Assembly: GCA_018826075.1 (NCBI GenBank) | Contig: JAHKAJ010000025.1 | Span: 37,608 to 101,607, forward strand | DNA: 64,000 nt | Source of the DNA: Candidatus Omnitrophota bacterium | GTDB taxonomy: Bacteria; Omnitrophota; Gorgyraeia; Duberdicusellales; 4484-171 | Direction: 5' to 3' | Shown here: piece after piece, positions 1 to 64,000 of the stretch | Layout of the letters: every line of letters starts with the position of its first letter | How positions within the stretch are numbered: position 1 is the stretch's first letter | The notes under the pieces: generated by a model | The model's database searches: none | Told to the model about the DNA's origin: nothing | The model's input: only the letters and a program-made list of their open reading frames with translations | Position numbers and translations under genes: made by a program

Positions 1-353
1 CGGGAATGGAGTTCGGGAAGCTCTACCGGTTTAACCAGATAATCTTCGTTATACAGTCTGGCAGCCATAGCCCTGGCTTCCTGGTCGTCTCTGCCGGTAA
101 GCATGACTACTGGTATCGAAAGAGTATCTTTGTCAGCTTTGAGATTCTTTAAGACCTCAAAGCCATTGATCCCCGGCATCATCACATCAAGAAAGATGAG
201 GTCAGGTTTTTTATGCTTAGCCAGCTCTAAACCTTTATGGCCGTCAGAAGCTTCCAAAACCTGATAAGAATGGCGTTCCAGATTTTTCTTGAGGAAAAAA
301 CTGAAATCCTCTTCATCGTCGATTACCAGGATCTTAACTGCTTTCTGAGCCAT
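1..353 (-). CDS. CheY-like response regulator receiver domain protein (partial, C-terminus beyond window edge)
   Basis: Reverse-complement translation from ATG at 353 gives MAQKAVKILVIDDEEDFSFFLKKNL...PDLIFLDVMMPGINGFEV...LTGRDD, a classic receiver domain (DD...D...K). The ORF runs off the window and is absent from the ORF track. It overlaps the downstream PilZ ORF by about 20 nt. Confidence 0.6.
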   Translation of the reverse strand, partial: MAQKAVKILVIDDEEDFSFFLKKNLERHSYQVLEASDGHKGLELAKHKKPDLIFLDVMMPGINGFEVLKNLKADKDTLSIPVVMLTGRDDQEARAMAARLYNEDYLVKPVELPELHS

Positions 354-726
354 CTTTGGCCTGCTCCTCTTTTTTAACTTTAAGGAGCTCCTTAACATGT
401 TTTTTGATTATTTTTTTGTCGACTTCCTTGACTTTAAAAAATTCAAAACCAGTGTCATAAAGCTTAACCCCCTCGAGATACTGGCTGATTCTTTCCCCAA
501 CCCAAGTGACCTTGCCTTTACAAATTATCGGCTCGGAACGCAAATAGATCTCCAAATCGACCGAAACCTCTAAGGGGATATTCTCTCTAACCGTGACCTT
601 TATTCCCCCTTCGCTAACATCTTCGGTATAAGTAGAGATCGGCGGCCTATCCGGCAAATAAATATGCACGGTAAAAGGGTACTGCACCCTGACAAAACGC
701 CTGCGATTAAGTCCATCCCACTGCAT
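334..726 (-). CDS. PilZ domain protein (c-di-GMP binding type)
   Basis: RRRFVRV and DVSEGG motifs match the PilZ RxxxR / DxSxxG signature. 130 aa, directly upstream of and overlapping the response regulator. Confidence 0.55.
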   Translation of the reverse strand: MQWDGLNRRRFVRVQYPFTVHIYLPDRPPISTYTEDVSEGGIKVTVRENIPLEVSVDLEIYLRSEPIICKGKVTWVGERISQYLEGVKLYDTGFEFFKVKEVDKKIIKKHVKELLKVKKEEQAKDGSESS

Positions 727-733
727 ATTTTTA

Positions 734-1132
734 TTATTCTAACGCTTCGAAAATTTTTTCAGCTATAAACTCTGAAAGATGATGATTAAGCGAAGAGATC
801 TTTATCTCAGTTTTTTTCGGCTCGATCTCCCGGAAAAAAACGGCTACTTCGGTAGAACTGTTAGCTTGAGGAAAACTGACATTCAGGTTAGTAAATATGG
901 CCAGGCCTTTTTGTCGGCTGCCCCGGTAAAAGCTGGCTTTTAATCCTCCGAAGATGCTAAACACAGCATCGTAAGTGGAAAAAAAATCCTGATTGATTAC
1001 TTTAGTGAAGATTTTTCCCTTTTGTTTAAACGGCTTGGTCCCTGAACCAAAAAGCCTGACTACCTCCAGCGGCGAACAAGCCAGAAGAAAAAAGGAAAAA
1101 ATAAAGATTAAAATCAATCCTTTGGTTTTCAT
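734..1132 (-). CDS. hypothetical lipoprotein
   Basis: N-terminal signal peptide with lipobox (FLLAC); no recognisable catalytic motifs. Confidence 0.4.
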   Translation of the reverse strand: MKTKGLILIFIFSFFLLACSPLEVVRLFGSGTKPFKQKGKIFTKVINQDFFSTYDAVFSIFGGLKASFYRGSRQKGLAIFTNLNVSFPQANSSTEVAVFFREIEPKKTEIKISSLNHHLSEFIAEKIFEALE

Positions 1133-2529
1133 GTCCGTTTTTCAATCGGCAGGTATTCTGCGTTAAACGAGCCTGAATACATAGCTCGCGGCCGAAAGAT
1201 CCGGTTATGCTCAAGATATTCCATTACCCGGGAAACCCAGCCCGAAACCCGGCTGACAGCAAAGATCGGCGTAAACAGTTCGACTGGAATACCCAAAGAA
1301 GAATAGACAATCCCTGAATAAAAATCAACATTAGGAAATATCTTTTTTTCAACCCCTAAGGTAGCGATCACTTTTTTCTCCAAAGCCAAAGCAACATCAA
1401 AAAGCTGTTTAACTTCTGGGTCGTCATTTTCCTTAATTAAATATTCGGCTAAAGGCCCCAGGATCCTGGCCCGAGGATCATAAGCCTTATAAACCCGGTG
1501 CCCGAAGCCCATGATCTTTTCTTTTTTGGCCCGGGCATTCTCATACCAAGAATCTACCCTATCCGAGCCGCCGATATTTTTAAGCATATGTAAAACTTGC
1601 TCATTGGCCCCTCCGTGAAGCGGACCGTTTAAAGCGGCGATTCCTGAGCCAACAGCAAAATAAATATCCGAAAGCGTAGAAGCAACCACCAGAGTTGCGA
1701 AAGTGCTGGCATTAATGCCGTGGTCAGCATGTAAAATCAAAGCGATATCCATGATCCTCTCTTGAACCGCGGTTGGGTACTTGCCGGTAATCATATAAAT
1801 AAGATTAGCAGCATGGCTTAAATTCGGATCGGAATCAATAGGCAAATTACCCTGCTTTAAACGAGCGACTGCTCCGGCTACAGAGGCAACTCCGGCGATC
1901 AAACGCAGGCTGGATTCATAATCAGCTCCCGGGTATAAACCTTCAGCCGACTCTTTGGTTTTATCCAGCCGGTTAAATTCATAAATAGCATGCTCCTCTC
2001 CCCGGGGACGAGTCTCCATGGGGATAGAATCTTCGTCAGCGCTGATCGTTCTTCCATTTTCAAATCTATAGTTATCCTGCTTCTGGGAAAAAAGTTCCTG
2101 CTTCATCAGGCTGGCTCCGAAACTAAGCGCTGACATAGTATTCATGGTCGCAACCGGAAAATTAGCTAAAAGGCGTATGGTCGAGGGAATACTGCGATAC
2201 TTGACCATCTTCTCTTTAAAAGCTTTAAGCTGCGAATTTCCCGGAAGCTGCCCGTAAAGCAGCAAATAGGAAACTTCCTCAAAGGTAGAATAAGCGCAAA
2301 GATCAAACACGTCATAGCCCCGATAGACCAGCCAGCCTTTAGCTCCATTGACATAGCCGACTTTGCTTTCGCAAGCAATAGCTCCTTCCAGGCCCGGCCC
2401 GACTAAGCACTGAATCGGCCATTGAATAGGCTTGGGCATCTCCGGCGCCGGTTCATTTCCAGTTTCCTGGCGGGATTTCTCTCTGACCTTAAGGATTAAA
2501 TCAGTAATCGCTTTTGTATTTTCATGCAT
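1129..2529 (-). CDS. gltA: citrate synthase
   Basis: GFGHRVYKAYDPRARIL is the citrate synthase signature region. Start trimmed to ATG at 2529 (MHENTK...) because the longer ORF overlaps the upstream gene. Confidence 0.8.
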   Translation of the reverse strand: MHENTKAITDLILKVREKSRQETGNEPAPEMPKPIQWPIQCLVGPGLEGAIACESKVGYVNGAKGWLVYRGYDVFDLCAYSTFEEVSYLLLYGQLPGNSQLKAFKEKMVKYRSIPSTIRLLANFPVATMNTMSALSFGASLMKQELFSQKQDNYRFENGRTISADEDSIPMETRPRGEEHAIYEFNRLDKTKESAEGLYPGADYESSLRLIAGVASVAGAVARLKQGNLPIDSDPNLSHAANLIYMITGKYPTAVQERIMDIALILHADHGINASTFATLVVASTLSDIYFAVGSGIAALNGPLHGGANEQVLHMLKNIGGSDRVDSWYENARAKKEKIMGFGHRVYKAYDPRARILGPLAEYLIKENDDPEVKQLFDVALALEKKVIATLGVEKKIFPNVDFYSGIVYSSLGIPVELFTPIFAVSRVSGWVSRVMEYLEHNRIFRPRAMYSGSFNAEYLPIEKRT

Positions 2530-2576
2530 AATCACCACCTCGCTTAAGTCATAATTATACCAGAAAGTTTTATTTT

Positions 2577-4121
2577 CTAAAGCCTTAAAATTTGGGCCCA
2601 ATAGGCTTTGAGGGGATTTTCGAAAATCACCTGCCAACGGGAAACCAAAGGCAGTTTTATTAATTTGGCCGGTTTTAATAGCTTTTTTTGGCTAAAATCA
2701 TGATATTCTGAAAGGCTGAGGCTTTGAATAAATACTTTATGCTTCTTTCCCTTTAAAACAAACCCTTGAGGGATGACTTTGAGTTCATACCCATTTACCT
2801 GTAAAAAGAAAGCTAAACTGTAGGTGTTGACTGAAAGTAAATAGTTTTCCGGAACTGCTTCTTTAAGGCCGACAATTACAAAATCTGATTCAGAGTTTGA
2901 AACTAGTTCAGCTAACCCTTGGGAAAAAGCCAAAGCATCCTGCCAATAAGGCTTTTGGTTGGAGCTGCTCACCTGCTGATAGCCCTTCCAGTAGGCGCCA
3001 AAAAATCTTGGGCCGTCATGAGTATGGGCATAAGCCGGGTTTCTGGTAATCCGTAGATAAGGAAACTTACCTTCCGGTTCAAGTGAAAAAAATTGAACTA
3101 AGATACTAAAAATAACCACAGCATAGGCCGATCTTTTAAAATTGAGTTTTAATCTTTTAGCTAACGGCCTCTGGCTAAAATCTAAAATCGCCGCCAACAA
3201 GACAAACGGCCCCAGGCAAATAGCGGCAAGCAAATGATGCCCGGATACCAGCCGGCCGAAAACCGGATAAAATAATATACCGGCTGGAATAATCACCAGC
3301 AGGCGCTTAAAGTCCTTTTTGGCTAAAGATTCTCCAAAGTAAACACAAGCGTATATACTTAAAAAAAACCAAACCGCTATGTTGGTGGCAGTAAACAAAA
3401 TATTCAAAGAATTAATCTGGCTCTCAGCCAAAGACCCGTTCAGTAAAAGATGGGATTTGTAATATGCTAGAATTTGCAGTGGTTTAAAAATTCCCGAAAA
3501 AATCGCCGCGGCCAAAATAAAAAAACTTCCTAAAGAAAAAGCAATTATCGAACGCCGGGAACGAGCTTTAAAAATTATAATAAAAAAAAGGGCCGGGATA
3601 CCCAGCAAAAAATCAAACCTGAAAAAACAGGCTAAAACAGCTAAGCTTCCGGCAAGGAAATATTTAGTATTCTTGCTGGAAACTATAGCTTGAGGTGAAT
3701 TTTTCCAAAACAAAATTAGTACTGCCAAGGAAAAAATAACCATGCCAAAAACGCTGGAATTAGGGTAAAGCAAACGGAAGAAGATCTCAGGAAACAATAA
3801 CAAAAAACAGAAACTAAAAAACAAATTTATTCTTCTGTTTGAGGCTTGATAAACCGAAAAGGTAAGCAAACATACTGCCAAGGCTCCCAATAAAGCCGGC
3901 AACAGATATAAAAAATACGGCAGGCCGCTAATCCGATAAACTAAATAGTTGACTTCGTAGGCCAGGGGCTGGTAATAGTAGCTATAAAGGAAAAACTCCC
4001 CAGCCTTGGCTTGAGCGAGATTGACTGAACCGGCCAAGATAGCTACCCCGTCAGGCTCATACCAGCCCCGGTCGCCAAAGGAAATCCCCCAAACTGCCAA
4101 AAGGCAATAAAGCAAGACCAA
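2577..4121 (-). CDS. polytopic membrane protein, GT-C/PMT-like glycosyltransferase candidate
   Basis: More than 10 predicted TM helices and Tyr/Phe-rich loops. The general architecture resembles ArnT/PMT-type glycosyltransferases, but no definitive motif was found. Confidence 0.35.
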   Translation of the reverse strand: MVLLYCLLAVWGISFGDRGWYEPDGVAILAGSVNLAQAKAGEFFLYSYYYQPLAYEVNYLVYRISGLPYFLYLLPALLGALAVCLLTFSVYQASNRRINLFFSFCFLLLFPEIFFRLLYPNSSVFGMVIFSLAVLILFWKNSPQAIVSSKNTKYFLAGSLAVLACFFRFDFLLGIPALFFIIIFKARSRRSIIAFSLGSFFILAAAIFSGIFKPLQILAYYKSHLLLNGSLAESQINSLNILFTATNIAVWFFLSIYACVYFGESLAKKDFKRLLVIIPAGILFYPVFGRLVSGHHLLAAICLGPFVLLAAILDFSQRPLAKRLKLNFKRSAYAVVIFSILVQFFSLEPEGKFPYLRITRNPAYAHTHDGPRFFGAYWKGYQQVSSSNQKPYWQDALAFSQGLAELVSNSESDFVIVGLKEAVPENYLLSVNTYSLAFFLQVNGYELKVIPQGFVLKGKKHKVFIQSLSLSEYHDFSQKKLLKPAKLIKLPLVSRWQVIFENPLKAYWAQILRL

Positions 4122-4171
4122 CCCGATCAGGGGATTCTTGAAAATTTTTAAGATTTGAAAAAAATAATTAC

Positions 4172-4618
4172 TTATTCTGATTGCTTATACACCCTGTCAT
4201 TCTCATGAACCGGCTTGATCACCTTAATACCTATTTCAAGACCCTTCTTGGCAGTAGAAATAGATTCATGCTCATATTGCATAGATTGAATGCTTTGGCT
4301 AAAATCATCATGAGCACCTTTTATATGGATCTTGTCTCCAACTTTCAAGGCAGTTTTAACCTTGATTATCCCTACCTGGATCTTTCCGAAGTAGTGAGTA
4401 ACAATACCAACTTCCCTCTCCTTGAGCTTAGCCGGAACAATCTTTACCGGCCGGGATTTCTTTTTTACTGATTTGATCTTTTTGCTAACTTTTTTGGCCG
4501 GCTTGGTTTTAGATTTTTTAACGGTTTTCTTTGCCGGTTTGGCCTTAGTTTTTTTAACCTTCGGCTTTTTAGAACTTTTACGATTTACTGACTTTTTCCA
4601 AAGCTTTACCAACGTCAT
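4172..4618 (-). CDS. lysine-rich (histone H1-like) N-terminus fused to an EF-Tu domain-2-like beta-barrel; hypothetical
   Basis: Residues 10-60 are a K/P/A-rich repeat (KKPKVKKTKAKPAKK...). The C-terminal GIVTHYFGKIQVGIIKVKTALKVGDKIHIKG...GLEIGIKV resembles the translation-factor beta-barrel pattern. Confidence 0.35.
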   Translation of the reverse strand: MTLVKLWKKSVNRKSSKKPKVKKTKAKPAKKTVKKSKTKPAKKVSKKIKSVKKKSRPVKIVPAKLKEREVGIVTHYFGKIQVGIIKVKTALKVGDKIHIKGAHDDFSQSIQSMQYEHESISTAKKGLEIGIKVIKPVHENDRVYKQSE

Positions 4619-4662
4619 TTTTCACCTCCCTTTTCCTTGGCATCATATCATAGAAAAAACAA

Positions 4663-4739
4663 TGGGGTGGGTGACGAGATTTGAACTCGCGACCACTTGA
4701 GCCACAGTCAAGTGCTCTGCCAACTGAGCTACACCCACC
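4663..4739 (-). tRNA. tRNA-His (GTG)
   Basis: The reverse complement folds as a cloverleaf: GGTGGGTG/TAGCTCAGTTGGCAGAGC/CTTGA-CTGTGGC-TCAAG/.../CACCCACC-CCA. The anticodon loop is CTGTGGC (GTG), with an extra 5' G typical of tRNA-His and an encoded CCA. Confidence 0.85.
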
Positions 4740-4749
4740 AAAAAAAGTA

Positions 4750-5052
4750 TTATTTAGGGTTATTCCTTATTTTTTGGTGGCACCGAGGCTGTAAAGCCGA
4801 GGTGCCTCTATTTATCAACTGAATCTTTTTATCTTTGCTCCAACCTTTGATCTCTGCTTCTCTTTTAAGAACCTCTGATTTAGATAAAAATTCCTCACTA
4901 TATTTTAGCTCTACCGGCCTCCTAAATTTAGTAAACCGGCAACCTTGACCCCGATTGTGTTGTTTAATCCTGTTATCTAAATTATTAGTAATACCTGTAT
5001 ATAACTTTTGATCCTTACACTTGATTATATACAAGTACCACCTTTTGTCCAT
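4750..5052 (-). CDS. GIY-YIG nuclease family protein
   Basis: YLYIIKCKDQKLYTGITNNLDNRIKQHN matches the GIY...YIG motif plus the conserved R/E. 100 aa. It lies between direct repeats of the tRNA-His 5' end. Confidence 0.75.
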   Translation of the reverse strand: MDKRWYLYIIKCKDQKLYTGITNNLDNRIKQHNRGQGCRFTKFRRPVELKYSEEFLSKSEVLKREAEIKGWSKDKKIQLINRGTSALQPRCHQKIRNNPK

Positions 5053-5172
5053 TTTCTAGATCCTTCGCCTTCGGCTCAGGATTAATTCAACTATGTACTT
5101 TTGCAAGTTCGAAAAACGCAGCAAAAGTACAAGTTTCATTAAGCTACACCCACCAAAAAAGCATTATCTATC

Positions 5173-6447
5173 TTAATTTTGCGATTCCGCAGGTTGTTGT
5201 TCTGATGTTTCTTTATTTTTTTTGGGGACAAAGATGCTTTTCAGGGTATCGACTATTTCTTCCCCGCTTTTCTTAAAAACATCAATGGTCTCATCTAGGG
5301 TGAGTTCCTTCCCCTCTTTAAGCTTGTCTCCAATATTTTCCTTAAGGTTATCGGCAACCCCCTGGACCATCAATGAACCAAAAGGAACAACTTCTTTAAG
5401 GCTATCCTTTATTGAAGTTAAGTTTAAATTAGGAGAATCCATTTTAGTCTTAATCACAAAATTAAACACCGGTTTGTCTCCGGGGCCTTTCAAGAAAGAA
5501 AGAATGGTCCGTAAAGTCTTAGTCCGGGAACTCTCCTCCTGACCCTCGGGAACTTCCAGATATTCTATATTTTCTAAAACTAAAGAACTTTCTATGGCCA
5601 GCTCATTTTCCTTAGAGTTAAAATTGCTGTTTAAAGAAAGGCTGGCCTGTTTAATCCCCCAACTCTCCGGCTTCCAAAATGCCGGCCAATAGGAACTAAA
5701 AGCATTGTATCTGATATCCTCCAGACTGACATCCAGATCCATATTTTTATGATAATAATCTACCCAGCCGTTGGCAGACATACTTTCTATAGCGCTGGTT
5801 TCTCCGACCGTAGCAAAACCTTTAGCTTTCAGATAAAATTTTTCCGGATCAGGAAAAGAAAAATTCGTCAACTTTATGTCGACATCTTTGATGATTATTG
5901 GTTTTGCTTCCCGGTTGGTTTTATCTTCAAACTCTATCCGGCTGTTGATCACCCGGATATCTTTTATGGTAACCGGGATTATCTTGACTATCTCGGGTTC
6001 ACCAGCCTCTGCGGCTTTTTTGGAAACAAAATTAGTGGCCGGGCCAGAAGTTGGTTGATTCTCAGATAACTTTTCCTCTAAGCTTCCTTGAGGTTTTCCT
6101 TTTTCAAAAAAAGGCAAAACATGTAAACCTCTCCGGTCGTTTACGATGTTAATTTTCAGGCCGTCAACAATAAGTTTAGCTACAGCTAAACGCCTAAAAG
6201 GATTAAACAAATCTAAGTAAGCATTGGCTTTATCAAACGAGATATCAGCACACTCAAAACCTTTTAACTCTATAGCGAAAGGAAAACTTACCCGTAGCGA
6301 TTCAATTTCTACTTCCTGGCCAAAATTTTTCTCTAAGTTAGCGATTATTATCTCTCTCCCCTTTAGGTTAAGAAAGATAAAAAGAGCTGCATGAAATAAA
6401 ATTATTGCAACTACCAATAAACCCAGAGCAATCAATAATTTTTTCAT
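5173..6447 (-). CDS. membrane-anchored hypothetical protein (AsmA-like architecture)
   Basis: N-terminal TM helix followed by a long beta-rich periplasmic region. The family assignment is tentative. Confidence 0.3.
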   Translation of the reverse strand: MKKLLIALGLLVVAIILFHAALFIFLNLKGREIIIANLEKNFGQEVEIESLRVSFPFAIELKGFECADISFDKANAYLDLFNPFRRLAVAKLIVDGLKINIVNDRRGLHVLPFFEKGKPQGSLEEKLSENQPTSGPATNFVSKKAAEAGEPEIVKIIPVTIKDIRVINSRIEFEDKTNREAKPIIIKDVDIKLTNFSFPDPEKFYLKAKGFATVGETSAIESMSANGWVDYYHKNMDLDVSLEDIRYNAFSSYWPAFWKPESWGIKQASLSLNSNFNSKENELAIESSLVLENIEYLEVPEGQEESSRTKTLRTILSFLKGPGDKPVFNFVIKTKMDSPNLNLTSIKDSLKEVVPFGSLMVQGVADNLKENIGDKLKEGKELTLDETIDVFKKSGEEIVDTLKSIFVPKKNKETSEQQPAESQN

Positions 6448-6497
6448 TTCAGTATTTTTCTCCTTATTCTTCGTTTTTACGATTAAGATAAAACCAC

Positions 6498-6570
6498 GTG
6501 CCCGGCAGGAATCGAACCTGCAACCCTCGGCTTAGAAGGCCGATGCTCTATCCAATTGAGCTACGGGCAC
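6498..6570 (-). tRNA. tRNA-Arg (TCT)
   Basis: Reverse complement GTGCCCGTAGCTCAATTGGATAGAGCATCGGCCTTCTAAGCCGAGGGTTGCAGGTTCGATTCCTGCCGGGCACG. Anticodon loop CTTCTAA. Confidence 0.8.
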
Positions 6571-6574
6571 AATT

Positions 6575-6652
6575 TGGTCGGGGCGACAGGATTCGAACCT
6601 GTGACATCTTGGTCCCAAACCAAGCGCTCTAACCGGACTGAGCCACGCCCCG
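6575..6652 (-). tRNA. tRNA-Pro (TGG)
   Basis: Reverse complement CGGGGCGTGGCTCAGTCCGGTTAGAGCGCTTGGTTTGGGACCAAGATGTCACAGGTTCGAATCCTGTCGCCCCGACCA. Anticodon loop TTTGGGA. CCA is encoded. Confidence 0.8.
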
Positions 6653-6712
6653 AACACAAAGGTAAATTTATTATAACTGGTTTTCTTATAGTGTAAAGGC
6701 GGTTTTGCCTCT

Positions 6713-7492
6713 CTAAAGACAAGCCGAAACGATTTCGACTACCCTTTGGTGAATTTTTTTATTCGAAGCAATATAGCCTATATTTTTATAGGTTAAAGGC
6801 TTTCCTTTTAAATCAGTTAAGCTGCCGCCGGCTTCCTCGATCAGGCATACCCCTCCGGCAAAATCCCAGGGCCGGTCATGAAATTCAACTACAAAATCCA
6901 AAACCCCTTCAGCAACATAGGAAAGATGCCGGGCTGATGAGCCAAGCATCCGAACATTAAAAACTTCCCTGGCTAAATTTCCCAAAGCCGGCAGCATCTG
7001 TTCCGGTGAATAACGAATACTGGAATCAAAGGCGATCGAACAATCCTTTAAAACATCGTTGGCCGAAACAGAAATCTTTCTGCCGTTTTTATAAGCTCCC
7101 TGGCCTTTTTCAGCGCTATACAGCTCATCGTCTTTAGGCATATAGATTATTCCGGCAACAAAATCTTTCTGCTTATGCACCAGTCCGATAGAAACTCCAA
7201 AAATATCGATGTTACGGATAAAATTATGGGTACCGTCTAAAGGGTCAATAATCCAAATATATTCTTTATCTTGGCCACTTGAGCCGCTTTCTTCAGCGAG
7301 AATAGCATGATCGGGAAATCGGGCTTTGATTTTACTGATAATCATCGCTTCAGCTTCCCGGTCCAGATTAGTGGCGAAATCACGATCGCCTTTTTTCTTA
7401 ATCTGGCTTACTTTGCCGAAATTATCCCAGAGAAATTTTCCAGCAACTCTGGCAGCTTCAATACCGACATCAAGAATTTTGCTCACCCTCAC
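6713..7492 (-). CDS. suhB: inositol monophosphatase family protein
   Basis: WIIDPLDGTHNF and the WDxAAG-like region (WDFAGG) match IMPase family motifs. Confidence 0.8.
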   Translation of the reverse strand: MRVSKILDVGIEAARVAGKFLWDNFGKVSQIKKKGDRDFATNLDREAEAMIISKIKARFPDHAILAEESGSSGQDKEYIWIIDPLDGTHNFIRNIDIFGVSIGLVHKQKDFVAGIIYMPKDDELYSAEKGQGAYKNGRKISVSANDVLKDCSIAFDSSIRYSPEQMLPALGNLAREVFNVRMLGSSARHLSYVAEGVLDFVVEFHDRPWDFAGGVCLIEEAGGSLTDLKGKPLTYKNIGYIASNKKIHQRVVEIVSACL

Positions 7493-7950
7493 CTCCGTTT
7501 CTTATAAAATCTTTTTAAACTGCGTTCGGTCTCACGCTTGACAATGTCTTCTTTGATCTTTCTGCGTTTATCCTGAATCTGTTTTCCTTTGGCTAAAGCC
7601 AGTTCTATTTTAGCAATGCCCCGGTCGCTGAAATAGACCTTCAAAGGAACAAGTGTGCAGCCTTTTTGGACAGTCAGGCCGATCAAGCGCTTGATTTCTT
7701 TTTTATGCACCAGCAGCTTTCTTACTCTTTTGGGGTCACTTTTAAAATATGAGCTTTTGGCAAATTCAGGAATATGCATATTGTATAAAAAAAGTTCGTT
7801 GTTTTCAATCCGGCCAAAACTCTCATCAAGAGAACAATTCATGGTGCGTAAGGATTTGACTTCATTGCCTCTCAGGGCGATTCCGGCATCGATGGCCTCA
7901 AGGATGGTATAATCACGCCTGGCTTTTCTATTGGTAGCGACTATCTTCAT
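7489..7950 (-). CDS. smpB: SsrA-binding protein SmpB
   Basis: The N-terminus is conserved in SmpB (IATNRKARRDYTILE..GIALRGNEVKSLR). 153 aa. Confidence 0.9.
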   Translation of the reverse strand: MKIVATNRKARRDYTILEAIDAGIALRGNEVKSLRTMNCSLDESFGRIENNELFLYNMHIPEFAKSSYFKSDPKRVRKLLVHKKEIKRLIGLTVQKGCTLVPLKVYFSDRGIAKIELALAKGKQIQDKRRKIKEDIVKRETERSLKRFYKKRR

Positions 7951-7952
7951 AG

Positions 7953-8903
7953 CTATAAAAAACTAAATCCCAAAACCTGCATTAAACTTAAAAGAAGCGG
8001 GATAGTAATAATGCTTAACAGGTGAGTAAAAAATACCCCCTGGGAAACAAACTCGCTGTCAGCTCCCCGCAGGTTAGCGATGATCGGCAGAGACACTGCC
8101 GACGGCATTGCTGCCTCAAGGACAATAAACACCCCCAGAAGTGAAAACAGCTTAAAATAAACTAAGCCAACCATAAACAAAAGCGGCATCAGCAGCAGCT
8201 TTAAAAGCCCCAGTTCAAAGATCAGCATCAGCTGCTTGGTAAAACCTTCCAGCTTGATCTTAGCCAGCCAACAGCCCAAAATTATCAGCGAAAGGACAAA
8301 ACTGGTATCGCCGACCATCTGCAAAGGGTCTAACAGGGTTTTGGGAATAAACCCAATAGTCTTAGTATAAATAAACAATAAAGCCAAAACTATGCCTAAA
8401 ACCGGCGGCGTAAATAACGACTGAAAACGAAAAGCTTCTTTCTTCTTTCGAAAAATCAGAAAACTGCCCAGGGACCACATGATCACATTATACCCGAGAA
8501 GGTAGAGAAAAATATAGACTAAAAACTTTTCACGCAGGCCGCCGGCCGGAAAAAGAAAAAAAGCTATGCTTATCGGTAAGTATCCTCCATTCTGGAAACT
8601 TATCGCGCTGATAAACTCCTCTTTGAGTTTATGGCTTTTTCCCCAGGAAACGATTAAACCCAAAAAATAGCCGACTAAAAAAATAAGAATGGCGATAAGA
8701 ATAAACACCCAAAGGGAGCTGGATAAAACTATCTGAGAACTGCCGATCAGGCGAGAAAAGATCAAAAAAGGAAAAGTAAAATTTATTACCAAAGCAGTTA
8801 AAACGCCTAAAGCCTGATCGGTAATGACCTTTCGCTTATAAAGGTAAAATCCAAAAAGGGCAATTAATAGAAGTTTAATAACTGTCAAGGATACTGATTG
8901 CAT
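7953..8903 (-). CDS. AEC (auxin efflux carrier) family transporter
   Basis: About 10 TM helices with an N-terminus typical of AEC/malate-permease-like proteins. Start trimmed to ATG at 8903 because the longer ORF overruns tRNA-Ser and tRNA-Leu. Confidence 0.55.
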   Translation of the reverse strand: MQSVSLTVIKLLLIALFGFYLYKRKVITDQALGVLTALVINFTFPFLIFSRLIGSSQIVLSSSLWVFILIAILIFLVGYFLGLIVSWGKSHKLKEEFISAISFQNGGYLPISIAFFLFPAGGLREKFLVYIFLYLLGYNVIMWSLGSFLIFRKKKEAFRFQSLFTPPVLGIVLALLFIYTKTIGFIPKTLLDPLQMVGDTSFVLSLIILGCWLAKIKLEGFTKQLMLIFELGLLKLLLMPLLFMVGLVYFKLFSLLGVFIVLEAAMPSAVSLPIIANLRGADSEFVSQGVFFTHLLSIITIPLLLSLMQVLGFSFL

Positions 8904-8920
8904 ATTAAAATATTGGTTCT

Positions 8921-9016
8921 TGGCGGAGAGGGTGAGATTTGAACTCACGGTCCCGCCATTAAGCAGGACTTCCGATTTCGAATCGGACGCATTCAACCGG
9001 GCTCTGCCACCTCTCC
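8921..9016 (-). tRNA. tRNA-Ser (CGA)
   Basis: Reverse complement GGAGAGGTGGCAGAGCCCGGTTGAATGCGTCCGATTCGAAATCGGAAG + long variable arm + GTTCAAATCTCACCCTCTCCGCCA. Anticodon loop TTCGAAA. Confidence 0.8.
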
Positions 9017-9021
9017 AAAAA

Positions 9022-9104
9022 TGCGGAAGGGGGGACTTGAACCCCCATAGTATTGCTACCACTAGGTCCTGAACCTAGCGCGTCTGCCATTCCGCCACTT
9101 CCGC
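9022..9104 (-). tRNA. tRNA-Leu (CAG)
   Basis: Reverse complement GCGGAAGTGGCGGAATGGCAGACGCGCTAGGTTCAGGACCTAG + long variable arm + GGGGGTTCAAGTCCCCCCTTCCGCA. Anticodon loop TTCAGGA. Confidence 0.8.
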
Positions 9105-9296
9105 TCTACTTCGCTCTATAACTTGTAATTTATGGTAGAGCTTCGTAGAAGCTTTACCTTTTCCAGTAATTATTTCTGCGTAGCCCTACCGGCGCTTAAC
9201 TCCTAGAAGGGCGAAGCAGAACCGCCACTTCCGCGAATACAGGCTGCTTTAAAGCTGATTATACCAAAATAACTGCTTTTTAAGGAATTTTTTTCG

Positions 9297-10094
9297 TTAA
9301 TAATTTATATAATCGTCGACGTCTAGGGGCAGGTGAAGCATTTCCTTGATCCGACGGATCCTCTGATCGGTATAAGGATGGGTCCTGAAATAGGAAAGCG
9401 GCCGGGTTTCTTTCTTATTTTCCTGATAAAGTTTCTCCTGGACTTCTATTCCGGCTTTAGGATCAAAGCCGGCCAGCTTACAATACTTGACTGCCAACTC
9501 ATCGGCATTGAGCTCATCTTCCCGGGAATAGCCCATCAAGATCTGAGCCAAAGCAAACGAAAGGCCTTGAGTAAATTGGGCATCCTGGCGGGTTCCGGCC
9601 GAAGCAACTACTAAAAGATTATAACCCATCAACGCCTGCAGGCGTTTTATGCTGTGCCGGCTGACGATGTGGCTCATTTCATGGGAAAGGACAAAAGCTA
9701 ATTCGTCATCGCTGAGCAGATCAAACAACTCCTTAAATATATAGATATAACCTCCCGGCAAAGCAAAGGCATTGACTTGGCTCTTATCCTGGTCATCTTT
9801 CTCAATAACATAAAAGTAATAACTTATTTCCGTGCGATCGGTAAATTCAACTAATTTAGAAGACACCTCATCCAGACGTTTGAGGTCATAAGGGTTTTTG
9901 GAAATCTCAAACTCCTGAGCGATCTTTTTGGCAATATTGCGGCCCATGGCTACTTCCCGTTCGGTTGAAAAAAGATAAATATCCTGAGTCTGAGTGCCGA
10001 CATTATATTCGCTTGAAATACACCCGCATAAAAACAACAACCAGCAAGTAACCAGTAACGGAAAATTTATTATTCTAAAAGAAAGGCAGGTCAT
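9297..10094 (-). CDS. M48 family zinc metallopeptidase (lipoprotein)
   Basis: HEMSHIVSRH is an HExxH zinc motif. The N-terminal lipobox is LFLCGC. Confidence 0.7.
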   Translation of the reverse strand: MTCLSFRIINFPLLVTCWLLFLCGCISSEYNVGTQTQDIYLFSTEREVAMGRNIAKKIAQEFEISKNPYDLKRLDEVSSKLVEFTDRTEISYYFYVIEKDDQDKSQVNAFALPGGYIYIFKELFDLLSDDELAFVLSHEMSHIVSRHSIKRLQALMGYNLLVVASAGTRQDAQFTQGLSFALAQILMGYSREDELNADELAVKYCKLAGFDPKAGIEVQEKLYQENKKETRPLSYFRTHPYTDQRIRRIKEMLHLPLDVDDYINY

Positions 10095-10636
10095 AAAAAG
10101 TCAGACTTCCTGAACAAAGAGACTAGGGGGCAATCCAGGCTGGCCAGATTTCGAGCGGCCCCTTCCTGGCGATCAACCACGGAGATGGCTTTAACTACTT
10201 TGATGTTTTCCTGCTTTAAAACCTCAATAGCTTTGATCAAAGATCCGCCGCTGGTAGCCACATCATCCACTACCACGACCTTCATACCTTTTTTAAGCTC
10301 CTGGCCTTCGATCAGCTTCTGACGGCCGTGTTTTTTGGGAGATTTACGGATCAAAAAACCTTTCAACTTCTTTTTATGTTTATAGGCAAGAAAACAGACT
10401 CCGCTGACTATCGGATCAGCTCCTAAAGTCGGGCCGCCGATAGCATCAATCTTCAAATCTTTGATCAGCTTAAAAACCTGGCGGGAGATCAGAAATACCC
10501 CTTGAGGGCTTAAGGATACTTTTCTTACATCAATATAGAAGTTACTGACTTTTCCCGAAGCCAGCAAGACTTTTTTCTTAAGAAAAGCTTCACGTTTAAG
10601 TAAAGATAGCAGCTGTTGTTTTTCGCTCATTGACAA
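10091..10636 (-). CDS. pyrE: orotate phosphoribosyltransferase
   Basis: Type-I PRTase PRPP-binding motif VVVVDDVATSGGS. Size about 180 aa. Confidence 0.8.
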   Translation of the reverse strand: MSMSEKQQLLSLLKREAFLKKKVLLASGKVSNFYIDVRKVSLSPQGVFLISRQVFKLIKDLKIDAIGGPTLGADPIVSGVCFLAYKHKKKLKGFLIRKSPKKHGRQKLIEGQELKKGMKVVVVDDVATSGGSLIKAIEVLKQENIKVVKAISVVDRQEGAARNLASLDCPLVSLFRKSDFL

Positions 10637-10660
10637 GATTATACTCTAAAAATAAAAAGC

Positions 10661-10688
10661 TTGCAATGGTTCCTTTCTTTTGTATAAT
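10661..10688 (+). promoter_or_regulatory. sigma70-like promoter for the Na/Pi cotransporter gene
   Basis: TTGCAA, a 16-nt spacer, then TGTATAAT (extended -10), about 50 nt upstream of the ATG at 10742. Confidence 0.4.
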
Positions 10689-10741
10689 GCCTTTTCAAGA
10701 TCATTTAAAGCTTTCATCTATCCAAAAATCGAATATAGTTC

Positions 10742-11866
10742 ATGCTTCGGGAAAAGTTAAAAATACCGCTTAAGTTAATCCTCGTCCTCGGTTTCGTTTA
10801 TTTATTTCTGGTAAGTATCGGTCTTATGGGGGAAGCCTTTAAGGGCTTTGGTAAAGACTTTGCCGAAAGCCTAATCTCAACTACCGCCAATCCCTTTATC
10901 GGACTGTTTATCGGAATTCTGGCTACCAGCATTGTTCAAAGCTCATCAACTACTACCTCAATTGTGGTCGGCATGGTTGCTTCGGGAGTCATGACTATCA
11001 CCAACGCGATTCCGATAATTATGGGTGCTAATATCGGCACTACCGTGACTGCAATGCTGGTGGCAATCGGCCATATCGGCCGCAAAGAAGAATTCAAACG
11101 AGCGGTGGCCGGAACCGCCGTCCATGACTTTTTCAATCTTATCTGCGTATGTTTACTTTTTCCGCTTGAGCTAGCCTTTGGTTTTTTAAGCAAAACTGCC
11201 GGATTTATGGCTAAAATTTTTAGCAATGTCGGCGGAGTAAAATTTACTAGCCCGATTAAAGTTGCCACAGAACCTTTAATAGATCTTATTAAAAAAATAG
11301 TTGAAAAAATAAATGTTTCCGATCATGCCCACTACATATTGCTTTTAGTTATTTCCATTGTGTTTCTTTTCACAGCCCTCTATTTCATTGTAAAAATAAT
11401 GCGTTCACTGGTAATACAAAGAGCCGAAATAGTACTTAGCAATATTTTGGGTAAGCACGCTGTCTTAACTATCATCGCTGGAGCTATTCTTACCGCTATC
11501 GTACAGAGCTCATCGATTACTACTTCTTTACTGGTTCCCCTGGTAGCAGCCGGAATATTAACTGTAGAAATGGCCTTCCCAATAACCATGGGAGCAAATA
11601 TTGGAACCACAGTAACAGCTATGCTTGCCTCCTTTGCCACCGGAAATATATCAGCAATTACCGTTGCTTTTGCTCATCTTCTTTTTAATACCATCGGTGT
11701 TTTCGTGATTTATCCGATAAAGCGTATACGCGCCATTCCGATATTTTTAGCGAAAAAATTAGGCTGGTTAGCCTCGATAAAAAGACGTTACGTTATCTTT
11801 TACGTTTTAATTATGTTTTTTATTCTGCCGGGACTCTTAATTTTTATTTCCCGGTTATTAAAATAA
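10742..11866 (+). CDS. Na+/phosphate cotransporter (NptA family)
   Basis: Duplicated GANIGTTVTAML motif, characteristic of Na/Pi-cotransporter II-related proteins. Confidence 0.8.
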   Translation: MLREKLKIPLKLILVLGFVYLFLVSIGLMGEAFKGFGKDFAESLISTTANPFIGLFIGILATSIVQSSSTTTSIVVGMVASGVMTITNAIPIIMGANIGTTVTAMLVAIGHIGRKEEFKRAVAGTAVHDFFNLICVCLLFPLELAFGFLSKTAGFMAKIFSNVGGVKFTSPIKVATEPLIDLIKKIVEKINVSDHAHYILLLVISIVFLFTALYFIVKIMRSLVIQRAEIVLSNILGKHAVLTIIAGAILTAIVQSSSITTSLLVPLVAAGILTVEMAFPITMGANIGTTVTAMLASFATGNISAITVAFAHLLFNTIGVFVIYPIKRIRAIPIFLAKKLGWLASIKRRYVIFYVLIMFFILPGLLIFISRLLK

Positions 11867-11877
11867 GGAGGTAAAAG

Positions 11878-12552
11878 ATGTTTAAAAATTTGCTTCAATT
11901 CTGGAAAGGGAAAGATTTCTTAAACGAAGTCCTCGAAGAATTTAAAAAGATGCTTGATGACAGCCAGGTGATGTTTGAGGCAGTCTATAAAAAACTTATC
12001 CTTAATCAGGATGAGCCGGGGTTAAAGGACCGGATCTACTCGATCGACAAAAAAGTAAACCAGCTTCAAAAAGACATCCGCAAAAGAATAATCGAACATC
12101 TCTCGATTCAGCCCTCGGTTGATGTGCCGACTTCCCTGCTTCTGATGAGCGTAGTCAAAGATGCTGAACGCCTGGGAGATTATGCCAAAAACCTTCTAGA
12201 AGTAAGCACTTTCCTGGAAAAACCGATCGACAAGCCTAATCATGACGAACTTTTTAATAATATCGAAGGGGAGTTGCTGGAGCTATTCCAACAGACTAAA
12301 AAAGCCTTTATGGAGTCGGACGAAAAAGAAGCAGCTAAAACTTGGGAATACCAAAAAGAAATCAAAAAACGCTGCGATGAGATAATCCGAAAATTAGCCA
12401 AAAGCAGTCTTTCGGTCAATGAAGCGGTATGCTTTACCCTGATCGCCCGTTACTATAAACGCATAGCCTCGCATTTGACTAATATCGCCACTTCAGTGAT
12501 ACTGCCCTTGACTGAACTTGATTATTTTGACGAAAGGCGAAAAGAAGACTAA
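11878..12552 (+). CDS. PhoU-like phosphate transport regulator
   Basis: Alpha-helical 224-aa protein immediately downstream of the Na/Pi cotransporter, the typical pairing. The RBS AAGGAGG precedes the ATG. Confidence 0.6.
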   Translation: MFKNLLQFWKGKDFLNEVLEEFKKMLDDSQVMFEAVYKKLILNQDEPGLKDRIYSIDKKVNQLQKDIRKRIIEHLSIQPSVDVPTSLLLMSVVKDAERLGDYAKNLLEVSTFLEKPIDKPNHDELFNNIEGELLELFQQTKKAFMESDEKEAAKTWEYQKEIKKRCDEIIRKLAKSSLSVNEAVCFTLIARYYKRIASHLTNIATSVILPLTELDYFDERRKED

Positions 12553-12554
12553 TC

Positions 12555-12716
12555 GGGGACAGGTCCCACTAGAATAGCCCTAATGTTTTCAAGTATTTTT
12601 AGGTCTTTTTTCAATTTTCTAAAATCTCCTAAGATTACCTTCTCATTTTCGATTTTCAGAAAAACCAGCAAATAATCCTTTATTTTATTGGGGTGATTTG
12701 ACTGGGACCTGTCCCC
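12555..12716. mobile_element. 162-bp MITE-like element, copy 1 (perfect 13-bp TIR GGGGACAGGTCCC)
   Basis: The left end GGGGACAGGTCCCAC and right end GGGACCTGTCCCC are exact reverse complements. A second 162-bp copy, roughly 70% identical by eye, lies at 45649-45810. Confidence 0.6.
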
Positions 12717-14176
12717 AATAGGTCTTTGCTGAAGATATTATCCAGGCCCAAAAGGCATTGGGGATCAAAATACTTCTTCAAAGCTGCCATTTGGTTGATC
12801 TCATCCTGACTATACATAATCTCTAAATAAGCTTTTTTCAGCTTACCGATTCCGTGTTCAGCTGATACTGTCCCGCCTAAGGAAACTGCCAGGCGGCAAA
12901 GTTCCTTAAGATAGCTTTTAGCCAGCTGACTCTGAGAATTGGTTTGCGGTAAAAAATTAAAATGAAGGTGTGATTCACCGATATGGCCAAAATTAAGATA
13001 ACTTAACTTTGCCTCTTGAGAAACTTTTCGGTAATACTGATGCATCTGCTTAAAATTACTTTCGGGAACAGCGATATCTGCAGCAGCCTTAACCTGTTTG
13101 GCCCGGCGTAAAAACTCATTGATCAGCTGGGGTAATTTATGCCTTATCTGATATACCTTCTCTCGTTCTTTAGCGGTTTCGGCGAAAATAGATTGATCAA
13201 GGAAAGCGCCGCTGGTTTCAATTAAACCCTGCCATTTATCGACTAGCGCGTCATACTCCTCTTTATTTTCTGCTTCCTGTTCAAAATAAACTGTGCCTCC
13301 GGCTTTTGGCATGAAAGAATATTCACGGCGCAAAAGATTTAATGAATTCTGATCTAGAAATTCTAGGGCAGCCGGATTCTGTAGGGGCGCAAAATTTTGC
13401 GCCCCTACTTTAATTCTTTCTGTAAATTGCAGGGCTTCTTCTTCCTGAGGGAAAAACAGCAAACCGTCAAAAACTCCAAAAGGGATATTTTGCAAAGCTA
13501 ATTCCAGGGAGCTGATTATACCCAAAGTCCCTTCGGAACCGATAAAAAGATCGATTAAATCCATATTGTCCCTTACAAAATACCCGGCCTGGGATTTACA
13601 GGCCGGAAGATGATAATCAGGGAGTTTAAAATCAAACTGACGGCCGGCGATCTTAAAGTTAAAAACTCTTTTTTGGGAAAAAATCTCACCCCGCCGCAAA
13701 TGAATTGCTTCTCCGGAAGAAAGGAAAATCTCAACTGCCCTGATGTAATTTCGTATCCCTCCCCAGCCAAAACCATGCACCCCTGAGGCAGCAGTTGAAG
13801 CTACGCCGCCGGCTAAAGCCAAAGGTTCGGTAGGTAAAGATCTTAGCGTTAACTTATGTTTTCTTGCTTCTTTTTCCAAATCTTGAAGCGAAACTCCAGC
13901 TTCTAGCTTAGCAGTTTTAGCCTCGGGATCGATCTGGATATTGTCCTTTAAGCCTTCTAAAGATATGATCGCCCCTTCCTGCGGAACACAACCTCCGGTA
14001 GTCCCGGTTCTTCCGCCCGAAGCAGTAAAAGGGATGTTTTTTTTAGAAAGCTCCCGGATTATCGCTAAAAGTTCTTCCTGATTTTGTGGTATATATAAAG
14101 CTGAAGCCGCCCCCTGACGATTAGAAGTATCCTCTAAGTAAGTAAGCAGATCTTTCTGGTTGGTTTTGGAGATCAT
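12680..14176 (-). CDS. FAD-binding oxidoreductase (GlcD / D-lactate dehydrogenase-like)
   Basis: FAD_binding_4-type glycine-rich motif SGGRTGTTGG. The last 12 codons and the stop are supplied by the MITE-like element. Confidence 0.75.
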   Translation of the reverse strand: MISKTNQKDLLTYLEDTSNRQGAASALYIPQNQEELLAIIRELSKKNIPFTASGGRTGTTGGCVPQEGAIISLEGLKDNIQIDPEAKTAKLEAGVSLQDLEKEARKHKLTLRSLPTEPLALAGGVASTAASGVHGFGWGGIRNYIRAVEIFLSSGEAIHLRRGEIFSQKRVFNFKIAGRQFDFKLPDYHLPACKSQAGYFVRDNMDLIDLFIGSEGTLGIISSLELALQNIPFGVFDGLLFFPQEEEALQFTERIKVGAQNFAPLQNPAALEFLDQNSLNLLRREYSFMPKAGGTVYFEQEAENKEEYDALVDKWQGLIETSGAFLDQSIFAETAKEREKVYQIRHKLPQLINEFLRRAKQVKAAADIAVPESNFKQMHQYYRKVSQEAKLSYLNFGHIGESHLHFNFLPQTNSQSQLAKSYLKELCRLAVSLGGTVSAEHGIGKLKKAYLEIMYSQDEINQMAALKKYFDPQCLLGLDNIFSKDLLGTGPSQITPIK

Positions 14177-14191
14177 CGATCGGGATCAAGG

Positions 14192-14869
14192 TTAAAAAGA
14201 AATATTAAAGCTTCCGGATAATGTCTGGCCGCTGACCAGCTCACCCTCAAAATTAACCCAGGTCCTGTCAGTTAAGGGTATATCTACGCCGAGGATCAGC
14301 CCTAAACCTTTGGTCAAATCAGACATGGTTCTTTTGCGGTCTTGCTCCAGCCAATGGATATAGTCAAGTCTTGACCACTTTGCTCCCAGGTAGGGAGTAA
14401 GCCTTAAAAAACTGTAGGAACCTGATAAACACACCTGCCAATCGTCAAGAATGGCTTTGTTCTCTATACCGTTAAGGTCTGTAGAATAAGGATGGACGCT
14501 GATATGCTGAAAACCAAAAACTAATTTTGCCTTTTTCTGGTCATAAAGTTTAAACCGCAGACCGTAACCGCCGGCAAAAGAAGAGTTATAGTCGACTTCG
14601 TCGCTGGATAAGGGATGTTGTTTTAAATTACCGACTCCGATCTTTAAGTCCAAAGCCAGCCAATCGAATAATCCGTAAGAGACCTGCAGGAAATGCTGGC
14701 TGGAGCGCAGGTCTCCTCTCTCCTGTTCAAGTTCACGCTCAAAGACAAGATGAGTTTGGATACCGGTAAAATATTTATTGGCCAGAGGCAGCTTTGTGCC
14801 GTAGGAAGGCGCCGGATAAACCGGGATTGCCGTTAAAAACAAAATCAGAACTAAAAAAAATCGGCCCAT
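14192..14869 (-). CDS. outer-membrane beta-barrel protein (hypothetical)
   Basis: Signal peptide, alternating hydrophobic beta-strand pattern and a C-terminal Phe. Confidence 0.45.
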   Translation of the reverse strand: MGRFFLVLILFLTAIPVYPAPSYGTKLPLANKYFTGIQTHLVFERELEQERGDLRSSQHFLQVSYGLFDWLALDLKIGVGNLKQHPLSSDEVDYNSSFAGGYGLRFKLYDQKKAKLVFGFQHISVHPYSTDLNGIENKAILDDWQVCLSGSYSFLRLTPYLGAKWSRLDYIHWLEQDRKRTMSDLTKGLGLILGVDIPLTDRTWVNFEGELVSGQTLSGSFNISF

Positions 14870-14911
14870 TAACAGCTATTATAGCAAAAGTTTTTAAAGC
14901 GGCAACTAGAT

Positions 14912-14952
14912 AAAAAAAACACATCCGGTTTAAAAAACTTAAACCGGGTGTG
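14912..14952 (-). terminator. rho-independent terminator of the T4P operon
   Basis: On the minus strand: 14-bp stem (one mismatch), 5-nt loop, followed by TTTTTTTT. It lies 35 nt past the stop of the last pilin gene. Confidence 0.55.
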
Positions 14953-14986
14953 TCTTGAATTTATCAACAGTGGCCGGAAACCTTAT

Positions 14987-15397
14987 CTAAGGACAAGTCC
15001 CTTCAGCCGGTTCAGGATCTGCTGAACTGAGATGCCAAGCTTCTATGCTGCTGCCTTCGCCATGAGTTGCCTCGGCGCAGAAAGTCGCAGGAGTCACGCT
15101 GTTGTCGGCCTGAGGAACCGAATAAGCCCAATGATCGGCATCTGATAAATCAAGGCTTAACAGCTCGTTAGTATTTCCGGTATCAGTGGTGGTGGTATAA
15201 TTACGTGCTTCGATGCGGTAATTCTTCTCAGCGGCGTAAATCAAACGAAGGTTGGCTTTAGCTCCTTGATCGCGAATTTTCTGCTTAACCCCGATATACC
15301 CCGGTACAGCTATGCCGGCCAAAATACTCAAAACCACAATGACTACCAGCAGCTCAATAAGAGTAAAACTCTTCAGCAAATATCTATTACTTGACAT
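14987..15397 (-). CDS. type IV pilin / pseudopilin
   Basis: FTLIELLVVIVVLSILAGIAVP is the class III prepilin cleavage/methylation N-terminus. Confidence 0.7.
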   Translation of the reverse strand: MSSNRYLLKSFTLIELLVVIVVLSILAGIAVPGYIGVKQKIRDQGAKANLRLIYAAEKNYRIEARNYTTTTDTGNTNELLSLDLSDADHWAYSVPQADNSVTPATFCAEATHGEGSSIEAWHLSSADPEPAEGTCP

Positions 15398-15425
15398 TAA
15401 TAACCGAATTTTTTTATTTTAAAAC

Positions 15426-15845
15426 TTAACTTCCGCCGCAATCCGGACCGCGTAAAGTATGATTCCCGGTACAGTTACCGTCCTGATTATAGATAACCGA
15501 CTGGCCACCATGAGAGGAACTTGAATTTTTAGTAGCCGTAGCTGTGTAGTTATCCGTACCGCTAATAGTAACATTATAATCCCAGTCTTGGTCAAGATCG
15601 ATCTGTTTAAGCTCTACATAATTACCAAGCACAGAGTCAACAGCCCCATCTGCTGCCGCTACATAGGTATCACGTTCGGCCCGGTACATCTTCTCAGCAT
15701 GCGAAATCAAACCTAAAGCAGATTTGGCTTTAGCCACCCTGGCTTTCTCAACCGCGTTAAGAAACTGCGGTATGGCAATAGTAGCCAAAATTCCGATTAC
15801 GATTACTACGATCAAAAGTTCCAAAAGCGTAAAACCCTTTCTCAT
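15426..15845 (-). CDS. type IV pilin
   Basis: MRKGFTLLELLIVVIVIGILATIAIP is a canonical prepilin leader (G|F) with the Glu5 helix. Confidence 0.75.
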   Translation of the reverse strand: MRKGFTLLELLIVVIVIGILATIAIPQFLNAVEKARVAKAKSALGLISHAEKMYRAERDTYVAAADGAVDSVLGNYVELKQIDLDQDWDYNVTISGTDNYTATATKNSSSSHGGQSVIYNQDGNCTGNHTLRGPDCGGS

Positions 15846-15930
15846 TTGAAAACCTCCTTTTCTAAAACGCCCCGTGATTATTCATTATTATACCACTCAG
15901 CCTTTACCTGTCAAAGTTCTTTAAACCCGG

Positions 15931-17160
15931 TTAACCGCCCAAGCTGGAAAGCTTAAACAAAGGCATAAACAATGATATTACGATTCCGCCGATGACTATC
16001 CCCATAAAAATAATCATCAATGGCTCAAAAGCAGCGATTATCCGTTCAACCCGGGTAGTCAATTCCTTGCGGTAATGAACCGAGACTTTATTAAAAACTT
16101 CGGATATAGTTCCGGTTTCTTCGCCGATCTTAGTCATCTCGGAGATCAACAGCGGAAAAATATTTACCTTTCTTAACTCCTCAGACAGAGAAGCCCCTTC
16201 TTTAACCCTTTCCTGGACAAAGAGAACACTACTTTTTAAGAAACTATTGCCGACACTTTGAGCGGTAATCTCCAAAGCATAGACAACCGGAAGGCCGCTA
16301 TCCAAAAGGATGTAAAGAGTCGAGGTGATCCGCTCAAGAAAAAAAGTAAGTATAACCCTGCCCAAAAGCGGTATTTTAAAACAATTACGGTCCCACCAAT
16401 GGCGCACTGCCGGGCTGTTTTTAGCTAAAAAGGAAAGAAAAACCAAACCGGCTAGACCGATCATAACCATGAAAAAATGTTCAGAAAAAAACCGGCTGGC
16501 GGCAAACATAATCCTGGTCGGCAAAGGCAATTTTACGTTAAACTGATCAAAAATAGTTATAAACTTGGGAAGAATAAATTTTAAAAATACAATAACCGCT
16601 ACAAAAGCGGCAAAAAATAAGATTACCGGATAGACCAGGGCGCTTTTTACTTTACGCTCAAACTCCATGCGCAATTCCAGATAATCGGAAAGCTTTTCTA
16701 AAACAAAGGGAAGGTTTCCCGAAGTCTCCCCGACGTGGACTATCCCCCTCCAGAGGACAGAAAAAATCCTGGGATATTTAGCAATGGCCTCGCTGAAAGA
16801 AAGGCCGCTTTTTATATGCTCACAGATCTTGCGTAAAACCTTTTCCAGCAGCAGACTTTCAGTCTGATAAGCTATGATTTCAAGGCTTCTTAAAAGAGTC
16901 ACGCCGCTGGAAAGAGTAGTCGCCAAATTCCGGGCAAAGAGAGTAAGATCGAATAACTTCACCGAGGAACGTTTCCCGCGTATCCGGGATAAACCGCTGA
17001 TCGGCGATTTTTGGCTGCCTTCTTTCTGGGTAGTTACTGAAACCACAAAAAGCCCTCTTGAACGCAAGCGAGAAACAACTTCCGATTGAGAAAGAGCATG
17101 GGTATTGCCCTTAACCGTCTTGGCTTCTTTAGTTTTAGCGATATAGTTAAATTTAGGCAT
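15931..17160 (-). CDS. pilC: type IV pilus assembly platform protein PilC (GspF family)
   Basis: About 400 aa with 3 TM helices and duplicated T2SSF-like domains. Positioned after pilB. Confidence 0.85.
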   Translation of the reverse strand: MPKFNYIAKTKEAKTVKGNTHALSQSEVVSRLRSRGLFVVSVTTQKEGSQKSPISGLSRIRGKRSSVKLFDLTLFARNLATTLSSGVTLLRSLEIIAYQTESLLLEKVLRKICEHIKSGLSFSEAIAKYPRIFSVLWRGIVHVGETSGNLPFVLEKLSDYLELRMEFERKVKSALVYPVILFFAAFVAVIVFLKFILPKFITIFDQFNVKLPLPTRIMFAASRFFSEHFFMVMIGLAGLVFLSFLAKNSPAVRHWWDRNCFKIPLLGRVILTFFLERITSTLYILLDSGLPVVYALEITAQSVGNSFLKSSVLFVQERVKEGASLSEELRKVNIFPLLISEMTKIGEETGTISEVFNKVSVHYRKELTTRVERIIAAFEPLMIIFMGIVIGGIVISLFMPLFKLSSLGG

Positions 17161-17176
17161 TGGCTGTTAAAATAAC

Positions 17177-18883
17177 TTAATAAACAACTGCCACTGAAAG
17201 GACTTCCTCCAAAGAAGTTATCCCTTCCTCCACTCTTTTTAAACCGCTCTCCAAAAGAGTGAGTGAACCGTTTTTCTTAGCAGTCTGTATGATCTCCTGA
17301 GGGCTTAAACCCCGGTATATTGCCATCCTCAGCTCTTCATTAACCAGGATGATTTCAGTAATCACTGACCTTCCTTTGTAGCCGATAAAATTGCATTTCT
17401 CACAGCCTTTGGCCCGGTAGATCACCGGAGAGCTGATATTTACACCTTCGGGAAGATTTTCCTTTTTTACTTCATAAGGCTCTTTGCAAGAACTACAAAG
17501 CTTACGCACTAACCGCTGGGCAACGATCAAACGGGTTGAAGCGGTAACCAAATAACTGGGAATACCGATATCCACTAAACGGGTAACTGTTGAAGCCGCA
17601 TCATTGGTGTGAAGAGTCGAAAAAACCAAATGCCCGGTCAAAGCCGCCCGAATAGTCATTTCAGCAGTCTCTAAATCTCTGACTTCTCCTACCAGGATTA
17701 TGTCCGGATCCTGCCGCAAAAAACAACGAAGAGTATTGGCGAAGGTCAGGCCGATCTCCGGCTTGATCTGGACCTGATTAATACCTTCTATCCGGTATTC
17801 CACCGGATCTTCTACGGTAAGAATATTTTTGGTTGAAGATTTGATCTCGTTTAGAGCCGCATAAAGAGTGGTTGATTTTCCTGAACCGGTCGGGCCGGTA
17901 AGAAAAACCAACCCGTAGGAAGAACTAATCCCTTTTCTGATCAGTTCAAGCTCCTGAGGAAGAAAACCCAATTTAGCCAGATCCAGAGGAACCCGGGTTT
18001 TATCCAAAATCCGCAATACCACCTTTTCGCCGTAAATAGTCGGCAAAGTGGAGACCCGCAGATCGATCAGGCGTTTAGCCACTTTTACCATAAAGCCGCC
18101 GTCCTGAGGCAGGCGTTTTTCGGCAATATCCATCTTGGAAAGAATTTTTATTCGTGAGACTATCGGAAGATACAGGGAAGCCGACGGTGAAGGCATATCA
18201 AATAAAACACCGTCAATACGGTAACGCAGGCTTAACTTGTCATAGTGAGGCTCAAGATGAATATCCGAAGCATTCTCCTCAATAGCCTGGCGGATCAAAA
18301 GATCCACTAGTTTAACCACCGGGGCCTCTTCAGCCTGAGCAATAAGCTTATCCAGGCTTAAGTCGGTCTCTTCGGAAATCTCTTTTATCGCCGCCCTTTC
18401 CTCTTCTCCGGCAACCTGAATAGCATCACGAAAAATCTTATCCCGGCCGTAAAAAGATTCCAAAGCCTTTAAAATATCGCTACGAGTTGAAACCACTACG
18501 TTGATCTCACAACCGGTTATTTTTTTTAAATTATCCAGAAGAATCAGATCCAGCGGATCAAACATCACCACAGTCAGGGAGTTAAGGCTGCGCGAAAGCG
18601 GAAGAACGATATTTTTAATGGCGAAATCCTGAGGAATAAGATCCTCCAGATTCTGGTCGGCGTTCGGTTTTAACTTTCCCGAAGCCAAAGAAACATAAGG
18701 AATCGAAAGCTGTTTGCTTAAAGCAATAACGATCTGCTCTTCATTTACATAGCCCAGGCGGATCAATACCTCACCAAGCTTGCCGCCTTCTTTTTCCTGC
18801 AAGGTTATAGCCTCTTTAAGCTGCTTTTCGGCTATAATCCCCTCGGAAATCAAGATATCTCCCAACTTTTTGTAACGCGCCAT
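17177..18883 (-). CDS. pilB: type IV pilus assembly ATPase PilB (GspE family)
   Basis: GspE N-terminal domain, Walker A GPTGSGKST, Asp/His boxes and a C-terminal tetracysteine CxxC...CxxC. Confidence 0.9.
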   Translation of the reverse strand: MARYKKLGDILISEGIIAEKQLKEAITLQEKEGGKLGEVLIRLGYVNEEQIVIALSKQLSIPYVSLASGKLKPNADQNLEDLIPQDFAIKNIVLPLSRSLNSLTVVMFDPLDLILLDNLKKITGCEINVVVSTRSDILKALESFYGRDKIFRDAIQVAGEEERAAIKEISEETDLSLDKLIAQAEEAPVVKLVDLLIRQAIEENASDIHLEPHYDKLSLRYRIDGVLFDMPSPSASLYLPIVSRIKILSKMDIAEKRLPQDGGFMVKVAKRLIDLRVSTLPTIYGEKVVLRILDKTRVPLDLAKLGFLPQELELIRKGISSSYGLVFLTGPTGSGKSTTLYAALNEIKSSTKNILTVEDPVEYRIEGINQVQIKPEIGLTFANTLRCFLRQDPDIILVGEVRDLETAEMTIRAALTGHLVFSTLHTNDAASTVTRLVDIGIPSYLVTASTRLIVAQRLVRKLCSSCKEPYEVKKENLPEGVNISSPVIYRAKGCEKCNFIGYKGRSVITEIILVNEELRMAIYRGLSPQEIIQTAKKNGSLTLLESGLKRVEEGITSLEEVLSVAVVY

Positions 18884-18973
18884 TAGCCTGACCTTTTAAA
18901 TAAAAAACAGATGCCAGAACCCAGAGTGTGATTGTATACCCGTTGTCCCCTGCTTCCCGCCATCTGTCTTTGG

Positions 18974-20470
18974 TTATCTTACAAAACTATCTAAAGCTAC
19001 TTTTACTGAGTCTCTCTTTACGGCGTCAACCTGCTCCCGGGAGAAAACTTGTATTTTTTTTGCGCTGATAGATACATTGTCTTCGATGATCCGCGGCGTT
19101 AAAAATAAAAGTAATTCTCGGTCCTGATTATCAGCGCCCGGGCGCTCAGTATAGCTAAAAACTTTACCGATAAAAGGAATATCGCCTAAAAGAGGGATCT
19201 TACGCTTGGTCTCTTTTTCCTCCTTACGGATTAAACCTCCGATATAAAGAGTTTCGCCGTCCTTCAAACGCAGGACACTTTTAGTGCCTCTTTCTTCAAC
19301 GTTTTTCAGGGTGCTTGAGCCGGTCAAACCTTCAATACTTATACCACTGTCCGAAGATTCACGGTTAAAGACTTCGATCATCAAGGTGATTTCCTGAGTA
19401 ATAGGATTAACTTGAGGGGTAACCCTTAGTTTAGTTCCGGTTTTTTCCCGTTCGACATTCTGGGTAACCGAACCGCCGCCTTCAGCACCACGAGTGGTAG
19501 TAACACCGATGGCTTCATTGGTAGTCAAATTAACTTCTGCAGTTTCGTTAGAAACCGTAAGTATTTTCGGCCGGGCAATAAACTTGGTCGAGGTGTCTTC
19601 GGTTACAAATTGCATCACTGAAGTAAAGCTGGTTAGATCAAGAATACTTAAGACCGGCGGGGCCAATCCTCCGACGGTGGATTGGGTAACCGGGGTCCCT
19701 TTTAAAAGACTGTTGCTAAAAGGCACTCTACTTGAACGGGCGCCGGCGGCAGCGCTGGCATAAAGGCCGTTAGCAAAGTTGAAACCTAATTTATCCAGAT
19801 GAGTCTTGGAAACATCAAGCATTTCCACCTCGATCATCACCCGGGGAACCGAGATATCCAATTTACTGACCACTTCATCGATCATCGGGAACTGGACCGG
19901 AACATCTACCACAATCAAGGAATTAGTCAAAGGGTCTTCAGTAACCTTACCGACAGCACTTAAAACAGCCTGGACAGCTTTAGCAATGCCGCCGGTTTCT
20001 TTATTATCCGTACCAGTACCGCCACTTTGGCCTCCGGACTCAAGAATATCATCTATCTCTTCCTGCATCCGGCCGCTCTGGACCCGTACATATTTCAACG
20101 AATAAACCTTGCTCACTAATTCTAAGTTAGGCTTACCCATTTCTTTGACTACAAAAATGTTTGAATCGGGGTAATAGTTATAGGCCAGGTTATTGGCTTT
20201 GAATAAAACATCCATGGCTTCCCTTAAAGGAACCCCGTCCATATAAAGGGTTAGCTTTCTCTCGCGGACCGCCTCGGTAGATACAAAATTCAGCCCGGTC
20301 TGCTGGGAAAGCATTTTTAAAACATCTACCAGTTGAGCCCCTTCAAGGTCAAGAGACACGCGCTTTTCAGCGCTGCTAAGCAGGTATCCTCCATAAATAT
20401 CATCTTGGGAAAACCCGTTACCTAAAAAGATGAACGAACCGGCTAAAATCAAAATAAAAATTTTTTTCAT
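18974..20470 (-). CDS. pilQ: type IV pilus secretin PilQ
   Basis: Signal peptide and N-terminal domains, with a C-terminal secretin core (...ETLYIGGLI...IPLLGDIPFIGKVF...LLLFLTPRII). Confidence 0.8.
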   Translation of the reverse strand: MKKIFILILAGSFIFLGNGFSQDDIYGGYLLSSAEKRVSLDLEGAQLVDVLKMLSQQTGLNFVSTEAVRERKLTLYMDGVPLREAMDVLFKANNLAYNYYPDSNIFVVKEMGKPNLELVSKVYSLKYVRVQSGRMQEEIDDILESGGQSGGTGTDNKETGGIAKAVQAVLSAVGKVTEDPLTNSLIVVDVPVQFPMIDEVVSKLDISVPRVMIEVEMLDVSKTHLDKLGFNFANGLYASAAAGARSSRVPFSNSLLKGTPVTQSTVGGLAPPVLSILDLTSFTSVMQFVTEDTSTKFIARPKILTVSNETAEVNLTTNEAIGVTTTRGAEGGGSVTQNVEREKTGTKLRVTPQVNPITQEITLMIEVFNRESSDSGISIEGLTGSSTLKNVEERGTKSVLRLKDGETLYIGGLIRKEEKETKRKIPLLGDIPFIGKVFSYTERPGADNQDRELLLFLTPRIIEDNVSISAKKIQVFSREQVDAVKRDSVKVALDSFVR

Positions 20471-20481
20471 ATTTCCTCCCT

Positions 20482-20823
20482 CTATTTTTTCTTAACAGTC
20501 ATCTTATGGACCTTATCGCCTTGGACTATAAAGACTACGTTATCGGTAATTCGCAACAAAGAGGCATTCTCAATGCTTTTAAGTTTATCTCCGACTTTAT
20601 AAACATCACCGTCAATGATCGCCTGGGGTATGGCACTACCCCAAAGAACCCCCTGAATAACCACATCCAAAGGCTTTGCTGCTTCCTGAGACGCAAGCTC
20701 AGATACTTTAGCTTCCTCCTTAGGCAATAAAGATTCAAAGGGGTTGCGATAGCTCTCAGCCGAATAAAGCAAGATCGGTAAAAGTAAAAACAACAAAAGG
20801 AAAACTATCTTTACGATCTTCAT
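20482..20823 (-). CDS. PilP-like pilus assembly lipoprotein (tentative)
   Basis: Small secreted protein between pilO and pilQ with a beta-rich C-terminus. Assigned by position and size only. Confidence 0.4.
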   Translation of the reverse strand: MKIVKIVFLLLFLLLPILLYSAESYRNPFESLLPKEEAKVSELASQEAAKPLDVVIQGVLWGSAIPQAIIDGDVYKVGDKLKSIENASLLRITDNVVFIVQGDKVHKMTVKKK

Positions 20824-21299
20824 TTAACAACAACCCCCTTCAGCTCGGCATTAACCGAGAGACTATCTTGGCTGCCGCTTAATCTGGCGCTAGTCACTTC
20901 AATATTTTTTGCCGCTAAAGAATCTACGAATTTTATGAAATCGCTGTAAGTACAGGTTGCCTGAAACTGCGCTAAGGCTTCCCAATAAGCGTCCCGGTCA
21001 AACCGGGAAAGCCTTAATGAAACTAACTCAATATTAAAAAACTTGGCTTTTTCTTCAATGAATTTTTTAACCAACAGGCTGTCTTCCTTGAATAAATTAC
21101 TTTTAAGCGTGTTGGATTGGCTATTAAGGCTTTCCCACTGATGCATAACTATCTGAGCCTCTTCGATCTCTTTATCTTCCCTGGCCAGATTAGCAAGCTT
21201 GGATGAATAATGAGAGTGAAGGCTTCTTATAAGAAAAAGGCTGACCAGGACAACTCCGATTGCCAGGATAATATTTTTATAACGGGCTAATTCCTTCAT
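20820..21299 (-). CDS. PilO-like inner-membrane pilus assembly protein
   Basis: Single N-terminal TM helix, a coiled coil and a periplasmic domain. Positioned after pilMN. Confidence 0.5.
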   Translation of the reverse strand: MKELARYKNIILAIGVVLVSLFLIRSLHSHYSSKLANLAREDKEIEEAQIVMHQWESLNSQSNTLKSNLFKEDSLLVKKFIEEKAKFFNIELVSLRLSRFDRDAYWEALAQFQATCTYSDFIKFVDSLAAKNIEVTSARLSGSQDSLSVNAELKGVVVK

Positions 21300-22786
21300 T
21301 ATTTTAAATTTATTGAAAAATAAGTGACTAAAAACTCTTTTTGCGGCTGCCGCCGGGAAGATTCAATCTCGACGGTCGAAAAAAGAGCCTGCAAAGAACT
21401 GTCATTTTTAAGCTTAGTCACGAAATCGTCTAAAGTCAAGCGTTCCTTGTAATCGTCATCGCGAAAAACATAACCGCTTATCTTGGCCTGATAACCTTTG
21501 TCCTGACGGTTAAGCTGAAAATTTTCCAACCAAAGGCCATCCGGAAGGGTCCGGCGGCTGGAGAGAGAAGTAAAAACCCCCGAAAGATTATTAAACGAAT
21601 CCAAAGCGCTTTTAAGCTTGTTCAATTCTGACTCTAAATCATCAACGGCTTTTTTATGCTGGCTCCAAGGCAGGCTTTCAAGGCCCTGGGGCACAAAAAC
21701 CGCATCTCTTTTCTTTCTTAATTCGACCTCTTTTAAGGAAACTTCGTTACCCATGATCACTGCGATAAAAAGCGCGATAGCCAATCCGGCCCCCAAGATA
21801 AGCGACATAACTCCTAACCTTAAAGGCGGGATCTCGGTCACCACCTCGGCCACTTCTAACTCTTGAGAATCTTTAGTTTTTTGAAAGCGTGGCCTGAAAG
21901 CTGCCGGGTATTGATCGGCAACTGCTGCCCCGAAAGCCTTGCTGCTTTCGACGCTGGCATTATTGCGGCGGGTTATATCGAAAGGCGAAGTTGCCTCAAC
22001 AGCAACCTGCAGGCTTTCTTCCAAAACTTTAGTCAACTCTTTACTTTCGATATCGCTGACCACTACGAATTTATCTATTTTATAGGAACGAAACTCCCGC
22101 TTAAAATACTGGTAAGAAAAATCTACCGATTCAGAAAACTTGACGGTATCAAAAACATCTTCTTTTTTAGGGATAGTCAAGTAACGATTGAACACCGGCA
22201 GGTCGTTTTGGAAAAAAGTAAGGTGGGATTCTGCTTCAGTTAAGTCCAAAAGGGCAAAATCCCGCAATTTTGAAAACTTTTTTAAAGATTTAAGTGCCCG
22301 GACTAACGATAAGGAAGACGGCTCAATAGAAACTGCTCTTGCTCCCAAACGGTTTAAAATCTCCCTTACCCGCTGAAGGTTTCCTTCACGAATACCGATA
22401 AAAGAAACACTCATCTTCTTGTCTTTAGGAAAACGGGTAGTTTCGTATGCCCACTCAAGCTCGCCTATCTTAAAAGGTATATACTTTTCAACTTCATAGG
22501 CTAATGAAGATTCGATCTCTGCTTTGCGCATCAATGGCATTTCCAGGGAACGAAAGATGAAATCCCGATCAGCCAAAGAAAGACAGATATCAGCTCCGTC
22601 GGCATTAGCATCCCTTAAAGCTTTATTGATTAAAGCTTCCAAACGGACATCTTTGTCAACAATTTCGGCTTTTGCTTCACCAAGCTCAGAAATATTGAAA
22701 TTGCTCAAAGTCATGACTTCCCGGCCGGAAACTACTGCCACGCCTAAAGAACTGACTCCTAAATATAATCCAACAGTTTTAGCCAT
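21299..22786 (-). CDS. PilM-PilN fusion protein (actin-like ATPase fold + TM/coiled-coil PilN domain)
   Basis: N-terminal about 300 aa PilM-like (ASKHN fold, ...GLYLGVSSLGVAVV...). The C-terminus carries a TM helix (LGVMSLILGAGLAIALFIAVIMG) plus a coiled coil typical of PilN. Confidence 0.7.
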   Translation of the reverse strand: MAKTVGLYLGVSSLGVAVVSGREVMTLSNFNISELGEAKAEIVDKDVRLEALINKALRDANADGADICLSLADRDFIFRSLEMPLMRKAEIESSLAYEVEKYIPFKIGELEWAYETTRFPKDKKMSVSFIGIREGNLQRVREILNRLGARAVSIEPSSLSLVRALKSLKKFSKLRDFALLDLTEAESHLTFFQNDLPVFNRYLTIPKKEDVFDTVKFSESVDFSYQYFKREFRSYKIDKFVVVSDIESKELTKVLEESLQVAVEATSPFDITRRNNASVESSKAFGAAVADQYPAAFRPRFQKTKDSQELEVAEVVTEIPPLRLGVMSLILGAGLAIALFIAVIMGNEVSLKEVELRKKRDAVFVPQGLESLPWSQHKKAVDDLESELNKLKSALDSFNNLSGVFTSLSSRRTLPDGLWLENFQLNRQDKGYQAKISGYVFRDDDYKERLTLDDFVTKLKNDSSLQALFSTVEIESSRRQPQKEFLVTYFSINLK

Positions 22787-22789
22787 ATT

Positions 22790-22978
22790 TTAACCCCGAC
22801 TGCACTCCTTGATCCAACCGTCAATATACCTGCGGTCAAAACGCCAGACTTTACCGATCTTCATCCCGGTAATCTTCTTTGAATGCAGCCAATTATAGAT
22901 CGTCTGCTTCTGCAAGCCAAGATAATCGGCCAATTCATCAACACTCATCAAACGAGGGACTGTCTTTCTTTTCATCAT
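22790..22978 (-). CDS. excisionase-family helix-turn-helix DNA-binding protein
   Basis: 62 aa; MSVDELADYLGLQKQTIYNWLHSKKI...KIGKVWRF matches the Xis/AlpA-type HTH_17 pattern. It is the first gene of the pilus operon, 3 nt upstream of pilMN. Confidence 0.6.
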   Translation of the reverse strand: MMKRKTVPRLMSVDELADYLGLQKQTIYNWLHSKKITGMKIGKVWRFDRRYIDGWIKECSRG

Positions 22979-23120
22979 TTGTTATAAAATGGTTACATTT
23001 CTATTAAATTATTTTTGTTTGCTTCTGTCAAGAATAATTTCCTACAATTTAACCCTGTTTTCAACATATTGTAGTGGTTTGGCCATACCACTAGATATTG
23101 TGCTTTCCTTTTAAACCTTA

Positions 23121-23207
23121 CCACCTACGAGGTGGAATATAGGTATATTAAATTATATTAGTAAATAAAGGGGTTTTAGGGGCTGATTTATACCACCTAC
23201 GAGGTGG
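23121..23207. promoter_or_regulatory. two copies of palindrome CCACCTACGAGGTGG in the lipA / HTH-pilM intergenic region
   Basis: Exact 15-mers at 23121-23135 and 23193-23207. The second overlaps the lipA stop codon. A related extended inverted pair occurs at 49359-49411. Confidence 0.35.
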
Positions 23208-24087
23208 TACTGGTTGGAACCAAAAGATGGGCTAAATAGGAGGAACGGACATAGGGGCCACTGGCCACTGCTTTAAAACCCAGAGTTAAAGCGTAGGTTT
23301 TTAGCTCTGAAAAAACTTCTGGATGAATATAGGCTTTTAAAGGGTAGTGGCTTAAGGAAGGTGGCAAATACTGGCCTAAAGTTAAAAAATCACAATCCAC
23401 AAAACGTAAATCTTTTAAAACCCGCTTTAGCTGCTTCTTTTTTTCGCCTAAACCGAGCATTAAACCGGATTTAGTGTAAACTTTCGAGTTTATTTGCTTA
23501 ATAGCGGCTAAAACTCCCAAGGAACGCTGGTAATCAGCGCCCGGCCTTACTTGCCGGTACAGGCCGGGAACAGTTTCCAGATTATGAGCTATGGTTTCAG
23601 CTCCGGATAAAGCTACTTCCCTAAAGGAATCTTTTCGGCCTAAAAAATCAGGTATGAGAATTTCTATTCTTTTCCCGGGGCTTAAATTTAAAATTTCCCT
23701 GACCGTCTGGGAAAAATACCCGGCTCCCCCATCGATCAGGTCGTCACGGGCAGGTGAAGTGATTACCAGATAATCCAAGCTTAAAAAACTCACTGCCTGG
23801 GCTATCCGGCGGGGTTCATCGGGATCAGGGTCTTGGGGCTTGATCTTACTCAACCCGCAAAAACTACAGCTGCGAGTGCAAGTTTGGCCTAAAATTAAAA
23901 AAGTAGCCACTCCTTTAGAAAAACATTCAGAGATATTAGGGCAGCCTGATTCATGACAAACCGTATTCAGCTTAAACTTGCGCAAAGCTAATTTCAGGCT
24001 GCGGCAGGAGTTTAAAGCAAGGTTTTTTTTAAGCCAGGCTGGCCGGGACAAATTAGGGGAAAGGCGCATATTCATGACCAACATCAA
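23197..24087 (-). CDS. lipA: lipoyl synthase
   Basis: CHESGCPNISEC and the radical-SAM CTRSCSFC cluster motifs. Confidence 0.9.
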   Translation of the reverse strand: MMLVMNMRLSPNLSRPAWLKKNLALNSCRSLKLALRKFKLNTVCHESGCPNISECFSKGVATFLILGQTCTRSCSFCGLSKIKPQDPDPDEPRRIAQAVSFLSLDYLVITSPARDDLIDGGAGYFSQTVREILNLSPGKRIEILIPDFLGRKDSFREVALSGAETIAHNLETVPGLYRQVRPGADYQRSLGVLAAIKQINSKVYTKSGLMLGLGEKKKQLKRVLKDLRFVDCDFLTLGQYLPPSLSHYPLKAYIHPEVFSELKTYALTLGFKAVASGPYVRSSYLAHLLVPTSTTS

Positions 24088-24397
24088 CAGAAATAGATGT
24101 ATTATTCACCGTAACCGTAAGATTTGTCCTATCTTTAAGTACGTAAGTTGCACTGTCGGCATCCGGGCCAATACCGTCATTACGTACACCTAAAAGTTCA
24201 TTGCTAACGTTAGAGTAAATACTGGGATTAGCCCGGCTGATAAGCTGTCCTTTCTTCAAGCCATAGTTGGCAGAATTTTCTAAAACTTTACGGAGATAAT
24301 CTCTTTCTACTAAGGACTTAAAATTCGGATTAAAACCGACAAAAGCCGACAAAAGCAAAGAAACCATGATTGTGATTGAAACTATTATTGCTATCAT
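24053..24397 (-). CDS. small pilus-associated hypothetical protein (possible minor pseudopilin)
   Basis: N-terminal hydrophobic helix, 114 aa, last gene of the pilin cluster. It overlaps the lipA start by about 35 nt. Confidence 0.3.
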   Translation of the reverse strand: MIAIIVSITIMVSLLLSAFVGFNPNFKSLVERDYLRKVLENSANYGLKKGQLISRANPSIYSNVSNELLGVRNDGIGPDADSATYVLKDRTNLTVTVNNTSISVDVGHEYAPFP

Positions 24398-25020
24398 TGT
24401 ATTACATCAATAAACCAAAAACTTATCCCCTCTTCCCGGGAAACATCAAGGCTGCCTAACACCTGATTAGCGGTAATGTTGGCAGTAATAAAATTAGGTT
24501 CATCATAGATGATATTGCCTAAACTGTCCACCCCGATCTCCCTGTGTTCCAGGTGCATCGACGGACTGTACCTTCCATCGATTAAAATCTCTCGGGTGCT
24601 AGTGGTAACCGCAGGAACAACCGTATTGTCAGTAATAGTTATCTCTAAGGCTAGACTTCCGGGATTATCGGGATCATCACTCGGTAATATTTTATAAGTG
24701 TAAATCGCGTTATCATCAGTTTCATCAGGAGTTATATGATAGATATCTTTCTCGCCCTGAAAAGTAAAAAAAGTCGTATCGCTGATAGTTATATTTCCTC
24801 CGCTGGCGGTAATCGGCGTGATTATTTCAATAGCCCCGACACAACGTATCCGCATATCATCAAGGCTGTAATTTATCTGGCTCCAGGCATTATAGCGTTC
24901 AGTGCTGATATTTACCTGTCGGATAAAAAATATCGAAAAAGCGACTAAAGCCAAAATTATAAAGCCGATCAAACCGGAAACTACAATGATCTCTATTAAA
25001 GTAAAGGCCTTTTTCTTCAT
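24394..25020 (-). CDS. minor pilin / pseudopilin
   Basis: KAFTLIEIIVVSGLIGFIILA is a prepilin-type N-terminus. Confidence 0.65.
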   Translation of the reverse strand: MKKKAFTLIEIIVVSGLIGFIILALVAFSIFFIRQVNISTERYNAWSQINYSLDDMRIRCVGAIEIITPITASGGNITISDTTFFTFQGEKDIYHITPDETDDNAIYTYKILPSDDPDNPGSLALEITITDNTVVPAVTTSTREILIDGRYSPSMHLEHREIGVDSLGNIIYDEPNFITANITANQVLGSLDVSREEGISFWFIDVIQ

Positions 25021-25033
25021 AACTTATTTTTAG

Positions 25034-25855
25034 CTAATTCTGAGTCTCAAATGCCAGCATCATCAGATTAGCCCGAGTAATACTTATAACGCCGGAAGTT
25101 GTATCTTTATACCAGCGGACTTGGAGAGTGTGAGCACCAGCGGCTACGTTAGGAATAACCGTATTGTTACTAATCAAAGGCTGCGAAAGAATCGGTGTAC
25201 CGGTTTTCTGTCCTTGCTGAGCACCGTCTAAAAAACATTTAGTAACTATATTCTCGGTACCGGCAAGGCCAGCGGGATTAGTAATATTAACAGCGATATT
25301 ATAAAAAACATTCAAATCCTTTACTACCGGATAATTAAAAGTAATAGTCAGGTCGCCTACCAACTGGAAACTGCTAGGTGGTACTGTGCAGGAAGAAGTA
25401 GCACAGCTACTGTCCATTACCCTTCTTTCAAGATGGACAAAAGGATAAGGTATTAGATTGCGCAGGGTAAGTTTTTTCCATTTATTGGCGATATTTCCGG
25501 AAGCGCCTTCATCGGGATAGGTAACAGTCACATCGATCTGCTTATAAGGTATGTTCTTGGAAGTACCTGCCCAGAAAAGTTCCTGGACTTCAGTTTCCCA
25601 ATGAAAAATATCCTCATTACCCTGTTCAATGCCTAAAAGGACATTCTCATAGGAATGGGCCAGGAGGCTTTCTTTATGGGCCAGGGCAATACTGGTTGCC
25701 CTGGCCTCATTTCTTGATCTTCTCAACAGATAATTGCCGGAACTCAACACCGCAGAAACTGCCCCGGCTCCTATGGCTATCAAAACAATAGCCACCAAAA
25801 GCTCAATAAGGGTGATACCCTTACGCTGATAATCTTTATGCCTCATGCTGTACAT
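25034..25855 (-). CDS. minor pilin / pseudopilin (large)
   Basis: GITLIELLVAIVLIAIGAGAVSAV is a prepilin-type N-terminus. 273 aa. Confidence 0.65.
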   Translation of the reverse strand: MYSMRHKDYQRKGITLIELLVAIVLIAIGAGAVSAVLSSGNYLLRRSRNEARATSIALAHKESLLAHSYENVLLGIEQGNEDIFHWETEVQELFWAGTSKNIPYKQIDVTVTYPDEGASGNIANKWKKLTLRNLIPYPFVHLERRVMDSSCATSSCTVPPSSFQLVGDLTITFNYPVVKDLNVFYNIAVNITNPAGLAGTENIVTKCFLDGAQQGQKTGTPILSQPLISNNTVIPNVAAGAHTLQVRWYKDTTSGVISITRANLMMLAFETQN

Positions 25856-25891
25856 CTACACTTGCTAATCTTTACCTAACTCTCAGCCTTC

Positions 25892-26683
25892 TTAAAGCGT
25901 CGGTATAATCGTAATAATCAAGTTGCGATCATAAGCTGTCAAATCCATAGCAGTATCATTATACCACTTGACTTCGACATTTAACTCCTCAGGAAACTCA
26001 CCATTAAACATATCCGGCGTAAGGACTACACTGCCGGTGATGTTGGGGTCAACCGCTTTAAAACCAGTAACTGCTTCTCCGGCACTGGGAACAGTCATGG
26101 TTGCCAGAGAACCTCTTGCTACACCCTCAACAAACAGCCGGGTATAAGCATTGCCTTCCGGAAAACGCTGGTAAGATTTACCTGTCCAGCCCGGGCAATA
26201 CCAAGGGTCATGTTTTCTCCATAATTCCTCAGGGTGAACACTGCCTTCAATCCTTACAGTCCAGTTAATTGTGATCTTGGCTGTTTTTTTGTACTGGCTA
26301 AGGCCTAAAATTTCAAAATTAATGGCAGTAGATAAACCGCTCATCGAAACATACTCTCCGTCACCAGGGATACGGGTAAACACTTCATTGCCCGACGCAT
26401 CAAGGTCTACATAATAGCCGAAATAGCCAGCATCAGGCGTCCCGAGCGGCGCGCGTCTGCGTAAGCTATAATGATCATCGACATATCGGCCGCAAGCAGC
26501 ATTCCCGGGTTCCCAGGAATAAAAATCTGGGTAGCGGGTGGCCGCACAACTGGTCGAGTTCTGCGGAGCAACCGGAAGCAGCAAAGGAGCTACAGCACTC
26601 TGGGCGCTGCTATCGCCAGTTTCAGCATAGACACAAGGCAGAATCAAAAGCCCTAACAACAAGCCAATCAACACACTCTTCAT
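25892..26683 (-). CDS. secreted hypothetical protein in pilin cluster
   Basis: Signal peptide (LLILPCVYA-ET). Local GC looks higher than in surrounding genes. Confidence 0.4.
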   Translation of the reverse strand: MKSVLIGLLLGLLILPCVYAETGDSSAQSAVAPLLLPVAPQNSTSCAATRYPDFYSWEPGNAACGRYVDDHYSLRRRAPLGTPDAGYFGYYVDLDASGNEVFTRIPGDGEYVSMSGLSTAINFEILGLSQYKKTAKITINWTVRIEGSVHPEELWRKHDPWYCPGWTGKSYQRFPEGNAYTRLFVEGVARGSLATMTVPSAGEAVTGFKAVDPNITGSVVLTPDMFNGEFPEELNVEVKWYNDTAMDLTAYDRNLIITIIPTL

Positions 26684-26719
26684 TCTACACCTCCTTTTAT
26701 CGCCTAAAATAAGCTTTAC

Positions 26720-28291
26720 CTACTCTCTAACCATAACCGCAGTCAATAACATGGATTTCACAGTCACCTCCAGATCCGCGCCATTGACTTCGGGTATATA
26801 ATAATGAATTCTTGCGCTATACTTTTTGCCCTGATGAAGCACTCCTAACCCTGTCATTGGATCGAAGGCTTCTATGGCTGCGGCATTGAAGATAGAGAAA
26901 TCTGCGGTAAGGCTCTTTTGATGGATAATGCTTTCAAAAACCGGATCAGCCAGCCCCTCTTGGTAGATTTTTATCATCGTAAAAAAATAGACGTCATTGA
27001 TTGCTGGAAAATTTTTGATATTGCTAATAGTATCCAGCTGCCATTCTATGATCATTGACTGGCCGCTGCGGGCCACAAAGTCAAGCCGGAAACCCGGATG
27101 GGGATTTAAAGGGTCGATAATGGGCGGGTCGATTTCATGAAAACACTGGGCACAACCACCAATACTCTTATCATAAACACAATCCTGGATAGTTTGTTCT
27201 ATCTGCAAACAATCATCGGCAATAATTGTATTGCAAGTTTTGGCAGTGACAGCATCGGCTAAAACCACCGGATCATTCCAATGGGTAAAAAGCTTAATAC
27301 AAGCGCCTCCTTCATCTCCCGGTATCAAAGGATTAGGCTGGGCATAGTCGCAGTCTGCGATCGTTCCAGTTGGTCCAGTTCCACAAGATTCGTGCTTGCA
27401 ACAATATTCGTGTTTACTACAAATTTCAGCAGTATCGGTGTAGGTGCGGCAAGCGTTAATATAGCTACCGTAAACAGGATCAATATCATACTTATAGCAA
27501 GGTGTTGTATTGCTTACCCCTAAAGCAGAATCCTCAGGACAAGGCGTGAGAGCCGGGCCTAAATCATAATAAATATCCTGGGAAGCAGTACTGGGAGTAT
27601 AGTTAGTTAAAACCGGCGTCCCCATAGAGTCAGGGATATCGATCTCAGGCCTGCATCCTCTAACAGTGATATTATCAACCGGCATAAGGTCATTCTCAAG
27701 ACAATACCAGCCGCTGCCGCCTAAAGAATCCGGCACACAATCAGGACTTTGAGGAGTTAAATCCGGGGTAGCATCCGGACAACCTTTTCTTTGACAAGAT
27801 GGTATATTATTAATTTGCCCGGGGTTACAGTTTGTCGATAATGGATCATGAACGCAGACGTCGTCAGGATCTGTAAGACTTGGGCTACAACAATCAACCT
27901 CATTGCAAGTACCACTACTAAAAGCATATTGACCACAATTAAACCCCGCACACTGTGCCTGCGGTGAACCGCTGGTCATATCTACACAACAAGCAGGACA
28001 TTTTGTGTTATATCCGAGACAGTTCTCGCAATCGATTAAACTATTGAATAAGAGGGCATTGGCGATAGGACATACAACTTCGTCCAATACTTTAGGATAA
28101 CCAGCCAGGGGATCGTCCGGATCATTAGTGGTAATACTGGCTATCTTCTCATTAGCCGGAAAGTATTTAAGGTAGGGATTTGGCTCCTCGGCAAAAGCTA
28201 GAAAACCCACCAAAAGAATACAGATTATCAATACTGCTTCCGGCAGTTCTGACTTTCGGTTTTTATTTCTTAGAAAAGACTTTTTTACCAT
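26720..28291 (-). CDS. large cysteine-rich secreted protein (putative pilus-associated adhesin)
   Basis: Likely start MVKKSF... followed by a signal/TM segment. The 520-aa body contains several dozen Cys in CxxC/CC/CxC spacings. It sits between the major pilin and the minor pilins. Confidence 0.5.
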   Translation of the reverse strand: MVKKSFLRNKNRKSELPEAVLIICILLVGFLAFAEEPNPYLKYFPANEKIASITTNDPDDPLAGYPKVLDEVVCPIANALLFNSLIDCENCLGYNTKCPACCVDMTSGSPQAQCAGFNCGQYAFSSGTCNEVDCCSPSLTDPDDVCVHDPLSTNCNPGQINNIPSCQRKGCPDATPDLTPQSPDCVPDSLGGSGWYCLENDLMPVDNITVRGCRPEIDIPDSMGTPVLTNYTPSTASQDIYYDLGPALTPCPEDSALGVSNTTPCYKYDIDPVYGSYINACRTYTDTAEICSKHEYCCKHESCGTGPTGTIADCDYAQPNPLIPGDEGGACIKLFTHWNDPVVLADAVTAKTCNTIIADDCLQIEQTIQDCVYDKSIGGCAQCFHEIDPPIIDPLNPHPGFRLDFVARSGQSMIIEWQLDTISNIKNFPAINDVYFFTMIKIYQEGLADPVFESIIHQKSLTADFSIFNAAAIEAFDPMTGLGVLHQGKKYSARIHYYIPEVNGADLEVTVKSMLLTAVMVRE

Positions 28292-28707
28292 ACTTCGCAC
28301 TCCTTGTTCACCTGGCTTCCTTTCTCGATAACACTCATATTCATTCCGCCGCAAATCCCCTCGCCTCTACGGGTTGCCGTGGCATTAAAACTGCTGCTGG
28401 TATTGGTAATCGAGTAATTAAAATATGAATCGCTGATGTACACTCCTAAGTTACTTTGATTCTCAAGTTCGTCGGCTGTGCAGACAGCTGCTGCACAAGC
28501 ATAGTAATGATTATGGTCGAGTTTATAACGCTTCTGGGAATTATAAATACTGATAAGGGTGTATTCAGCATTTTTGGCTTTGCTTTTTTCGATCGAACTC
28601 TGATAAGAAGGAATAGCCAGAGAAAAAAAGATCCCGATAATGATCAAAGCTACTAAAAGCTCGACCAAAGTAAAAGCTGCCGGTTTATTTTTATTATGCC
28701 CCCCCAT
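28285..28707 (-). CDS. type IV pilin (first gene of second pilin cluster)
   Basis: MGGHNKNKPAAFTLVELLVALIIIGIFF is a prepilin leader plus hydrophobic helix. A sigma70-like TTGAAT-N17-TATAAA lies just upstream. Confidence 0.7.
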   Translation of the reverse strand: MGGHNKNKPAAFTLVELLVALIIIGIFFSLAIPSYQSSIEKSKAKNAEYTLISIYNSQKRYKLDHNHYYACAAAVCTADELENQSNLGVYISDSYFNYSITNTSSSFNATATRRGEGICGGMNMSVIEKGSQVNKECEVW

Positions 28708-28809
28708 AACTGACCCCAATCTACTTAATTTATACCATATTTATACCTAATATTCAATATCCGCCGGAAAGGAAAAAATTTTTTGAAAGCGTTTTCATTG
28801 AAAGATAAT

Positions 28810-29589
28810 CTAAAAAACGCAAGCCTGTTCTTTGTCTTTTAAAATTACCTTGGTAGTTTGAGTTTCTTGAGGCGAAAGCAGCCCACGGTAAAGCCCGAGA
28901 TTAAAAGTTTTTTTAAAACTCTCGGCCAGCAAGGAACTTAGAAAAGCAAATCTGGTAGGATGGCCAAGCAAATCATCAAGACAGCCGGCTTTTTGACTGG
29001 CACCAAAGACATGTTTTATAGATCGGTTAATCTGTGAAAAATCTAACTGTTGGGGTATGGTTCCCTGCTGGAAAATCAGGTTGCGCTTACGCCTCTGGGC
29101 ATTACCGCCGATTTTTTTTCCGGCGATCACCAGGTCAAATTCCTCCCAGTTGGAAAAACAGAAAGCAGCCGGGCGCCTAAGATCAGCCTGTTGGCTGTCT
29201 TTGGCAAAACTGGCAAAAAGGCCGAGTGAGCGGTAAAAATCAAACAGAAACCCGCAAAGCATCCGGTAGGATTCTTTGACTCCAGCCGGCAGGCCTAAAT
29301 CCTCCAAAGCGCAAACAATACTGTAAGTGACTTCCTTGTGGTGTAAAATACAGCCTCCACCGGTAATCCTGCGGACAAAGGGAAAGGCATTATCCGGCCT
29401 CAAGACTTCCTCTGGCTCCTGACTGTAGCCAAGGCTGATATACGGCTCCTGCCAGCCATAAATCCTTAAAGTAGGTATCCTCTGGTTGGAATAATTAGCC
29501 AGGATCGCCTCATCAACAGCCATATTCCAAGCCCCGTCAGATCTTTTATCCAGAATTAAGCGCCATTTTTTAATCATTGAGCACCTCAA
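28810..29589 (-). CDS. lipoate-protein ligase / octanoyltransferase (LplA/LipM family)
   Basis: BPL_LplA_LipB catalytic domain (LRIYGWQEPYISLGYSQ, ...ITGGGCILH...). 259 aa, catalytic domain only. Confidence 0.75.
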   Translation of the reverse strand: MRCSMIKKWRLILDKRSDGAWNMAVDEAILANYSNQRIPTLRIYGWQEPYISLGYSQEPEEVLRPDNAFPFVRRITGGGCILHHKEVTYSIVCALEDLGLPAGVKESYRMLCGFLFDFYRSLGLFASFAKDSQQADLRRPAAFCFSNWEEFDLVIAGKKIGGNAQRRKRNLIFQQGTIPQQLDFSQINRSIKHVFGASQKAGCLDDLLGHPTRFAFLSSLLAESFKKTFNLGLYRGLLSPQETQTTKVILKDKEQACVF

Positions 29590-29629
29590 TTTATCTATTC
29601 AGCGAAATCCCGGCTACTGCCGGGATATT

Positions 29630-31072
29630 CTAACCCCTCCATCTTAAATCGGGAAACCGGGCAGCCCTGACCTCATCTACCCGTTTAACCGGAGCAGACT
29701 GGGGTGAGTTTTTAACCCTTTCTAAATCCAGCTCGATTTCCCGGTTGATCTCTAACATCACTTCAATAAACTTATCTAAAGTTTCTTTACTTTCAGTTTC
29801 AGTAGGCTCGATCATTAGGGCTTCTTTAACGATCAAAGGAAAATATATGGTCGGCGGATGGATTCGGTAATCAATAAGCCGCTTAGCAATATCTAAAGCT
29901 GAAGCCCCTTTTTCTTTTTGGCTCTCGGCCGAGAATACCACTTCATGCATGCAGGCCTTAGGGTAAGGCAAACAATAATAATTTCTTAACTTTTCCTTGA
30001 GGTAATTTGCGTTGACTACCGAATTCTTGGCAACCCGTAAAAGGCCTTCTTGGCCTAAACGCAAGATGTAAGCATAGGCTCTGATCAAAACTGAAAAATT
30101 TCCGTAGAAAGCTCTCAAGCGGCCGATCGAATTCTTTAAGCAATAATCAAAATAATAATTATCCTCTCTTTTAACCACCAAGGGAACCGGTAAAAAATCT
30201 ATTAATTTATCACCAACGCCCACAGCACCCAGGCCCGGGCCGCCAGAACCATGGGGAGTGGAAAAAGTCTTATGTAGATTAAGGTGGACCAAATCAAAAC
30301 CCATTTTAGCCGGATTGGTTATTCCTAACAGCGGGTTAAAATTTGCGCCGTCATAATAAAGAAAACCGCCTTTCTGATGCACAATATCGGCTATCTCCAA
30401 AATATTTTCTTCAAACAGGCCTAAAGTGTTAGGGTTAGTAAGCATTATTGCTGCTGTCTCCTCATCTACCGCTAACCTTAGTTTCTCCATATCCACCAGG
30501 CCGGATGCATCACTTTCTACCACCACTACTTTATAGCCGCACATAGCTGCTGTGGCCGGATTGGTTCCGTGAGCTGAATCAGGGATGATCACTTTGGTCT
30601 TGCGGTTTCCGGCTGACTGGTGAAATTTATGAATCATCAAAAGCCCGGTAAGCTCTCCCTGGGCCCCGCTGGAAGCCTGAAAACTAAATTGCTTCATCCC
30701 GGTTATTTCACATAAAAGCACGTTTAACTGATAGATAAGTTCCAGGGCTCCCTGGACAGCCTGAGGCTCTTGGTAAGGATGGATCTCTGAAAAACCCTCT
30801 AAGGCGGCTAAAGCCTCGTTAATTTTAGGGTTGTATTTCATAGTGCAGGAACCCAAAGGATAAAAATTAGTATCTACTGAAAAATTAAGTTTTGCTAAAT
30901 TAAGATAATGCCTGACCACTGAAAGTTCTCCCAGCTGGGGCAAACTCAAACCTTTACGCAAAAGCTTAGGCCCGAGAATATCTTCGGGGTCAACTAAAGG
31001 CACCTGGGTCTTACCGATGTAACCGGGATCATTGGAGCCGCTTTTTTTCTGAAAAATAACTTTCCTATCCAT
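29630..31072 (-). CDS. gcvPB: glycine dehydrogenase (decarboxylating) subunit 2
   Basis: SCTMKYNP and the PLP-lysine region match GcvPB. 480 aa. Confidence 0.9.
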   Translation of the reverse strand: MDRKVIFQKKSGSNDPGYIGKTQVPLVDPEDILGPKLLRKGLSLPQLGELSVVRHYLNLAKLNFSVDTNFYPLGSCTMKYNPKINEALAALEGFSEIHPYQEPQAVQGALELIYQLNVLLCEITGMKQFSFQASSGAQGELTGLLMIHKFHQSAGNRKTKVIIPDSAHGTNPATAAMCGYKVVVVESDASGLVDMEKLRLAVDEETAAIMLTNPNTLGLFEENILEIADIVHQKGGFLYYDGANFNPLLGITNPAKMGFDLVHLNLHKTFSTPHGSGGPGLGAVGVGDKLIDFLPVPLVVKREDNYYFDYCLKNSIGRLRAFYGNFSVLIRAYAYILRLGQEGLLRVAKNSVVNANYLKEKLRNYYCLPYPKACMHEVVFSAESQKEKGASALDIAKRLIDYRIHPPTIYFPLIVKEALMIEPTETESKETLDKFIEVMLEINREIELDLERVKNSPQSAPVKRVDEVRAARFPDLRWRG

Positions 31073-32411
31073 GGAGTATCTCGGCTAAATAATAGATAAA
31101 CTGATCAATATCATCTTTAGTCTTTTTCTCAGTACAAGAACTTAGGATTCCATTTTTATGCTTGGGGAACAGGTCACCGACCAAGTAACCGGGGATTATT
31201 TTCTTCCGGTAAAGTTTATCGACTATGGCTTTAGCATCCTCGACTTCCCAGATAAATTCGTTGAATACTTGCGGCGGGTAAGGAAGTTTTACACCTCTGA
31301 CTTCTTTGAGACGCCGGTAAAGATACTGGGTATTACTAAAAGAATACCTAGCGGCATTACTAAAACCTTCCCGGCCGAGCAGCGAAAGATAAACTGCCGC
31401 GGCTATAGCATTTAAAGAATGGTTTGAGCAAATGTTACTGGTAGCTTTTTCCCTACGGATATGCTGTTCACGAGCCTGCAAAGTAAGGCAAAAAGCAATT
31501 TTACCCTCCAGGTCTTGGGTCTTACCGACTATTCTTCCGGGGATCTGACGCAGGTATTCGTCTTTAGCCGCTAAAAATCCAAAAGCCGGGCCGCCAAAGT
31601 TAAGGCTGCCGCCCAGAGGTTGCCCGTCACCGCAAACAATATCTACACCTAAAGCTTTTGGTTCTTTAAGGATGGCCAGAGAAAAAGGATTAGTGACCAT
31701 TACGGTTTTTACCCCTCTTTCTTTAGCTAAAGCTGATAGATCAGCAACATCTTCTACTAAACCAAAAAAATTGGGGCTCTGAATAACTAAGCACCCGGTA
31801 TCAACATCGATTTGGCGTTCTAACGATTGCTTATCGATCAGCCCGTTATCGTTAAAATCCAATTCTTTGATCTGGAAATCCAAAGCACTTAAGTAGGTGC
31901 GCAGGGTTTGGAAATATTCCCGGTTTAAGTTTGCCGGAACAATGACTTTATTGGCTTTAGTCACCCTTAAAACCATCAGCACTGCCTCGGCTAAGCTTGA
32001 AGCACCGTCAAGCAAAGAGGCATTGGAAACATCCATTCCGGTCAAAAGACAGATATAGCTCTGATATTCATAGATCGCCTGAAGCAGGCCTTGCGAACAT
32101 TCGGCCTGATAAGGCGTATAGGCAGTCAAAAACTCTGACTGGGAAATTATAAAATCTAAAGCTGCCGGCCGGTAATGATCGTAGCAACCGGCACCTAAAA
32201 AGGAGTTGAAGTTATTTAAAGAGATATTTTTTTTAGCCAGGCCTTCCACTGCCTTTTTAGTATCCAGCTCGCTTAAACCAGAAGGAATATTCAAGGGGCC
32301 TTTAAGTTTTACCTGGGCCGGAACCTGCCGATAAAGCTCATCTAGAGAGCCTACCCCGATAACTTTCAGCATCTCTTCAATTTGTTCCTGGGTATTTAAG
32401 ATGTAAGGCAT
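31065..32411 (-). CDS. gcvPA: glycine dehydrogenase (decarboxylating) subunit 1
   Basis: GcvPA N-terminal half of the P-protein. 448 aa, between gcvH and gcvPB. Confidence 0.9.
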   Translation of the reverse strand: MPYILNTQEQIEEMLKVIGVGSLDELYRQVPAQVKLKGPLNIPSGLSELDTKKAVEGLAKKNISLNNFNSFLGAGCYDHYRPAALDFIISQSEFLTAYTPYQAECSQGLLQAIYEYQSYICLLTGMDVSNASLLDGASSLAEAVLMVLRVTKANKVIVPANLNREYFQTLRTYLSALDFQIKELDFNDNGLIDKQSLERQIDVDTGCLVIQSPNFFGLVEDVADLSALAKERGVKTVMVTNPFSLAILKEPKALGVDIVCGDGQPLGGSLNFGGPAFGFLAAKDEYLRQIPGRIVGKTQDLEGKIAFCLTLQAREQHIRREKATSNICSNHSLNAIAAAVYLSLLGREGFSNAARYSFSNTQYLYRRLKEVRGVKLPYPPQVFNEFIWEVEDAKAIVDKLYRKKIIPGYLVGDLFPKHKNGILSSCTEKKTKDDIDQFIYYLAEILHG

Positions 32412-32420
32412 AAATTACAA

Positions 32421-32457
32421 ATGTCGTTGTAGGGGCGGGTTTGAAACCCGCCCCTAC
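32421..32457 (-). promoter_or_regulatory. conserved GC-rich hairpin element immediately 5' of the gcvPA start
   Basis: ATGTCGTTGTAGGGGCGGG-TTTGAAA-CCCGCCCCTAC: an 11-bp perfect stem ending 10 nt from the gcvPA ATG. Same core as the element before gcvT. Confidence 0.5.
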
Positions 32458-32466
32458 GTTAACGGG

Positions 32467-32841
32467 TTATTCCTGTTCAACAAATTCTTTATACGTCATC
32501 TCGTCCATTAAATTATCTAATTCAGCGGGATTAGTAACTTTGACTTTTATCATCCAGCCTAAATTTTCCGGCGACTGGTTGACCAACTGGGGGTTGGAGA
32601 CTACACTGCCATTGGTCTCGACTACTACTCCGCTGAGCGGCGAATAAAGCTCACTGGCAGCCTTAGTTGACTCAATAGTACCGAATTGGGCCGACTGCTT
32701 AATGGCGTCACCGACTTTAGGCAACTCCACAAAAACAACATCGCCTAAATGGCTCTGGGCATAATCACTGATGCCAATAGTCGCTGTTTCAGCCTGGACT
32801 GCTACCCACTCATGAGACTTGGCAAATTTTAAACCGGTCAT
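32467..32841 (-). CDS. gcvH: glycine cleavage system H protein
   Basis: Lipoyl-lysine motif ESTKAAS. 124 aa. Confidence 0.9.
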   Translation of the reverse strand: MTGLKFAKSHEWVAVQAETATIGISDYAQSHLGDVVFVELPKVGDAIKQSAQFGTIESTKAASELYSPLSGVVVETNGSVVSNPQLVNQSPENLGWMIKVKVTNPAELDNLMDEMTYKEFVEQE

Positions 32842-32842
32842 T

Positions 32843-33946
32843 TCATACCCCCTTACTGGCTAACTTTTTTGTTTTTGGTATTATAAACGGAAATTTAGAA
32901 ACCACTGCCCGATAAAATTTCTCGCGTATTTTTATCATAATCTCAGTACCAACCTGAGATTGTTTTCGGTCTAGATAAGCCATACCGATAAATTGATCCA
33001 GATTGGGAGAAAATGTCCCGCTGGTCACCTCCCCCACCGGTTTATCTTCAAAGTAAACCGGATATCCCTGACGGGGAACGCTGCGTTGTTTCATTATAAA
33101 GCCTACCCGTTTTTTGTCTAACCCTTGCTCCTGGCCGACGATTATTTTTTCCTTGCCGATAAAATCTTTACTATCCTTTACTGCCCAGGATAAAGCTGCC
33201 CGATGAGGATTGATATCTTCACCAAGCTCGTGGCCGTACAAAGGATAACCGGCTTCGATCCTTAAAATATCGCGGGACCCTAATCCACAAGGAGTAATCC
33301 CGAATTTTTCACCCTTTAGGAAAAACTCATCCCACCAGAAACCAGCCTCATCCCAGGGAAGATAAAGTTCGAAACCGTCTTCGCCGGTATAGCCGCTGCG
33401 CGAGATAAGATAGGCCCGGCCTTGAGATTGGCCTTGGAGAAAATGCATATAGTCTAGGTTTGCAGCTCCTGAACCCAAACAATCAAAGATTATCTGCGAA
33501 GCCTTTGGGCCCTGAAGAGAGATCAAAGCCAATTCACTACTTTTGTCGATGATTTTAACTCCTTCCTGATTGTTTTTGTTAAACCAGGAGAAAACTTTAT
33601 CTTTGTTTAAAGCATTGACTACGCATAAAAACTTATCAGCAAAACAGTAAACCATACAATCATCGACTACTCCACCCTGAGAATTGGTGATCAAATTATA
33701 CTGCATTTGTCCGGGGCTGATCAGAGAAAGGTCATTGCTTAAAAGCCGCTGGAGAAAATTTAAAGCTTTGACTCCCAATACTTCTATCTCACCCATATGT
33801 GAGGCATCAAAGATTCCGCAAGCATTACGGGTTGCTTTGGCTTCCAGTAAAATACTTTTATACTCTAAAGGCAAAGCCCAGCCTGAAAAATCAACTATCC
33901 GGCCGTTTAAATTTATGTGTTGTTGGTAAAGAGGTGTTTTCTTCAT
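32843..33946 (-). CDS. gcvT: aminomethyltransferase (glycine cleavage T protein)
   Basis: GcvT family. 367 aa, first gene of the gcv operon. Confidence 0.9.
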   Translation of the reverse strand: MKKTPLYQQHINLNGRIVDFSGWALPLEYKSILLEAKATRNACGIFDASHMGEIEVLGVKALNFLQRLLSNDLSLISPGQMQYNLITNSQGGVVDDCMVYCFADKFLCVVNALNKDKVFSWFNKNNQEGVKIIDKSSELALISLQGPKASQIIFDCLGSGAANLDYMHFLQGQSQGRAYLISRSGYTGEDGFELYLPWDEAGFWWDEFFLKGEKFGITPCGLGSRDILRIEAGYPLYGHELGEDINPHRAALSWAVKDSKDFIGKEKIIVGQEQGLDKKRVGFIMKQRSVPRQGYPVYFEDKPVGEVTSGTFSPNLDQFIGMAYLDRKQSQVGTEIMIKIREKFYRAVVSKFPFIIPKTKKLASKGV

Positions 33947-33948
33947 TT

Positions 33949-33985
33949 ATGTCGTTGTAGGGGCGACCCGGCGGGTCGCCCCTAC
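33949..33985 (-). promoter_or_regulatory. conserved GC-rich hairpin element immediately 5' of the gcvT start
   Basis: ATGTCGTTGTAGGGGCGACCCG...CGGGTCGCCCCTAC: a 13-14-bp stem. On the minus strand the hairpin ends about 6 nt before the ATG. Confidence 0.5.
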
Positions 33986-34023
33986 GGCGATAGGTTTATC
34001 TATTAAAATATTTACGTATTGTA

Positions 34024-34686
34024 TCATATTTTCAGGATAAAAGAAAGAGTCCTTGAGCTGGTTTGGTTGCGACGGAAGGAAAAAAAATCATCGGGTAAAC
34101 AAAAGCTGCAAAGCCCTGAATCAAGGAAGTTCTCCGGCTTTAAACCTTTACCGAAAAGCTGATATTTAGCAAAACTAATCGGGTCAAAATAAGATCCTTT
34201 TGGCTCACTTTTTATAAAATCCTTAAATGGAGGGTGAGTTAAAAACTCATCCCCCACCTGATAACAGCAACTTCTTAAACCCGGGCCGGCAACTACTTTA
34301 AAAGACTCTAGACAATAGTCGATATTATCCAGGATCCCCGCTTTGGCCGAACGCCAGCCCATATGGACAACACCGATTACTCCTAATTTTTCACTGGCAA
34401 AAATAAGCGGCAGGCAGTCAGCAGTCCGAACGATTAAAACCAAGCCTTTCTCTTTGGTAAACAAAGCATCCCCTTCATGGATACCTTCCTTAGCTAGAAG
34501 TATCACTTTTGAAGAATGGACCTGGTTTAGATAGCTTGATTTAAACTTTTGATCAAGAAAAGATAAAGCGGTGTATATATCCTGAGGTAGATCTCCCGGT
34601 AAGTTATTTTTGCTAAATCCGGCAGTTACGAATGAAGGAAAACATTCTTTGAATAAACTACAATATTTATGACTGGTTAGTTTCAC
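34024..34686 (-). CDS. pgeF: YfiH/PgeF family protein (purine nucleoside phosphorylase / peptidoglycan editing factor)
   Basis: TADCLPLIF and VHMGWRSAKAGI motifs of the DUF152/YfiH family. Confidence 0.75.
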   Translation of the reverse strand: MKLTSHKYCSLFKECFPSFVTAGFSKNNLPGDLPQDIYTALSFLDQKFKSSYLNQVHSSKVILLAKEGIHEGDALFTKEKGLVLIVRTADCLPLIFASEKLGVIGVVHMGWRSAKAGILDNIDYCLESFKVVAGPGLRSCCYQVGDEFLTHPPFKDFIKSEPKGSYFDPISFAKYQLFGKGLKPENFLDSGLCSFCLPDDFFSFRRNQTSSRTLSFILKI

Positions 34687-34897
34687 CGATTTGGACTAGT
34701 TTTTCTCGTTGCTTCTGACCCTTGATGATCGTAATCTGATATTTTTTAACCTGGTAATGTTGGGCTAAAAGCTCAATCAGTTTTTGGTTAGCCCGGCCAT
34801 GGATGGCCGGCTCATTGAGGTATACTTTGAGAATGTCTTTCTCTTGAATGATCCGGGTTTTTCTGGCCCGGGGGATCACTTTCACCTTTATGGTCAT
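34667..34897 (-). CDS. DUF167 (YggU) family protein
   Basis: 76 aa; IKVKVIPRARK...LKVYLNEPAIHGRAN matches the YggU pattern. Confidence 0.5.
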   Translation of the reverse strand: MTIKVKVIPRARKTRIIQEKDILKVYLNEPAIHGRANQKLIELLAQHYQVKKYQITIIKGQKQREKLVQIGETNQS

Positions 34898-35777
34898 CAG
34901 AATCTCCGCCGATCGAATTAAGCTTTGAAGAAATATTATCGGCTCTCTTGGCTACATCATCATATTTGGAAGCGGCACTGCGCAGATGGGTCCCTAAAAC
35001 GCCGTATTCACGTATAAAAGTATTAACATCTTTTTCCAAACGCTGTAAATCAGCATAGATCTTTTTGGCCCTTTTTTCTATTTTCATCGCCTGAAACCCG
35101 ATAAAAATAGTCTTTAAGTAAGCGTAAAGAGTGCTTGGACCGACTATGAAGACTTTTTTCTGGTGGGCAAATTCTAAAAGTGAAGTCTCGGTAATAATAA
35201 AGTAATAGACTGCTTCCGAAGGCACATACATCAGGCAAAAATCACTGGTTGCCTCATCAGGGTAGATATAGGCTGAGGCTTCCTGGATGCGCTTTTTTAT
35301 ACTTTCAATACAGGCTTTACGCTTAGAAACCTTTTCCTCTTCGGAAGCATTGAAATAACTTTGAAAAACTTCCAGGGAAAACTTAGCGTCAATCGGAACC
35401 AGGCCTTGAGGAAGTTTGATCACAAAATCAACTTTCTTGCCGTCTTTAAATCCATATTGAGCGATTACCGTCTCCTCGGGAAGGACATCCCTGAGCAAGT
35501 TTTCTAAAATACTCTCACCCAGTTCTCCCCGGGCTTTGGTCGGCTTTAAAATATCATGAAAAGATTTAGTAAGTTGAAGGATCTGGCGGCTCTCCCGGTC
35601 CAGGCCGCCGATTTTTTCATAAAGCTTGGTCAGCTCTTCAGAAACAACCCGCGAAGAATCTAAAGCCTTGCCTTGGGCCTGAATAATATTTTTGCTGAAC
35701 TGTTCTCTTAAGGAAAGAAGAATAACCAGTACTACTACTGCTACTGCTAAAATAGTGAAAGCTAAATAGGTTAACAT
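34812..35777 (-). CDS. rmuC: DNA recombination protein RmuC
   Basis: N-terminal TM helix and long coiled coil, plus a C-terminal nuclease-like region (...CLMYVPSEAVYYF...), as in RmuC. Confidence 0.55.
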   Translation of the reverse strand: MLTYLAFTILAVAVVVLVILLSLREQFSKNIIQAQGKALDSSRVVSEELTKLYEKIGGLDRESRQILQLTKSFHDILKPTKARGELGESILENLLRDVLPEETVIAQYGFKDGKKVDFVIKLPQGLVPIDAKFSLEVFQSYFNASEEEKVSKRKACIESIKKRIQEASAYIYPDEATSDFCLMYVPSEAVYYFIITETSLLEFAHQKKVFIVGPSTLYAYLKTIFIGFQAMKIEKRAKKIYADLQRLEKDVNTFIREYGVLGTHLRSAASKYDDVAKRADNISSKLNSIGGDSDDHKGESDPPGQKNPDHSRERHSQSIPQ

Positions 35778-36310
35778 ATTTTTTTATAAATTTCTTTTAC
35801 TTCCGGAAGGCGGCCTTCTCCGTAGGCACCGCAGGCTAGCTCGCCTTTTTCCGGAGAAAGAACATTGTATTTATTTAAAGCCTTAAGCTTTTTAACATTT
35901 TCCTGGATAATCGGGTTCTTCCACATATTTTCATTCATTGCCGGGCAAAGCAAAACTTTAGTTTTAGTATCAAATGCACAGATGACCGTGGTCAGAAGAT
36001 TATCACAAATTCCTCCGGCAATCTTAGAAAGGGTATTGGCTGAAAGCGGAGCCACTACACAAAAATCAGCCCACTGGGCCAGGCTGATATGTTTTACTCT
36101 TTCCTCTTTTAGCGGGGTAAACATATCAAGATAAACCGGATTACCGGAAAGTTCCTGAAAGGTAAGCGGGGTAACGAATTTAGTCGCTGATTCAGTCATC
36201 ATCACTTTAACTGAAAATCCGCCTTTAATCAGCAACCGCACTAATTCGCAGGTTTTATAAGCAGCAATCCCCCCGCAGATACCGACTAAAATGTTCTTTT
36301 TGCTTTTCAT
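35771..36310 (-). CDS. coaC: phosphopantothenoylcysteine decarboxylase (flavoprotein, CoaC)
   Basis: ILVGICGGIAAYKTCELVRLL is the flavoprotein CoaC N-terminus; PAMNENMW motif present. Confidence 0.75.
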   Translation of the reverse strand: MKSKKNILVGICGGIAAYKTCELVRLLIKGGFSVKVMMTESATKFVTPLTFQELSGNPVYLDMFTPLKEERVKHISLAQWADFCVVAPLSANTLSKIAGGICDNLLTTVICAFDTKTKVLLCPAMNENMWKNPIIQENVKKLKALNKYNVLSPEKGELACGAYGEGRLPEVKEIYKKIC

Positions 36311-36312
36311 GG

Positions 36313-36927
36313 TTATTTTATTATAAGCCTATTCAAGGTATCAGCAAGGGCTTTTTTAGAGCTGATTTTAGTAATTTTTTTCTTAGGATCAATGAGAAAA
36401 GCCTTGTAGCCCAAACGCATATCCTCTAAGCTGTTAGCAACCACAAAGTCGCTTTTACTCTTTCTAAGGCTCTGATAAGCCTTATCAATCAGCTGCTTTC
36501 GGCTAGCCTCGAGTTTAAATTGAATCAAGGTTGATTTCGGAGCTAACTTTCTGATCTTAACGATGATTTTTTCTGCCGGGATAAGTTTTAAATCCAGGCT
36601 CTTTCTCCCTGAAGCAATCTTTCCCGGCCAAGATGCCTTTAATTTATAGTCACTTACTGCGGCCATATGGATTATGAAATCAAAGCCTTTAGTTTTAACT
36701 AATCTAATGACCTTATCCTTAAATTCCTCAAAATAACGGTAATAAACCGCAGAAACCCCTTTGATCTTTCCAGTACAATGAGGGTTTATCAAAAGAGTTA
36801 CTGAATGGCCTTTTCTTTTTAACTCTTTGGCTAAATAAAGGCCACTTTTACCGCTAAACCGGTTAGTCAAAATCCTTACTGAATCGATCTTTATCCAGGT
36901 GGCCCCGGCAGTGATTAGTATCTTCAT
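36313..36927 (-). CDS. coaB: phosphopantothenate--cysteine ligase (CoaB)
   Basis: ILITAGATWIKIDSVRILTNRFSGKSG is the DFP/CoaB domain. It is a separate gene, upstream of coaC. Confidence 0.75.
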   Translation of the reverse strand: MKILITAGATWIKIDSVRILTNRFSGKSGLYLAKELKRKGHSVTLLINPHCTGKIKGVSAVYYRYFEEFKDKVIRLVKTKGFDFIIHMAAVSDYKLKASWPGKIASGRKSLDLKLIPAEKIIVKIRKLAPKSTLIQFKLEASRKQLIDKAYQSLRKSKSDFVVANSLEDMRLGYKAFLIDPKKKITKISSKKALADTLNRLIIK

Positions 36928-38789
36928 ATGTCCCGCTTGCGAGTAGAAGACAAGACCAGCATCCGCAAAGATTCATCATCCCGCATCCGCATCCAGTTTT
37001 TATAAAAATTATGTTCGCGGACGATCTGGGCGATAGCCATCAAAGAACGCAGGTGAAAATTCCGCTCATTGCGCGAACCAGCTAAAACAAAAACAATATG
37101 GACCGGCGGCTTATCCGGGAAAAAGATTATCCCGGCTTTGGAACGGACAATAAGTATTTCAAAACGGTTATCTTCCTTGACTACGATATGCGGAAGAGCC
37201 AGGCCTTCTTCGATCACCGTGGTTGACTGTTGTTCTCTTTCAATAAGCAAGTCTTTGATTTCTTTCTGGTCGACATTAAGGCGCAGGCTAAGGATCTCCG
37301 AAGCTACTGAGAAAAAATCATCGCGGGAAATACTGCCGGTCAGGTCTAGGACCGGACATTTCTCGATTAAATGGTCAAAACGGTCTTTAATCACATTGTC
37401 ACGCTTATGCAGGATCTCTTTTAACTCATCTTCCAGGGAATTATCCACAAACTCCTTGGCAGTCACCCGCTCAACAATATGCATCAGGGCTGACTGGCGT
37501 TTGATGGTCCGGGCTGAAAAAACAAACCAGACTAGGCTCACGCCGATAAAAGAAAAACTTATCAACAGCGGAACTTTGCCCATCTCAAAAATCAAAAAAC
37601 TGTAGGCAATGATCGCGACTATCTGAATCCAGGGATAAAGCGGCGATTTAAAAGTCGGCCGATAATTTATGATCCGGCTCTCGCGCATAATGATCAGGGA
37701 AAGGTTGACAAAAATAAACAGCATCAGCATCAAAGTCGATGCGGTTTTGACTAAAGTCTTTAAGTCCAAAAATAAAATTAAAAATACCATAAACAGGCCG
37801 GTAAAAAAAATCGAAACATAAGGGATATTGTGCCTTTTAGAGACTAGCGAAAAAACCTTAGGCAAAAAACCGTCTTTAGCCATGGCCAAAGGAATCCGCG
37901 AAGAAGAAAGTACCCCAGCATTAGCAGTGGTAAAAAAAGCGATCATTGCTGCCAGCGATAGAAATATTGCCAAAGGTATCCCGCCTAATTTTAAAGCCCC
38001 GTGAGTCAAAGGGGTAAGTGTTGAGCCAAAGCTTTGAGCTGGAAGAATACTTATGGTAACTGCTACTGACAAGACATAGATTATCTGGACCACGAAAAAC
38101 GACAAAAACATCCCTAAAGGAATAGTTTTTGAAGGATTTTTTGTGTCTTCGGCTATTGAGGCTACTTTAGTCAAACCACCGAAAGAGATAAAAACCATGC
38201 CGGCTACTGAAAAAAACGGCCCGATTTCTACCGGCAAGAATGATTGGATATTTTGCAGAGAAACTTTATTAATCCCTAAAACTATATACAGGCCGCAGGC
38301 CAGAAGAAGAATAATCACCATGATATTTTGGAGACCGGCGCTTAGCTTTACGCTGGAAAGATTAACTAGTACAAAAATAAGGCAAAAAAATACTGCGGCC
38401 AGCTTTACATAGAAATAAAACTGAGGGTCGGCTATCGAACTTTGGGGAAGTAAATATTCCAGAAAGGCACCGATTCCCACCAAAGCAAAAGCACTCTTTA
38501 AACTGATTGAAAACCAGTTAGCCAGGCCGCCGAAGATACCCAGGAAAGGGCCGAAGCTTCTTTCGATATAAAAATAGTCGCCGCCGGATTTGGGCATGGC
38601 GCTAAGCAGTTCAGATTTACTCATTATCGAGGGGATCATCAAGATCCCGGCAAAAAAATAGGCTGAAACAATCGAAGAGCCGCCATAACGGTAGGCGATA
38701 GCCGGAAGGACAAACAGGCCGGAAGAGATCATTGCTCCAGTAGCAATGCAGAAAATATCCCATAAATTAAGCTTTTGACCGCTACTCAT
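36924..38789 (-). CDS. APC-family amino-acid permease fused to a C-terminal PTS EIIA(Ntr/Fru)-type domain
   Basis: 12 TM helices in the N-terminal 430 aa. The C-terminal about 150 aa carries GLALPH plus a following beta-sheet pattern typical of the PTS_EIIA_2 fold. Confidence 0.7.
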   Translation of the reverse strand: MSSGQKLNLWDIFCIATGAMISSGLFVLPAIAYRYGGSSIVSAYFFAGILMIPSIMSKSELLSAMPKSGGDYFYIERSFGPFLGIFGGLANWFSISLKSAFALVGIGAFLEYLLPQSSIADPQFYFYVKLAAVFFCLIFVLVNLSSVKLSAGLQNIMVIILLLACGLYIVLGINKVSLQNIQSFLPVEIGPFFSVAGMVFISFGGLTKVASIAEDTKNPSKTIPLGMFLSFFVVQIIYVLSVAVTISILPAQSFGSTLTPLTHGALKLGGIPLAIFLSLAAMIAFFTTANAGVLSSSRIPLAMAKDGFLPKVFSLVSKRHNIPYVSIFFTGLFMVFLILFLDLKTLVKTASTLMLMLFIFVNLSLIIMRESRIINYRPTFKSPLYPWIQIVAIIAYSFLIFEMGKVPLLISFSFIGVSLVWFVFSARTIKRQSALMHIVERVTAKEFVDNSLEDELKEILHKRDNVIKDRFDHLIEKCPVLDLTGSISRDDFFSVASEILSLRLNVDQKEIKDLLIEREQQSTTVIEEGLALPHIVVKEDNRFEILIVRSKAGIIFFPDKPPVHIVFVLAGSRNERNFHLRSLMAIAQIVREHNFYKNWMRMRDDESLRMLVLSSTRKRDI

Positions 38790-38836
38790 AACCAGAAAAT
38801 CATATCATAATTAGGCCTAAGAATAAAGACCCATTT

Positions 38837-38939
38837 AATCGGGACACATCCCATTTAAATACTCCCCGATTCCATTAAGCTAGCTAGCCCCGATTACCTA
38901 AGCAAGACAAGGGCTTTTTAAATGGGATGTGTCCCGATT
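38837..38939. repeat. 23-bp perfect inverted repeat (AATCGGGACACATCCCATTTAAA / TTTAAATGGGATGTGTCCCGATT) with 57-nt spacer
   Basis: Arms at 38837-38859 and 38917-38939. The spacer contains a duplicated CCCCGATT and the palindrome GCTAGCTAGC. It lies in the divergent permease / rpsU promoter region. Confidence 0.6.
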
Positions 38940-38958
38940 TTTTCGCCAATTTTTTTAT

Positions 38959-38986
38959 TTGAAAAATTCAAGAAATATGGTATAAC
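38959..38986 (+). promoter_or_regulatory. sigma70-like promoter for rpsU
   Basis: TTGAAA, a 16-nt spacer, then TATAAC, about 30 nt upstream of the GGAGG RBS. Confidence 0.4.
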
Positions 38987-39018
38987 AATGAAACCAATTA
39001 GAATCAAGGAGGAATCAA

Positions 39019-39173
39019 TGGCTGAAGTAAAAATTAGCAAAAATGAAGATTTTGAACGGGCTTTAAGAGGCTTCCGGGCTCAATGCAAGAAAGAAGGGAT
39101 CGTTAAAAAATTCAGAGAACGCCAGTACTTTATCAAACCCTCTGAGCGCCGCCGGACCAAGAAGAAAAAATAG
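39019..39173 (+). CDS. rpsU: 30S ribosomal protein S21
   Basis: MAEVKISKNEDFERALRGFRAQCKKEGIVKKFRERQYFIKPSERRRTKKKK. RBS GGAGG is 5 nt upstream. The longer ORF-track start is an artefact of the inverted repeat. Confidence 0.85.
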
Positions 39174-39186
39174 TTAAAACTCCTCT

Positions 39187-42051
39187 CTAAAAGCAAAAAC
39201 CCTTAAACGGGCAATTTTGGCATTTACGCTCTTCTCTTTCCGGTAAAAACGGTATACCGGAATCAAACAACTCATCAATAATAACCTCTAAACTTTCTAA
39301 ACAGATTTTAATCAACTTCTCTCTCTGGGAATAATCCAAATCAGAGATAAACTGATTATGCTCAAGAGTCCTTAGATTATACAATTCGGCATTCAAACTT
39401 TTTTCGGGAAATTCCCGGGAAATAAAATGATAGTAAAGCGGCAGCTGAAATGATTTTATATTCTCTTTTATCGACTCCCGCTCCAACGGCATATTTTTCA
39501 GGCTGTTAAAACTCTTAGGCATGATGTCTGAACCGCCGGTCTTATAGTCAATGATCAAAAGGCTTGAATCTTCCAATTCATCGATACGGTCAAGAGTATA
39601 GTTAAAGTTTAAACTATAGCCGCTGAAATCCAATGAACTGCTGCGCTTTTCTTCAAGGCCGACCAGGCGCTTTACCGGGCGTTCTTTTTCCTGGTCTAAA
39701 AAACTCTCCAGGCGTTTTCGGATAATCCGTTTTAGAAGAAAGGAATCGGACCTCATCCGGGCAGCCAGCTGTTGGTCAAATTTCTTATCCATCCTGGCAA
39801 AAAAGTGTTTAACAAATTTATCGTCGATTGAAGGCTTGCGGCCTTTAAAATCGGAAAAAGTCTCCTCGAGGATCTCGTGGATAAAATTCCCGATATGCCA
39901 GCTTTGCGGCTCATCCAAAAGGTCATCTTTGGCTTTTAAACCCAAAACATACTGATAATAAAATTTTAACGGGCACTGTAAATAAGTGTTTATCCGGCTG
40001 GCTGAATAAACTTGAGCCTTTAAAGATTCGATCACCTGGGGCGTCTTGGGAATCTGATATTTACGCAGGCTGGCAATCAGGGAAAACGAACTTAAGGGAA
40101 TCTCCGGGGTCAGATACTGGGATTTTTCTCTCTGGATCTTCCAGAAGATCTCTTCGATAAAACGGCTCCTCTCTTTAGCCGGGTTTTTCTCATAAATCAG
40201 ATAGGCCCGGCGGCTGGAAGCGACCAAAGAGTTGAATTGATACCTTTGGATCTCCTCCTCTTTCTCCAAGCGGTTTAATCCCAAATTAAGCATCACTTCA
40301 CGGGGGACCAAAGGTTCATAGATCTTTAATTTAGGCAAAACCCCTTCATTCATCCCGGTAATAATAACGTTCTCAAAGCTTAGCGAACGGGTTTCAAACA
40401 AACCCAGGATCTGGGTTCCCTTTAACGGCGAACCGGAAAAAGCGATTTTTTCATAACTTAGTTTCTGCTCAAAAATATCCCAAATCTGACTGAGGCTAAA
40501 CGGTTCGTCACTGAAAGTCAGATTCCCCAACTCTTCAGCCAGCGTCATTAACTTTTCAATGACTTTTAAATTAAAGGGAAATTTGTCCAGGCTGCTGTTT
40601 TCAATCAAAAAAAGCAAAAATTCAGTCAAACTTTTACTGAATTTAGAAAAACTATCGGCCTCTTGCCAATTCAAGAATAAAAGCTGATGAAGTTTACGCA
40701 GAAGCTTACGGCATTGGCTTTGCGAAAAATCAATACCCATGCTTTCCAAAGTCTCTGTCGCCAGGGAATAGATCTTGTCTTCGCTCTCGATCTGAGAAAG
40801 CTCTAAAAATAAACTGCCGCTGATTGTGCTGGGCTGGCTTGCCGAAATCAACTCCTCCAACTTATGGACAATAACTCTGGTTGCGGCAGGATCCTGAATG
40901 ATCTTGAGGTTTTTAACCATCGGGTGCCGGATGAGGTTTAAATAGTCGCGGGTATAAACCTTCTGGCCGCGCCGGCTTTCCTGGGCGCGGCGCAAAACAA
41001 CAAACAAAGCATAAAGAGAACTTCTGGCTAAAGGATAACCCATGGAAATATTACATTCATCAACTGCCGGAGAGATTTCGCTAAGCACGGCTATCAAATT
41101 GTCGGCTTGAGGAAGAACGATCACCGTATCTTGCTTATTCTCGATTTTCTTAAAGATCTCCCCGACCAAAGCCGCTTCCGACTGTTTATCAAACGCCTGG
41201 TAAAATTTTAACTCCGGGCTGGCTGCTTTATTGACTGGCGGCTCAAACCGACTATCAAACTCCCGGAAGTTTTTTTCAAGCACTGACCAATCCTGGCCTG
41301 AACCCTGAAATAAATACAAACCTTTGCCTTTAGCCTTGATCTCTTTCATGATCCGGGATTCGGTTTTCTGCAGATAAAAAAAGTTACAGAAGATAATCGA
41401 CTCAAATTCCTTAAAATCCTTGTCTTTGATTTTTTGGGAAGCTTGCCGATAGAGGCGACCGCGGGTATATAAATCCTTTTTGCTTAAGTTTTCCTGATAG
41501 GCCCGGCGGATAGCCACGATCCGCTCAAGAAGAGCATTGATGCTTTCAGGGATCTCATAGCCGATCTTAGCGCTTTTCTCGATATCTTTAAGGCTGGAAT
41601 CACTGATATCTTCCAGGTCAAGCTGTTCGATAAATGAACTGATCTCTCTGGCCCAGGGTAAAAATTCGCTGAAAGTTTCTCTTTTGTTAAGCAAACCCGG
41701 AGCGATCTCGGCGGCGATCTTATAGATAGAATAAGCCGCCTCCAGGTCGCTGATCAACTTCAGCTTCGGTTCGGCGACAATGTATTCGACAAACTCATCG
41801 ATAGTAAAAACTTTAGGCGGGTAAAAAGGTTTTTTTATTTTTTCGCTTAAAGATTTGCGCAGGAACAACCCCGGCCGGCGGCCGCCGAAAACACAAGCCA
41901 GATTGCTGAAATCAACCCTTCGACTACGCTTAGGGTTGATACTGAGCGAAGTCGAAGTATCAAAATCCGGCCGCTTAAACTCCTCGAGGATAAATCCCGA
42001 CAGGTTATCAATAAAATTATCGCCTAAATCCCAGGTTATTACTTTTGACAT
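39187..42051 (-). CDS. addB: helicase-nuclease complex subunit AddB-like (PD-(D/E)XK nuclease with Fe-S cluster)
   Basis: C-terminal IDYKTGG nuclease motif and CQNCPFKGFCF cysteines. Immediately follows addA. Confidence 0.7.
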   Translation of the reverse strand: MSKVITWDLGDNFIDNLSGFILEEFKRPDFDTSTSLSINPKRSRRVDFSNLACVFGGRRPGLFLRKSLSEKIKKPFYPPKVFTIDEFVEYIVAEPKLKLISDLEAAYSIYKIAAEIAPGLLNKRETFSEFLPWAREISSFIEQLDLEDISDSSLKDIEKSAKIGYEIPESINALLERIVAIRRAYQENLSKKDLYTRGRLYRQASQKIKDKDFKEFESIIFCNFFYLQKTESRIMKEIKAKGKGLYLFQGSGQDWSVLEKNFREFDSRFEPPVNKAASPELKFYQAFDKQSEAALVGEIFKKIENKQDTVIVLPQADNLIAVLSEISPAVDECNISMGYPLARSSLYALFVVLRRAQESRRGQKVYTRDYLNLIRHPMVKNLKIIQDPAATRVIVHKLEELISASQPSTISGSLFLELSQIESEDKIYSLATETLESMGIDFSQSQCRKLLRKLHQLLFLNWQEADSFSKFSKSLTEFLLFLIENSSLDKFPFNLKVIEKLMTLAEELGNLTFSDEPFSLSQIWDIFEQKLSYEKIAFSGSPLKGTQILGLFETRSLSFENVIITGMNEGVLPKLKIYEPLVPREVMLNLGLNRLEKEEEIQRYQFNSLVASSRRAYLIYEKNPAKERSRFIEEIFWKIQREKSQYLTPEIPLSSFSLIASLRKYQIPKTPQVIESLKAQVYSASRINTYLQCPLKFYYQYVLGLKAKDDLLDEPQSWHIGNFIHEILEETFSDFKGRKPSIDDKFVKHFFARMDKKFDQQLAARMRSDSFLLKRIIRKRLESFLDQEKERPVKRLVGLEEKRSSSLDFSGYSLNFNYTLDRIDELEDSSLLIIDYKTGGSDIMPKSFNSLKNMPLERESIKENIKSFQLPLYYHFISREFPEKSLNAELYNLRTLEHNQFISDLDYSQREKLIKICLESLEVIIDELFDSGIPFLPEREERKCQNCPFKGFCF

Positions 42052-42068
42052 AAGCTATTCAAAGTCAA

Positions 42069-45000
42069 CTATAGCGCGACTTCTTCCAACGAAAAATCAT
42101 CTAAATAAACCAAAAAACCCTTTAAAGATTTTTCAGGATAGATAGCTGAAAATATCTGCAGGTATTCTTTGATCTGACGGCGGTGTTCGGCTTCATTTTT
42201 AGCCGCAGCCTTATAATCGACTATCACCGCTTCTTTATCCTTAATTATCAGCCGATCGACTCTTTTTAAATTGCCGTAGCGATCAACTACCTCTTTCTCG
42301 CAAAATACTTTACCCTCAAAAAGATAAAAAATATCTTTAAACTCATCCCGCGACAAAAACTCCTCCAGCTTCTCAAGATAAGGAGAAAAATCCTTAACCA
42401 AAGGGTAAAACCCTTTCAGGCCAGAGATCGCTGCTTGAGCTATCAGTTTCGGATCTTTCTTGAAACAATTACCGATTCGGCTGAGCAAAGCATGGATCAA
42501 GTTTCCCTCGATGATCTTTTCCCGGTTGATCAATTCCTGCCGGTTGGCCTCTTCCTGCTTGAGCAAGCTTATCCAATCACTGTAGGTTTGCGGCCGGATT
42601 TGGATCATCGGCTGGCTCAAATCAGGCTCAAGGCCCGGGTAATGGCGCTGACTACCTGATTCAGTCAACTTTTCAGGAATAAAAAAAGCCGCCTTATTTA
42701 AGCTTGCCCCGCTTTTTTTAGGGATAAAAATATAAAGTTCGTATTGCGGCCGGGTCAAAGCCACATAGATATTGTTCAATTCGTCAACGCAGGCTTTTTT
42801 GTAACTATCCAGGTATATGGCCTTAAGTTTTTTTGAAAAAAGACGATGATTCTTGGTGATCCTGACTAAACCCAGGTTATCCATACCCTGCGGACAAACA
42901 TAAGAGTTTGTCCCTTTGGTTCCGGTCTCCGACTTTATATCGATCTTGAAAAAAGGAATGATCACTACCGGAAATTCCAACCCCTTGGACTTATGAATAG
43001 TCAAAACCTTGACTGAGCTGCTATGGGTAATGTTAACGTAAAGATCCTCGCTAGAAGCATTCTCCAGGTACTGGAAAAAATCCTCCATCCCAACGCATTC
43101 ATCTTCGCTCTTTTTTATCAACTCTAAAAATTTCATCAGAAAAGCCTGCTGGCCGGAAAATCTTTTTAAAAGGTCAAAACGGCTGTAAATACTCAAAACC
43201 AGCTCATAGACCGAAATAAATCCGACATTCTGGTAAAAATCCTGTATATACTCTTGCCAAACCCCGGGGTATTGCTGGCTAAATTTACGGTAAAGGTAAG
43301 TCGAATCCTGGGAGCGGTTTTTAGGATTGACCTCAAAGATAAATTCACGGATTTCTTCAACTGAAGAACCGCTTAATCGGCTAAAAATCTCCCCTAAAAT
43401 AAAACCGGCAAAATTTAGATCGTCAATCGGTGAATGCAGGAATTTTAAAAAGCAGATTATCTCCTTGATAAAGGAGTTCTCAATGACGTTAAGGGTCTTT
43501 TCCGACTCAACCGGTATCCCTTCGGAAAGCAGCCAGGAACTTAACAGCTCGACTTCCGAATTATCCCGAGCCAGCAAGGCAATATCTTCAGCTTGAAAAC
43601 GCTGGCGCAGGCTATTGATCAAGGCAATGAGTTTCGGCTGGATGATCTGGTTGCGCTCCTGCTGGTTTTTCTCATCAAGCCGCTCTACGGCTACATAACC
43701 CCAAAGATTTTCCGGGCGGCCCTTTTGCTCGGCATCTCTAAAAATATCAATAACCTCGTTTATATCTCCGGATAGCTCATCGCTTATCCCTGAACAATCA
43801 AGAGCCAACTTAAGGTTATCGTTTGAAAATACCTGGTTGTTGAACTCGATGATCTCTTTTTGGCTGCGCCAGTTATTGGTAAGTTGCGCCGGTATAACGT
43901 TATAACGGGAAAATTCGGCCTTGATCTGATCAAACAAGCGCACTTCTCCGCCGCGGAAACGGTAAATCGCCTGTTTTTTATCGCCGACATAAAACAACGA
44001 GCCGCCGGTGGAAAGGGCATCTTCGATCATCGGTTCCAGATTTCGCCACTGCAAAACACTGGTATCCTGAAACTCATCGATCAAGTAATGTTTAAAATGA
44101 GCGGCTAAGCGATAGTAGGCCTCGGCAACGGTGAAGCCTTGATTGTCAAAAAGTAAACGGGCTTTCCAGTTAAGTTCTTCCAAAAACAAAAGGTCTTCTT
44201 TTTTAGATACAACCTGAAAAAAACCCAGCAGTTTACCAAAAAGATCAATGTAAGGGTTATAAGCCACCATAGCATCAAGCTCACTCAAAGATACCAGTTG
44301 TTTATGGACTTTCTGCCAAATTTTGGAAAAATCTCCGGAATAGTCAGAACCTTTATTCATCAACGGGCCGGGTTTACTAAAACCCTGGGGTAACTGGGCC
44401 AGATCAAAAATGTCTTGGTTTTTATCGAGAAACTTAAGGATCCCCCGGCGGGTATTGGCATTCATCCCTTCGGGAAGCTGGCTGGACAACTCTTCGATCA
44501 GTGAATAGACCTTTTTCTTGGCTTTTATGATATCAGAACTTTTACCGGGGTAACCCTTAAACAGCCCCCCGAACTTATTGCTTAAGGTAAACAAAGAATG
44601 CATTAACCCCAGGATATCCTCTTTGGGAAACCAGCCTTTGCGATTTTCGACAAATAAGTAATGGTCGAGAAAGTCTTCAAAAAGCTTTAAAGTCTCCTTA
44701 TCACTGGACGCCTGGTCGATCAGTAAATCCAGGCAATAAGTCAAGTAGCTTTGATAATCACGCTTTATTTTAAAACTGGCTGAACGCTCGATGTTTAAAG
44801 CCGAACCTAAAAGAAGGGCATTGATAAAACTATCAATAGTCTGGACTTGGAAAAAATTATAGTGCCGGATTATTTGTTCAACGATATCCCGGGCGGCTGT
44901 CTTGGCCTGTTCCTGGCTCAATCCCAGCAACTCCAGGATATCCTGTTTTTCTTTAGGCGAAGAGAAACTGTCGAGAGCGATCCTTTTAAGCAACTCTAAG

Positions 45001-45212
45001 ATCCGCTCCTTCATCTCAAAGGTAGCTTTATTGGTAAAAGTAATGGCCAGAATCGAAGCTAAAGGTATTTTTCCCTGGCCAAGGCGGGGATCGATCAACA
45101 GCTTAAGGTATCGTTTAGCCAGGGCAAAGGTTTTTCCTGAACCGGCAGAAGCCTCGACTACCAGGACTTGAGGAAATTTAAGAAGGTTGGGATCGTTGTT
45201 GGCGCCCATCAA
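42069..45212 (-). CDS. addA: ATP-dependent helicase/nuclease AddA (UvrD/RecB family)
   Basis: Walker A EASAGSGKTFAL, UvrD helicase motifs and a C-terminal RecB-type nuclease (VDYKAA). Confidence 0.85.
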   Translation of the reverse strand: MMGANNDPNLLKFPQVLVVEASAGSGKTFALAKRYLKLLIDPRLGQGKIPLASILAITFTNKATFEMKERILELLKRIALDSFSSPKEKQDILELLGLSQEQAKTAARDIVEQIIRHYNFFQVQTIDSFINALLLGSALNIERSASFKIKRDYQSYLTYCLDLLIDQASSDKETLKLFEDFLDHYLFVENRKGWFPKEDILGLMHSLFTLSNKFGGLFKGYPGKSSDIIKAKKKVYSLIEELSSQLPEGMNANTRRGILKFLDKNQDIFDLAQLPQGFSKPGPLMNKGSDYSGDFSKIWQKVHKQLVSLSELDAMVAYNPYIDLFGKLLGFFQVVSKKEDLLFLEELNWKARLLFDNQGFTVAEAYYRLAAHFKHYLIDEFQDTSVLQWRNLEPMIEDALSTGGSLFYVGDKKQAIYRFRGGEVRLFDQIKAEFSRYNVIPAQLTNNWRSQKEIIEFNNQVFSNDNLKLALDCSGISDELSGDINEVIDIFRDAEQKGRPENLWGYVAVERLDEKNQQERNQIIQPKLIALINSLRQRFQAEDIALLARDNSEVELLSSWLLSEGIPVESEKTLNVIENSFIKEIICFLKFLHSPIDDLNFAGFILGEIFSRLSGSSVEEIREFIFEVNPKNRSQDSTYLYRKFSQQYPGVWQEYIQDFYQNVGFISVYELVLSIYSRFDLLKRFSGQQAFLMKFLELIKKSEDECVGMEDFFQYLENASSEDLYVNITHSSSVKVLTIHKSKGLEFPVVIIPFFKIDIKSETGTKGTNSYVCPQGMDNLGLVRITKNHRLFSKKLKAIYLDSYKKACVDELNNIYVALTRPQYELYIFIPKKSGASLNKAAFFIPEKLTESGSQRHYPGLEPDLSQPMIQIRPQTYSDWISLLKQEEANRQELINREKIIEGNLIHALLSRIGNCFKKDPKLIAQAAISGLKGFYPLVKDFSPYLEKLEEFLSRDEFKDIFYLFEGKVFCEKEVVDRYGNLKRVDRLIIKDKEAVIVDYKAAAKNEAEHRRQIKEYLQIFSAIYPEKSLKGFLVYLDDFSLEEVAL

Positions 45213-45248
45213 TCACAAATTGTTTTTAACCGGAGAGGATGGCAAAGA

Positions 45249-45599
45249 TTACGTTGGAAACCGTTCCTGTAACTTTTTAAAATAATAGGCGGAAAATAAC
45301 GATTCTTTTGAAGGCTCAACATCCAGCATCTCGCCGCCGCAAAAATATCCCTGTTCAGGGCCGACAAATTCTGACCAAGCTACCACCAGCTTAAACTGGA
45401 TCGACTCAAGCTCTTCAGGAATAAAATATTCGATAAACAGAACCTGGCCCTTTTTCCACTCGGTATCACTGGAAAAACAGATGCCCATCAGTGAGATATC
45501 TTTGGCTTTACCCTTGTAGATTTTCCCGACTTCGTTTAAGGGGCGAACCTCAACAAAGTCCCCCACGTTTAACCTTATCAGGCGGCGCCGATTATCCAT
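45249..45599 (-). CDS. PilZ domain protein
   Basis: RRRLIRL and DISLMG match the PilZ signatures. 116 aa. Confidence 0.55.
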   Translation of the reverse strand: MDNRRRLIRLNVGDFVEVRPLNEVGKIYKGKAKDISLMGICFSSDTEWKKGQVLFIEYFIPEELESIQFKLVVAWSEFVGPEQGYFCGGEMLDVEPSKESLFSAYYFKKLQERFPT

Positions 45600-45648
45600 A
45601 ATAAATTATTATATCAAAAAAAAGCAAATAAAAAAGGTCGACCTTTTT

Positions 45649-45810
45649 GGGGACAGGTCCCACTTTATAAACCTAATGTTTTCAATGCTTTTCTGACCAT
45701 TTTTTCAAATTCCTGAAATCTTTCTTTTTCCTCTAAGCATTTTTGATTTTTAAAAAATACAGCAAATAGCGTTTGATTTTACTGGGCTAATTTGACCGGG
45801 ACCTGTCCCC
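45649..45810. mobile_element. 162-bp MITE-like element, copy 2 (perfect 13-bp TIR GGGGACAGGTCCC)
   Basis: Same length and termini as copy 1, with internal identity roughly 70% by eye. It is preceded by an 18-bp perfect palindrome AAAAAGGTCGACCTTTTT (45631-45648) and ends 2 nt before the mazG stop codon. Confidence 0.6.
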
Positions 45811-45812
45811 GA

Positions 45813-46487
45813 TTAAAAATAGGTGGATTTTTTGGCCTGCTTTAAGATGGCCCGGCGGGTCCTGGTTTCCAGGTTGATTCCTTTACGATGGGCAATATTA
45901 GCTAAATCAATAACTATACCGCACAATAATTTCTCACTATTTTTACTTTTTTCCAAAGCTTTGACTTTAGCCTTTAAATCAACATAGGGTTTCTGACAGC
46001 TGGTTTTTTTAAAGTTTTCACCCTGCAAATAAGAAAGCTCTTTAAAAAAAATATCGGCTAAAAGTAAAGACGGTGCGGCTTGAGCCAAACGGTCTTTGAT
46101 CGAACGGCGTTTTTTCTGCTTGGCTTTACTGTTGACCCAATGCTTTAAAACTTCCTCTTTGTTGTTAAGCTTTTTTTTGCCAAAAACATGGGGATGGCGA
46201 GAGATCAACTTATGGTTTATGGTTTTAAATACTTCTTTAAGATCAAAGTTTCCTTTCTGGCGAAACATCTCGGTAATAACCACCAGAATCAAAAAAATAT
46301 CGCCCAGCTCCTCCTTGACTGACTTTAGCTGTTTCTTATCAATGGCATCGATAAGCTCATAGACTTCTTCCAGGAGGAAATTCTCCATGTTTTTAATCTT
46401 CTGGGCCCGGTCCCAGGGGCATCCCTTCGGCGAACGCAAAACTCTTACGGTTTTTAGAAGCTGGTTAAATTCTTTCATTTTTAGCAA
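45813..46487 (-). CDS. mazG: MazG-family nucleoside triphosphate pyrophosphohydrolase
   Basis: EEVYELIDAI...ELGDIFLILV is the MazG EExxE/D-rich catalytic helix pair. Confidence 0.8.
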   Translation of the reverse strand: MLKMKEFNQLLKTVRVLRSPKGCPWDRAQKIKNMENFLLEEVYELIDAIDKKQLKSVKEELGDIFLILVVITEMFRQKGNFDLKEVFKTINHKLISRHPHVFGKKKLNNKEEVLKHWVNSKAKQKKRRSIKDRLAQAAPSLLLADIFFKELSYLQGENFKKTSCQKPYVDLKAKVKALEKSKNSEKLLCGIVIDLANIAHRKGINLETRTRRAILKQAKKSTYF

Positions 46488-46518
46488 AGGTCCGGCTGAT
46501 TAGTTTGTTTTATTGCCT

Positions 46519-47076
46519 CTAACAGCCATGATTAATTAGGTAGACAAAGACATCTGAGTCGTAACGAAAAAGGCCTTTGTTTTCCCCGGCAGGATCATTA
46601 CCGTCTATGATTTTGTCTATTTTCTCTCCTAATGCTTGAAACGCAGTCGTACCCATATCCGTATCGGTTATCCGGAAAACTACGTTGACTCCGGTTTCTA
46701 TATCACCACCATCAATAAAGCAATCGCCCTCATTGTCGTATCCGTAGGGTGCACCCCAAGGATTAGGAATCGCGGCTTCAATATAAGGTCCATCCCATCC
46801 AGGTAAGTTAAGTACATTTTGTGCTACATCGGTATTCTCTATAGTCATAAGATTAGATCCGTAATCAGGGTTAGGCGCAGCGCCCTCTGTTGGAAACTTA
46901 CCCACATCAGTATAAAGAGAGAGAAAGGCAGTTCTAATAGTTTTGAAATCGCTCACTATCCGCGAAACCTTCGCCTTTTCAATAGCCTTAAAGGCATTGG
47001 GGGCGATGATAGCGGCAAGAATGGCGATGATAGCGATGACTACGATCAATTCGATTAAAGTAAATGTTTTTTTCAT
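46519..47076 (-). CDS. type IV pilin-like protein (isolated)
   Basis: MKKTFTLIELIVVIAIIAILAAIIAP is a canonical prepilin N-terminus. Start trimmed to 47076. Confidence 0.65.
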   Translation of the reverse strand: MKKTFTLIELIVVIAIIAILAAIIAPNAFKAIEKAKVSRIVSDFKTIRTAFLSLYTDVGKFPTEGAAPNPDYGSNLMTIENTDVAQNVLNLPGWDGPYIEAAIPNPWGAPYGYDNEGDCFIDGGDIETGVNVVFRITDTDMGTTAFQALGEKIDKIIDGNDPAGENKGLFRYDSDVFVYLINHGC

Positions 47077-47168
47077 ATTAATTATTTTACCACATCTAAC
47101 GTCGTGCATAAGTGGCCAAGCGAAAGAGAGGTCCAAGCCGCGAACTCGATGCGCTTGTTAGCCTGTTG

Positions 47169-47426
47169 CTATGGCTCAAGCTCAACTGTTTCGCCTTCGA
47201 TAAATTTCTTTCGGTCATCACCATTTTCTAAATAAAAACAGAATATATCTAAATCAGGGCTACCATCTTTCTTCAATGCCCTTGGTTGCGAAATAGACCT
47301 TTTTATCGGGCACCCCCCGAGAGTCGGGGAATTCCCAAGCTCAATATTATATTCTTCAAGTTGCCTTACAAATATCCCAGTAGGCTTGCCTTCCAATACA
47401 TATTCGACTGTAAATTTGTATTTCAT
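47169..47426 (-). CDS. hypothetical small protein
   Basis: 85 aa with no recognisable motif. Shares an upstream leader motif with its neighbours. Confidence 0.3.
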   Translation of the reverse strand: MKYKFTVEYVLEGKPTGIFVRQLEEYNIELGNSPTLGGCPIKRSISQPRALKKDGSPDLDIFCFYLENGDDRKKFIEGETVELEP

Positions 47427-47568
47427 TTTTTTTATTAAGCTAACACAAAAATCAGCTGTCAGCCGAGCCAGCTATATTCGACAGCGAGGATGGTCGGCTG
47501 GATGGAGTTGCTTTTCTCATTCGTTCAATGCCCAATAGTTAAATTTTCTCACTCAAGAATCAACAGAA

Positions 47569-48096
47569 TCACTTAGTTGAAGAAATAAACTCAAGAGTTT
47601 CAAAACTCTTTTCAACCAAAGGGAGAAGCTGCGCAAATTCTTCTTTACCAGCTGAAAAGGTTACAACGATTTGCTTATTGTTTTTGAAAAATTGTATTTG
47701 CATATCCTTTCCATGCAAATTAGACGATGTAGACTTTATTGCCTCGAATCCGTTAAAATTAATGATTTCTACGGTGAGATATCCTGGCTGTCGCTTCATC
47801 GTTTCAACCATGTCTTTGAGGACGTCTATTTCCTTGCGGCTTGAAAAAATGATATCGTAACCCCCCGTTAAAAATACAAACCCTAAGAATGCTGATGAAT
47901 CAATATTCTCGGGTGAGAAATTAAGAATCGTATCGTGATCAAAATCTATGGTCTTCCATCCCTGCGGTGGAATAAATTTTATAGTTTCCGTGCCCATTAG
48001 GTAAATCCCATCAACAGCGGGTTCTTGCATGCTTTGTGCAAAACAAAAAGTACAAACTATTAAAGACATGAATAGAAAAGTAAAGCTTTTCTTCAT
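47569..48096 (-). CDS. hypothetical secreted protein
   Basis: Signal peptide MKKSFTFLFMSLIVCTFCFA. RBS GGAGGC upstream of ATG 48096. Confidence 0.4.
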   Translation of the reverse strand: MKKSFTFLFMSLIVCTFCFAQSMQEPAVDGIYLMGTETIKFIPPQGWKTIDFDHDTILNFSPENIDSSAFLGFVFLTGGYDIIFSSRKEIDVLKDMVETMKRQPGYLTVEIINFNGFEAIKSTSSNLHGKDMQIQFFKNNKQIVVTFSAGKEEFAQLLPLVEKSFETLEFISSTK

Positions 48097-48181
48097 TAAG
48101 CCTCCTTTTTTTATTTTTTCATCTAACACAAAAATCAGTCGACCGACCAAACGAGAAAGTGCGCTAGGAGTATCAAGTGGA

Positions 48182-48628
48182 TTACTTTATTATAAGTTTT
48201 TTTATTCTTAGAAGGTAAATAAATAATCCCAGCGCCACAATATTTACGCCGATTGACCACGGATTTTTAGAAAGAATAAAAAAAGAAAATTCAGCCCCTA
48301 ATTTAAAAAATATGCTGATGCGATTAAATGCTATCTCGGGAGTTAGATGAAAACCAGAAACAAAAAAATAAGTTACAATTGGCGATGATAACTTTACAAT
48401 TTGAATTCCTTGATAAACAATGGACAGTTTAATCCCGGTTTTTTGATCTTCAATAAGGCACAGTCCAGAGAAAACCCCGAATAAAAAAAACAATGCGAAC
48501 AATATAGAAACGAGAATATAAATAAGCTGCATTTGAGAGGAAAATAAAGCTGAAAGTATAATTACAAACCCTGTAAAACCTCCGCCAATCTCAAAAACAA
48601 TCAATAATCTTTTTATCCATTTATTCAT
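48182..48628 (-). CDS. hypothetical membrane protein (4 TM)
   Basis: Hydropathy pattern only. Confidence 0.35.
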   Translation of the reverse strand: MNKWIKRLLIVFEIGGGFTGFVIILSALFSSQMQLIYILVSILFALFFLFGVFSGLCLIEDQKTGIKLSIVYQGIQIVKLSSPIVTYFFVSGFHLTPEIAFNRISIFFKLGAEFSFFILSKNPWSIGVNIVALGLFIYLLRIKKLIIK

Positions 48629-48752
48629 TTATTCCTCCTTATTTTTATTCTATTACTTATAGCAATTAGTAGACGACAGCTATGCTTTCTGTGATTTATA
48701 AAGTTTATAGGTAAATTATACCACTTTTTTAAGGTTTTTCATGTTGATTGCT

Positions 48753-49328
48753 TTATTTAAAATGTAATATGTCTTTAAGCGGCCTTTTGGGAACGTGCAG
48801 ACGGCCTTTTTTGTCCAGCCAATACTTAACCTTTTTGGAATCAGTTTCCAACTTGGGTTTTTCGTCCGAATAGCCGCAGGCGATCAATGAATCAATCAAA
48901 TAAATTTTAGGGATCTTGAAAATCTTTCTTAAGGCCTCTTTGTCAATACTGGCAATCCAGCAGGAGCCAATGCCTTCAGCCAATAATGACAAGATGATGT
49001 TTTCAGCAGCTGCTCCCACATCACGCAAGTCAGGATTCGGGGATTTTTTCTGGTTAGCTAAAATAATGATGTAAGCTGTGGGTCGTTTTCCCAGCGGCGG
49101 CATCCGCTTAGGATACAAATATCCGGCCCAGCGAGTCAAAGGAAATATCTTTTGGCATGGCTTTGGTTTATTTACTGCCAGGTATTCGATGAATTGCAAG
49201 TTTGCCGCTGAAGGCGCCAGGCGTCCGGCATTCACCGCCCGCTTTATCGCTGCTAAGGAAACTGGTCTTTGTTTAAACAGCCTGATCGAGCGGCGGGTGG
49301 TTATTAGTTTTTGTAGTTGGTTTTGCAT
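48753..49328 (-). CDS. nitroreductase family protein
   Basis: TRRSIRLF...APSAANLQ match nitroreductase FMN-binding motifs. Confidence 0.75.
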   Translation of the reverse strand: MQNQLQKLITTRRSIRLFKQRPVSLAAIKRAVNAGRLAPSAANLQFIEYLAVNKPKPCQKIFPLTRWAGYLYPKRMPPLGKRPTAYIIILANQKKSPNPDLRDVGAAAENIILSLLAEGIGSCWIASIDKEALRKIFKIPKIYLIDSLIACGYSDEKPKLETDSKKVKYWLDKKGRLHVPKRPLKDILHFK

Positions 49329-49358
49329 GGATGGCGCTTGTTACTCCAACCGGCTGCG

Positions 49359-49411
49359 CCACCTACGAGGAGTCCGCTGACTCGTATCTTATGGCGGACA
49401 CCTCGTAGGTG
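49359..49411. promoter_or_regulatory. long imperfect inverted repeat carrying the CCACCTACGAGG motif between ribD stop and nitroreductase start
   Basis: CCACCTACGAGGAGTCCGC...16-nt loop...GCGGACACCTCGTAGGTG: an 18-bp stem with one mismatch and no T-tract. Confidence 0.45.
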
Positions 49412-49418
49412 TAGACGG

Positions 49419-50495
49419 TTATTTGGGATAACCTGAGATTAAAATATCGTCTTTGATTCTTTCTATCTCGATATCGTTTAAAACTAAAGCCTTGTTCAAA
49501 AAAGCAATGCCCTCGGCGCCGATAGAGGTTAAGGCGGTTTTACCGCCGATTATTTTAGGAGCGATGAACAAAAAAACTTTATCCACAGCTTTAGCGTCAA
49601 CAAATCTGCCGATAGTCTCTGCACCACCTTCGACGAAAACCGACATGATTCCACATTTGTAGAGTGCTTTTAAGATTGCTCTTACGGAGAGCTTTCCGGA
49701 TTTATCTTTTTTTAGATAGACCAGCCTCACTGCTTTGGGTATTTTTCTGGCTTTTGGCTTACTGCTTAAGGCAGTCACGATTATTAACTTCTCCGGGTGA
49801 TGGTTTACAATGAAAGCCTTTTGAGGAATCCTTAAATCCGGGTCGATTACCACCTTAAAAGGAATTCTTTTTAAACCTTTTAAGCCGGGGTTATCTTTAA
49901 CTACAGTGTTTACACCGACTAAAACCGCATCGTATTTATCACGTAAAATCTTGGCTCTCCGGCGGGACTTTTCATTAGTAATCCATTGGGATTGGCCGCT
50001 GGCAGTTACCGTCTTTCCGTCTAAGCTTTGGGCCACTTTTACCACCACAAAAGGCAAAGCCTGTTTGATGTTTTTAAAAAACACTTCATTAAGCTTTACA
50101 GCTTGTTTTTGACCCAAACCTAAGCTGACTTGAATACCGGCTTTCTTAAGTTTAGCTATGGATTTACCATTTACTTTCGGGTTAGGATCTTTAACCGCAA
50201 TAACCACTTTTTTAAACTTTCTCTTGAGCAGTTCATCCAAACAAGGCGGAGTTTTTCCGAAATGACAACAAGGCTCTAAATTGATATAAACAGTTGACCC
50301 TTTTAAATCTTTAAGTTTAGCTTTTCTGATGGCTTCGATTTCAGCATGAGGAAAACCGGATTTTTTATGATAGCCTTCGGCAATAATTCTTTTACCCTTT
50401 ACAATCACCGCACCGACTAAAGGATTGGGCGAAACAAAACCTTCTCCCTTTTTAGCTAAAAAAAGAGCACGCTGGATAAAATAATTTTCCGGCAT
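49419..50495 (-). CDS. ribD: bifunctional riboflavin biosynthesis deaminase/reductase
   Basis: CMP/dCMP deaminase zinc motifs HAEIEAI...PCxxC (EPCCHFGKTPPC) plus a C-terminal reductase domain. Confidence 0.9.
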   Translation of the reverse strand: MPENYFIQRALFLAKKGEGFVSPNPLVGAVIVKGKRIIAEGYHKKSGFPHAEIEAIRKAKLKDLKGSTVYINLEPCCHFGKTPPCLDELLKRKFKKVVIAVKDPNPKVNGKSIAKLKKAGIQVSLGLGQKQAVKLNEVFFKNIKQALPFVVVKVAQSLDGKTVTASGQSQWITNEKSRRRAKILRDKYDAVLVGVNTVVKDNPGLKGLKRIPFKVVIDPDLRIPQKAFIVNHHPEKLIIVTALSSKPKARKIPKAVRLVYLKKDKSGKLSVRAILKALYKCGIMSVFVEGGAETIGRFVDAKAVDKVFLFIAPKIIGGKTALTSIGAEGIAFLNKALVLNDIEIERIKDDILISGYPK

Positions 50496-50498
50496 AAT

Positions 50499-51344
50499 CT
50501 ATGAGTATTTCAGAACCTGGCGGCGGGACTTCATCTCCTCAACCCACTGATAAGGAACCGTGACTTTACCGATCTTGGTAAACTCTTTATAGCTGCCATG
50601 GGCATCAGAACCGCCGCTTTTAAGCAAGCTGTGTTTTTTTACCATATCACTGTAGAGCAATTTTTTAGCCTGAGACATACTGGAGTAAGCCAGTTCTAAA
50701 CCATCTATTCCCGAAGAAATAAACTCCTCTATCCATTGCTGGTTGGGGATTATGTGCGGATGGGCCAGAAATGAAAGCCCCTGATATTGCCTGATCAAAG
50801 CAGCGGCCTCTCCTACCGAATATTTGAAGCGGGCCCGGTAAGCCGGTTTACCCGGTGAAAGGTATTTACGAAAAGCCTCATAAAGCGAAGTAACTATTCC
50901 TTTATTCAAAAGATATAGGGCTAAGTGCAGACGAGTGGGTATGGTGTCACCGACTTTAGCCATCAACTCCTGGCTGTCTACGTTTAAGCCCAGGGACGCT
51001 AAAATATCAGCCATCTCGATCAAGCGGCTGCGGCGCAGCAACTTGATCTTTTCTAATTCCTGGCTTAGCTGGGGGTTATCCGAATCAATAAAATACCCTA
51101 AAACATGGACTTCCACATCTTGATGCTGAGCACTCAATTCAATCGCTTCAATCAATTCAACGCCGTATTCCCGACTGCAGATACGCGCCTGGTTTACTCC
51201 GCCGACAGTGTCATGGTCAGTCAAAGCAATACAGCGCAAACTTTTTTCTTTAGCTTGCTTAAAAATATTCTCAACCGTAAGGTCACTGTCGGAAAACTTA
51301 GAATGGATATGTAAATCGCAAAGGTTATCGGTGATCTCACTCAT
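50499..51344 (-). CDS. PHP-domain phosphoesterase (possible histidinol-phosphatase)
   Basis: LCDLHIHSKFSD, LTDHDT and GSDAHG are PHP metal-binding motifs. 281 aa. Confidence 0.65.
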   Translation of the reverse strand: MSEITDNLCDLHIHSKFSDSDLTVENIFKQAKEKSLRCIALTDHDTVGGVNQARICSREYGVELIEAIELSAQHQDVEVHVLGYFIDSDNPQLSQELEKIKLLRRSRLIEMADILASLGLNVDSQELMAKVGDTIPTRLHLALYLLNKGIVTSLYEAFRKYLSPGKPAYRARFKYSVGEAAALIRQYQGLSFLAHPHIIPNQQWIEEFISSGIDGLELAYSSMSQAKKLLYSDMVKKHSLLKSGGSDAHGSYKEFTKIGKVTVPYQWVEEMKSRRQVLKYS

Positions 51345-51756
51345 TTTTAAGCTTATCCTCGGCTTTATATATTTTATCTAACACACCGTTAACAAAACGC
51401 GGCGAATCCATATCGCCAAAGCGCTTAGCCAGCTCGATTGCCTCGTTGATCGAAACTTTGGGAGGAATATCATCAAGAAAGGTCAATTCAAAACAGGCTA
51501 TCCTCAAAATATTACGGTCAATAACCGCCATCCGGTCGATGCCCCAGTTTTTTACGTATTTTTTTATCAACGAATCGATCTGGACTGAATTCTTAAGCAC
51601 GCCGTCTAATAAAATCCAGGAAAAATCAATTACTTCCTGTTTCTGGGGGTATTGTTGTAGATAACCGTCTCGGGCTTGGGCAGGATCAGCTTTAGACAAC
51701 TCTATTTGATAAAGAAGGCATAAGGCGATCTCTCTTGATTTTGTTCTTAAACGCAT
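51337..51756 (-). CDS. nusB: transcription antitermination factor NusB
   Basis: REIALCLLYQIE and the conserved helical core. 139 aa, downstream of ribH as in many rib operons. Confidence 0.85.
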   Translation of the reverse strand: MRLRTKSREIALCLLYQIELSKADPAQARDGYLQQYPQKQEVIDFSWILLDGVLKNSVQIDSLIKKYVKNWGIDRMAVIDRNILRIACFELTFLDDIPPKVSINEAIELAKRFGDMDSPRFVNGVLDKIYKAEDKLKNE

Positions 51757-52214
51757 TAAAGTTGCGAATAAATGTCAGCCATTTCTAAGGCTGAGAGAGC
51801 AGCATCGCGGCCTTTATTGCCCTGTTTGGTTCCTGAACGCTCCACAGCCTGTTCAACTGTGTCAGCAGTAATCACGCCAAAAACTACCGGAACCTTTTTA
51901 TCCTGGGCAAACCGGGCAACGCCTTTAGAAACTTCCGAAGCGATATAGTCAAAATGCGGGGTCTCACCGCGGATAACCGCGCCCAAAGCAATAACCGCAT
52001 CAAACTTTTTAGTATCCAATTTGCTTAACACTTGGGGTATCTCGAAAGCACCCGGCGTCCAGATAACCGAAATATTATCATCGCCTACCCCTGATTTCTT
52101 TAAAGCATCAAGGCATCCCGAAAGCAGCTGATTTGAGATAAATTCATTAAACCGGGAAACAACGATCGCTATCTTCTTTCCTTTACCCGAAAAATTTCCT
52201 CTTATCTCTTTCAT
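51756..52214 (-). CDS. ribH: 6,7-dimethyl-8-ribityllumazine synthase
   Basis: KIAIVVSRFNEFI...LGAVIRGETPHFDY match the lumazine synthase motifs. Confidence 0.9.
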   Translation of the reverse strand: MKEIRGNFSGKGKKIAIVVSRFNEFISNQLLSGCLDALKKSGVGDDNISVIWTPGAFEIPQVLSKLDTKKFDAVIALGAVIRGETPHFDYIASEVSKGVARFAQDKKVPVVFGVITADTVEQAVERSGTKQGNKGRDAALSALEMADIYSQL

Positions 52215-52230
52215 TTTTTAACCTCCCTCT

Positions 52231-53430
52231 CTATAAAATATGGTCAAGTTTTTCTTTTTTAGTTTTAAGATAACGCTGGTTATCACAATGAGCCGGGCTT
52301 TTTATCGGTATCCGCTCGACGATCTCCAAACCATAACCTTCCAGGCCGATTATTTTCTTAGGGTTATTGGTCAAAAGCCTAATCTTAGTCACTCCCAAAT
52401 CAACTAAGATCTGGGCTCCGATGCCATAATCGCGCAAATCAGAAGCAAAACCTAAACTTTGATTCGCCTCAACAGTATCATGGCCCTGTTCCTGTAAAGA
52501 GTAAGCTTTCATCTTGGCTTTTAGACCAATGCCTCGTCCTTCCTGACGCATGTAAAGCAGCACGCCCCCAGAGGACCCGATCATCTCTAATGACTGATCG
52601 AGTTGGCGGCCGCAATCGCAACGCCGCGAAGTAAAAATATCTCCGGTAAGGCACTCTGAATGCACGCGCACAGTTACCGGATCTTTTCCGATATCGCCTT
52701 TGACCAAAGCCAGATGTTCGGAACAATCCAGAAGAGATTCATAAAGAAAAAGCTTAAAATCTCCGTAGTCAGTGGGTAAATTTACTTGAGTAACCAGCTT
52801 TACCAATTTTTCACTTTTCCGACGATGTTCGATCAAAGAAGCAATAGTGCATATTTTCAAATTATGTTTTTTGGCAAACTCGATTAGATCAGGAAGACGG
52901 GCCATTGAACCGTCAGGATTGATGATCTCACAGATCACTCCTGCCGGATAGACTCCGGCCAGTTTAGCTAAATCTACGGCGGCTTCAGTATGACCGGCTC
53001 TAATCAACACTCCTCCTTCACGGGCCTCCAAAGGAAAAATATGGCCGGGTTTTACTAAATCACTGTTTTTTGATTTTGAATCGATTAAAACCGAGATAGT
53101 CCTTGAACGATCAAATGCAGAAATCCCGGTGGTGACACCGGTCTTAGCATCAACCGACACCCGCCAGGCGGTCTTAAAAGGGTCACCAGGAAGCTCCCGG
53201 TGCATCGGCTCTAAGGCCAACTCCTCGATCCGGCTGTGTTCCAGAGGCACACAAACCAGGCCTCTTGCCTCTTTAATCATAAAGTTGATGATTTCCGGCC
53301 GGGCAAATTGAGCACAAACCACTAAATCGCCCTCGTTTTCCCTACCTTCATCATCCACCACAATGACCATCCGGCCCTGCCGTAGATCCTCTAAAATAGC
53401 GTTTATCGGGCTGAACATAGTAAAATACAT
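52231..53430 (-). CDS. ribBA: bifunctional DHBP synthase / GTP cyclohydrolase II
   Basis: RENEGDLV (RibB) and CxCxRQ...C zinc motif CDCGRQ (RibA). Confidence 0.9.
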
Positions 53431-53531
53431 TAACTCATACCGCTAAAATTGTCAAGGCATTTTAGGCTTTGAGCAAACAAACCTAAGCCAATAACTTATT
53501 TGGAGTTAAAGAGTTAAAAAACGAGGGATGA

Positions 53532-53942
53532 TTAACGTTTGGTCCACTGGAATCTTCGACGAGCGCCTTTACGACCGTATTTTTTACGCTCTTTAGCACG
53601 GGGATCGCGGGTAAGCAGGTCTTCCCGGCGCAAGGTGCTGCGCAGCTGAGGGTCTAATTTAACCAAGCAGCGAGATATGCCTAAACTCACTGCTCCGGCC
53701 TGGCCGCTAAGCCCACCGCCCCTGACCCTGGCTAAAACATCCATCTTGTCAATGGCTTCGATCACTAAAAGGGCTTTTTTGACTTGAGCCTGGTTGTCAA
53801 CAGTAGCAAAATAACTGTTCAGTTGTTTGCCGTTGATGACGATTTTTCCCTTGCCTTGGGGAATAAGACGCACACAAGCTACAGCCTCTTTTCTGCGGCC
53901 GGTAGCGGAAAATATTTCTTTGGGTTTTTCTTTCATAGTCAT
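53532..53942 (-). CDS. rpsI: 30S ribosomal protein S9
   Basis: C-terminus KKYGRKGARRRFQWTKR. Confidence 0.9.
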   Translation of the reverse strand: MTMKEKPKEIFSATGRRKEAVACVRLIPQGKGKIVINGKQLNSYFATVDNQAQVKKALLVIEAIDKMDVLARVRGGGLSGQAGAVSLGISRCLVKLDPQLRSTLRREDLLTRDPRAKERKKYGRKGARRRFQWTKR

Positions 53943-54364
53943 AAGTTGATTACTTGCGGCTTTTGAGCTTGTTGATCGTGATCACCTTCAGCATAAACCT
54001 TTAATGATTTAATCATTACCCGACCTAGATTATTCCTGGGAAGCATGCCCTTGATTGCCGTGTAAACCACCTTGGTGGGATTCTTCTTCATCAAGTCTCT
54101 CAAACTCATATTCTTTAAACCGCCGGGATAACCGGAATAACGGTCGTAAATTTTAGTATTATACTTATTGGCCGTAAGCTTTACATGGCGGGCATTGATT
54201 ACTATAACTCTATCTCCGCAAATAGCATTAGGTGTATATATCGGCTTATGCTTACCTTGCAAAACCCTGGCTATTCTGGTAGCCAGCCGGCCTAAAACTT
54301 TATCTTTGGCATCGACTACTACCCATTTTTCCTGGCAAGAGCTGAAAAATTTAGTCTTTTTCAT
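53939..54364 (-). CDS. rplM: 50S ribosomal protein L13
   Basis: WVVVDAKDKVLGRLATRIARVLQGKHKP. Start trimmed to ATG at 54364. Confidence 0.9.
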   Translation of the reverse strand: MKKTKFFSSCQEKWVVVDAKDKVLGRLATRIARVLQGKHKPIYTPNAICGDRVIVINARHVKLTANKYNTKIYDRYSGYPGGLKNMSLRDLMKKNPTKVVYTAIKGMLPRNNLGRVMIKSLKVYAEGDHDQQAQKPQVINL

Positions 54365-54425
54365 AGGGGAAAATATACCATGTTTTGAAAGATTGTCAAC
54401 AGATAAAAACAAATAGGTCAACTGG

Positions 54426-55139
54426 TTAAAGCAGGGCTTTAGCTTGAGGAATGGTAAATTTCTCTTCGTAAAGGGCTTTTCCGGCAATAACCCCCCAAAG
54501 AAAAGGAGCTGATTTTTTTAGCTGTTTTAAGTCCTCTAAGGAAGCTACTCCTCCGGAAGCAATAAAATTCATCTGGCTAAATGTGGACAACCCCGATATC
54601 TGTTGGTAATTCATGCCCTTTAAAGTGCCGTCCCGGGAAATGTCAGTATAGATTACCCAGGTTATTCCTTTCAATTGAAGATAAGCAATAAAATCCAAGC
54701 CGCTGAAATCAGTCTTTTCCTTCCAGCCGTTTATGGCCAAACAGGAATCCAAAACATCTACGCCAATAGCGATTCTTTCCTTATCAATTGATCCCAAAAG
54801 CTGATTAAGAAAATCTTCATCTAAAGCTTTAGTGCCGATGATGATTCGTTTAGCCCCTAAAGACAAAAGTTTTTTGGCTTTCTTAATGTCGCGTATGCCT
54901 CCGCCGACCTGAATCTCAATATCCAGCTGGTCGATAATATTTTTTATTATCTCTGAATTATCGCCCTGGCCTAAAGCCGCTGAAAGATCGACCAGATGAA
55001 GAAGTTCTGCCCCTTGGTCTTGCCATTTCCTGGCTATTGATAAAGGGTCGTCACTGTAAGTCTTAGAACGATTGGGATCTCCTTTAGTCAAGCGGACGAC
55101 TTTTTCCTGGTATAGATCAATGGCCGGAATTATCTTCAT
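54426..55139 (-). CDS. hisA: ProFAR isomerase
   Basis: MKIIPAIDL...VGGGIR are HisA/HisF TIM-barrel motifs. Ordered after hisH. Confidence 0.85.
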   Translation of the reverse strand: MKIIPAIDLYQEKVVRLTKGDPNRSKTYSDDPLSIARKWQDQGAELLHLVDLSAALGQGDNSEIIKNIIDQLDIEIQVGGGIRDIKKAKKLLSLGAKRIIIGTKALDEDFLNQLLGSIDKERIAIGVDVLDSCLAINGWKEKTDFSGLDFIAYLQLKGITWVIYTDISRDGTLKGMNYQQISGLSTFSQMNFIASGGVASLEDLKQLKKSAPFLWGVIAGKALYEEKFTIPQAKALL

Positions 55140-55756
55140 AACTTTAAAAAATTATCCAAAAGGCGAAGGCCCTGGCTCTGGCTTTTTTCGAGGTGAAACT
55201 GCACTGCCCAAACATTTTCTTTATTAATACTTGAGGCAAATTCAACCCCGTAATCAGTAGTGGTGGCAATTATGCTTTTATCTTTAGGCTGACAATAATA
55301 GGAGTGTACGAAATAAAAAAAACTTTTATCCTTAATCCCTTTAAATAAATTATCTTGCTTCTCTGTCTCTTTGCTTCTTTGTTTCTTAATTTGATTCCAT
55401 CCCATATGCGGCACAGCTAAAGACTTGCTGCTGAATCTTTTAACTTTACCCTTAAACAAAGCCAAACCTTTTATTCCCGGCGCCTCTGAACTCTCTTCAA
55501 ACAATATCTGCATACCCAGGCAAATACCTAAAAAAGGAACACCAGCCTTAGCTTTTTCCTGAAGCAGCGAAAAAAGTTTTCTTTTTTTCAGTTCTTTTAC
55601 TGCCCGGCCAAAGTGGCCGACCCCGGGAAAAATAATCTTAGTGGCTTTCTCTAATACCTTAGGACTGTCGCTGACTTTAGCAGTTTTCCCCAAAAGCTTA
55701 CAGGCATTAACCACGCTCTTTAAATTCCCCATCCCGTAATCAACCACTACTATCAT
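55136..55756 (-). CDS. hisH: imidazole glycerol phosphate synthase, glutamine amidotransferase subunit
   Basis: VVVDYGMGNLKSV, GICLGMQ and VQFHLE are class I GATase motifs. Confidence 0.9.
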   Translation of the reverse strand: MIVVVDYGMGNLKSVVNACKLLGKTAKVSDSPKVLEKATKIIFPGVGHFGRAVKELKKRKLFSLLQEKAKAGVPFLGICLGMQILFEESSEAPGIKGLALFKGKVKRFSSKSLAVPHMGWNQIKKQRSKETEKQDNLFKGIKDKSFFYFVHSYYCQPKDKSIIATTTDYGVEFASSINKENVWAVQFHLEKSQSQGLRLLDNFLKL

Positions 55757-55758
55757 CG

Positions 55759-56343
55759 TTAATCGATTATGCCTTTAGTCGAAGGTATGCCTTTTCGGCG
55801 AGGGTCGATTTGAGTAGCCTGATCTAAAGCTTTACCCATAGCCTTAAAAAGCGCTTCTAGTAAATGATGCAGGTCTCCCTTACTGGACTTTATAATATAA
55901 ACCAGACTTATCCCAGCATGCTGGGTAAAACTTTCTAAAAATTCTTTAGCATCCTTAAAAGTGAAATTGGTATCGTCAAAAGTCCCTACTGGTATATCTT
56001 CACCCTCCAAAGACGGCCGGCCGGAGATATCGACATTAGCTTCGACCACCACTTTATCCATGGTCGCTGAAAAAGACCCGTAGCGGTTGATGCCGGATTT
56101 ATCGCCTAAAGCTTGTTTAAAAGCTTTGCCTAAAGCTATACCGATATCTTCGATTATGTGATGCTGTAAATCTCCGCTGGCATTAAGCTCCAAATCAAAT
56201 AAACCGTGAAAGGCAAACAAAGTAAGCAGGTGGTTTAAAGGCTCAAAACCTGTGCTTACCTTAGCCTGGCCTTCTCCGTCGATAACCAGAGTTCCATTAA
56301 TATCAACCTCATTGGTCTTTCTGGCAAGTGGCGCTTTTCTCAT
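55759..56343 (-). CDS. hisB: imidazoleglycerol-phosphate dehydratase
   Basis: IGPD motifs HHIIEDIGIALG and GxNxHHxxE. Confidence 0.9.
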   Translation of the reverse strand: MRKAPLARKTNEVDINGTLVIDGEGQAKVSTGFEPLNHLLTLFAFHGLFDLELNASGDLQHHIIEDIGIALGKAFKQALGDKSGINRYGSFSATMDKVVVEANVDISGRPSLEGEDIPVGTFDDTNFTFKDAKEFLESFTQHAGISLVYIIKSSKGDLHHLLEALFKAMGKALDQATQIDPRRKGIPSTKGIID

Positions 56344-56355
56344 GGTTCTCCCTTT

Positions 56356-57576
56356 TTAACTAGACAATCTTTTCTTTACGCTTTCAATGTGTTTATTCAT
56401 CCCTTCCAGGCCGGCTATTTTTTCCAAAACCGCCACTTCATCCAGGAGAGCTTTTTTAGTATAGCTGATCACGTGCACCTCTTTTAAAAACTCCCGCACT
56501 GAAAGGCAGGAAAAAAAACGGGCGGTCCCGGCAGTCGGCAAAACATGGCTTGGCCCGGCAGTATAATCACCCAAAGAAACCGGGCTGCTCTCACCCAAAA
56601 ATATCGCTCCGGCATTTCTTATTTTTTTCACCAGGGCTGACGGTTTTCTGGTCAAAATCTCCAAGTGTTCGGGGGCAATCCGGTTTACTGCTTCACAGCC
56701 GGCGTCTAAATTCTTAACCAGCAAAATAAAACCTGGAGTTTTACGCCCGCGCATTTCCATAACTATTTTTTTGGAATTAGTAACCAGAATGCCCAAACCG
56801 CTGCGGTGTTCGATCTGGGCCTCTAAATCAGCCGCTATATAATCGGGATTGGCATCCTTGGAAGCTAAAATCACGATTTCTGAAGGCCCGGCTAACATAT
56901 CAATATCAACTTCGCCGAAAACCTGCCTCTTAGCTTCAGTGACAAATTCATTGCCCGGCCCGATTATCTTATCTACCCTTTTGATCGTCTTGGTACCAAA
57001 AGCAAAAGCAGCTATAGCCTGAGCTCCTCCTACGCGGTAGATCTCCTTGATCTTAAGCAGGGAAGCCATAGCCAGGATAAAAGGGTCTAAATTCTTATCT
57101 TTGCCCGGAGGCGAAGCCAAGACTATTTCTTTAGTCCCGGCCACTATCGCCGGGATTACTGCCATATAGACCGAAGACACTAAAGGCGCTGTTCCGGCCG
57201 GAACATAGACCCCGACTCGTTCCAGCGGCACATAACGACTAAGCAAGGTTTTACCGTTTGAGTCTTTTACCCTGGTAGCTTTAGGGATTTGACGGCGGTA
57301 AAACTTAGTAACATTATCAATAGCTAATTTAAAAGCCGAAATGATCGAAGAGTCCAACTCGTTAAAGGCTGCGCTGATCTCGGTTTCGCTGATCCTTAAG
57401 TCTTTTTGGGATATCTTTACCTTATCGAACTTGCGGGTATATTCCAAAAGAGCGCTATCGCCGCTATCGCGGACATTCCTGATGATTTTTGCCACCCGCT
57501 CATTGACCTTATCTTTACGCAGGCGTTTTTTTCCCAGCAACTTTTCCAAACTGTCTAGATTTCTTACTACTCTCAT
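56356..57576 (-). CDS. hisD: histidinol dehydrogenase
   Basis: HisD family. 406 aa with conserved GPGNxxV and metal-binding His residues. Confidence 0.9.
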   Translation of the reverse strand: MRVVRNLDSLEKLLGKKRLRKDKVNERVAKIIRNVRDSGDSALLEYTRKFDKVKISQKDLRISETEISAAFNELDSSIISAFKLAIDNVTKFYRRQIPKATRVKDSNGKTLLSRYVPLERVGVYVPAGTAPLVSSVYMAVIPAIVAGTKEIVLASPPGKDKNLDPFILAMASLLKIKEIYRVGGAQAIAAFAFGTKTIKRVDKIIGPGNEFVTEAKRQVFGEVDIDMLAGPSEIVILASKDANPDYIAADLEAQIEHRSGLGILVTNSKKIVMEMRGRKTPGFILLVKNLDAGCEAVNRIAPEHLEILTRKPSALVKKIRNAGAIFLGESSPVSLGDYTAGPSHVLPTAGTARFFSCLSVREFLKEVHVISYTKKALLDEVAVLEKIAGLEGMNKHIESVKKRLSS

Positions 57577-60137
57577 AATTTTATAAATTGGTTAAGGGCT
57601 TCTTTTAATTGTTTCAAAAAGCCGTCGCCCCGATTATCTATCGACCCTTGAACTATTTTATCACTTCCTCCACCTCTTAGGGATAATTTTTCTCCAAACT
57701 CAAAAATTAGCTTGCGGCAACTAAAACCCTTGTTGACCAAATCATCTCCGGCTGAGCAAATAAAAATATCTTTACCCTCAACCTTTCTGACCAAAAAGAT
57801 AACTGCCAATTTTATTTTTTGCTTCAGGCTATCTGACAATTTAAGCATAATTTCTTTCTCTTCTTTAATCGAAGACGAACTAACTTCAGTGAAAAGATAT
57901 AAAAAATTAACCCCCTTTATGGCTTCCGGCGCCTTGGATAAAAGCTTCTCTTTCTCTTGATTAACCACCTGGCTGATTTTTGTTTTGTCAGGCTTCTTAG
58001 ACTCTTTCGAGCGCTCTTTCAGCTCCTCTTCCCGGCTCCTGCGAATCTCCCTAACTGCTTGCGCCTTCTTAGCTACCGAGGCTTTAATCCTTCTAATCCC
58101 GCTACTTATCGAAGACTCTGATTCGATCTCAAAATCTTCTATTTCGGCGGTATTGTCAATATGTGTGCCGCCGCATAACTCTTTACTATAGTCAGAAACC
58201 GACACTACTCTTACCCTATCCTGATACTTATCTTTAAAAAAAGCTAAGGCTCCTTCTTTTTTGGCTTGTTGAAGCTTAAGTTCTTTTTTCTCAACCTTAT
58301 CGCCGGCTTTAATAAATTTCCTGACTAAATCTCCTATTTTTTTTCTTTGCTCATCGGTTAATCGGTTAAAGTGTGTAAAATCAAAACGAAAGTTATCTTC
58401 ATCAACCAATGAACCCTGTTGAACAACGTGATCACCTAAAACCTGGCGTAAGGCAGCCTGCAAGAGATGAGTTGCGGTATGTGCCCGTGCTAAAGCCTTT
58501 CGTCTTTTGACGTCGACAATAGCCAAAGCAGCACCTTCTTCTATTTTCCCCTTAGTTACCTTACCTTTATGGACAGTAGCTTGGTTAACTTTAAAAACTC
58601 CTTCAACCTGAAATTCGCCCTGGCTTGATTTAATAATACCCTTATCTGAAAGCTGACCTCCGGCCTCAGGATAGAAGGGAGTCTTATCTAGAACAACCAA
58701 GGTTTCCTCGCCTGAAAAAACACGCTCTATAGTAACTGAAGCTTCTGTGAACTGGTAACCGAGGAATTCGGTTTCTTCGGTTAAATTTAATTCTCCTTTC
58801 TTAAATATGTTTTCATCAAACATGCTTTTCTTGCGGGAACGCTCCTGTTGCTGCTCAAGCAAAAGGTTAAAACCATTTTCATCTATTTTTAAATCCGAGG
58901 CTTTAGCCATTTCTTTAGTAAGCTCAAGCGGCAATCCGTAGGTATCATAAAAACGAAATAAATCTTCGGCGGCTACTGTGTTTTTATCTTTCGCTTTTAG
59001 GCGTTCGGATATTGAAAAAAATTGACGTTTACCCTCTTCTAAGGTCGAAAGAAACTTACCCTCTTCGGCTCGGATAACCTTAGCAATGGTATCGCTTTTA
59101 GCTATAAGCTCTGGGTAAGCATCTTTCATAGCTTCAATAACGCTAGTAGATAAATTATAAAGAAAAGCCTCTTTCTTCCCTAAAAGATTAGCACTCCAGA
59201 GAGCTTTGCGAATAATCTTCCTAATCACATAGCCTCTATCTTCATTTGAAGGATAGACACCGTCAGCAATTGCAAAAGTCGCTGCCCGAACGTGATCAAC
59301 AATGGCACAGATTAAACTCATTGTTCTTTGATCTTGGTTATCGATATTGATAAGCTTTCCTGCAGCTTTGACTATCGGCGCTAAAATATCAATTTCGAAA
59401 TTAGAATTTTTGCCTTGCAAGACGCAAGCCATCCTCTCAAGACCCATACCAGTATCAATATTATTTTGAGGTAAAGGCTCTAATTCATTCTTCCCGATTC
59501 GATTGAACTGAGTAAAAACCAAATTCCAGACTTCAACAAATCGGCCGCAGCTGCAATCAGGATTACAACTCCTCTTGCGGCAGCCGATATCCTTACCCCG
59601 ATCAAAGAATATCTCTGAACAAGGACCGCAAGGCCCGTTAGGGCCTTCTAAAGGAGCATTAGCCGGCCAAAAATTACTCTTCTCCCCCAACTTAACGATT
59701 TTATTTTTATCCAGGCCGATATCTTTCTCCCAGATCTGGTAAGCTTCGCAATCTTTGCGGTACACTGAAACCCATAGATCCTTTTCGGACAGCTTTAACT
59801 CTTGAGTCAGAAATTCCCAGGCAAATTCGATCGTCTCTTTTTTAAAATAATCGCCGAAGGAAAAATTGCCAAGCATCTCAAAAAAAGTATGGTGATAAGG
59901 AGTTTTACCTACATTCTCTAAATCACCGGTGCGCAAACACTTCTGACAACTGGTTGCCCGAGCTACTTCTTTTTTTTCACCTAAAAAGTAAGGTTTAAAC
60001 TGGTTCATTCCGGCCGAAGTAAAAAGAACCGAAGGATCATCAGGGACTAAGCTATCCGAAGGAAAAACTTTGTGGGCTTTAGCCTTAAAAAAATCCAGGT
60101 ATATTTTTCGTAATTGATCGGTCTTAGCTTCTAACAT
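57573..60137 (-). CDS. alaS: alanine--tRNA ligase
   Basis: FTSAGMNQFKPYFLG class II motif, HxxxH editing domain and a C-terminal DHHA1 domain. 854 aa. Confidence 0.95.
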   Translation of the reverse strand: MLEAKTDQLRKIYLDFFKAKAHKVFPSDSLVPDDPSVLFTSAGMNQFKPYFLGEKKEVARATSCQKCLRTGDLENVGKTPYHHTFFEMLGNFSFGDYFKKETIEFAWEFLTQELKLSEKDLWVSVYRKDCEAYQIWEKDIGLDKNKIVKLGEKSNFWPANAPLEGPNGPCGPCSEIFFDRGKDIGCRKRSCNPDCSCGRFVEVWNLVFTQFNRIGKNELEPLPQNNIDTGMGLERMACVLQGKNSNFEIDILAPIVKAAGKLINIDNQDQRTMSLICAIVDHVRAATFAIADGVYPSNEDRGYVIRKIIRKALWSANLLGKKEAFLYNLSTSVIEAMKDAYPELIAKSDTIAKVIRAEEGKFLSTLEEGKRQFFSISERLKAKDKNTVAAEDLFRFYDTYGLPLELTKEMAKASDLKIDENGFNLLLEQQQERSRKKSMFDENIFKKGELNLTEETEFLGYQFTEASVTIERVFSGEETLVVLDKTPFYPEAGGQLSDKGIIKSSQGEFQVEGVFKVNQATVHKGKVTKGKIEEGAALAIVDVKRRKALARAHTATHLLQAALRQVLGDHVVQQGSLVDEDNFRFDFTHFNRLTDEQRKKIGDLVRKFIKAGDKVEKKELKLQQAKKEGALAFFKDKYQDRVRVVSVSDYSKELCGGTHIDNTAEIEDFEIESESSISSGIRRIKASVAKKAQAVREIRRSREEELKERSKESKKPDKTKISQVVNQEKEKLLSKAPEAIKGVNFLYLFTEVSSSSIKEEKEIMLKLSDSLKQKIKLAVIFLVRKVEGKDIFICSAGDDLVNKGFSCRKLIFEFGEKLSLRGGGSDKIVQGSIDNRGDGFLKQLKEALNQFIKL

Positions 60138-60622
60138 GACTCTGATCGGGCTTTATTCAATCGTTTAAAAAAATCACCTTTGGCCAGGCCGGTTTTTTGC
60201 AAAACCAAAATAATATCCTGGTACTGAAAACCCCGGGAAGTCAAAAATCTTAACAGCTTTTGATAGCCGCGCGGCCCCGGACATTTACTTATCTTCTGAT
60301 TGATCAATGCCTCCAGCTTATCTTTAAACGGCCCTTTATTCTCCAGGGCCTCTTGGATAAACTCCGCAGCTACTCCCAGATTTTTAAGCGAGAAATCAAC
60401 CCTTTGCGGGCCCCAGCCTTTAGTCAAAGCGGCAGCAGTAAACGAAACCGCAAACTCCCGATCGTTAAGGAATTTATTTTCTTCTAAATACTGAATAATC
60501 CTCTTGATTACCGACGGGCTGTATTTTTTTCGCTTAAGGCGCTGTTCGATCTCATACTTTGAACGCGCCCGGTATTTAAGCAGCAGGAAAGAATAACTAA
60601 GAGCTTTATTGAAATCCTTCAC
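60131..60622 (-). CDS. recX: recombination regulator RecX
   Basis: Three-helix repeat architecture, 163 aa, downstream of recA in the same orientation (htrA lies between them). Confidence 0.75.
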   Translation of the reverse strand: MKDFNKALSYSFLLLKYRARSKYEIEQRLKRKKYSPSVIKRIIQYLEENKFLNDREFAVSFTAAALTKGWGPQRVDFSLKNLGVAAEFIQEALENKGPFKDKLEALINQKISKCPGPRGYQKLLRFLTSRGFQYQDIILVLQKTGLAKGDFFKRLNKARSESC

Positions 60623-62037
60623 TATTTTTCTTTAAGGACAAAATAGCCTCGGTTAGTCTTTACCAGACAGCTACCCTTTATCTGGGCAACTACCGACTGG
60701 AAATCTTGCTTGTTGTTTATTTTTTTATTCTCGATCTTACTGACAACATCACCGACTGCAAGGCCGCTTTCTTCGGCTGGTGAATTATCTTCAATAGCCA
60801 CTACCACCACACCCTCATTTCCGCTTATCCTGAATCGGTTTTTAAGACTGGTGTCAATATTTTCAACACTCATGCCCCGAAAACTTACTCCGTTGCTGCT
60901 CTCGAAAACTTCCAGCGGCTCGGTATCTTTAGGCATAGTGCCGATTTTTACGGTTGTCGAGATCCTTTTTCCGGAACGCAGTATCTTAAGCGGCACCTGT
61001 TTTCCCACCTCAGCCGAAGAAACCATTCTGGCCAGGTCGCGGCTGGTGGCAACCGGTTTTCCTTCAAATTCAAGGATCAAATCGCCTTCTTTAATATCGC
61101 TTTTTTCAGCCGGAGAATCTTTATAGACTTTAAGGACGATTACTCCTTCTTTTTCTTTGATCTCAAAATAGTTACGCAAATCATCATTTAAATTCTGGAT
61201 GCTAACACCCAACCAGCCATAGAGGATACTTTCGCCCTTAAGCAGCTTGTCTAAAATCTTTTTAGCTTTATTGATCGGGATGGCAAAACCTAAGCCTTGG
61301 TAGCCTCCGGAAGTGGTGATGATCGCCGTGTTTATACCGATGACTTCTCCTTTTAAATTTACCAGAGGGCCGCCGCTGTTACCGGGGTTGATCGCGGCAT
61401 CAGTTTGGATCAAATCGTCATGGCTCTGCTGGCGCTGGTCAAAAGCCGGTAAATACCGATGCAAAGCGCTGACTACTCCTACGGTAACCGTAGGCTCAGG
61501 GTTCTCGATAGCAAAACCAAAAGGATTTCCGATAGCTAAGACCCAGTTGCCTATTTTAAGCTCATCAGAGTTTCCCAACTTTGCTACCGGAAGGCCTTTA
61601 GCTTTTATTTTCACCACTGCTAAATCGCTTTTTTCATCTGCGCCTTTGACTTCAGCGTCAAATTCTCTACCGTCGTAAAGTTTGACTTTTACCTTGCTGG
61701 CTCCGGAGATCACATGTTCATTAGTAAGGATGTAACCGGCTTGGTCAATAATCACCCCGCTGCCCAAACCGATCCGCTTTGACTCACGCTCAGGAAACCC
61801 ACCGAAAAAATCCTCAAAAAAACGCCCAAAAGGATCGCCTTCGGATTCACCGAAAGGTGAACCAAAGTAGATCTTCTTGTTGCTGTTTTCTTTTACTTCA
61901 CTGCTTATAGAAACTACTGATTTGCCAGAGCCTGAGGCTACATCAATGGTCAGTTTTTCTAAAAGCGATAGATCTTGAGCTGAAAGCTGAACTGACAAAA
62001 TAAAACTAGCCAATACCAAAAGTATGATCTTTTTCAT
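60622..62037 (-). CDS. htrA: periplasmic serine endoprotease DegP/HtrA with two PDZ domains
   Basis: Catalytic triad context TNEHVI...D...GNSGGPLVN. Signal peptide present. Confidence 0.85.
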   Translation of the reverse strand: MKKIILLVLASFILSVQLSAQDLSLLEKLTIDVASGSGKSVVSISSEVKENSNKKIYFGSPFGESEGDPFGRFFEDFFGGFPERESKRIGLGSGVIIDQAGYILTNEHVISGASKVKVKLYDGREFDAEVKGADEKSDLAVVKIKAKGLPVAKLGNSDELKIGNWVLAIGNPFGFAIENPEPTVTVGVVSALHRYLPAFDQRQQSHDDLIQTDAAINPGNSGGPLVNLKGEVIGINTAIITTSGGYQGLGFAIPINKAKKILDKLLKGESILYGWLGVSIQNLNDDLRNYFEIKEKEGVIVLKVYKDSPAEKSDIKEGDLILEFEGKPVATSRDLARMVSSAEVGKQVPLKILRSGKRISTTVKIGTMPKDTEPLEVFESSNGVSFRGMSVENIDTSLKNRFRISGNEGVVVVAIEDNSPAEESGLAVGDVVSKIENKKINNKQDFQSVVAQIKGSCLVKTNRGYFVLKEK

Positions 62038-62075
62038 TGCCGCCTCCTTTTAAAATCAACCGGCTTAAAAACTAA

Positions 62076-63080
62076 TCAACTGACAGCTGTGTTTCCCAAA
62101 GCTGTTTCAAGATCCTTGCGCAGGGCCTCGTCTTCCTTCAATAAGGCTCGCAACTGCTCTTTACCCTGGGCTAAGTTTTTATCTTTGTAGGAAAGCCAGC
62201 TTCCGGATTTTTTGATCAATCCGCCATCAATAGCTGCATCGATCAAAGCCCCAATTTTAGAAACTCCTTCGGTATACATAATCTCAAAAATCGCCTCCTT
62301 AAATGGCGCGGCAACTTTATTTTTAACTATTTTAGCCCTGACCCTTATACCGACATTACCTGAATCCGTAGTGATAGTGGCAATCCTTCGCAAATCAATA
62401 CGCATCGAAGAGTAAAATTTTAAAGCCCTTCCTCCGGGAGTGACTTCCGGGGAACCAAACATCACCCCGATCTTCTCGCGCAGCTGGTTGATAAACACCA
62501 CGCAGGATTTAGACTTGCTTATCGCTGCCGTCAGCTTACGCAAAGCCTGGCTCATCAAACGAGCCTGGAGGGCGACTTGTGACTGGCCCATCTCACCTTC
62601 TATTTCAGCTTTAGGCACCAAAGCTGCTACTGAATCGACTACTATCAAATCTACGGCATTCGACCGCACCAAAGCTTCAACGATTTCCAAAGCCTGTTCA
62701 CCGGTATCCGGCTGAGAAATCAAAAGTTCCTCTAACTTTACTCCGATCAAGCGGGCATAATTAGGGTCAAAAGCATGTTCAGCATCAATAAAGGCAGCTA
62801 CCCCGCCGCTAAGCTGGCCTTGGGCGATAATGCTTAAGGTCAAGGTCGTCTTTCCCGAAGATTCCGGGCCGAATATTTCAATCACCCGGCCGCGGGGAAG
62901 CCCACCGACTCCTAAAGCCCGGTCTAAAGAAATTATCCCTGTAGGGATTGATTCTATGTCGAGATGAATGCTTTCACCCAAACGCATAATCGCACCTTTA
63001 CCAAATTGTTTTTCAATTTGAGCCAGAGCTAATTCTAAAGCTTTCTGTTTATTCGCCGACTCGATTTTTTCCTTTGCCAT
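62076..63080 (-). CDS. recA: recombinase RecA
   Basis: GPESSGKTT Walker A and the highly conserved RecA core. Confidence 0.95.
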
Positions 63081-63141
63081 ATCTTACCTCCTCTGTTAAT
63101 TAACCGATTATACCTTTAGCCACTTTTGCTGTCAAACCGAT

Positions 63142-63756
63142 TCAAAACCGCAGCTCTTTTTTTCCCAATATATTCTTTATGTTCTTCTTGTGCCGCAAAA
63201 CAATAAATAAAAAAAGGGCTAATGACAAAATAATGAACTCCCAGGAAAGCCCGGATTTAAAATAAGCGATAAAAGAAAATATTAAAAACGAAAAAGCGCT
63301 GATCAAAGATGCCAGGGAAACCATTTTGGAAATAAAAAATACCAGCACCCAGATAACGATTGCGCCGATCAAAACCGGAAACAAAGCCGGAAACTTTAAC
63401 CCTAATCCGCAAATCGCCCCAATACTGGTAGCAACTCCTTTTCCGCCTTTAAACTTTAAAAAACAAGTCCAATTATGGCCGATGACCGTGAACAAAGCCG
63501 CTAAAATAAAGAGAGAGGCTCCGGGACTTTTAACTAAAAGCGAAACCATCAGGGGAGCGATAAAACCTTTGAAAAAATCCAGGCTGAATACGAAAATCCC
63601 CCAGTTTTTTCCCAAAACCCGGGTTACGTTAGTAGCGCCGATATTACCGGAACCAAAAGTCCGGATGTCTTTCTTTTTAACCAGGTAAACGGTTATAAAC
63701 CCAAAGGGGATACTTCCTAAAATGTAACTAACGACCAGAGGAATTATTTTTAACAT
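63142..63756 (-). CDS. plsY: glycerol-3-phosphate acyltransferase PlsY
   Basis: SGNIGATN and FKGGKGVAT are PlsY motifs. Confidence 0.9.
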   Translation of the reverse strand: MLKIIPLVVSYILGSIPFGFITVYLVKKKDIRTFGSGNIGATNVTRVLGKNWGIFVFSLDFFKGFIAPLMVSLLVKSPGASLFILAALFTVIGHNWTCFLKFKGGKGVATSIGAICGLGLKFPALFPVLIGAIVIWVLVFFISKMVSLASLISAFSFLIFSFIAYFKSGLSWEFIILSLALFLFIVLRHKKNIKNILGKKELRF

Positions 63757-64000
63757 TTACCGCCTTCACCCCTCTTAAAAAATAATCGATACCGGAAACC
63801 AGCGTAAAGATCACCGCCACCAAGGATATAGAAAAAGAATGAGGCCACCTCAGTAAAATCCAAAGGATGGTAAACATCTGGGAAAAGGTAGTCAATTTAC
63901 CGAAAATAGAAGGGGTGATCGCGACCTCGGCTTTAAGCCGGTTTAAAATTATAACCCCAAAAAAAATAATCAAATCCCGGCTGACCACCACCAAAACAAC
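63728..64000 (-). CDS. CDP-alcohol phosphatidyltransferase (PgsA-like), C-terminal part; N-terminus beyond window
   Basis: Hydrophobic C-terminal segment typical of PgsA. The ORF is open at the window edge. Confidence 0.45.
   Translation of the reverse strand, partial: VVLVVVSRDLIIFFGVIILNRLKAEVAITPSIFGKLTTFSQMFTILWILLRWPHSFSISLVAVIFTLVSGIDYFLRGVKAVNVKNNSSGR

Follow-up and report, generated by a model that had tools for sequence, protein, structure and literature searches.

The gap between a nitroreductase gene and mazG in an Omnitrophota species holds, with a probability that we put at roughly 85%, a short chromosomal integron-type cassette array (46479–48752) that has no integrase nearby and was inserted between these two genes. 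Throughout, the window is the whole 64-kb stretch of DNA analysed here. The element is of a known kind (CALIN), previously unannotated at this position, and is not a new kind of system. Its parts and its flanking genes, in window coordinates, are as follows.

48753..49328, minus strand: nitroreductase, flanking core gene outside the element (Pfam PF00881; syntenic in relatives)
48738..48761, minus strand: weak attC 5'-half-like stretch, uncertain (TTTAAAT-AAAGC-AAT-C-AACATG-A; 5'-half matrix rank 44/127,954)
48715..48742, minus strand: promoter-like site in the leader of the first cassette (ATGAAA-16-TATAAT with extended -10 TG; 10/12 consensus matches, by consensus match only)
46479..48752, minus strand: inserted block of ~2.27 kb, from the nitroreductase stop codon to the mazG start codon, with 4 cassette-type genes and attC sites
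48182..48628, minus strand: gene 1 (ORF), 148-aa protein with 4 transmembrane (TM) segments, uncharacterised family (GC 30%)
48121..48195, minus strand: attC site C, 75 nt (R'' TTATAAT - AAAGT - AAT-C-CACTTG-A ... CGACTG-ATT - TTTGT - R' GTTAGAT)
47569..48096, minus strand: gene 2, 175-aa signal-peptide protein, ORFan (cassette 48126 to 47444, 683 nt)
47438..47516, minus strand: attC site B, 79 nt (...AGCAAC-TCC-AT-C-CAGCCG-A-CC [variable hairpin] ...CAGCTG-ATT-TTTGT-R' GTTAGCT)
47169..47426, minus strand: gene 3, 85-aa cytosolic protein, small beta-barrel (cassette 47443 to 47100, 344 nt)
47094..47163, minus strand: site A, probable divergent or decayed attC, 70 nt (R'' GGCTAAC - AAGCG - CAT-C-... 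...-ATG - CACGAC - R' GTTAGAT)
46519..47076, minus strand: gene 4, 185-aa prepilin-type (GspG-like pseudopilin) protein (Pfam T2SSG and N_methyl)
46490..46513, minus strand: orphan attC 5' half (ATAAAAC-AAACT-AAT-C-AGCCGG-A-C), beginning 5 nt past the pilin stop codon (rank 2/127,954)
45813..46478, minus strand: mazG, flanking core gene outside the element (Pfam PF03819; orthologues of 68–82% identity lie directly after nitroreductase)

The initial annotation of this region described four minus-strand ORFs, whose coordinates and types were borne out, and a 16-mer that is indeed exact at 47440–47455 and 48123–48138 (CTAACACAAAAATCAG on the plus strand, CTGATTTTTGTGTTAG on the coding, minus strand). 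The motif also lies as close to gene starts as described, ending 11, 24 and 17 nt ahead of the three start codons. No further copy of the 16-mer occurs in the 64-kb window at 0–2 mismatches, and with up to 3 mismatches the window holds 6 matches against 0.81 expected, a count reached by 0 of 100 shuffles. Both copies extend to a 30-nt direct repeat (87% identity, spacing 683 nt), and the motif in each case makes up just the 3' end of a 70–79-nt element whose 5' end lies at or just after the preceding stop codon. In sequence terms, the 16-mer constitutes the L'-spacer-R' end (…CTGATTTTTGT|GTTAGMT) of an attC recombination site of the integron type. An Rfam scan of the window returned tRNAs only, with nothing at the motif; Rfam contains no family for attC. 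The 'shortened' third copy proposed at 47093–47130 has in common with the other two only the core GTTAGAT(G), and it scores as background with the 3'-half matrix of the family described below (rank 1322).

Beyond the window, 120 genome loci carrying the exact 16-mer were divided into 20 family loci, in which it forms the 3' end of a 54–86-nt imperfect palindrome, and 100 control loci (732 kb). The family loci derive mostly from Omnitrophota, Desulfobacterota and Planctomycetia-labelled metagenome-assembled genomes (MAGs), and their palindrome reads YTAAC-AAAGC-AAT-C-CAGCGG-A-[variable]-CCGCTG-ATT-TTTGT-GTTAGRY, followed by a ribosome-binding site and ATG. The sites form same-strand arrays of 2–4 with cassette-like spacing, and in two loci (L030 and L087) genes matching the NCBIfam 'integron integrase' model TIGR02249 with 404 and 473 bits (cutoff 265) lie within ~3 kb of attC sites containing the 16-mer. 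Integrases beside attC sites of this family were found only in non-Omnitrophota or unclassified MAGs, and none was seen in the 8-kb windows of the Omnitrophota family loci; the combination of attC with IntI is present in the family (L030, L087) and absent from our window.

Across 31 family sites, 85.8% of cells are paired, compared with 29–51% when the partners are slid, and compensatory changes occur at 10 pairs, with 0 of 500 shuffles reaching the observed values. The core sites AAC/GTT are invariant in 30 of the 31 (for example GCCCAAC...GTTAGGC in L037), and bulged C and A bases stand at fixed positions. Palindrome, bulges and length (54–86 nt, against ~50–150 nt for attC in general) have the layout of attC. 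Two covariance models (R1 and R2) were built from family sites of other genomes; they are family-specific and distinct from the IntegronFinder model attc_4.cm. As the sites behind them were chosen by the 16-mer, the score of the 3' half is partly circular, which is mitigated by a matrix built from the 5' half and by the 100-locus control (732 kb with chance occurrences of the 16-mer), in which the models report nothing at the 16-mer.

Within the window these models match only at 48121–48195 and 47438–47516, the next best score being ~14 bits, and both sites align end to end with the family model and keep both bulged positions. Site C scores 44.5 bits with R1 (E=4e-9) and 43 bits with R2 (E=3e-9), and site B 32.3 bits (E=6e-6) and 35.7 bits (E=3e-7). 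With the 5'-half matrix, which is independent of the 16-mer, the top 3 of 127,954 positions all fall in the block, on the coding strand and at or just after stop codons: site C ranks first, the orphan half at 46490..46513 second and site B third. Single-strand folding of the three intergenic regions is convincing for B only and not for A and C; despite the poor folding of C, the family model exposed its 5' half, which overlaps the 4-TM stop codon. Positions 48127 and 48126 flank the crossover point G|TT in site C, and 47444 and 47443 flank it in site B. Site C is partly decayed, because its R'' AAC is mutated to AAT and its L box, as read from the sequence, pairs at 4/6 positions. Site B, whose hairpin folds in both strands and whose R'' and spacer are degenerate, is ~70% identical to an attC at L095:730-811, variable region included. 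The R' cores in the window are GTTAGAT (C and A) and GTTAGCT (B, 6/7), and the R'' core is degenerate, reading TTATAAT in C, AAAAGC/AGCAAC in B and GGCTAAC in A (6/7). Site A is the only CTAAC-N5-XYZ...Z'Y'X'-N5/6-GTTAG arrangement in the window (0.39 expected per window), and its 5' half ranks 25/127,954; the family models do not detect it, it folds poorly (z +1.3) and its 3' half is not family-like. For the orphan half, the 3'-half matrix finds no 3' half before the mazG start, and there is no full covariance-model match.

The block is an insertion, since nitroreductase abuts mazG in three related lineages (L134, L136 and L138), which show the empty site with conserved flanking synteny. The two genes are separated there by an 85-nt gap, overlap by 4 nt and are separated by a 5-nt gap, respectively; MazG identity to the three lineages is 82, 79 and 68%, and no attC was found at their empty nitroreductase/mazG site. 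GC content of the block is 37.3% against 42.3% in the window, which places it among the lowest 0.8% of same-size windows, and it is heterogeneous between the cassettes (30–43% each). The proposal of an accessory block is therefore upheld, as the genes are absent from the site in three related lineages, their GC content is atypically low and three of the four proteins lack a curated family. Its placement 'downstream of mazG' is not, as the block precedes that gene when read along the coding strand. The stretch at 48738..48761 covers the stop codon of nitroreductase together with the left edge of the insert, its TTTTAAnTAA part being ancestral nitroreductase sequence, and the 3'-half matrix finds no 3' half upstream of the 4-TM gene to accompany it. 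No IntI gene or pseudogene was found in the 64-kb window (tblastn with IntI1 and the L030 and L087 IntI as queries; E<1). The layout of a complete integron, with intI, attI and Pc by the first cassette, is likewise absent: the neighbour is the syntenic nitroreductase, and there is no intI.

The gene content is of the ORFan or uncharacterised kind that is typical of cassettes, and we counted it in favour of the cassette reading. The 4-TM protein has no match in Pfam, NCBIfam, PADLOC or PHROGs; its relatives comprise 596 cluster representatives at E≤1e-3, with a Pfam domain in 0 of the 7 tested. For the 175-aa protein, a search of 5.8 billion proteins returned the protein itself alone, and the same four family collections gave no match. 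The 85-aa protein, with only 4 homologue clusters, is predicted by AF2 with pLDDT 89.5, and no PDB entry matches its model at E<0.7. At another locus (L011), a copy of its gene with 80% identity has other neighbours, and the homology runs from GTTAGCT to the stop codon: identity is at background level upstream of GTTAGCT and ~77% from there on, so that the shared sequence starts at the cassette boundary, G|TTRRRY. The mobility of this cassette, with a breakpoint at G|TT, is thereby shown. A 52% homologue lies within a classic GCCTAAC...GTTAGGC cassette array (L013), and a further two homologues are flanked by other small ORFs. The 185-aa product matches Pfam T2SSG (1.3e-5, 25.6 bits, cutoff 21) and TIGR02532 (22.7 bits, cutoff 16.3), and reaches 2.5e-16 and 59.9 bits with the GspG equivalog TIGR01710, under its cutoff of 88.85; it is a pilin-like protein and not an assignable GspG. 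It had been regarded as a lone pilin-like gene, which does not hold, as the window contains five more prepilin-type ORFs at 15–29 kb. No pilin-like cassettes were found at other loci of the attC family.

On this reading, each small ORF (the 4-TM, secreted ORFan, 85-aa and pseudopilin-like genes) is a separate cassette followed by an attC or attC remains, and the 'leader motif' is the conserved 3' part of attC, namely L' arm, TTTGT spacer and R' core (GTTAGMT). The motif stands just upstream of the next ORF because the integron integrase cuts R' between G and TT, and every cassette begins with TTAGMT and its own short leader. The cassettes were presumably once mobilised by an IntI and may now be largely fixed, given mutated R'' cores, a divergent site and a truncated final site. 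Expression could come from read-through of the rib/nitroreductase operon, from the promoter-like site at 48742–48715, or from both. As the cassettes would be independently acquired units, their adjacency implies no shared function, and the four proteins are probably functionally unrelated.

The initial annotation had favoured a module of three downstream genes under the common control of a promoter, operator or 5'-UTR element. These neighbouring genes share a strand, the motif ends 11–24 nt ahead of their start codons, and TGTGTTAGAT loosely resembles an extended -10, yet a scan for consensus promoters detects nothing sigma-70-like at the motifs and places its only good match upstream of the first gene, and the TTGG-like '-35' and the '-10' stand at inconstant distances (14, 18 and 22 nt). 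A sigma-70 or sigma-54 promoter at the motif was rejected on this inconsistent spacing and the lack of a scan hit there. Moreover, the motif terminates a longer palindrome that begins against the stop codon of the preceding gene, the same element is found in different phyla, both in cassette arrays and next to integron integrases, and where the 85-aa gene occurs elsewhere, only the sequence downstream of G|TT accompanies it, all of which make a regulatory leader very improbable. What overturns that interpretation is neither of the outcomes on which it had been staked, a generic promoter element or conserved core genes. The idea of a co-regulated secreted factor and immunity pair using a pilin carrier is likewise unsupported, given independent acquisition of the cassettes and the different neighbours of the 85-aa gene elsewhere. 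It is unlikely, to a lesser degree, that the elements act mainly, or also, as intrinsic terminators or attenuators, with a GC-rich hairpin of the L box and variable region followed by AUUUUUGUGUU on the mRNA. A terminator scan does call TCGGCTGACAGCTGA with TTTTTGTGTT within site B, the family consensus has a GC-rich stem directly before a T-rich spacer, and effects of attC on the expression of downstream cassettes are established in integrons. Against this, site C keeps the 16-mer without a stable hairpin (MFE -0.7 kcal/mol, z +2), and the conserved R''/R' cores, bulged bases and 5-nt unpaired spacers are features of recombination sites and not of terminators. A terminator function is compatible with attC identity and does not exclude it.

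That the repeats belong to a non-integron family (MITE, REP or BIME-like), or arose by local duplication of an intergenic leader, seems very improbable. They are short, imperfect and intergenic palindromes, and the window has another MITE-like repeat; there are, however, just two copies in 64 kb, both within the inserted block, and neither target duplications nor terminal inverted repeats accompany them. Linkage to IntI, ordering into same-strand arrays and a breakpoint at G|TT are specific to integron cassettes, and the flanking ORFs are mutually unrelated, hence no tandem duplication. More credible, if still doubtful, is a live satellite array in place of a fossil one, in which an intI elsewhere in the genome excises and reshuffles the cassettes. 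In sites B and C, R' GTTAGMT and the two bulged positions are retained, as is most of the L box, and the assembly of a close relative (MAG CAZNWL01, which provides both L136 and L051) has on a separate contig (L051) an array of the same attC type, with the 16-mer; CALINs open to mobilisation in trans have been described (PMC4889954). On the other side, C (AAT) and B have both lost the AAC of R'', which is the best-conserved triplet, site A is degenerate and the last attC has no 3' half. The species is represented by ten independent assemblies with the same gene order and no reshuffling, which at ≥99.9% identity carry little information on this point.

Among known systems, the mobile-integron site attC_aadA7 reads TCTAAC-AATTC-GTT-C-AAGCC...GGCTT-AAC-TCAAGC-GTTAGAT. 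Family sites have the same 7-nt R''/R' pair (RYYYAAC/GTTRRRY), unpaired spacers of 5/5–6 nt, 3-bp L-box segment, bulged C (bottom-strand G), stem, bulged A (bottom-strand T) and variable loop, and the R' heptamer GTTAGAT is identical. They differ from canonical attC in their unusually conserved spacers (AAAGC / TTTGT) and L arms (AATCCAGCGGAC / CCGCTGATT); it is because of this conservation that the 16-mer is identical across phyla, whereas classical attC sites share little sequence. Sedentary chromosomal integrons (Vibrio VCRs, Xanthomonas) likewise have attC sites that are alike within an array or lineage and small, mostly ORFan cassettes including secreted and membrane proteins, but here there is no integrase, attI or long array, only four cassettes in a housekeeping operon. 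As in CALINs (PMC4889954), at least two same-strand attC sites lie less than 4 kb apart (C and B, both minus, 683 nt apart), no intI or intI pseudogene lies nearby (4–10 kb), and the array is small, with cassettes of unknown function, on a chromosome without IS nearby. Unlike CALINs as described, our sites were found by a family-specific model and not by that of IntegronFinder, the attC sites are visibly decayed or truncated, and the host phylum lies outside the RefSeq surveys consulted. Insertions at attG sites, or SALINs (Loot et al., bioRxiv 10.1101/2022.09.11.507474), also place cassettes outside an integron platform, in an AT-rich intergenic spot and in the orientation of a resident operon able to express them. 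They differ in that the G|TTRRRY expected on the left and the complete attC ending in G expected on the right are both absent here: the right attC is truncated, and the left edge has only the weak 5'-half-like stretch. A simple IntI-mediated insertion at such a secondary (attG) site was rejected, as it leaves the present ends unexplained and its expected junctions are missing.

A broader scenario, which we consider speculative and rather improbable as a whole, is that the family ...AAAGCAATCCAGCGGAC...CCGCTGATTTTTGTGTTAGRY might be a distinct, unusually conserved attC class across Omnitrophota, Desulfobacterota, Planctomycetia-labelled and Anaerolineae MAGs, with a common cassette pool and an IntI clade in anoxic groundwater and sediment communities. 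Its hairpin and U-tract might provide a built-in terminator at each cassette end, and the window would then represent an integrase-less insertion of four cassettes into a housekeeping operon, in which erosion of the hairpins may have been selected to restore read-through into mazG.

Within the collection of papers searched, there was no report of integron attC in Omnitrophica. The reading of these genes as a regulatory module is replaced by a concrete mechanism, in which they would be four independently acquired integron cassettes, and integron cassette traffic is documented in Omnitrophota, a little-studied and largely uncultured phylum. A working covariance model accompanies the sequence-conserved attC family and can serve in searches for further arrays. 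The locus itself offers a clean CALIN example of an empty versus a filled site within a conserved operon, which is relevant to how cassettes spread outside integron platforms.

The four small genes between the nitroreductase gene and mazG form a partly decayed array of integron cassettes without an integrase on an Omnitrophota chromosome, which is a known kind of element. In order of transcription, the genes of the region are:

48753-49328, minus strand, nitroreductase
48182-48628, minus strand, 148-aa protein with four transmembrane segments (4-TM)
47569-48096, minus strand, 175-aa signal-peptide protein
47169-47426, minus strand, 85-aa protein
46519-47076, minus strand, 185-aa prepilin-type protein
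45813-46478, minus strand, mazG

The 16-mer CTAACACAAAAATCAG (plus strand) has just two exact copies in the 64 kb, at 47440-47455 and 48123-48138; with up to three mismatches there are six matches (0.81 expected), a count reached by none of the shuffles. The two copies start 683 nt apart and are 87% identical over an extended 30 nt. Read on the coding strand, the motif is CTGATTTTTGTGTTAG(A/C)T, ending 24 nt before the start codon of the secreted-protein gene and 11 nt before that of the 85-aa gene. The initial annotation also placed a shortened copy before the pilin gene, and its observation of a shared upstream motif is real for the two exact copies but weak for this third, which has only GTTAGAT(G) in common with the others and scores at background against a matrix built for the 3′ half of the family's sites.

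The first clue to the nature of the motif lay in relatives of the 85-aa protein, which form only four clusters among 5.8 billion proteins. One homologue (52% identity, locus L013) belongs to a textbook integron cassette array, with small ORFs separated by ~100-nt imperfect palindromes that have GCCTAAC at their start and GTTAGGC or GTTAGCC at their end. Another (80%, locus L011), from a different genome with unrelated flanking genes, has as its 5′ neighbour a GCTAAC...GTTAGCT hairpin that folds strongly (z = -3.5). Aligned with L011, the window shows background identity upstream of GTTAGCT and ~77% identity from GTTAGCT through a short leader and the ORF, ending at the stop codon. Because IntI cuts at G/TTRRRY, a homology breakpoint at this position is the hallmark of the edge of an integron cassette. 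L011 also carries a ~80-nt element in three copies (~994-1080, 2376-2455 and 2672-2760). Its stem of 16 bp is perfect (GGGGTCAGTGTAAAAA...TTTTTACACTGACCCC), and one copy follows each of three successive small ORFs, namely that of the 85-aa homologue, one for an ankyrin-repeat protein, and a further short ORF; having neither bulges nor a GTTRRRY core, the element is not attC-like. At ~3540-3660 of the same locus, a tandem array of ~27-nt units (CCACTAGTGGGGGAGGAAAGGGCGGGT) adjoins ilvD.

A scan for the exact 16-mer, with one genome per species, gave at least 120 loci, most of those listed being chance occurrences within genes. At 20 loci among the matches listed, the 16-mer forms the 3′ terminus of an element of 54-86 nt that has the common architecture YTAAC - AAAGC - AAT - C - CAGCGG - A - variable hairpin - CCGCTG - ATT - TTTGT - GTTAGRY, followed a few bases further 3′ by a ribosome-binding site and ATG. 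The layout is that of a canonical attC, in which the R''/R' cores are inverted, the 5-nt spacers are unpaired, and a 3-bp L-box segment leads through a bulged C, a stem and a bulged A to a variable terminal structure; it agrees with attC_aadA7 at each position. The host MAGs are labelled Omnitrophota (L016, L026, L027, L028, L034, L042, L073, L116, L131), Desulfobacterota/Syntrophus (L066, L084, L087), Planctomycetia (L051, L118, L123), Anaerolineae (L037) and Pseudomonadota (L024), or are unclassified (L030, L035, L095).

Covariance models were built from 17 sites (R1) and, more broadly, from 31 sites (R2) of other genomes. R1 detects more sites in the same loci, in which the exact 16-mer is absent, and the family sites form same-strand arrays of two to four with a spacing of 0.5-1.2 kb. 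In the 31-site alignment, which was fitted to the model, 85.8% of cells are paired, compared with 29-51% when the partners are slid, and in 10 of the 17 pairs both partners have changed (as in CAGCGG/CCGCTG, CAGCCG/CGGCTG, CAGGTA/TACCTG, CACTTG/CAAGTG and CACCTG/CAGGTG); the pairing values were reached by 0 of 500 shuffles. L030 and L087 encode proteins with 45-48% identity to IntI1, scoring 404 and 473 bits, respectively, with NCBIfam TIGR02249 'integron integrase' (cutoff 265), and these integrases lie within ~3 kb of attCs carrying the 16-mer. Layout, pairing and nearby integrases together indicate, at the level of sequence, that the 16-mer family is a genuine attC family. The motif had initially been read as consistent with a regulatory element, an interpretation that is not supported; it is the 3′ end of attC elements, found in arrays and near integron integrases. 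In L087, a Syntrophus MAG, the integrase (3492-4457) is upstream of the attCs (2817-2873 and 465-521) on the same strand, the 'inverted integrase' arrangement, and in L030 it is divergent from the array.

Searched with R1 and R2 with filters off, the 64-kb window was matched at two places only, the next best reaching 11-14 bits:

48121-48195, minus strand, site C (R1 44.5 bits, R2 43 bits, E ~4e-9)
47438-47516, minus strand, site B (R1 32.3 bits, R2 35.7 bits, E 3e-7 to 6e-6)

The 5′ half of site C (TTATAATAAAGTAATCCACTTGA), which overlaps the 4-TM stop codon, is not visible by eye and was exposed by the model. As both models were trained on sites picked by the 16-mer, two controls were run. 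R2 reported nothing at the 16-mer in 100 loci (732 kb) with a chance occurrence, and a matrix built solely from the 24-nt 5′ halves of other genomes' sites placed 48195-48172 (site C), 46513-46490 and 47516-47493 (site B) as the three best of 127,954 window positions, the second beginning 5 nt after the pilin stop codon. The 5′ end of a further candidate, site A (47094-47163, minus strand), ranked 25th of 127,954, and this site is the sole occurrence in the window of the arrangement CTAAC-N5-XYZ...Z'Y'X'-N5/6-GTTAG; with ~0.4 expected per window, its value lies in its position, not its count. These matches, ranks and arrangement point to a full or partial attC after each ORF of the block. The sites are eroded: the AAC of R'' is now AAT in site C and degenerate in site B, the L box of site C pairs at only 4 of 6 positions and the site does not fold, site A is divergent, and the last site, after the pilin gene, retains the 5′ half alone. 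A weak model match at 57897-57990 (plus strand; 10.5-12.7 bits, E 0.8-3.5), containing GCTGATTTTTGTTTTGT and lying within an 854-aa ORF (57573-60137), is most likely due to chance.

The initial suggestion that the block may be accessory is supported: it is absent from the same site in three related lineages. Contigs with MazG orthologues at 82, 79 and 68% identity share the long synteny of the window (his genes, rplM-rpsI, ribBA-ribH-nusB, PHP, ribD and nitroreductase, then, across the insertion point, mazG, PilZ, UvrD-like and PDDEXK), and in them nitroreductase is followed directly by mazG (85-nt gap, 4-nt overlap and 5-nt gap), with no attC found at the three junctions. One relative (L136) and a two-attC array with the identical 16-mer (L051) come from the same assembly, CAZNWL01, so this type of attC circulates in the lineage. 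The GC content of the insert (46479-48752) is 37.3%, compared with 42.3% for the window, within the lowest 0.8% of same-size windows, and individual cassettes range from 30% to 43%, in keeping with pieces that were acquired independently. Neither an IntI gene nor a remnant of one was detectable anywhere in the 64-kb window, and the block is a CALIN by the published operational definition (PMC4889954). In the closest relative without the insert, mazG and the PilZ gene are separated by a different pilin-like gene, encoding 208 aa (L134:7724-8350; also L135:4821-5447), whose product is 48% identical to the pilin of the window across the 113 N-terminal aa; gain and loss of pilin-like genes around mazG thus seems to occur. 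That position is occupied in the window by the second copy of a 'MITE-like' ~145-nt intergenic repeat (12574-12719 and 45667-45813, 74-80% identity), which fills the mazG-PilZ spacer.

Nothing was found to link the four proteins functionally, as the proposal of a functional module would have it, and as cassettes they need no such link. The pilin-like protein, which combines a prepilin N-terminus with a GspG-like region, scores below the GspG equivalog cutoff, no relative at all was found for the secreted 175-aa protein, and the 4-TM protein falls into a sizeable family of 596 representatives, uncharacterised and without a Pfam domain. The model of the 85-aa protein is a confidently predicted small beta-barrel (pLDDT 89.5) that lacks significant neighbours in the PDB, and none of the four proteins matches defence-system models. 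Five more minus-strand ORFs with prepilin-type N-termini (xFTLIELLV...) lie at ~15370, 15836, 25008, 25819 and 28677, probably in type IV pilus or T2SS-like clusters, and the pilin-like cassette is thus not the only pilin of the genome.

Insertion of cassettes by IntI at genomic sites other than att sites has been documented, and it is a proposed source of small CALINs (bioRxiv 10.1101/2022.09.11.507474). At the junctions of the block, neither the expected G/TTRRRY on the left nor a full attC on the right was found, and the ends may have eroded or the block may have entered by another route, such as illegitimate recombination. At 48738-48761 (minus strand), the stop codon of nitroreductase together with the bases that begin the insert (TTTAAAT-AAAGC-AAT-C-AACATG-A) is similar to the 5′ half of an attC (rank 44 of 127,954); part of this stretch is ancestral nitroreductase sequence, and the resemblance could be a clue to the insertion of the segment or a coincidence. 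The cassettes have the same orientation as the surrounding operon, which in the relatives couples nitroreductase and mazG tightly, making it plausible that they are expressed by read-through from that operon. The leader of the first cassette (48742-48715) contains a good extended -10 promoter-like site. In the family, a GC-rich hairpin followed by ATTTTTGTGTT resembles an intrinsic terminator, and a terminator scan called one in site B; speculatively, selection to keep mazG expressed might have favoured hairpin loss in sites C and A and in the last site. Residual interest lies in the pilin-like cassette, in the clean comparison of empty and filled sites within a housekeeping operon, and in an attC family that is unusually conserved in sequence and extends across phyla.
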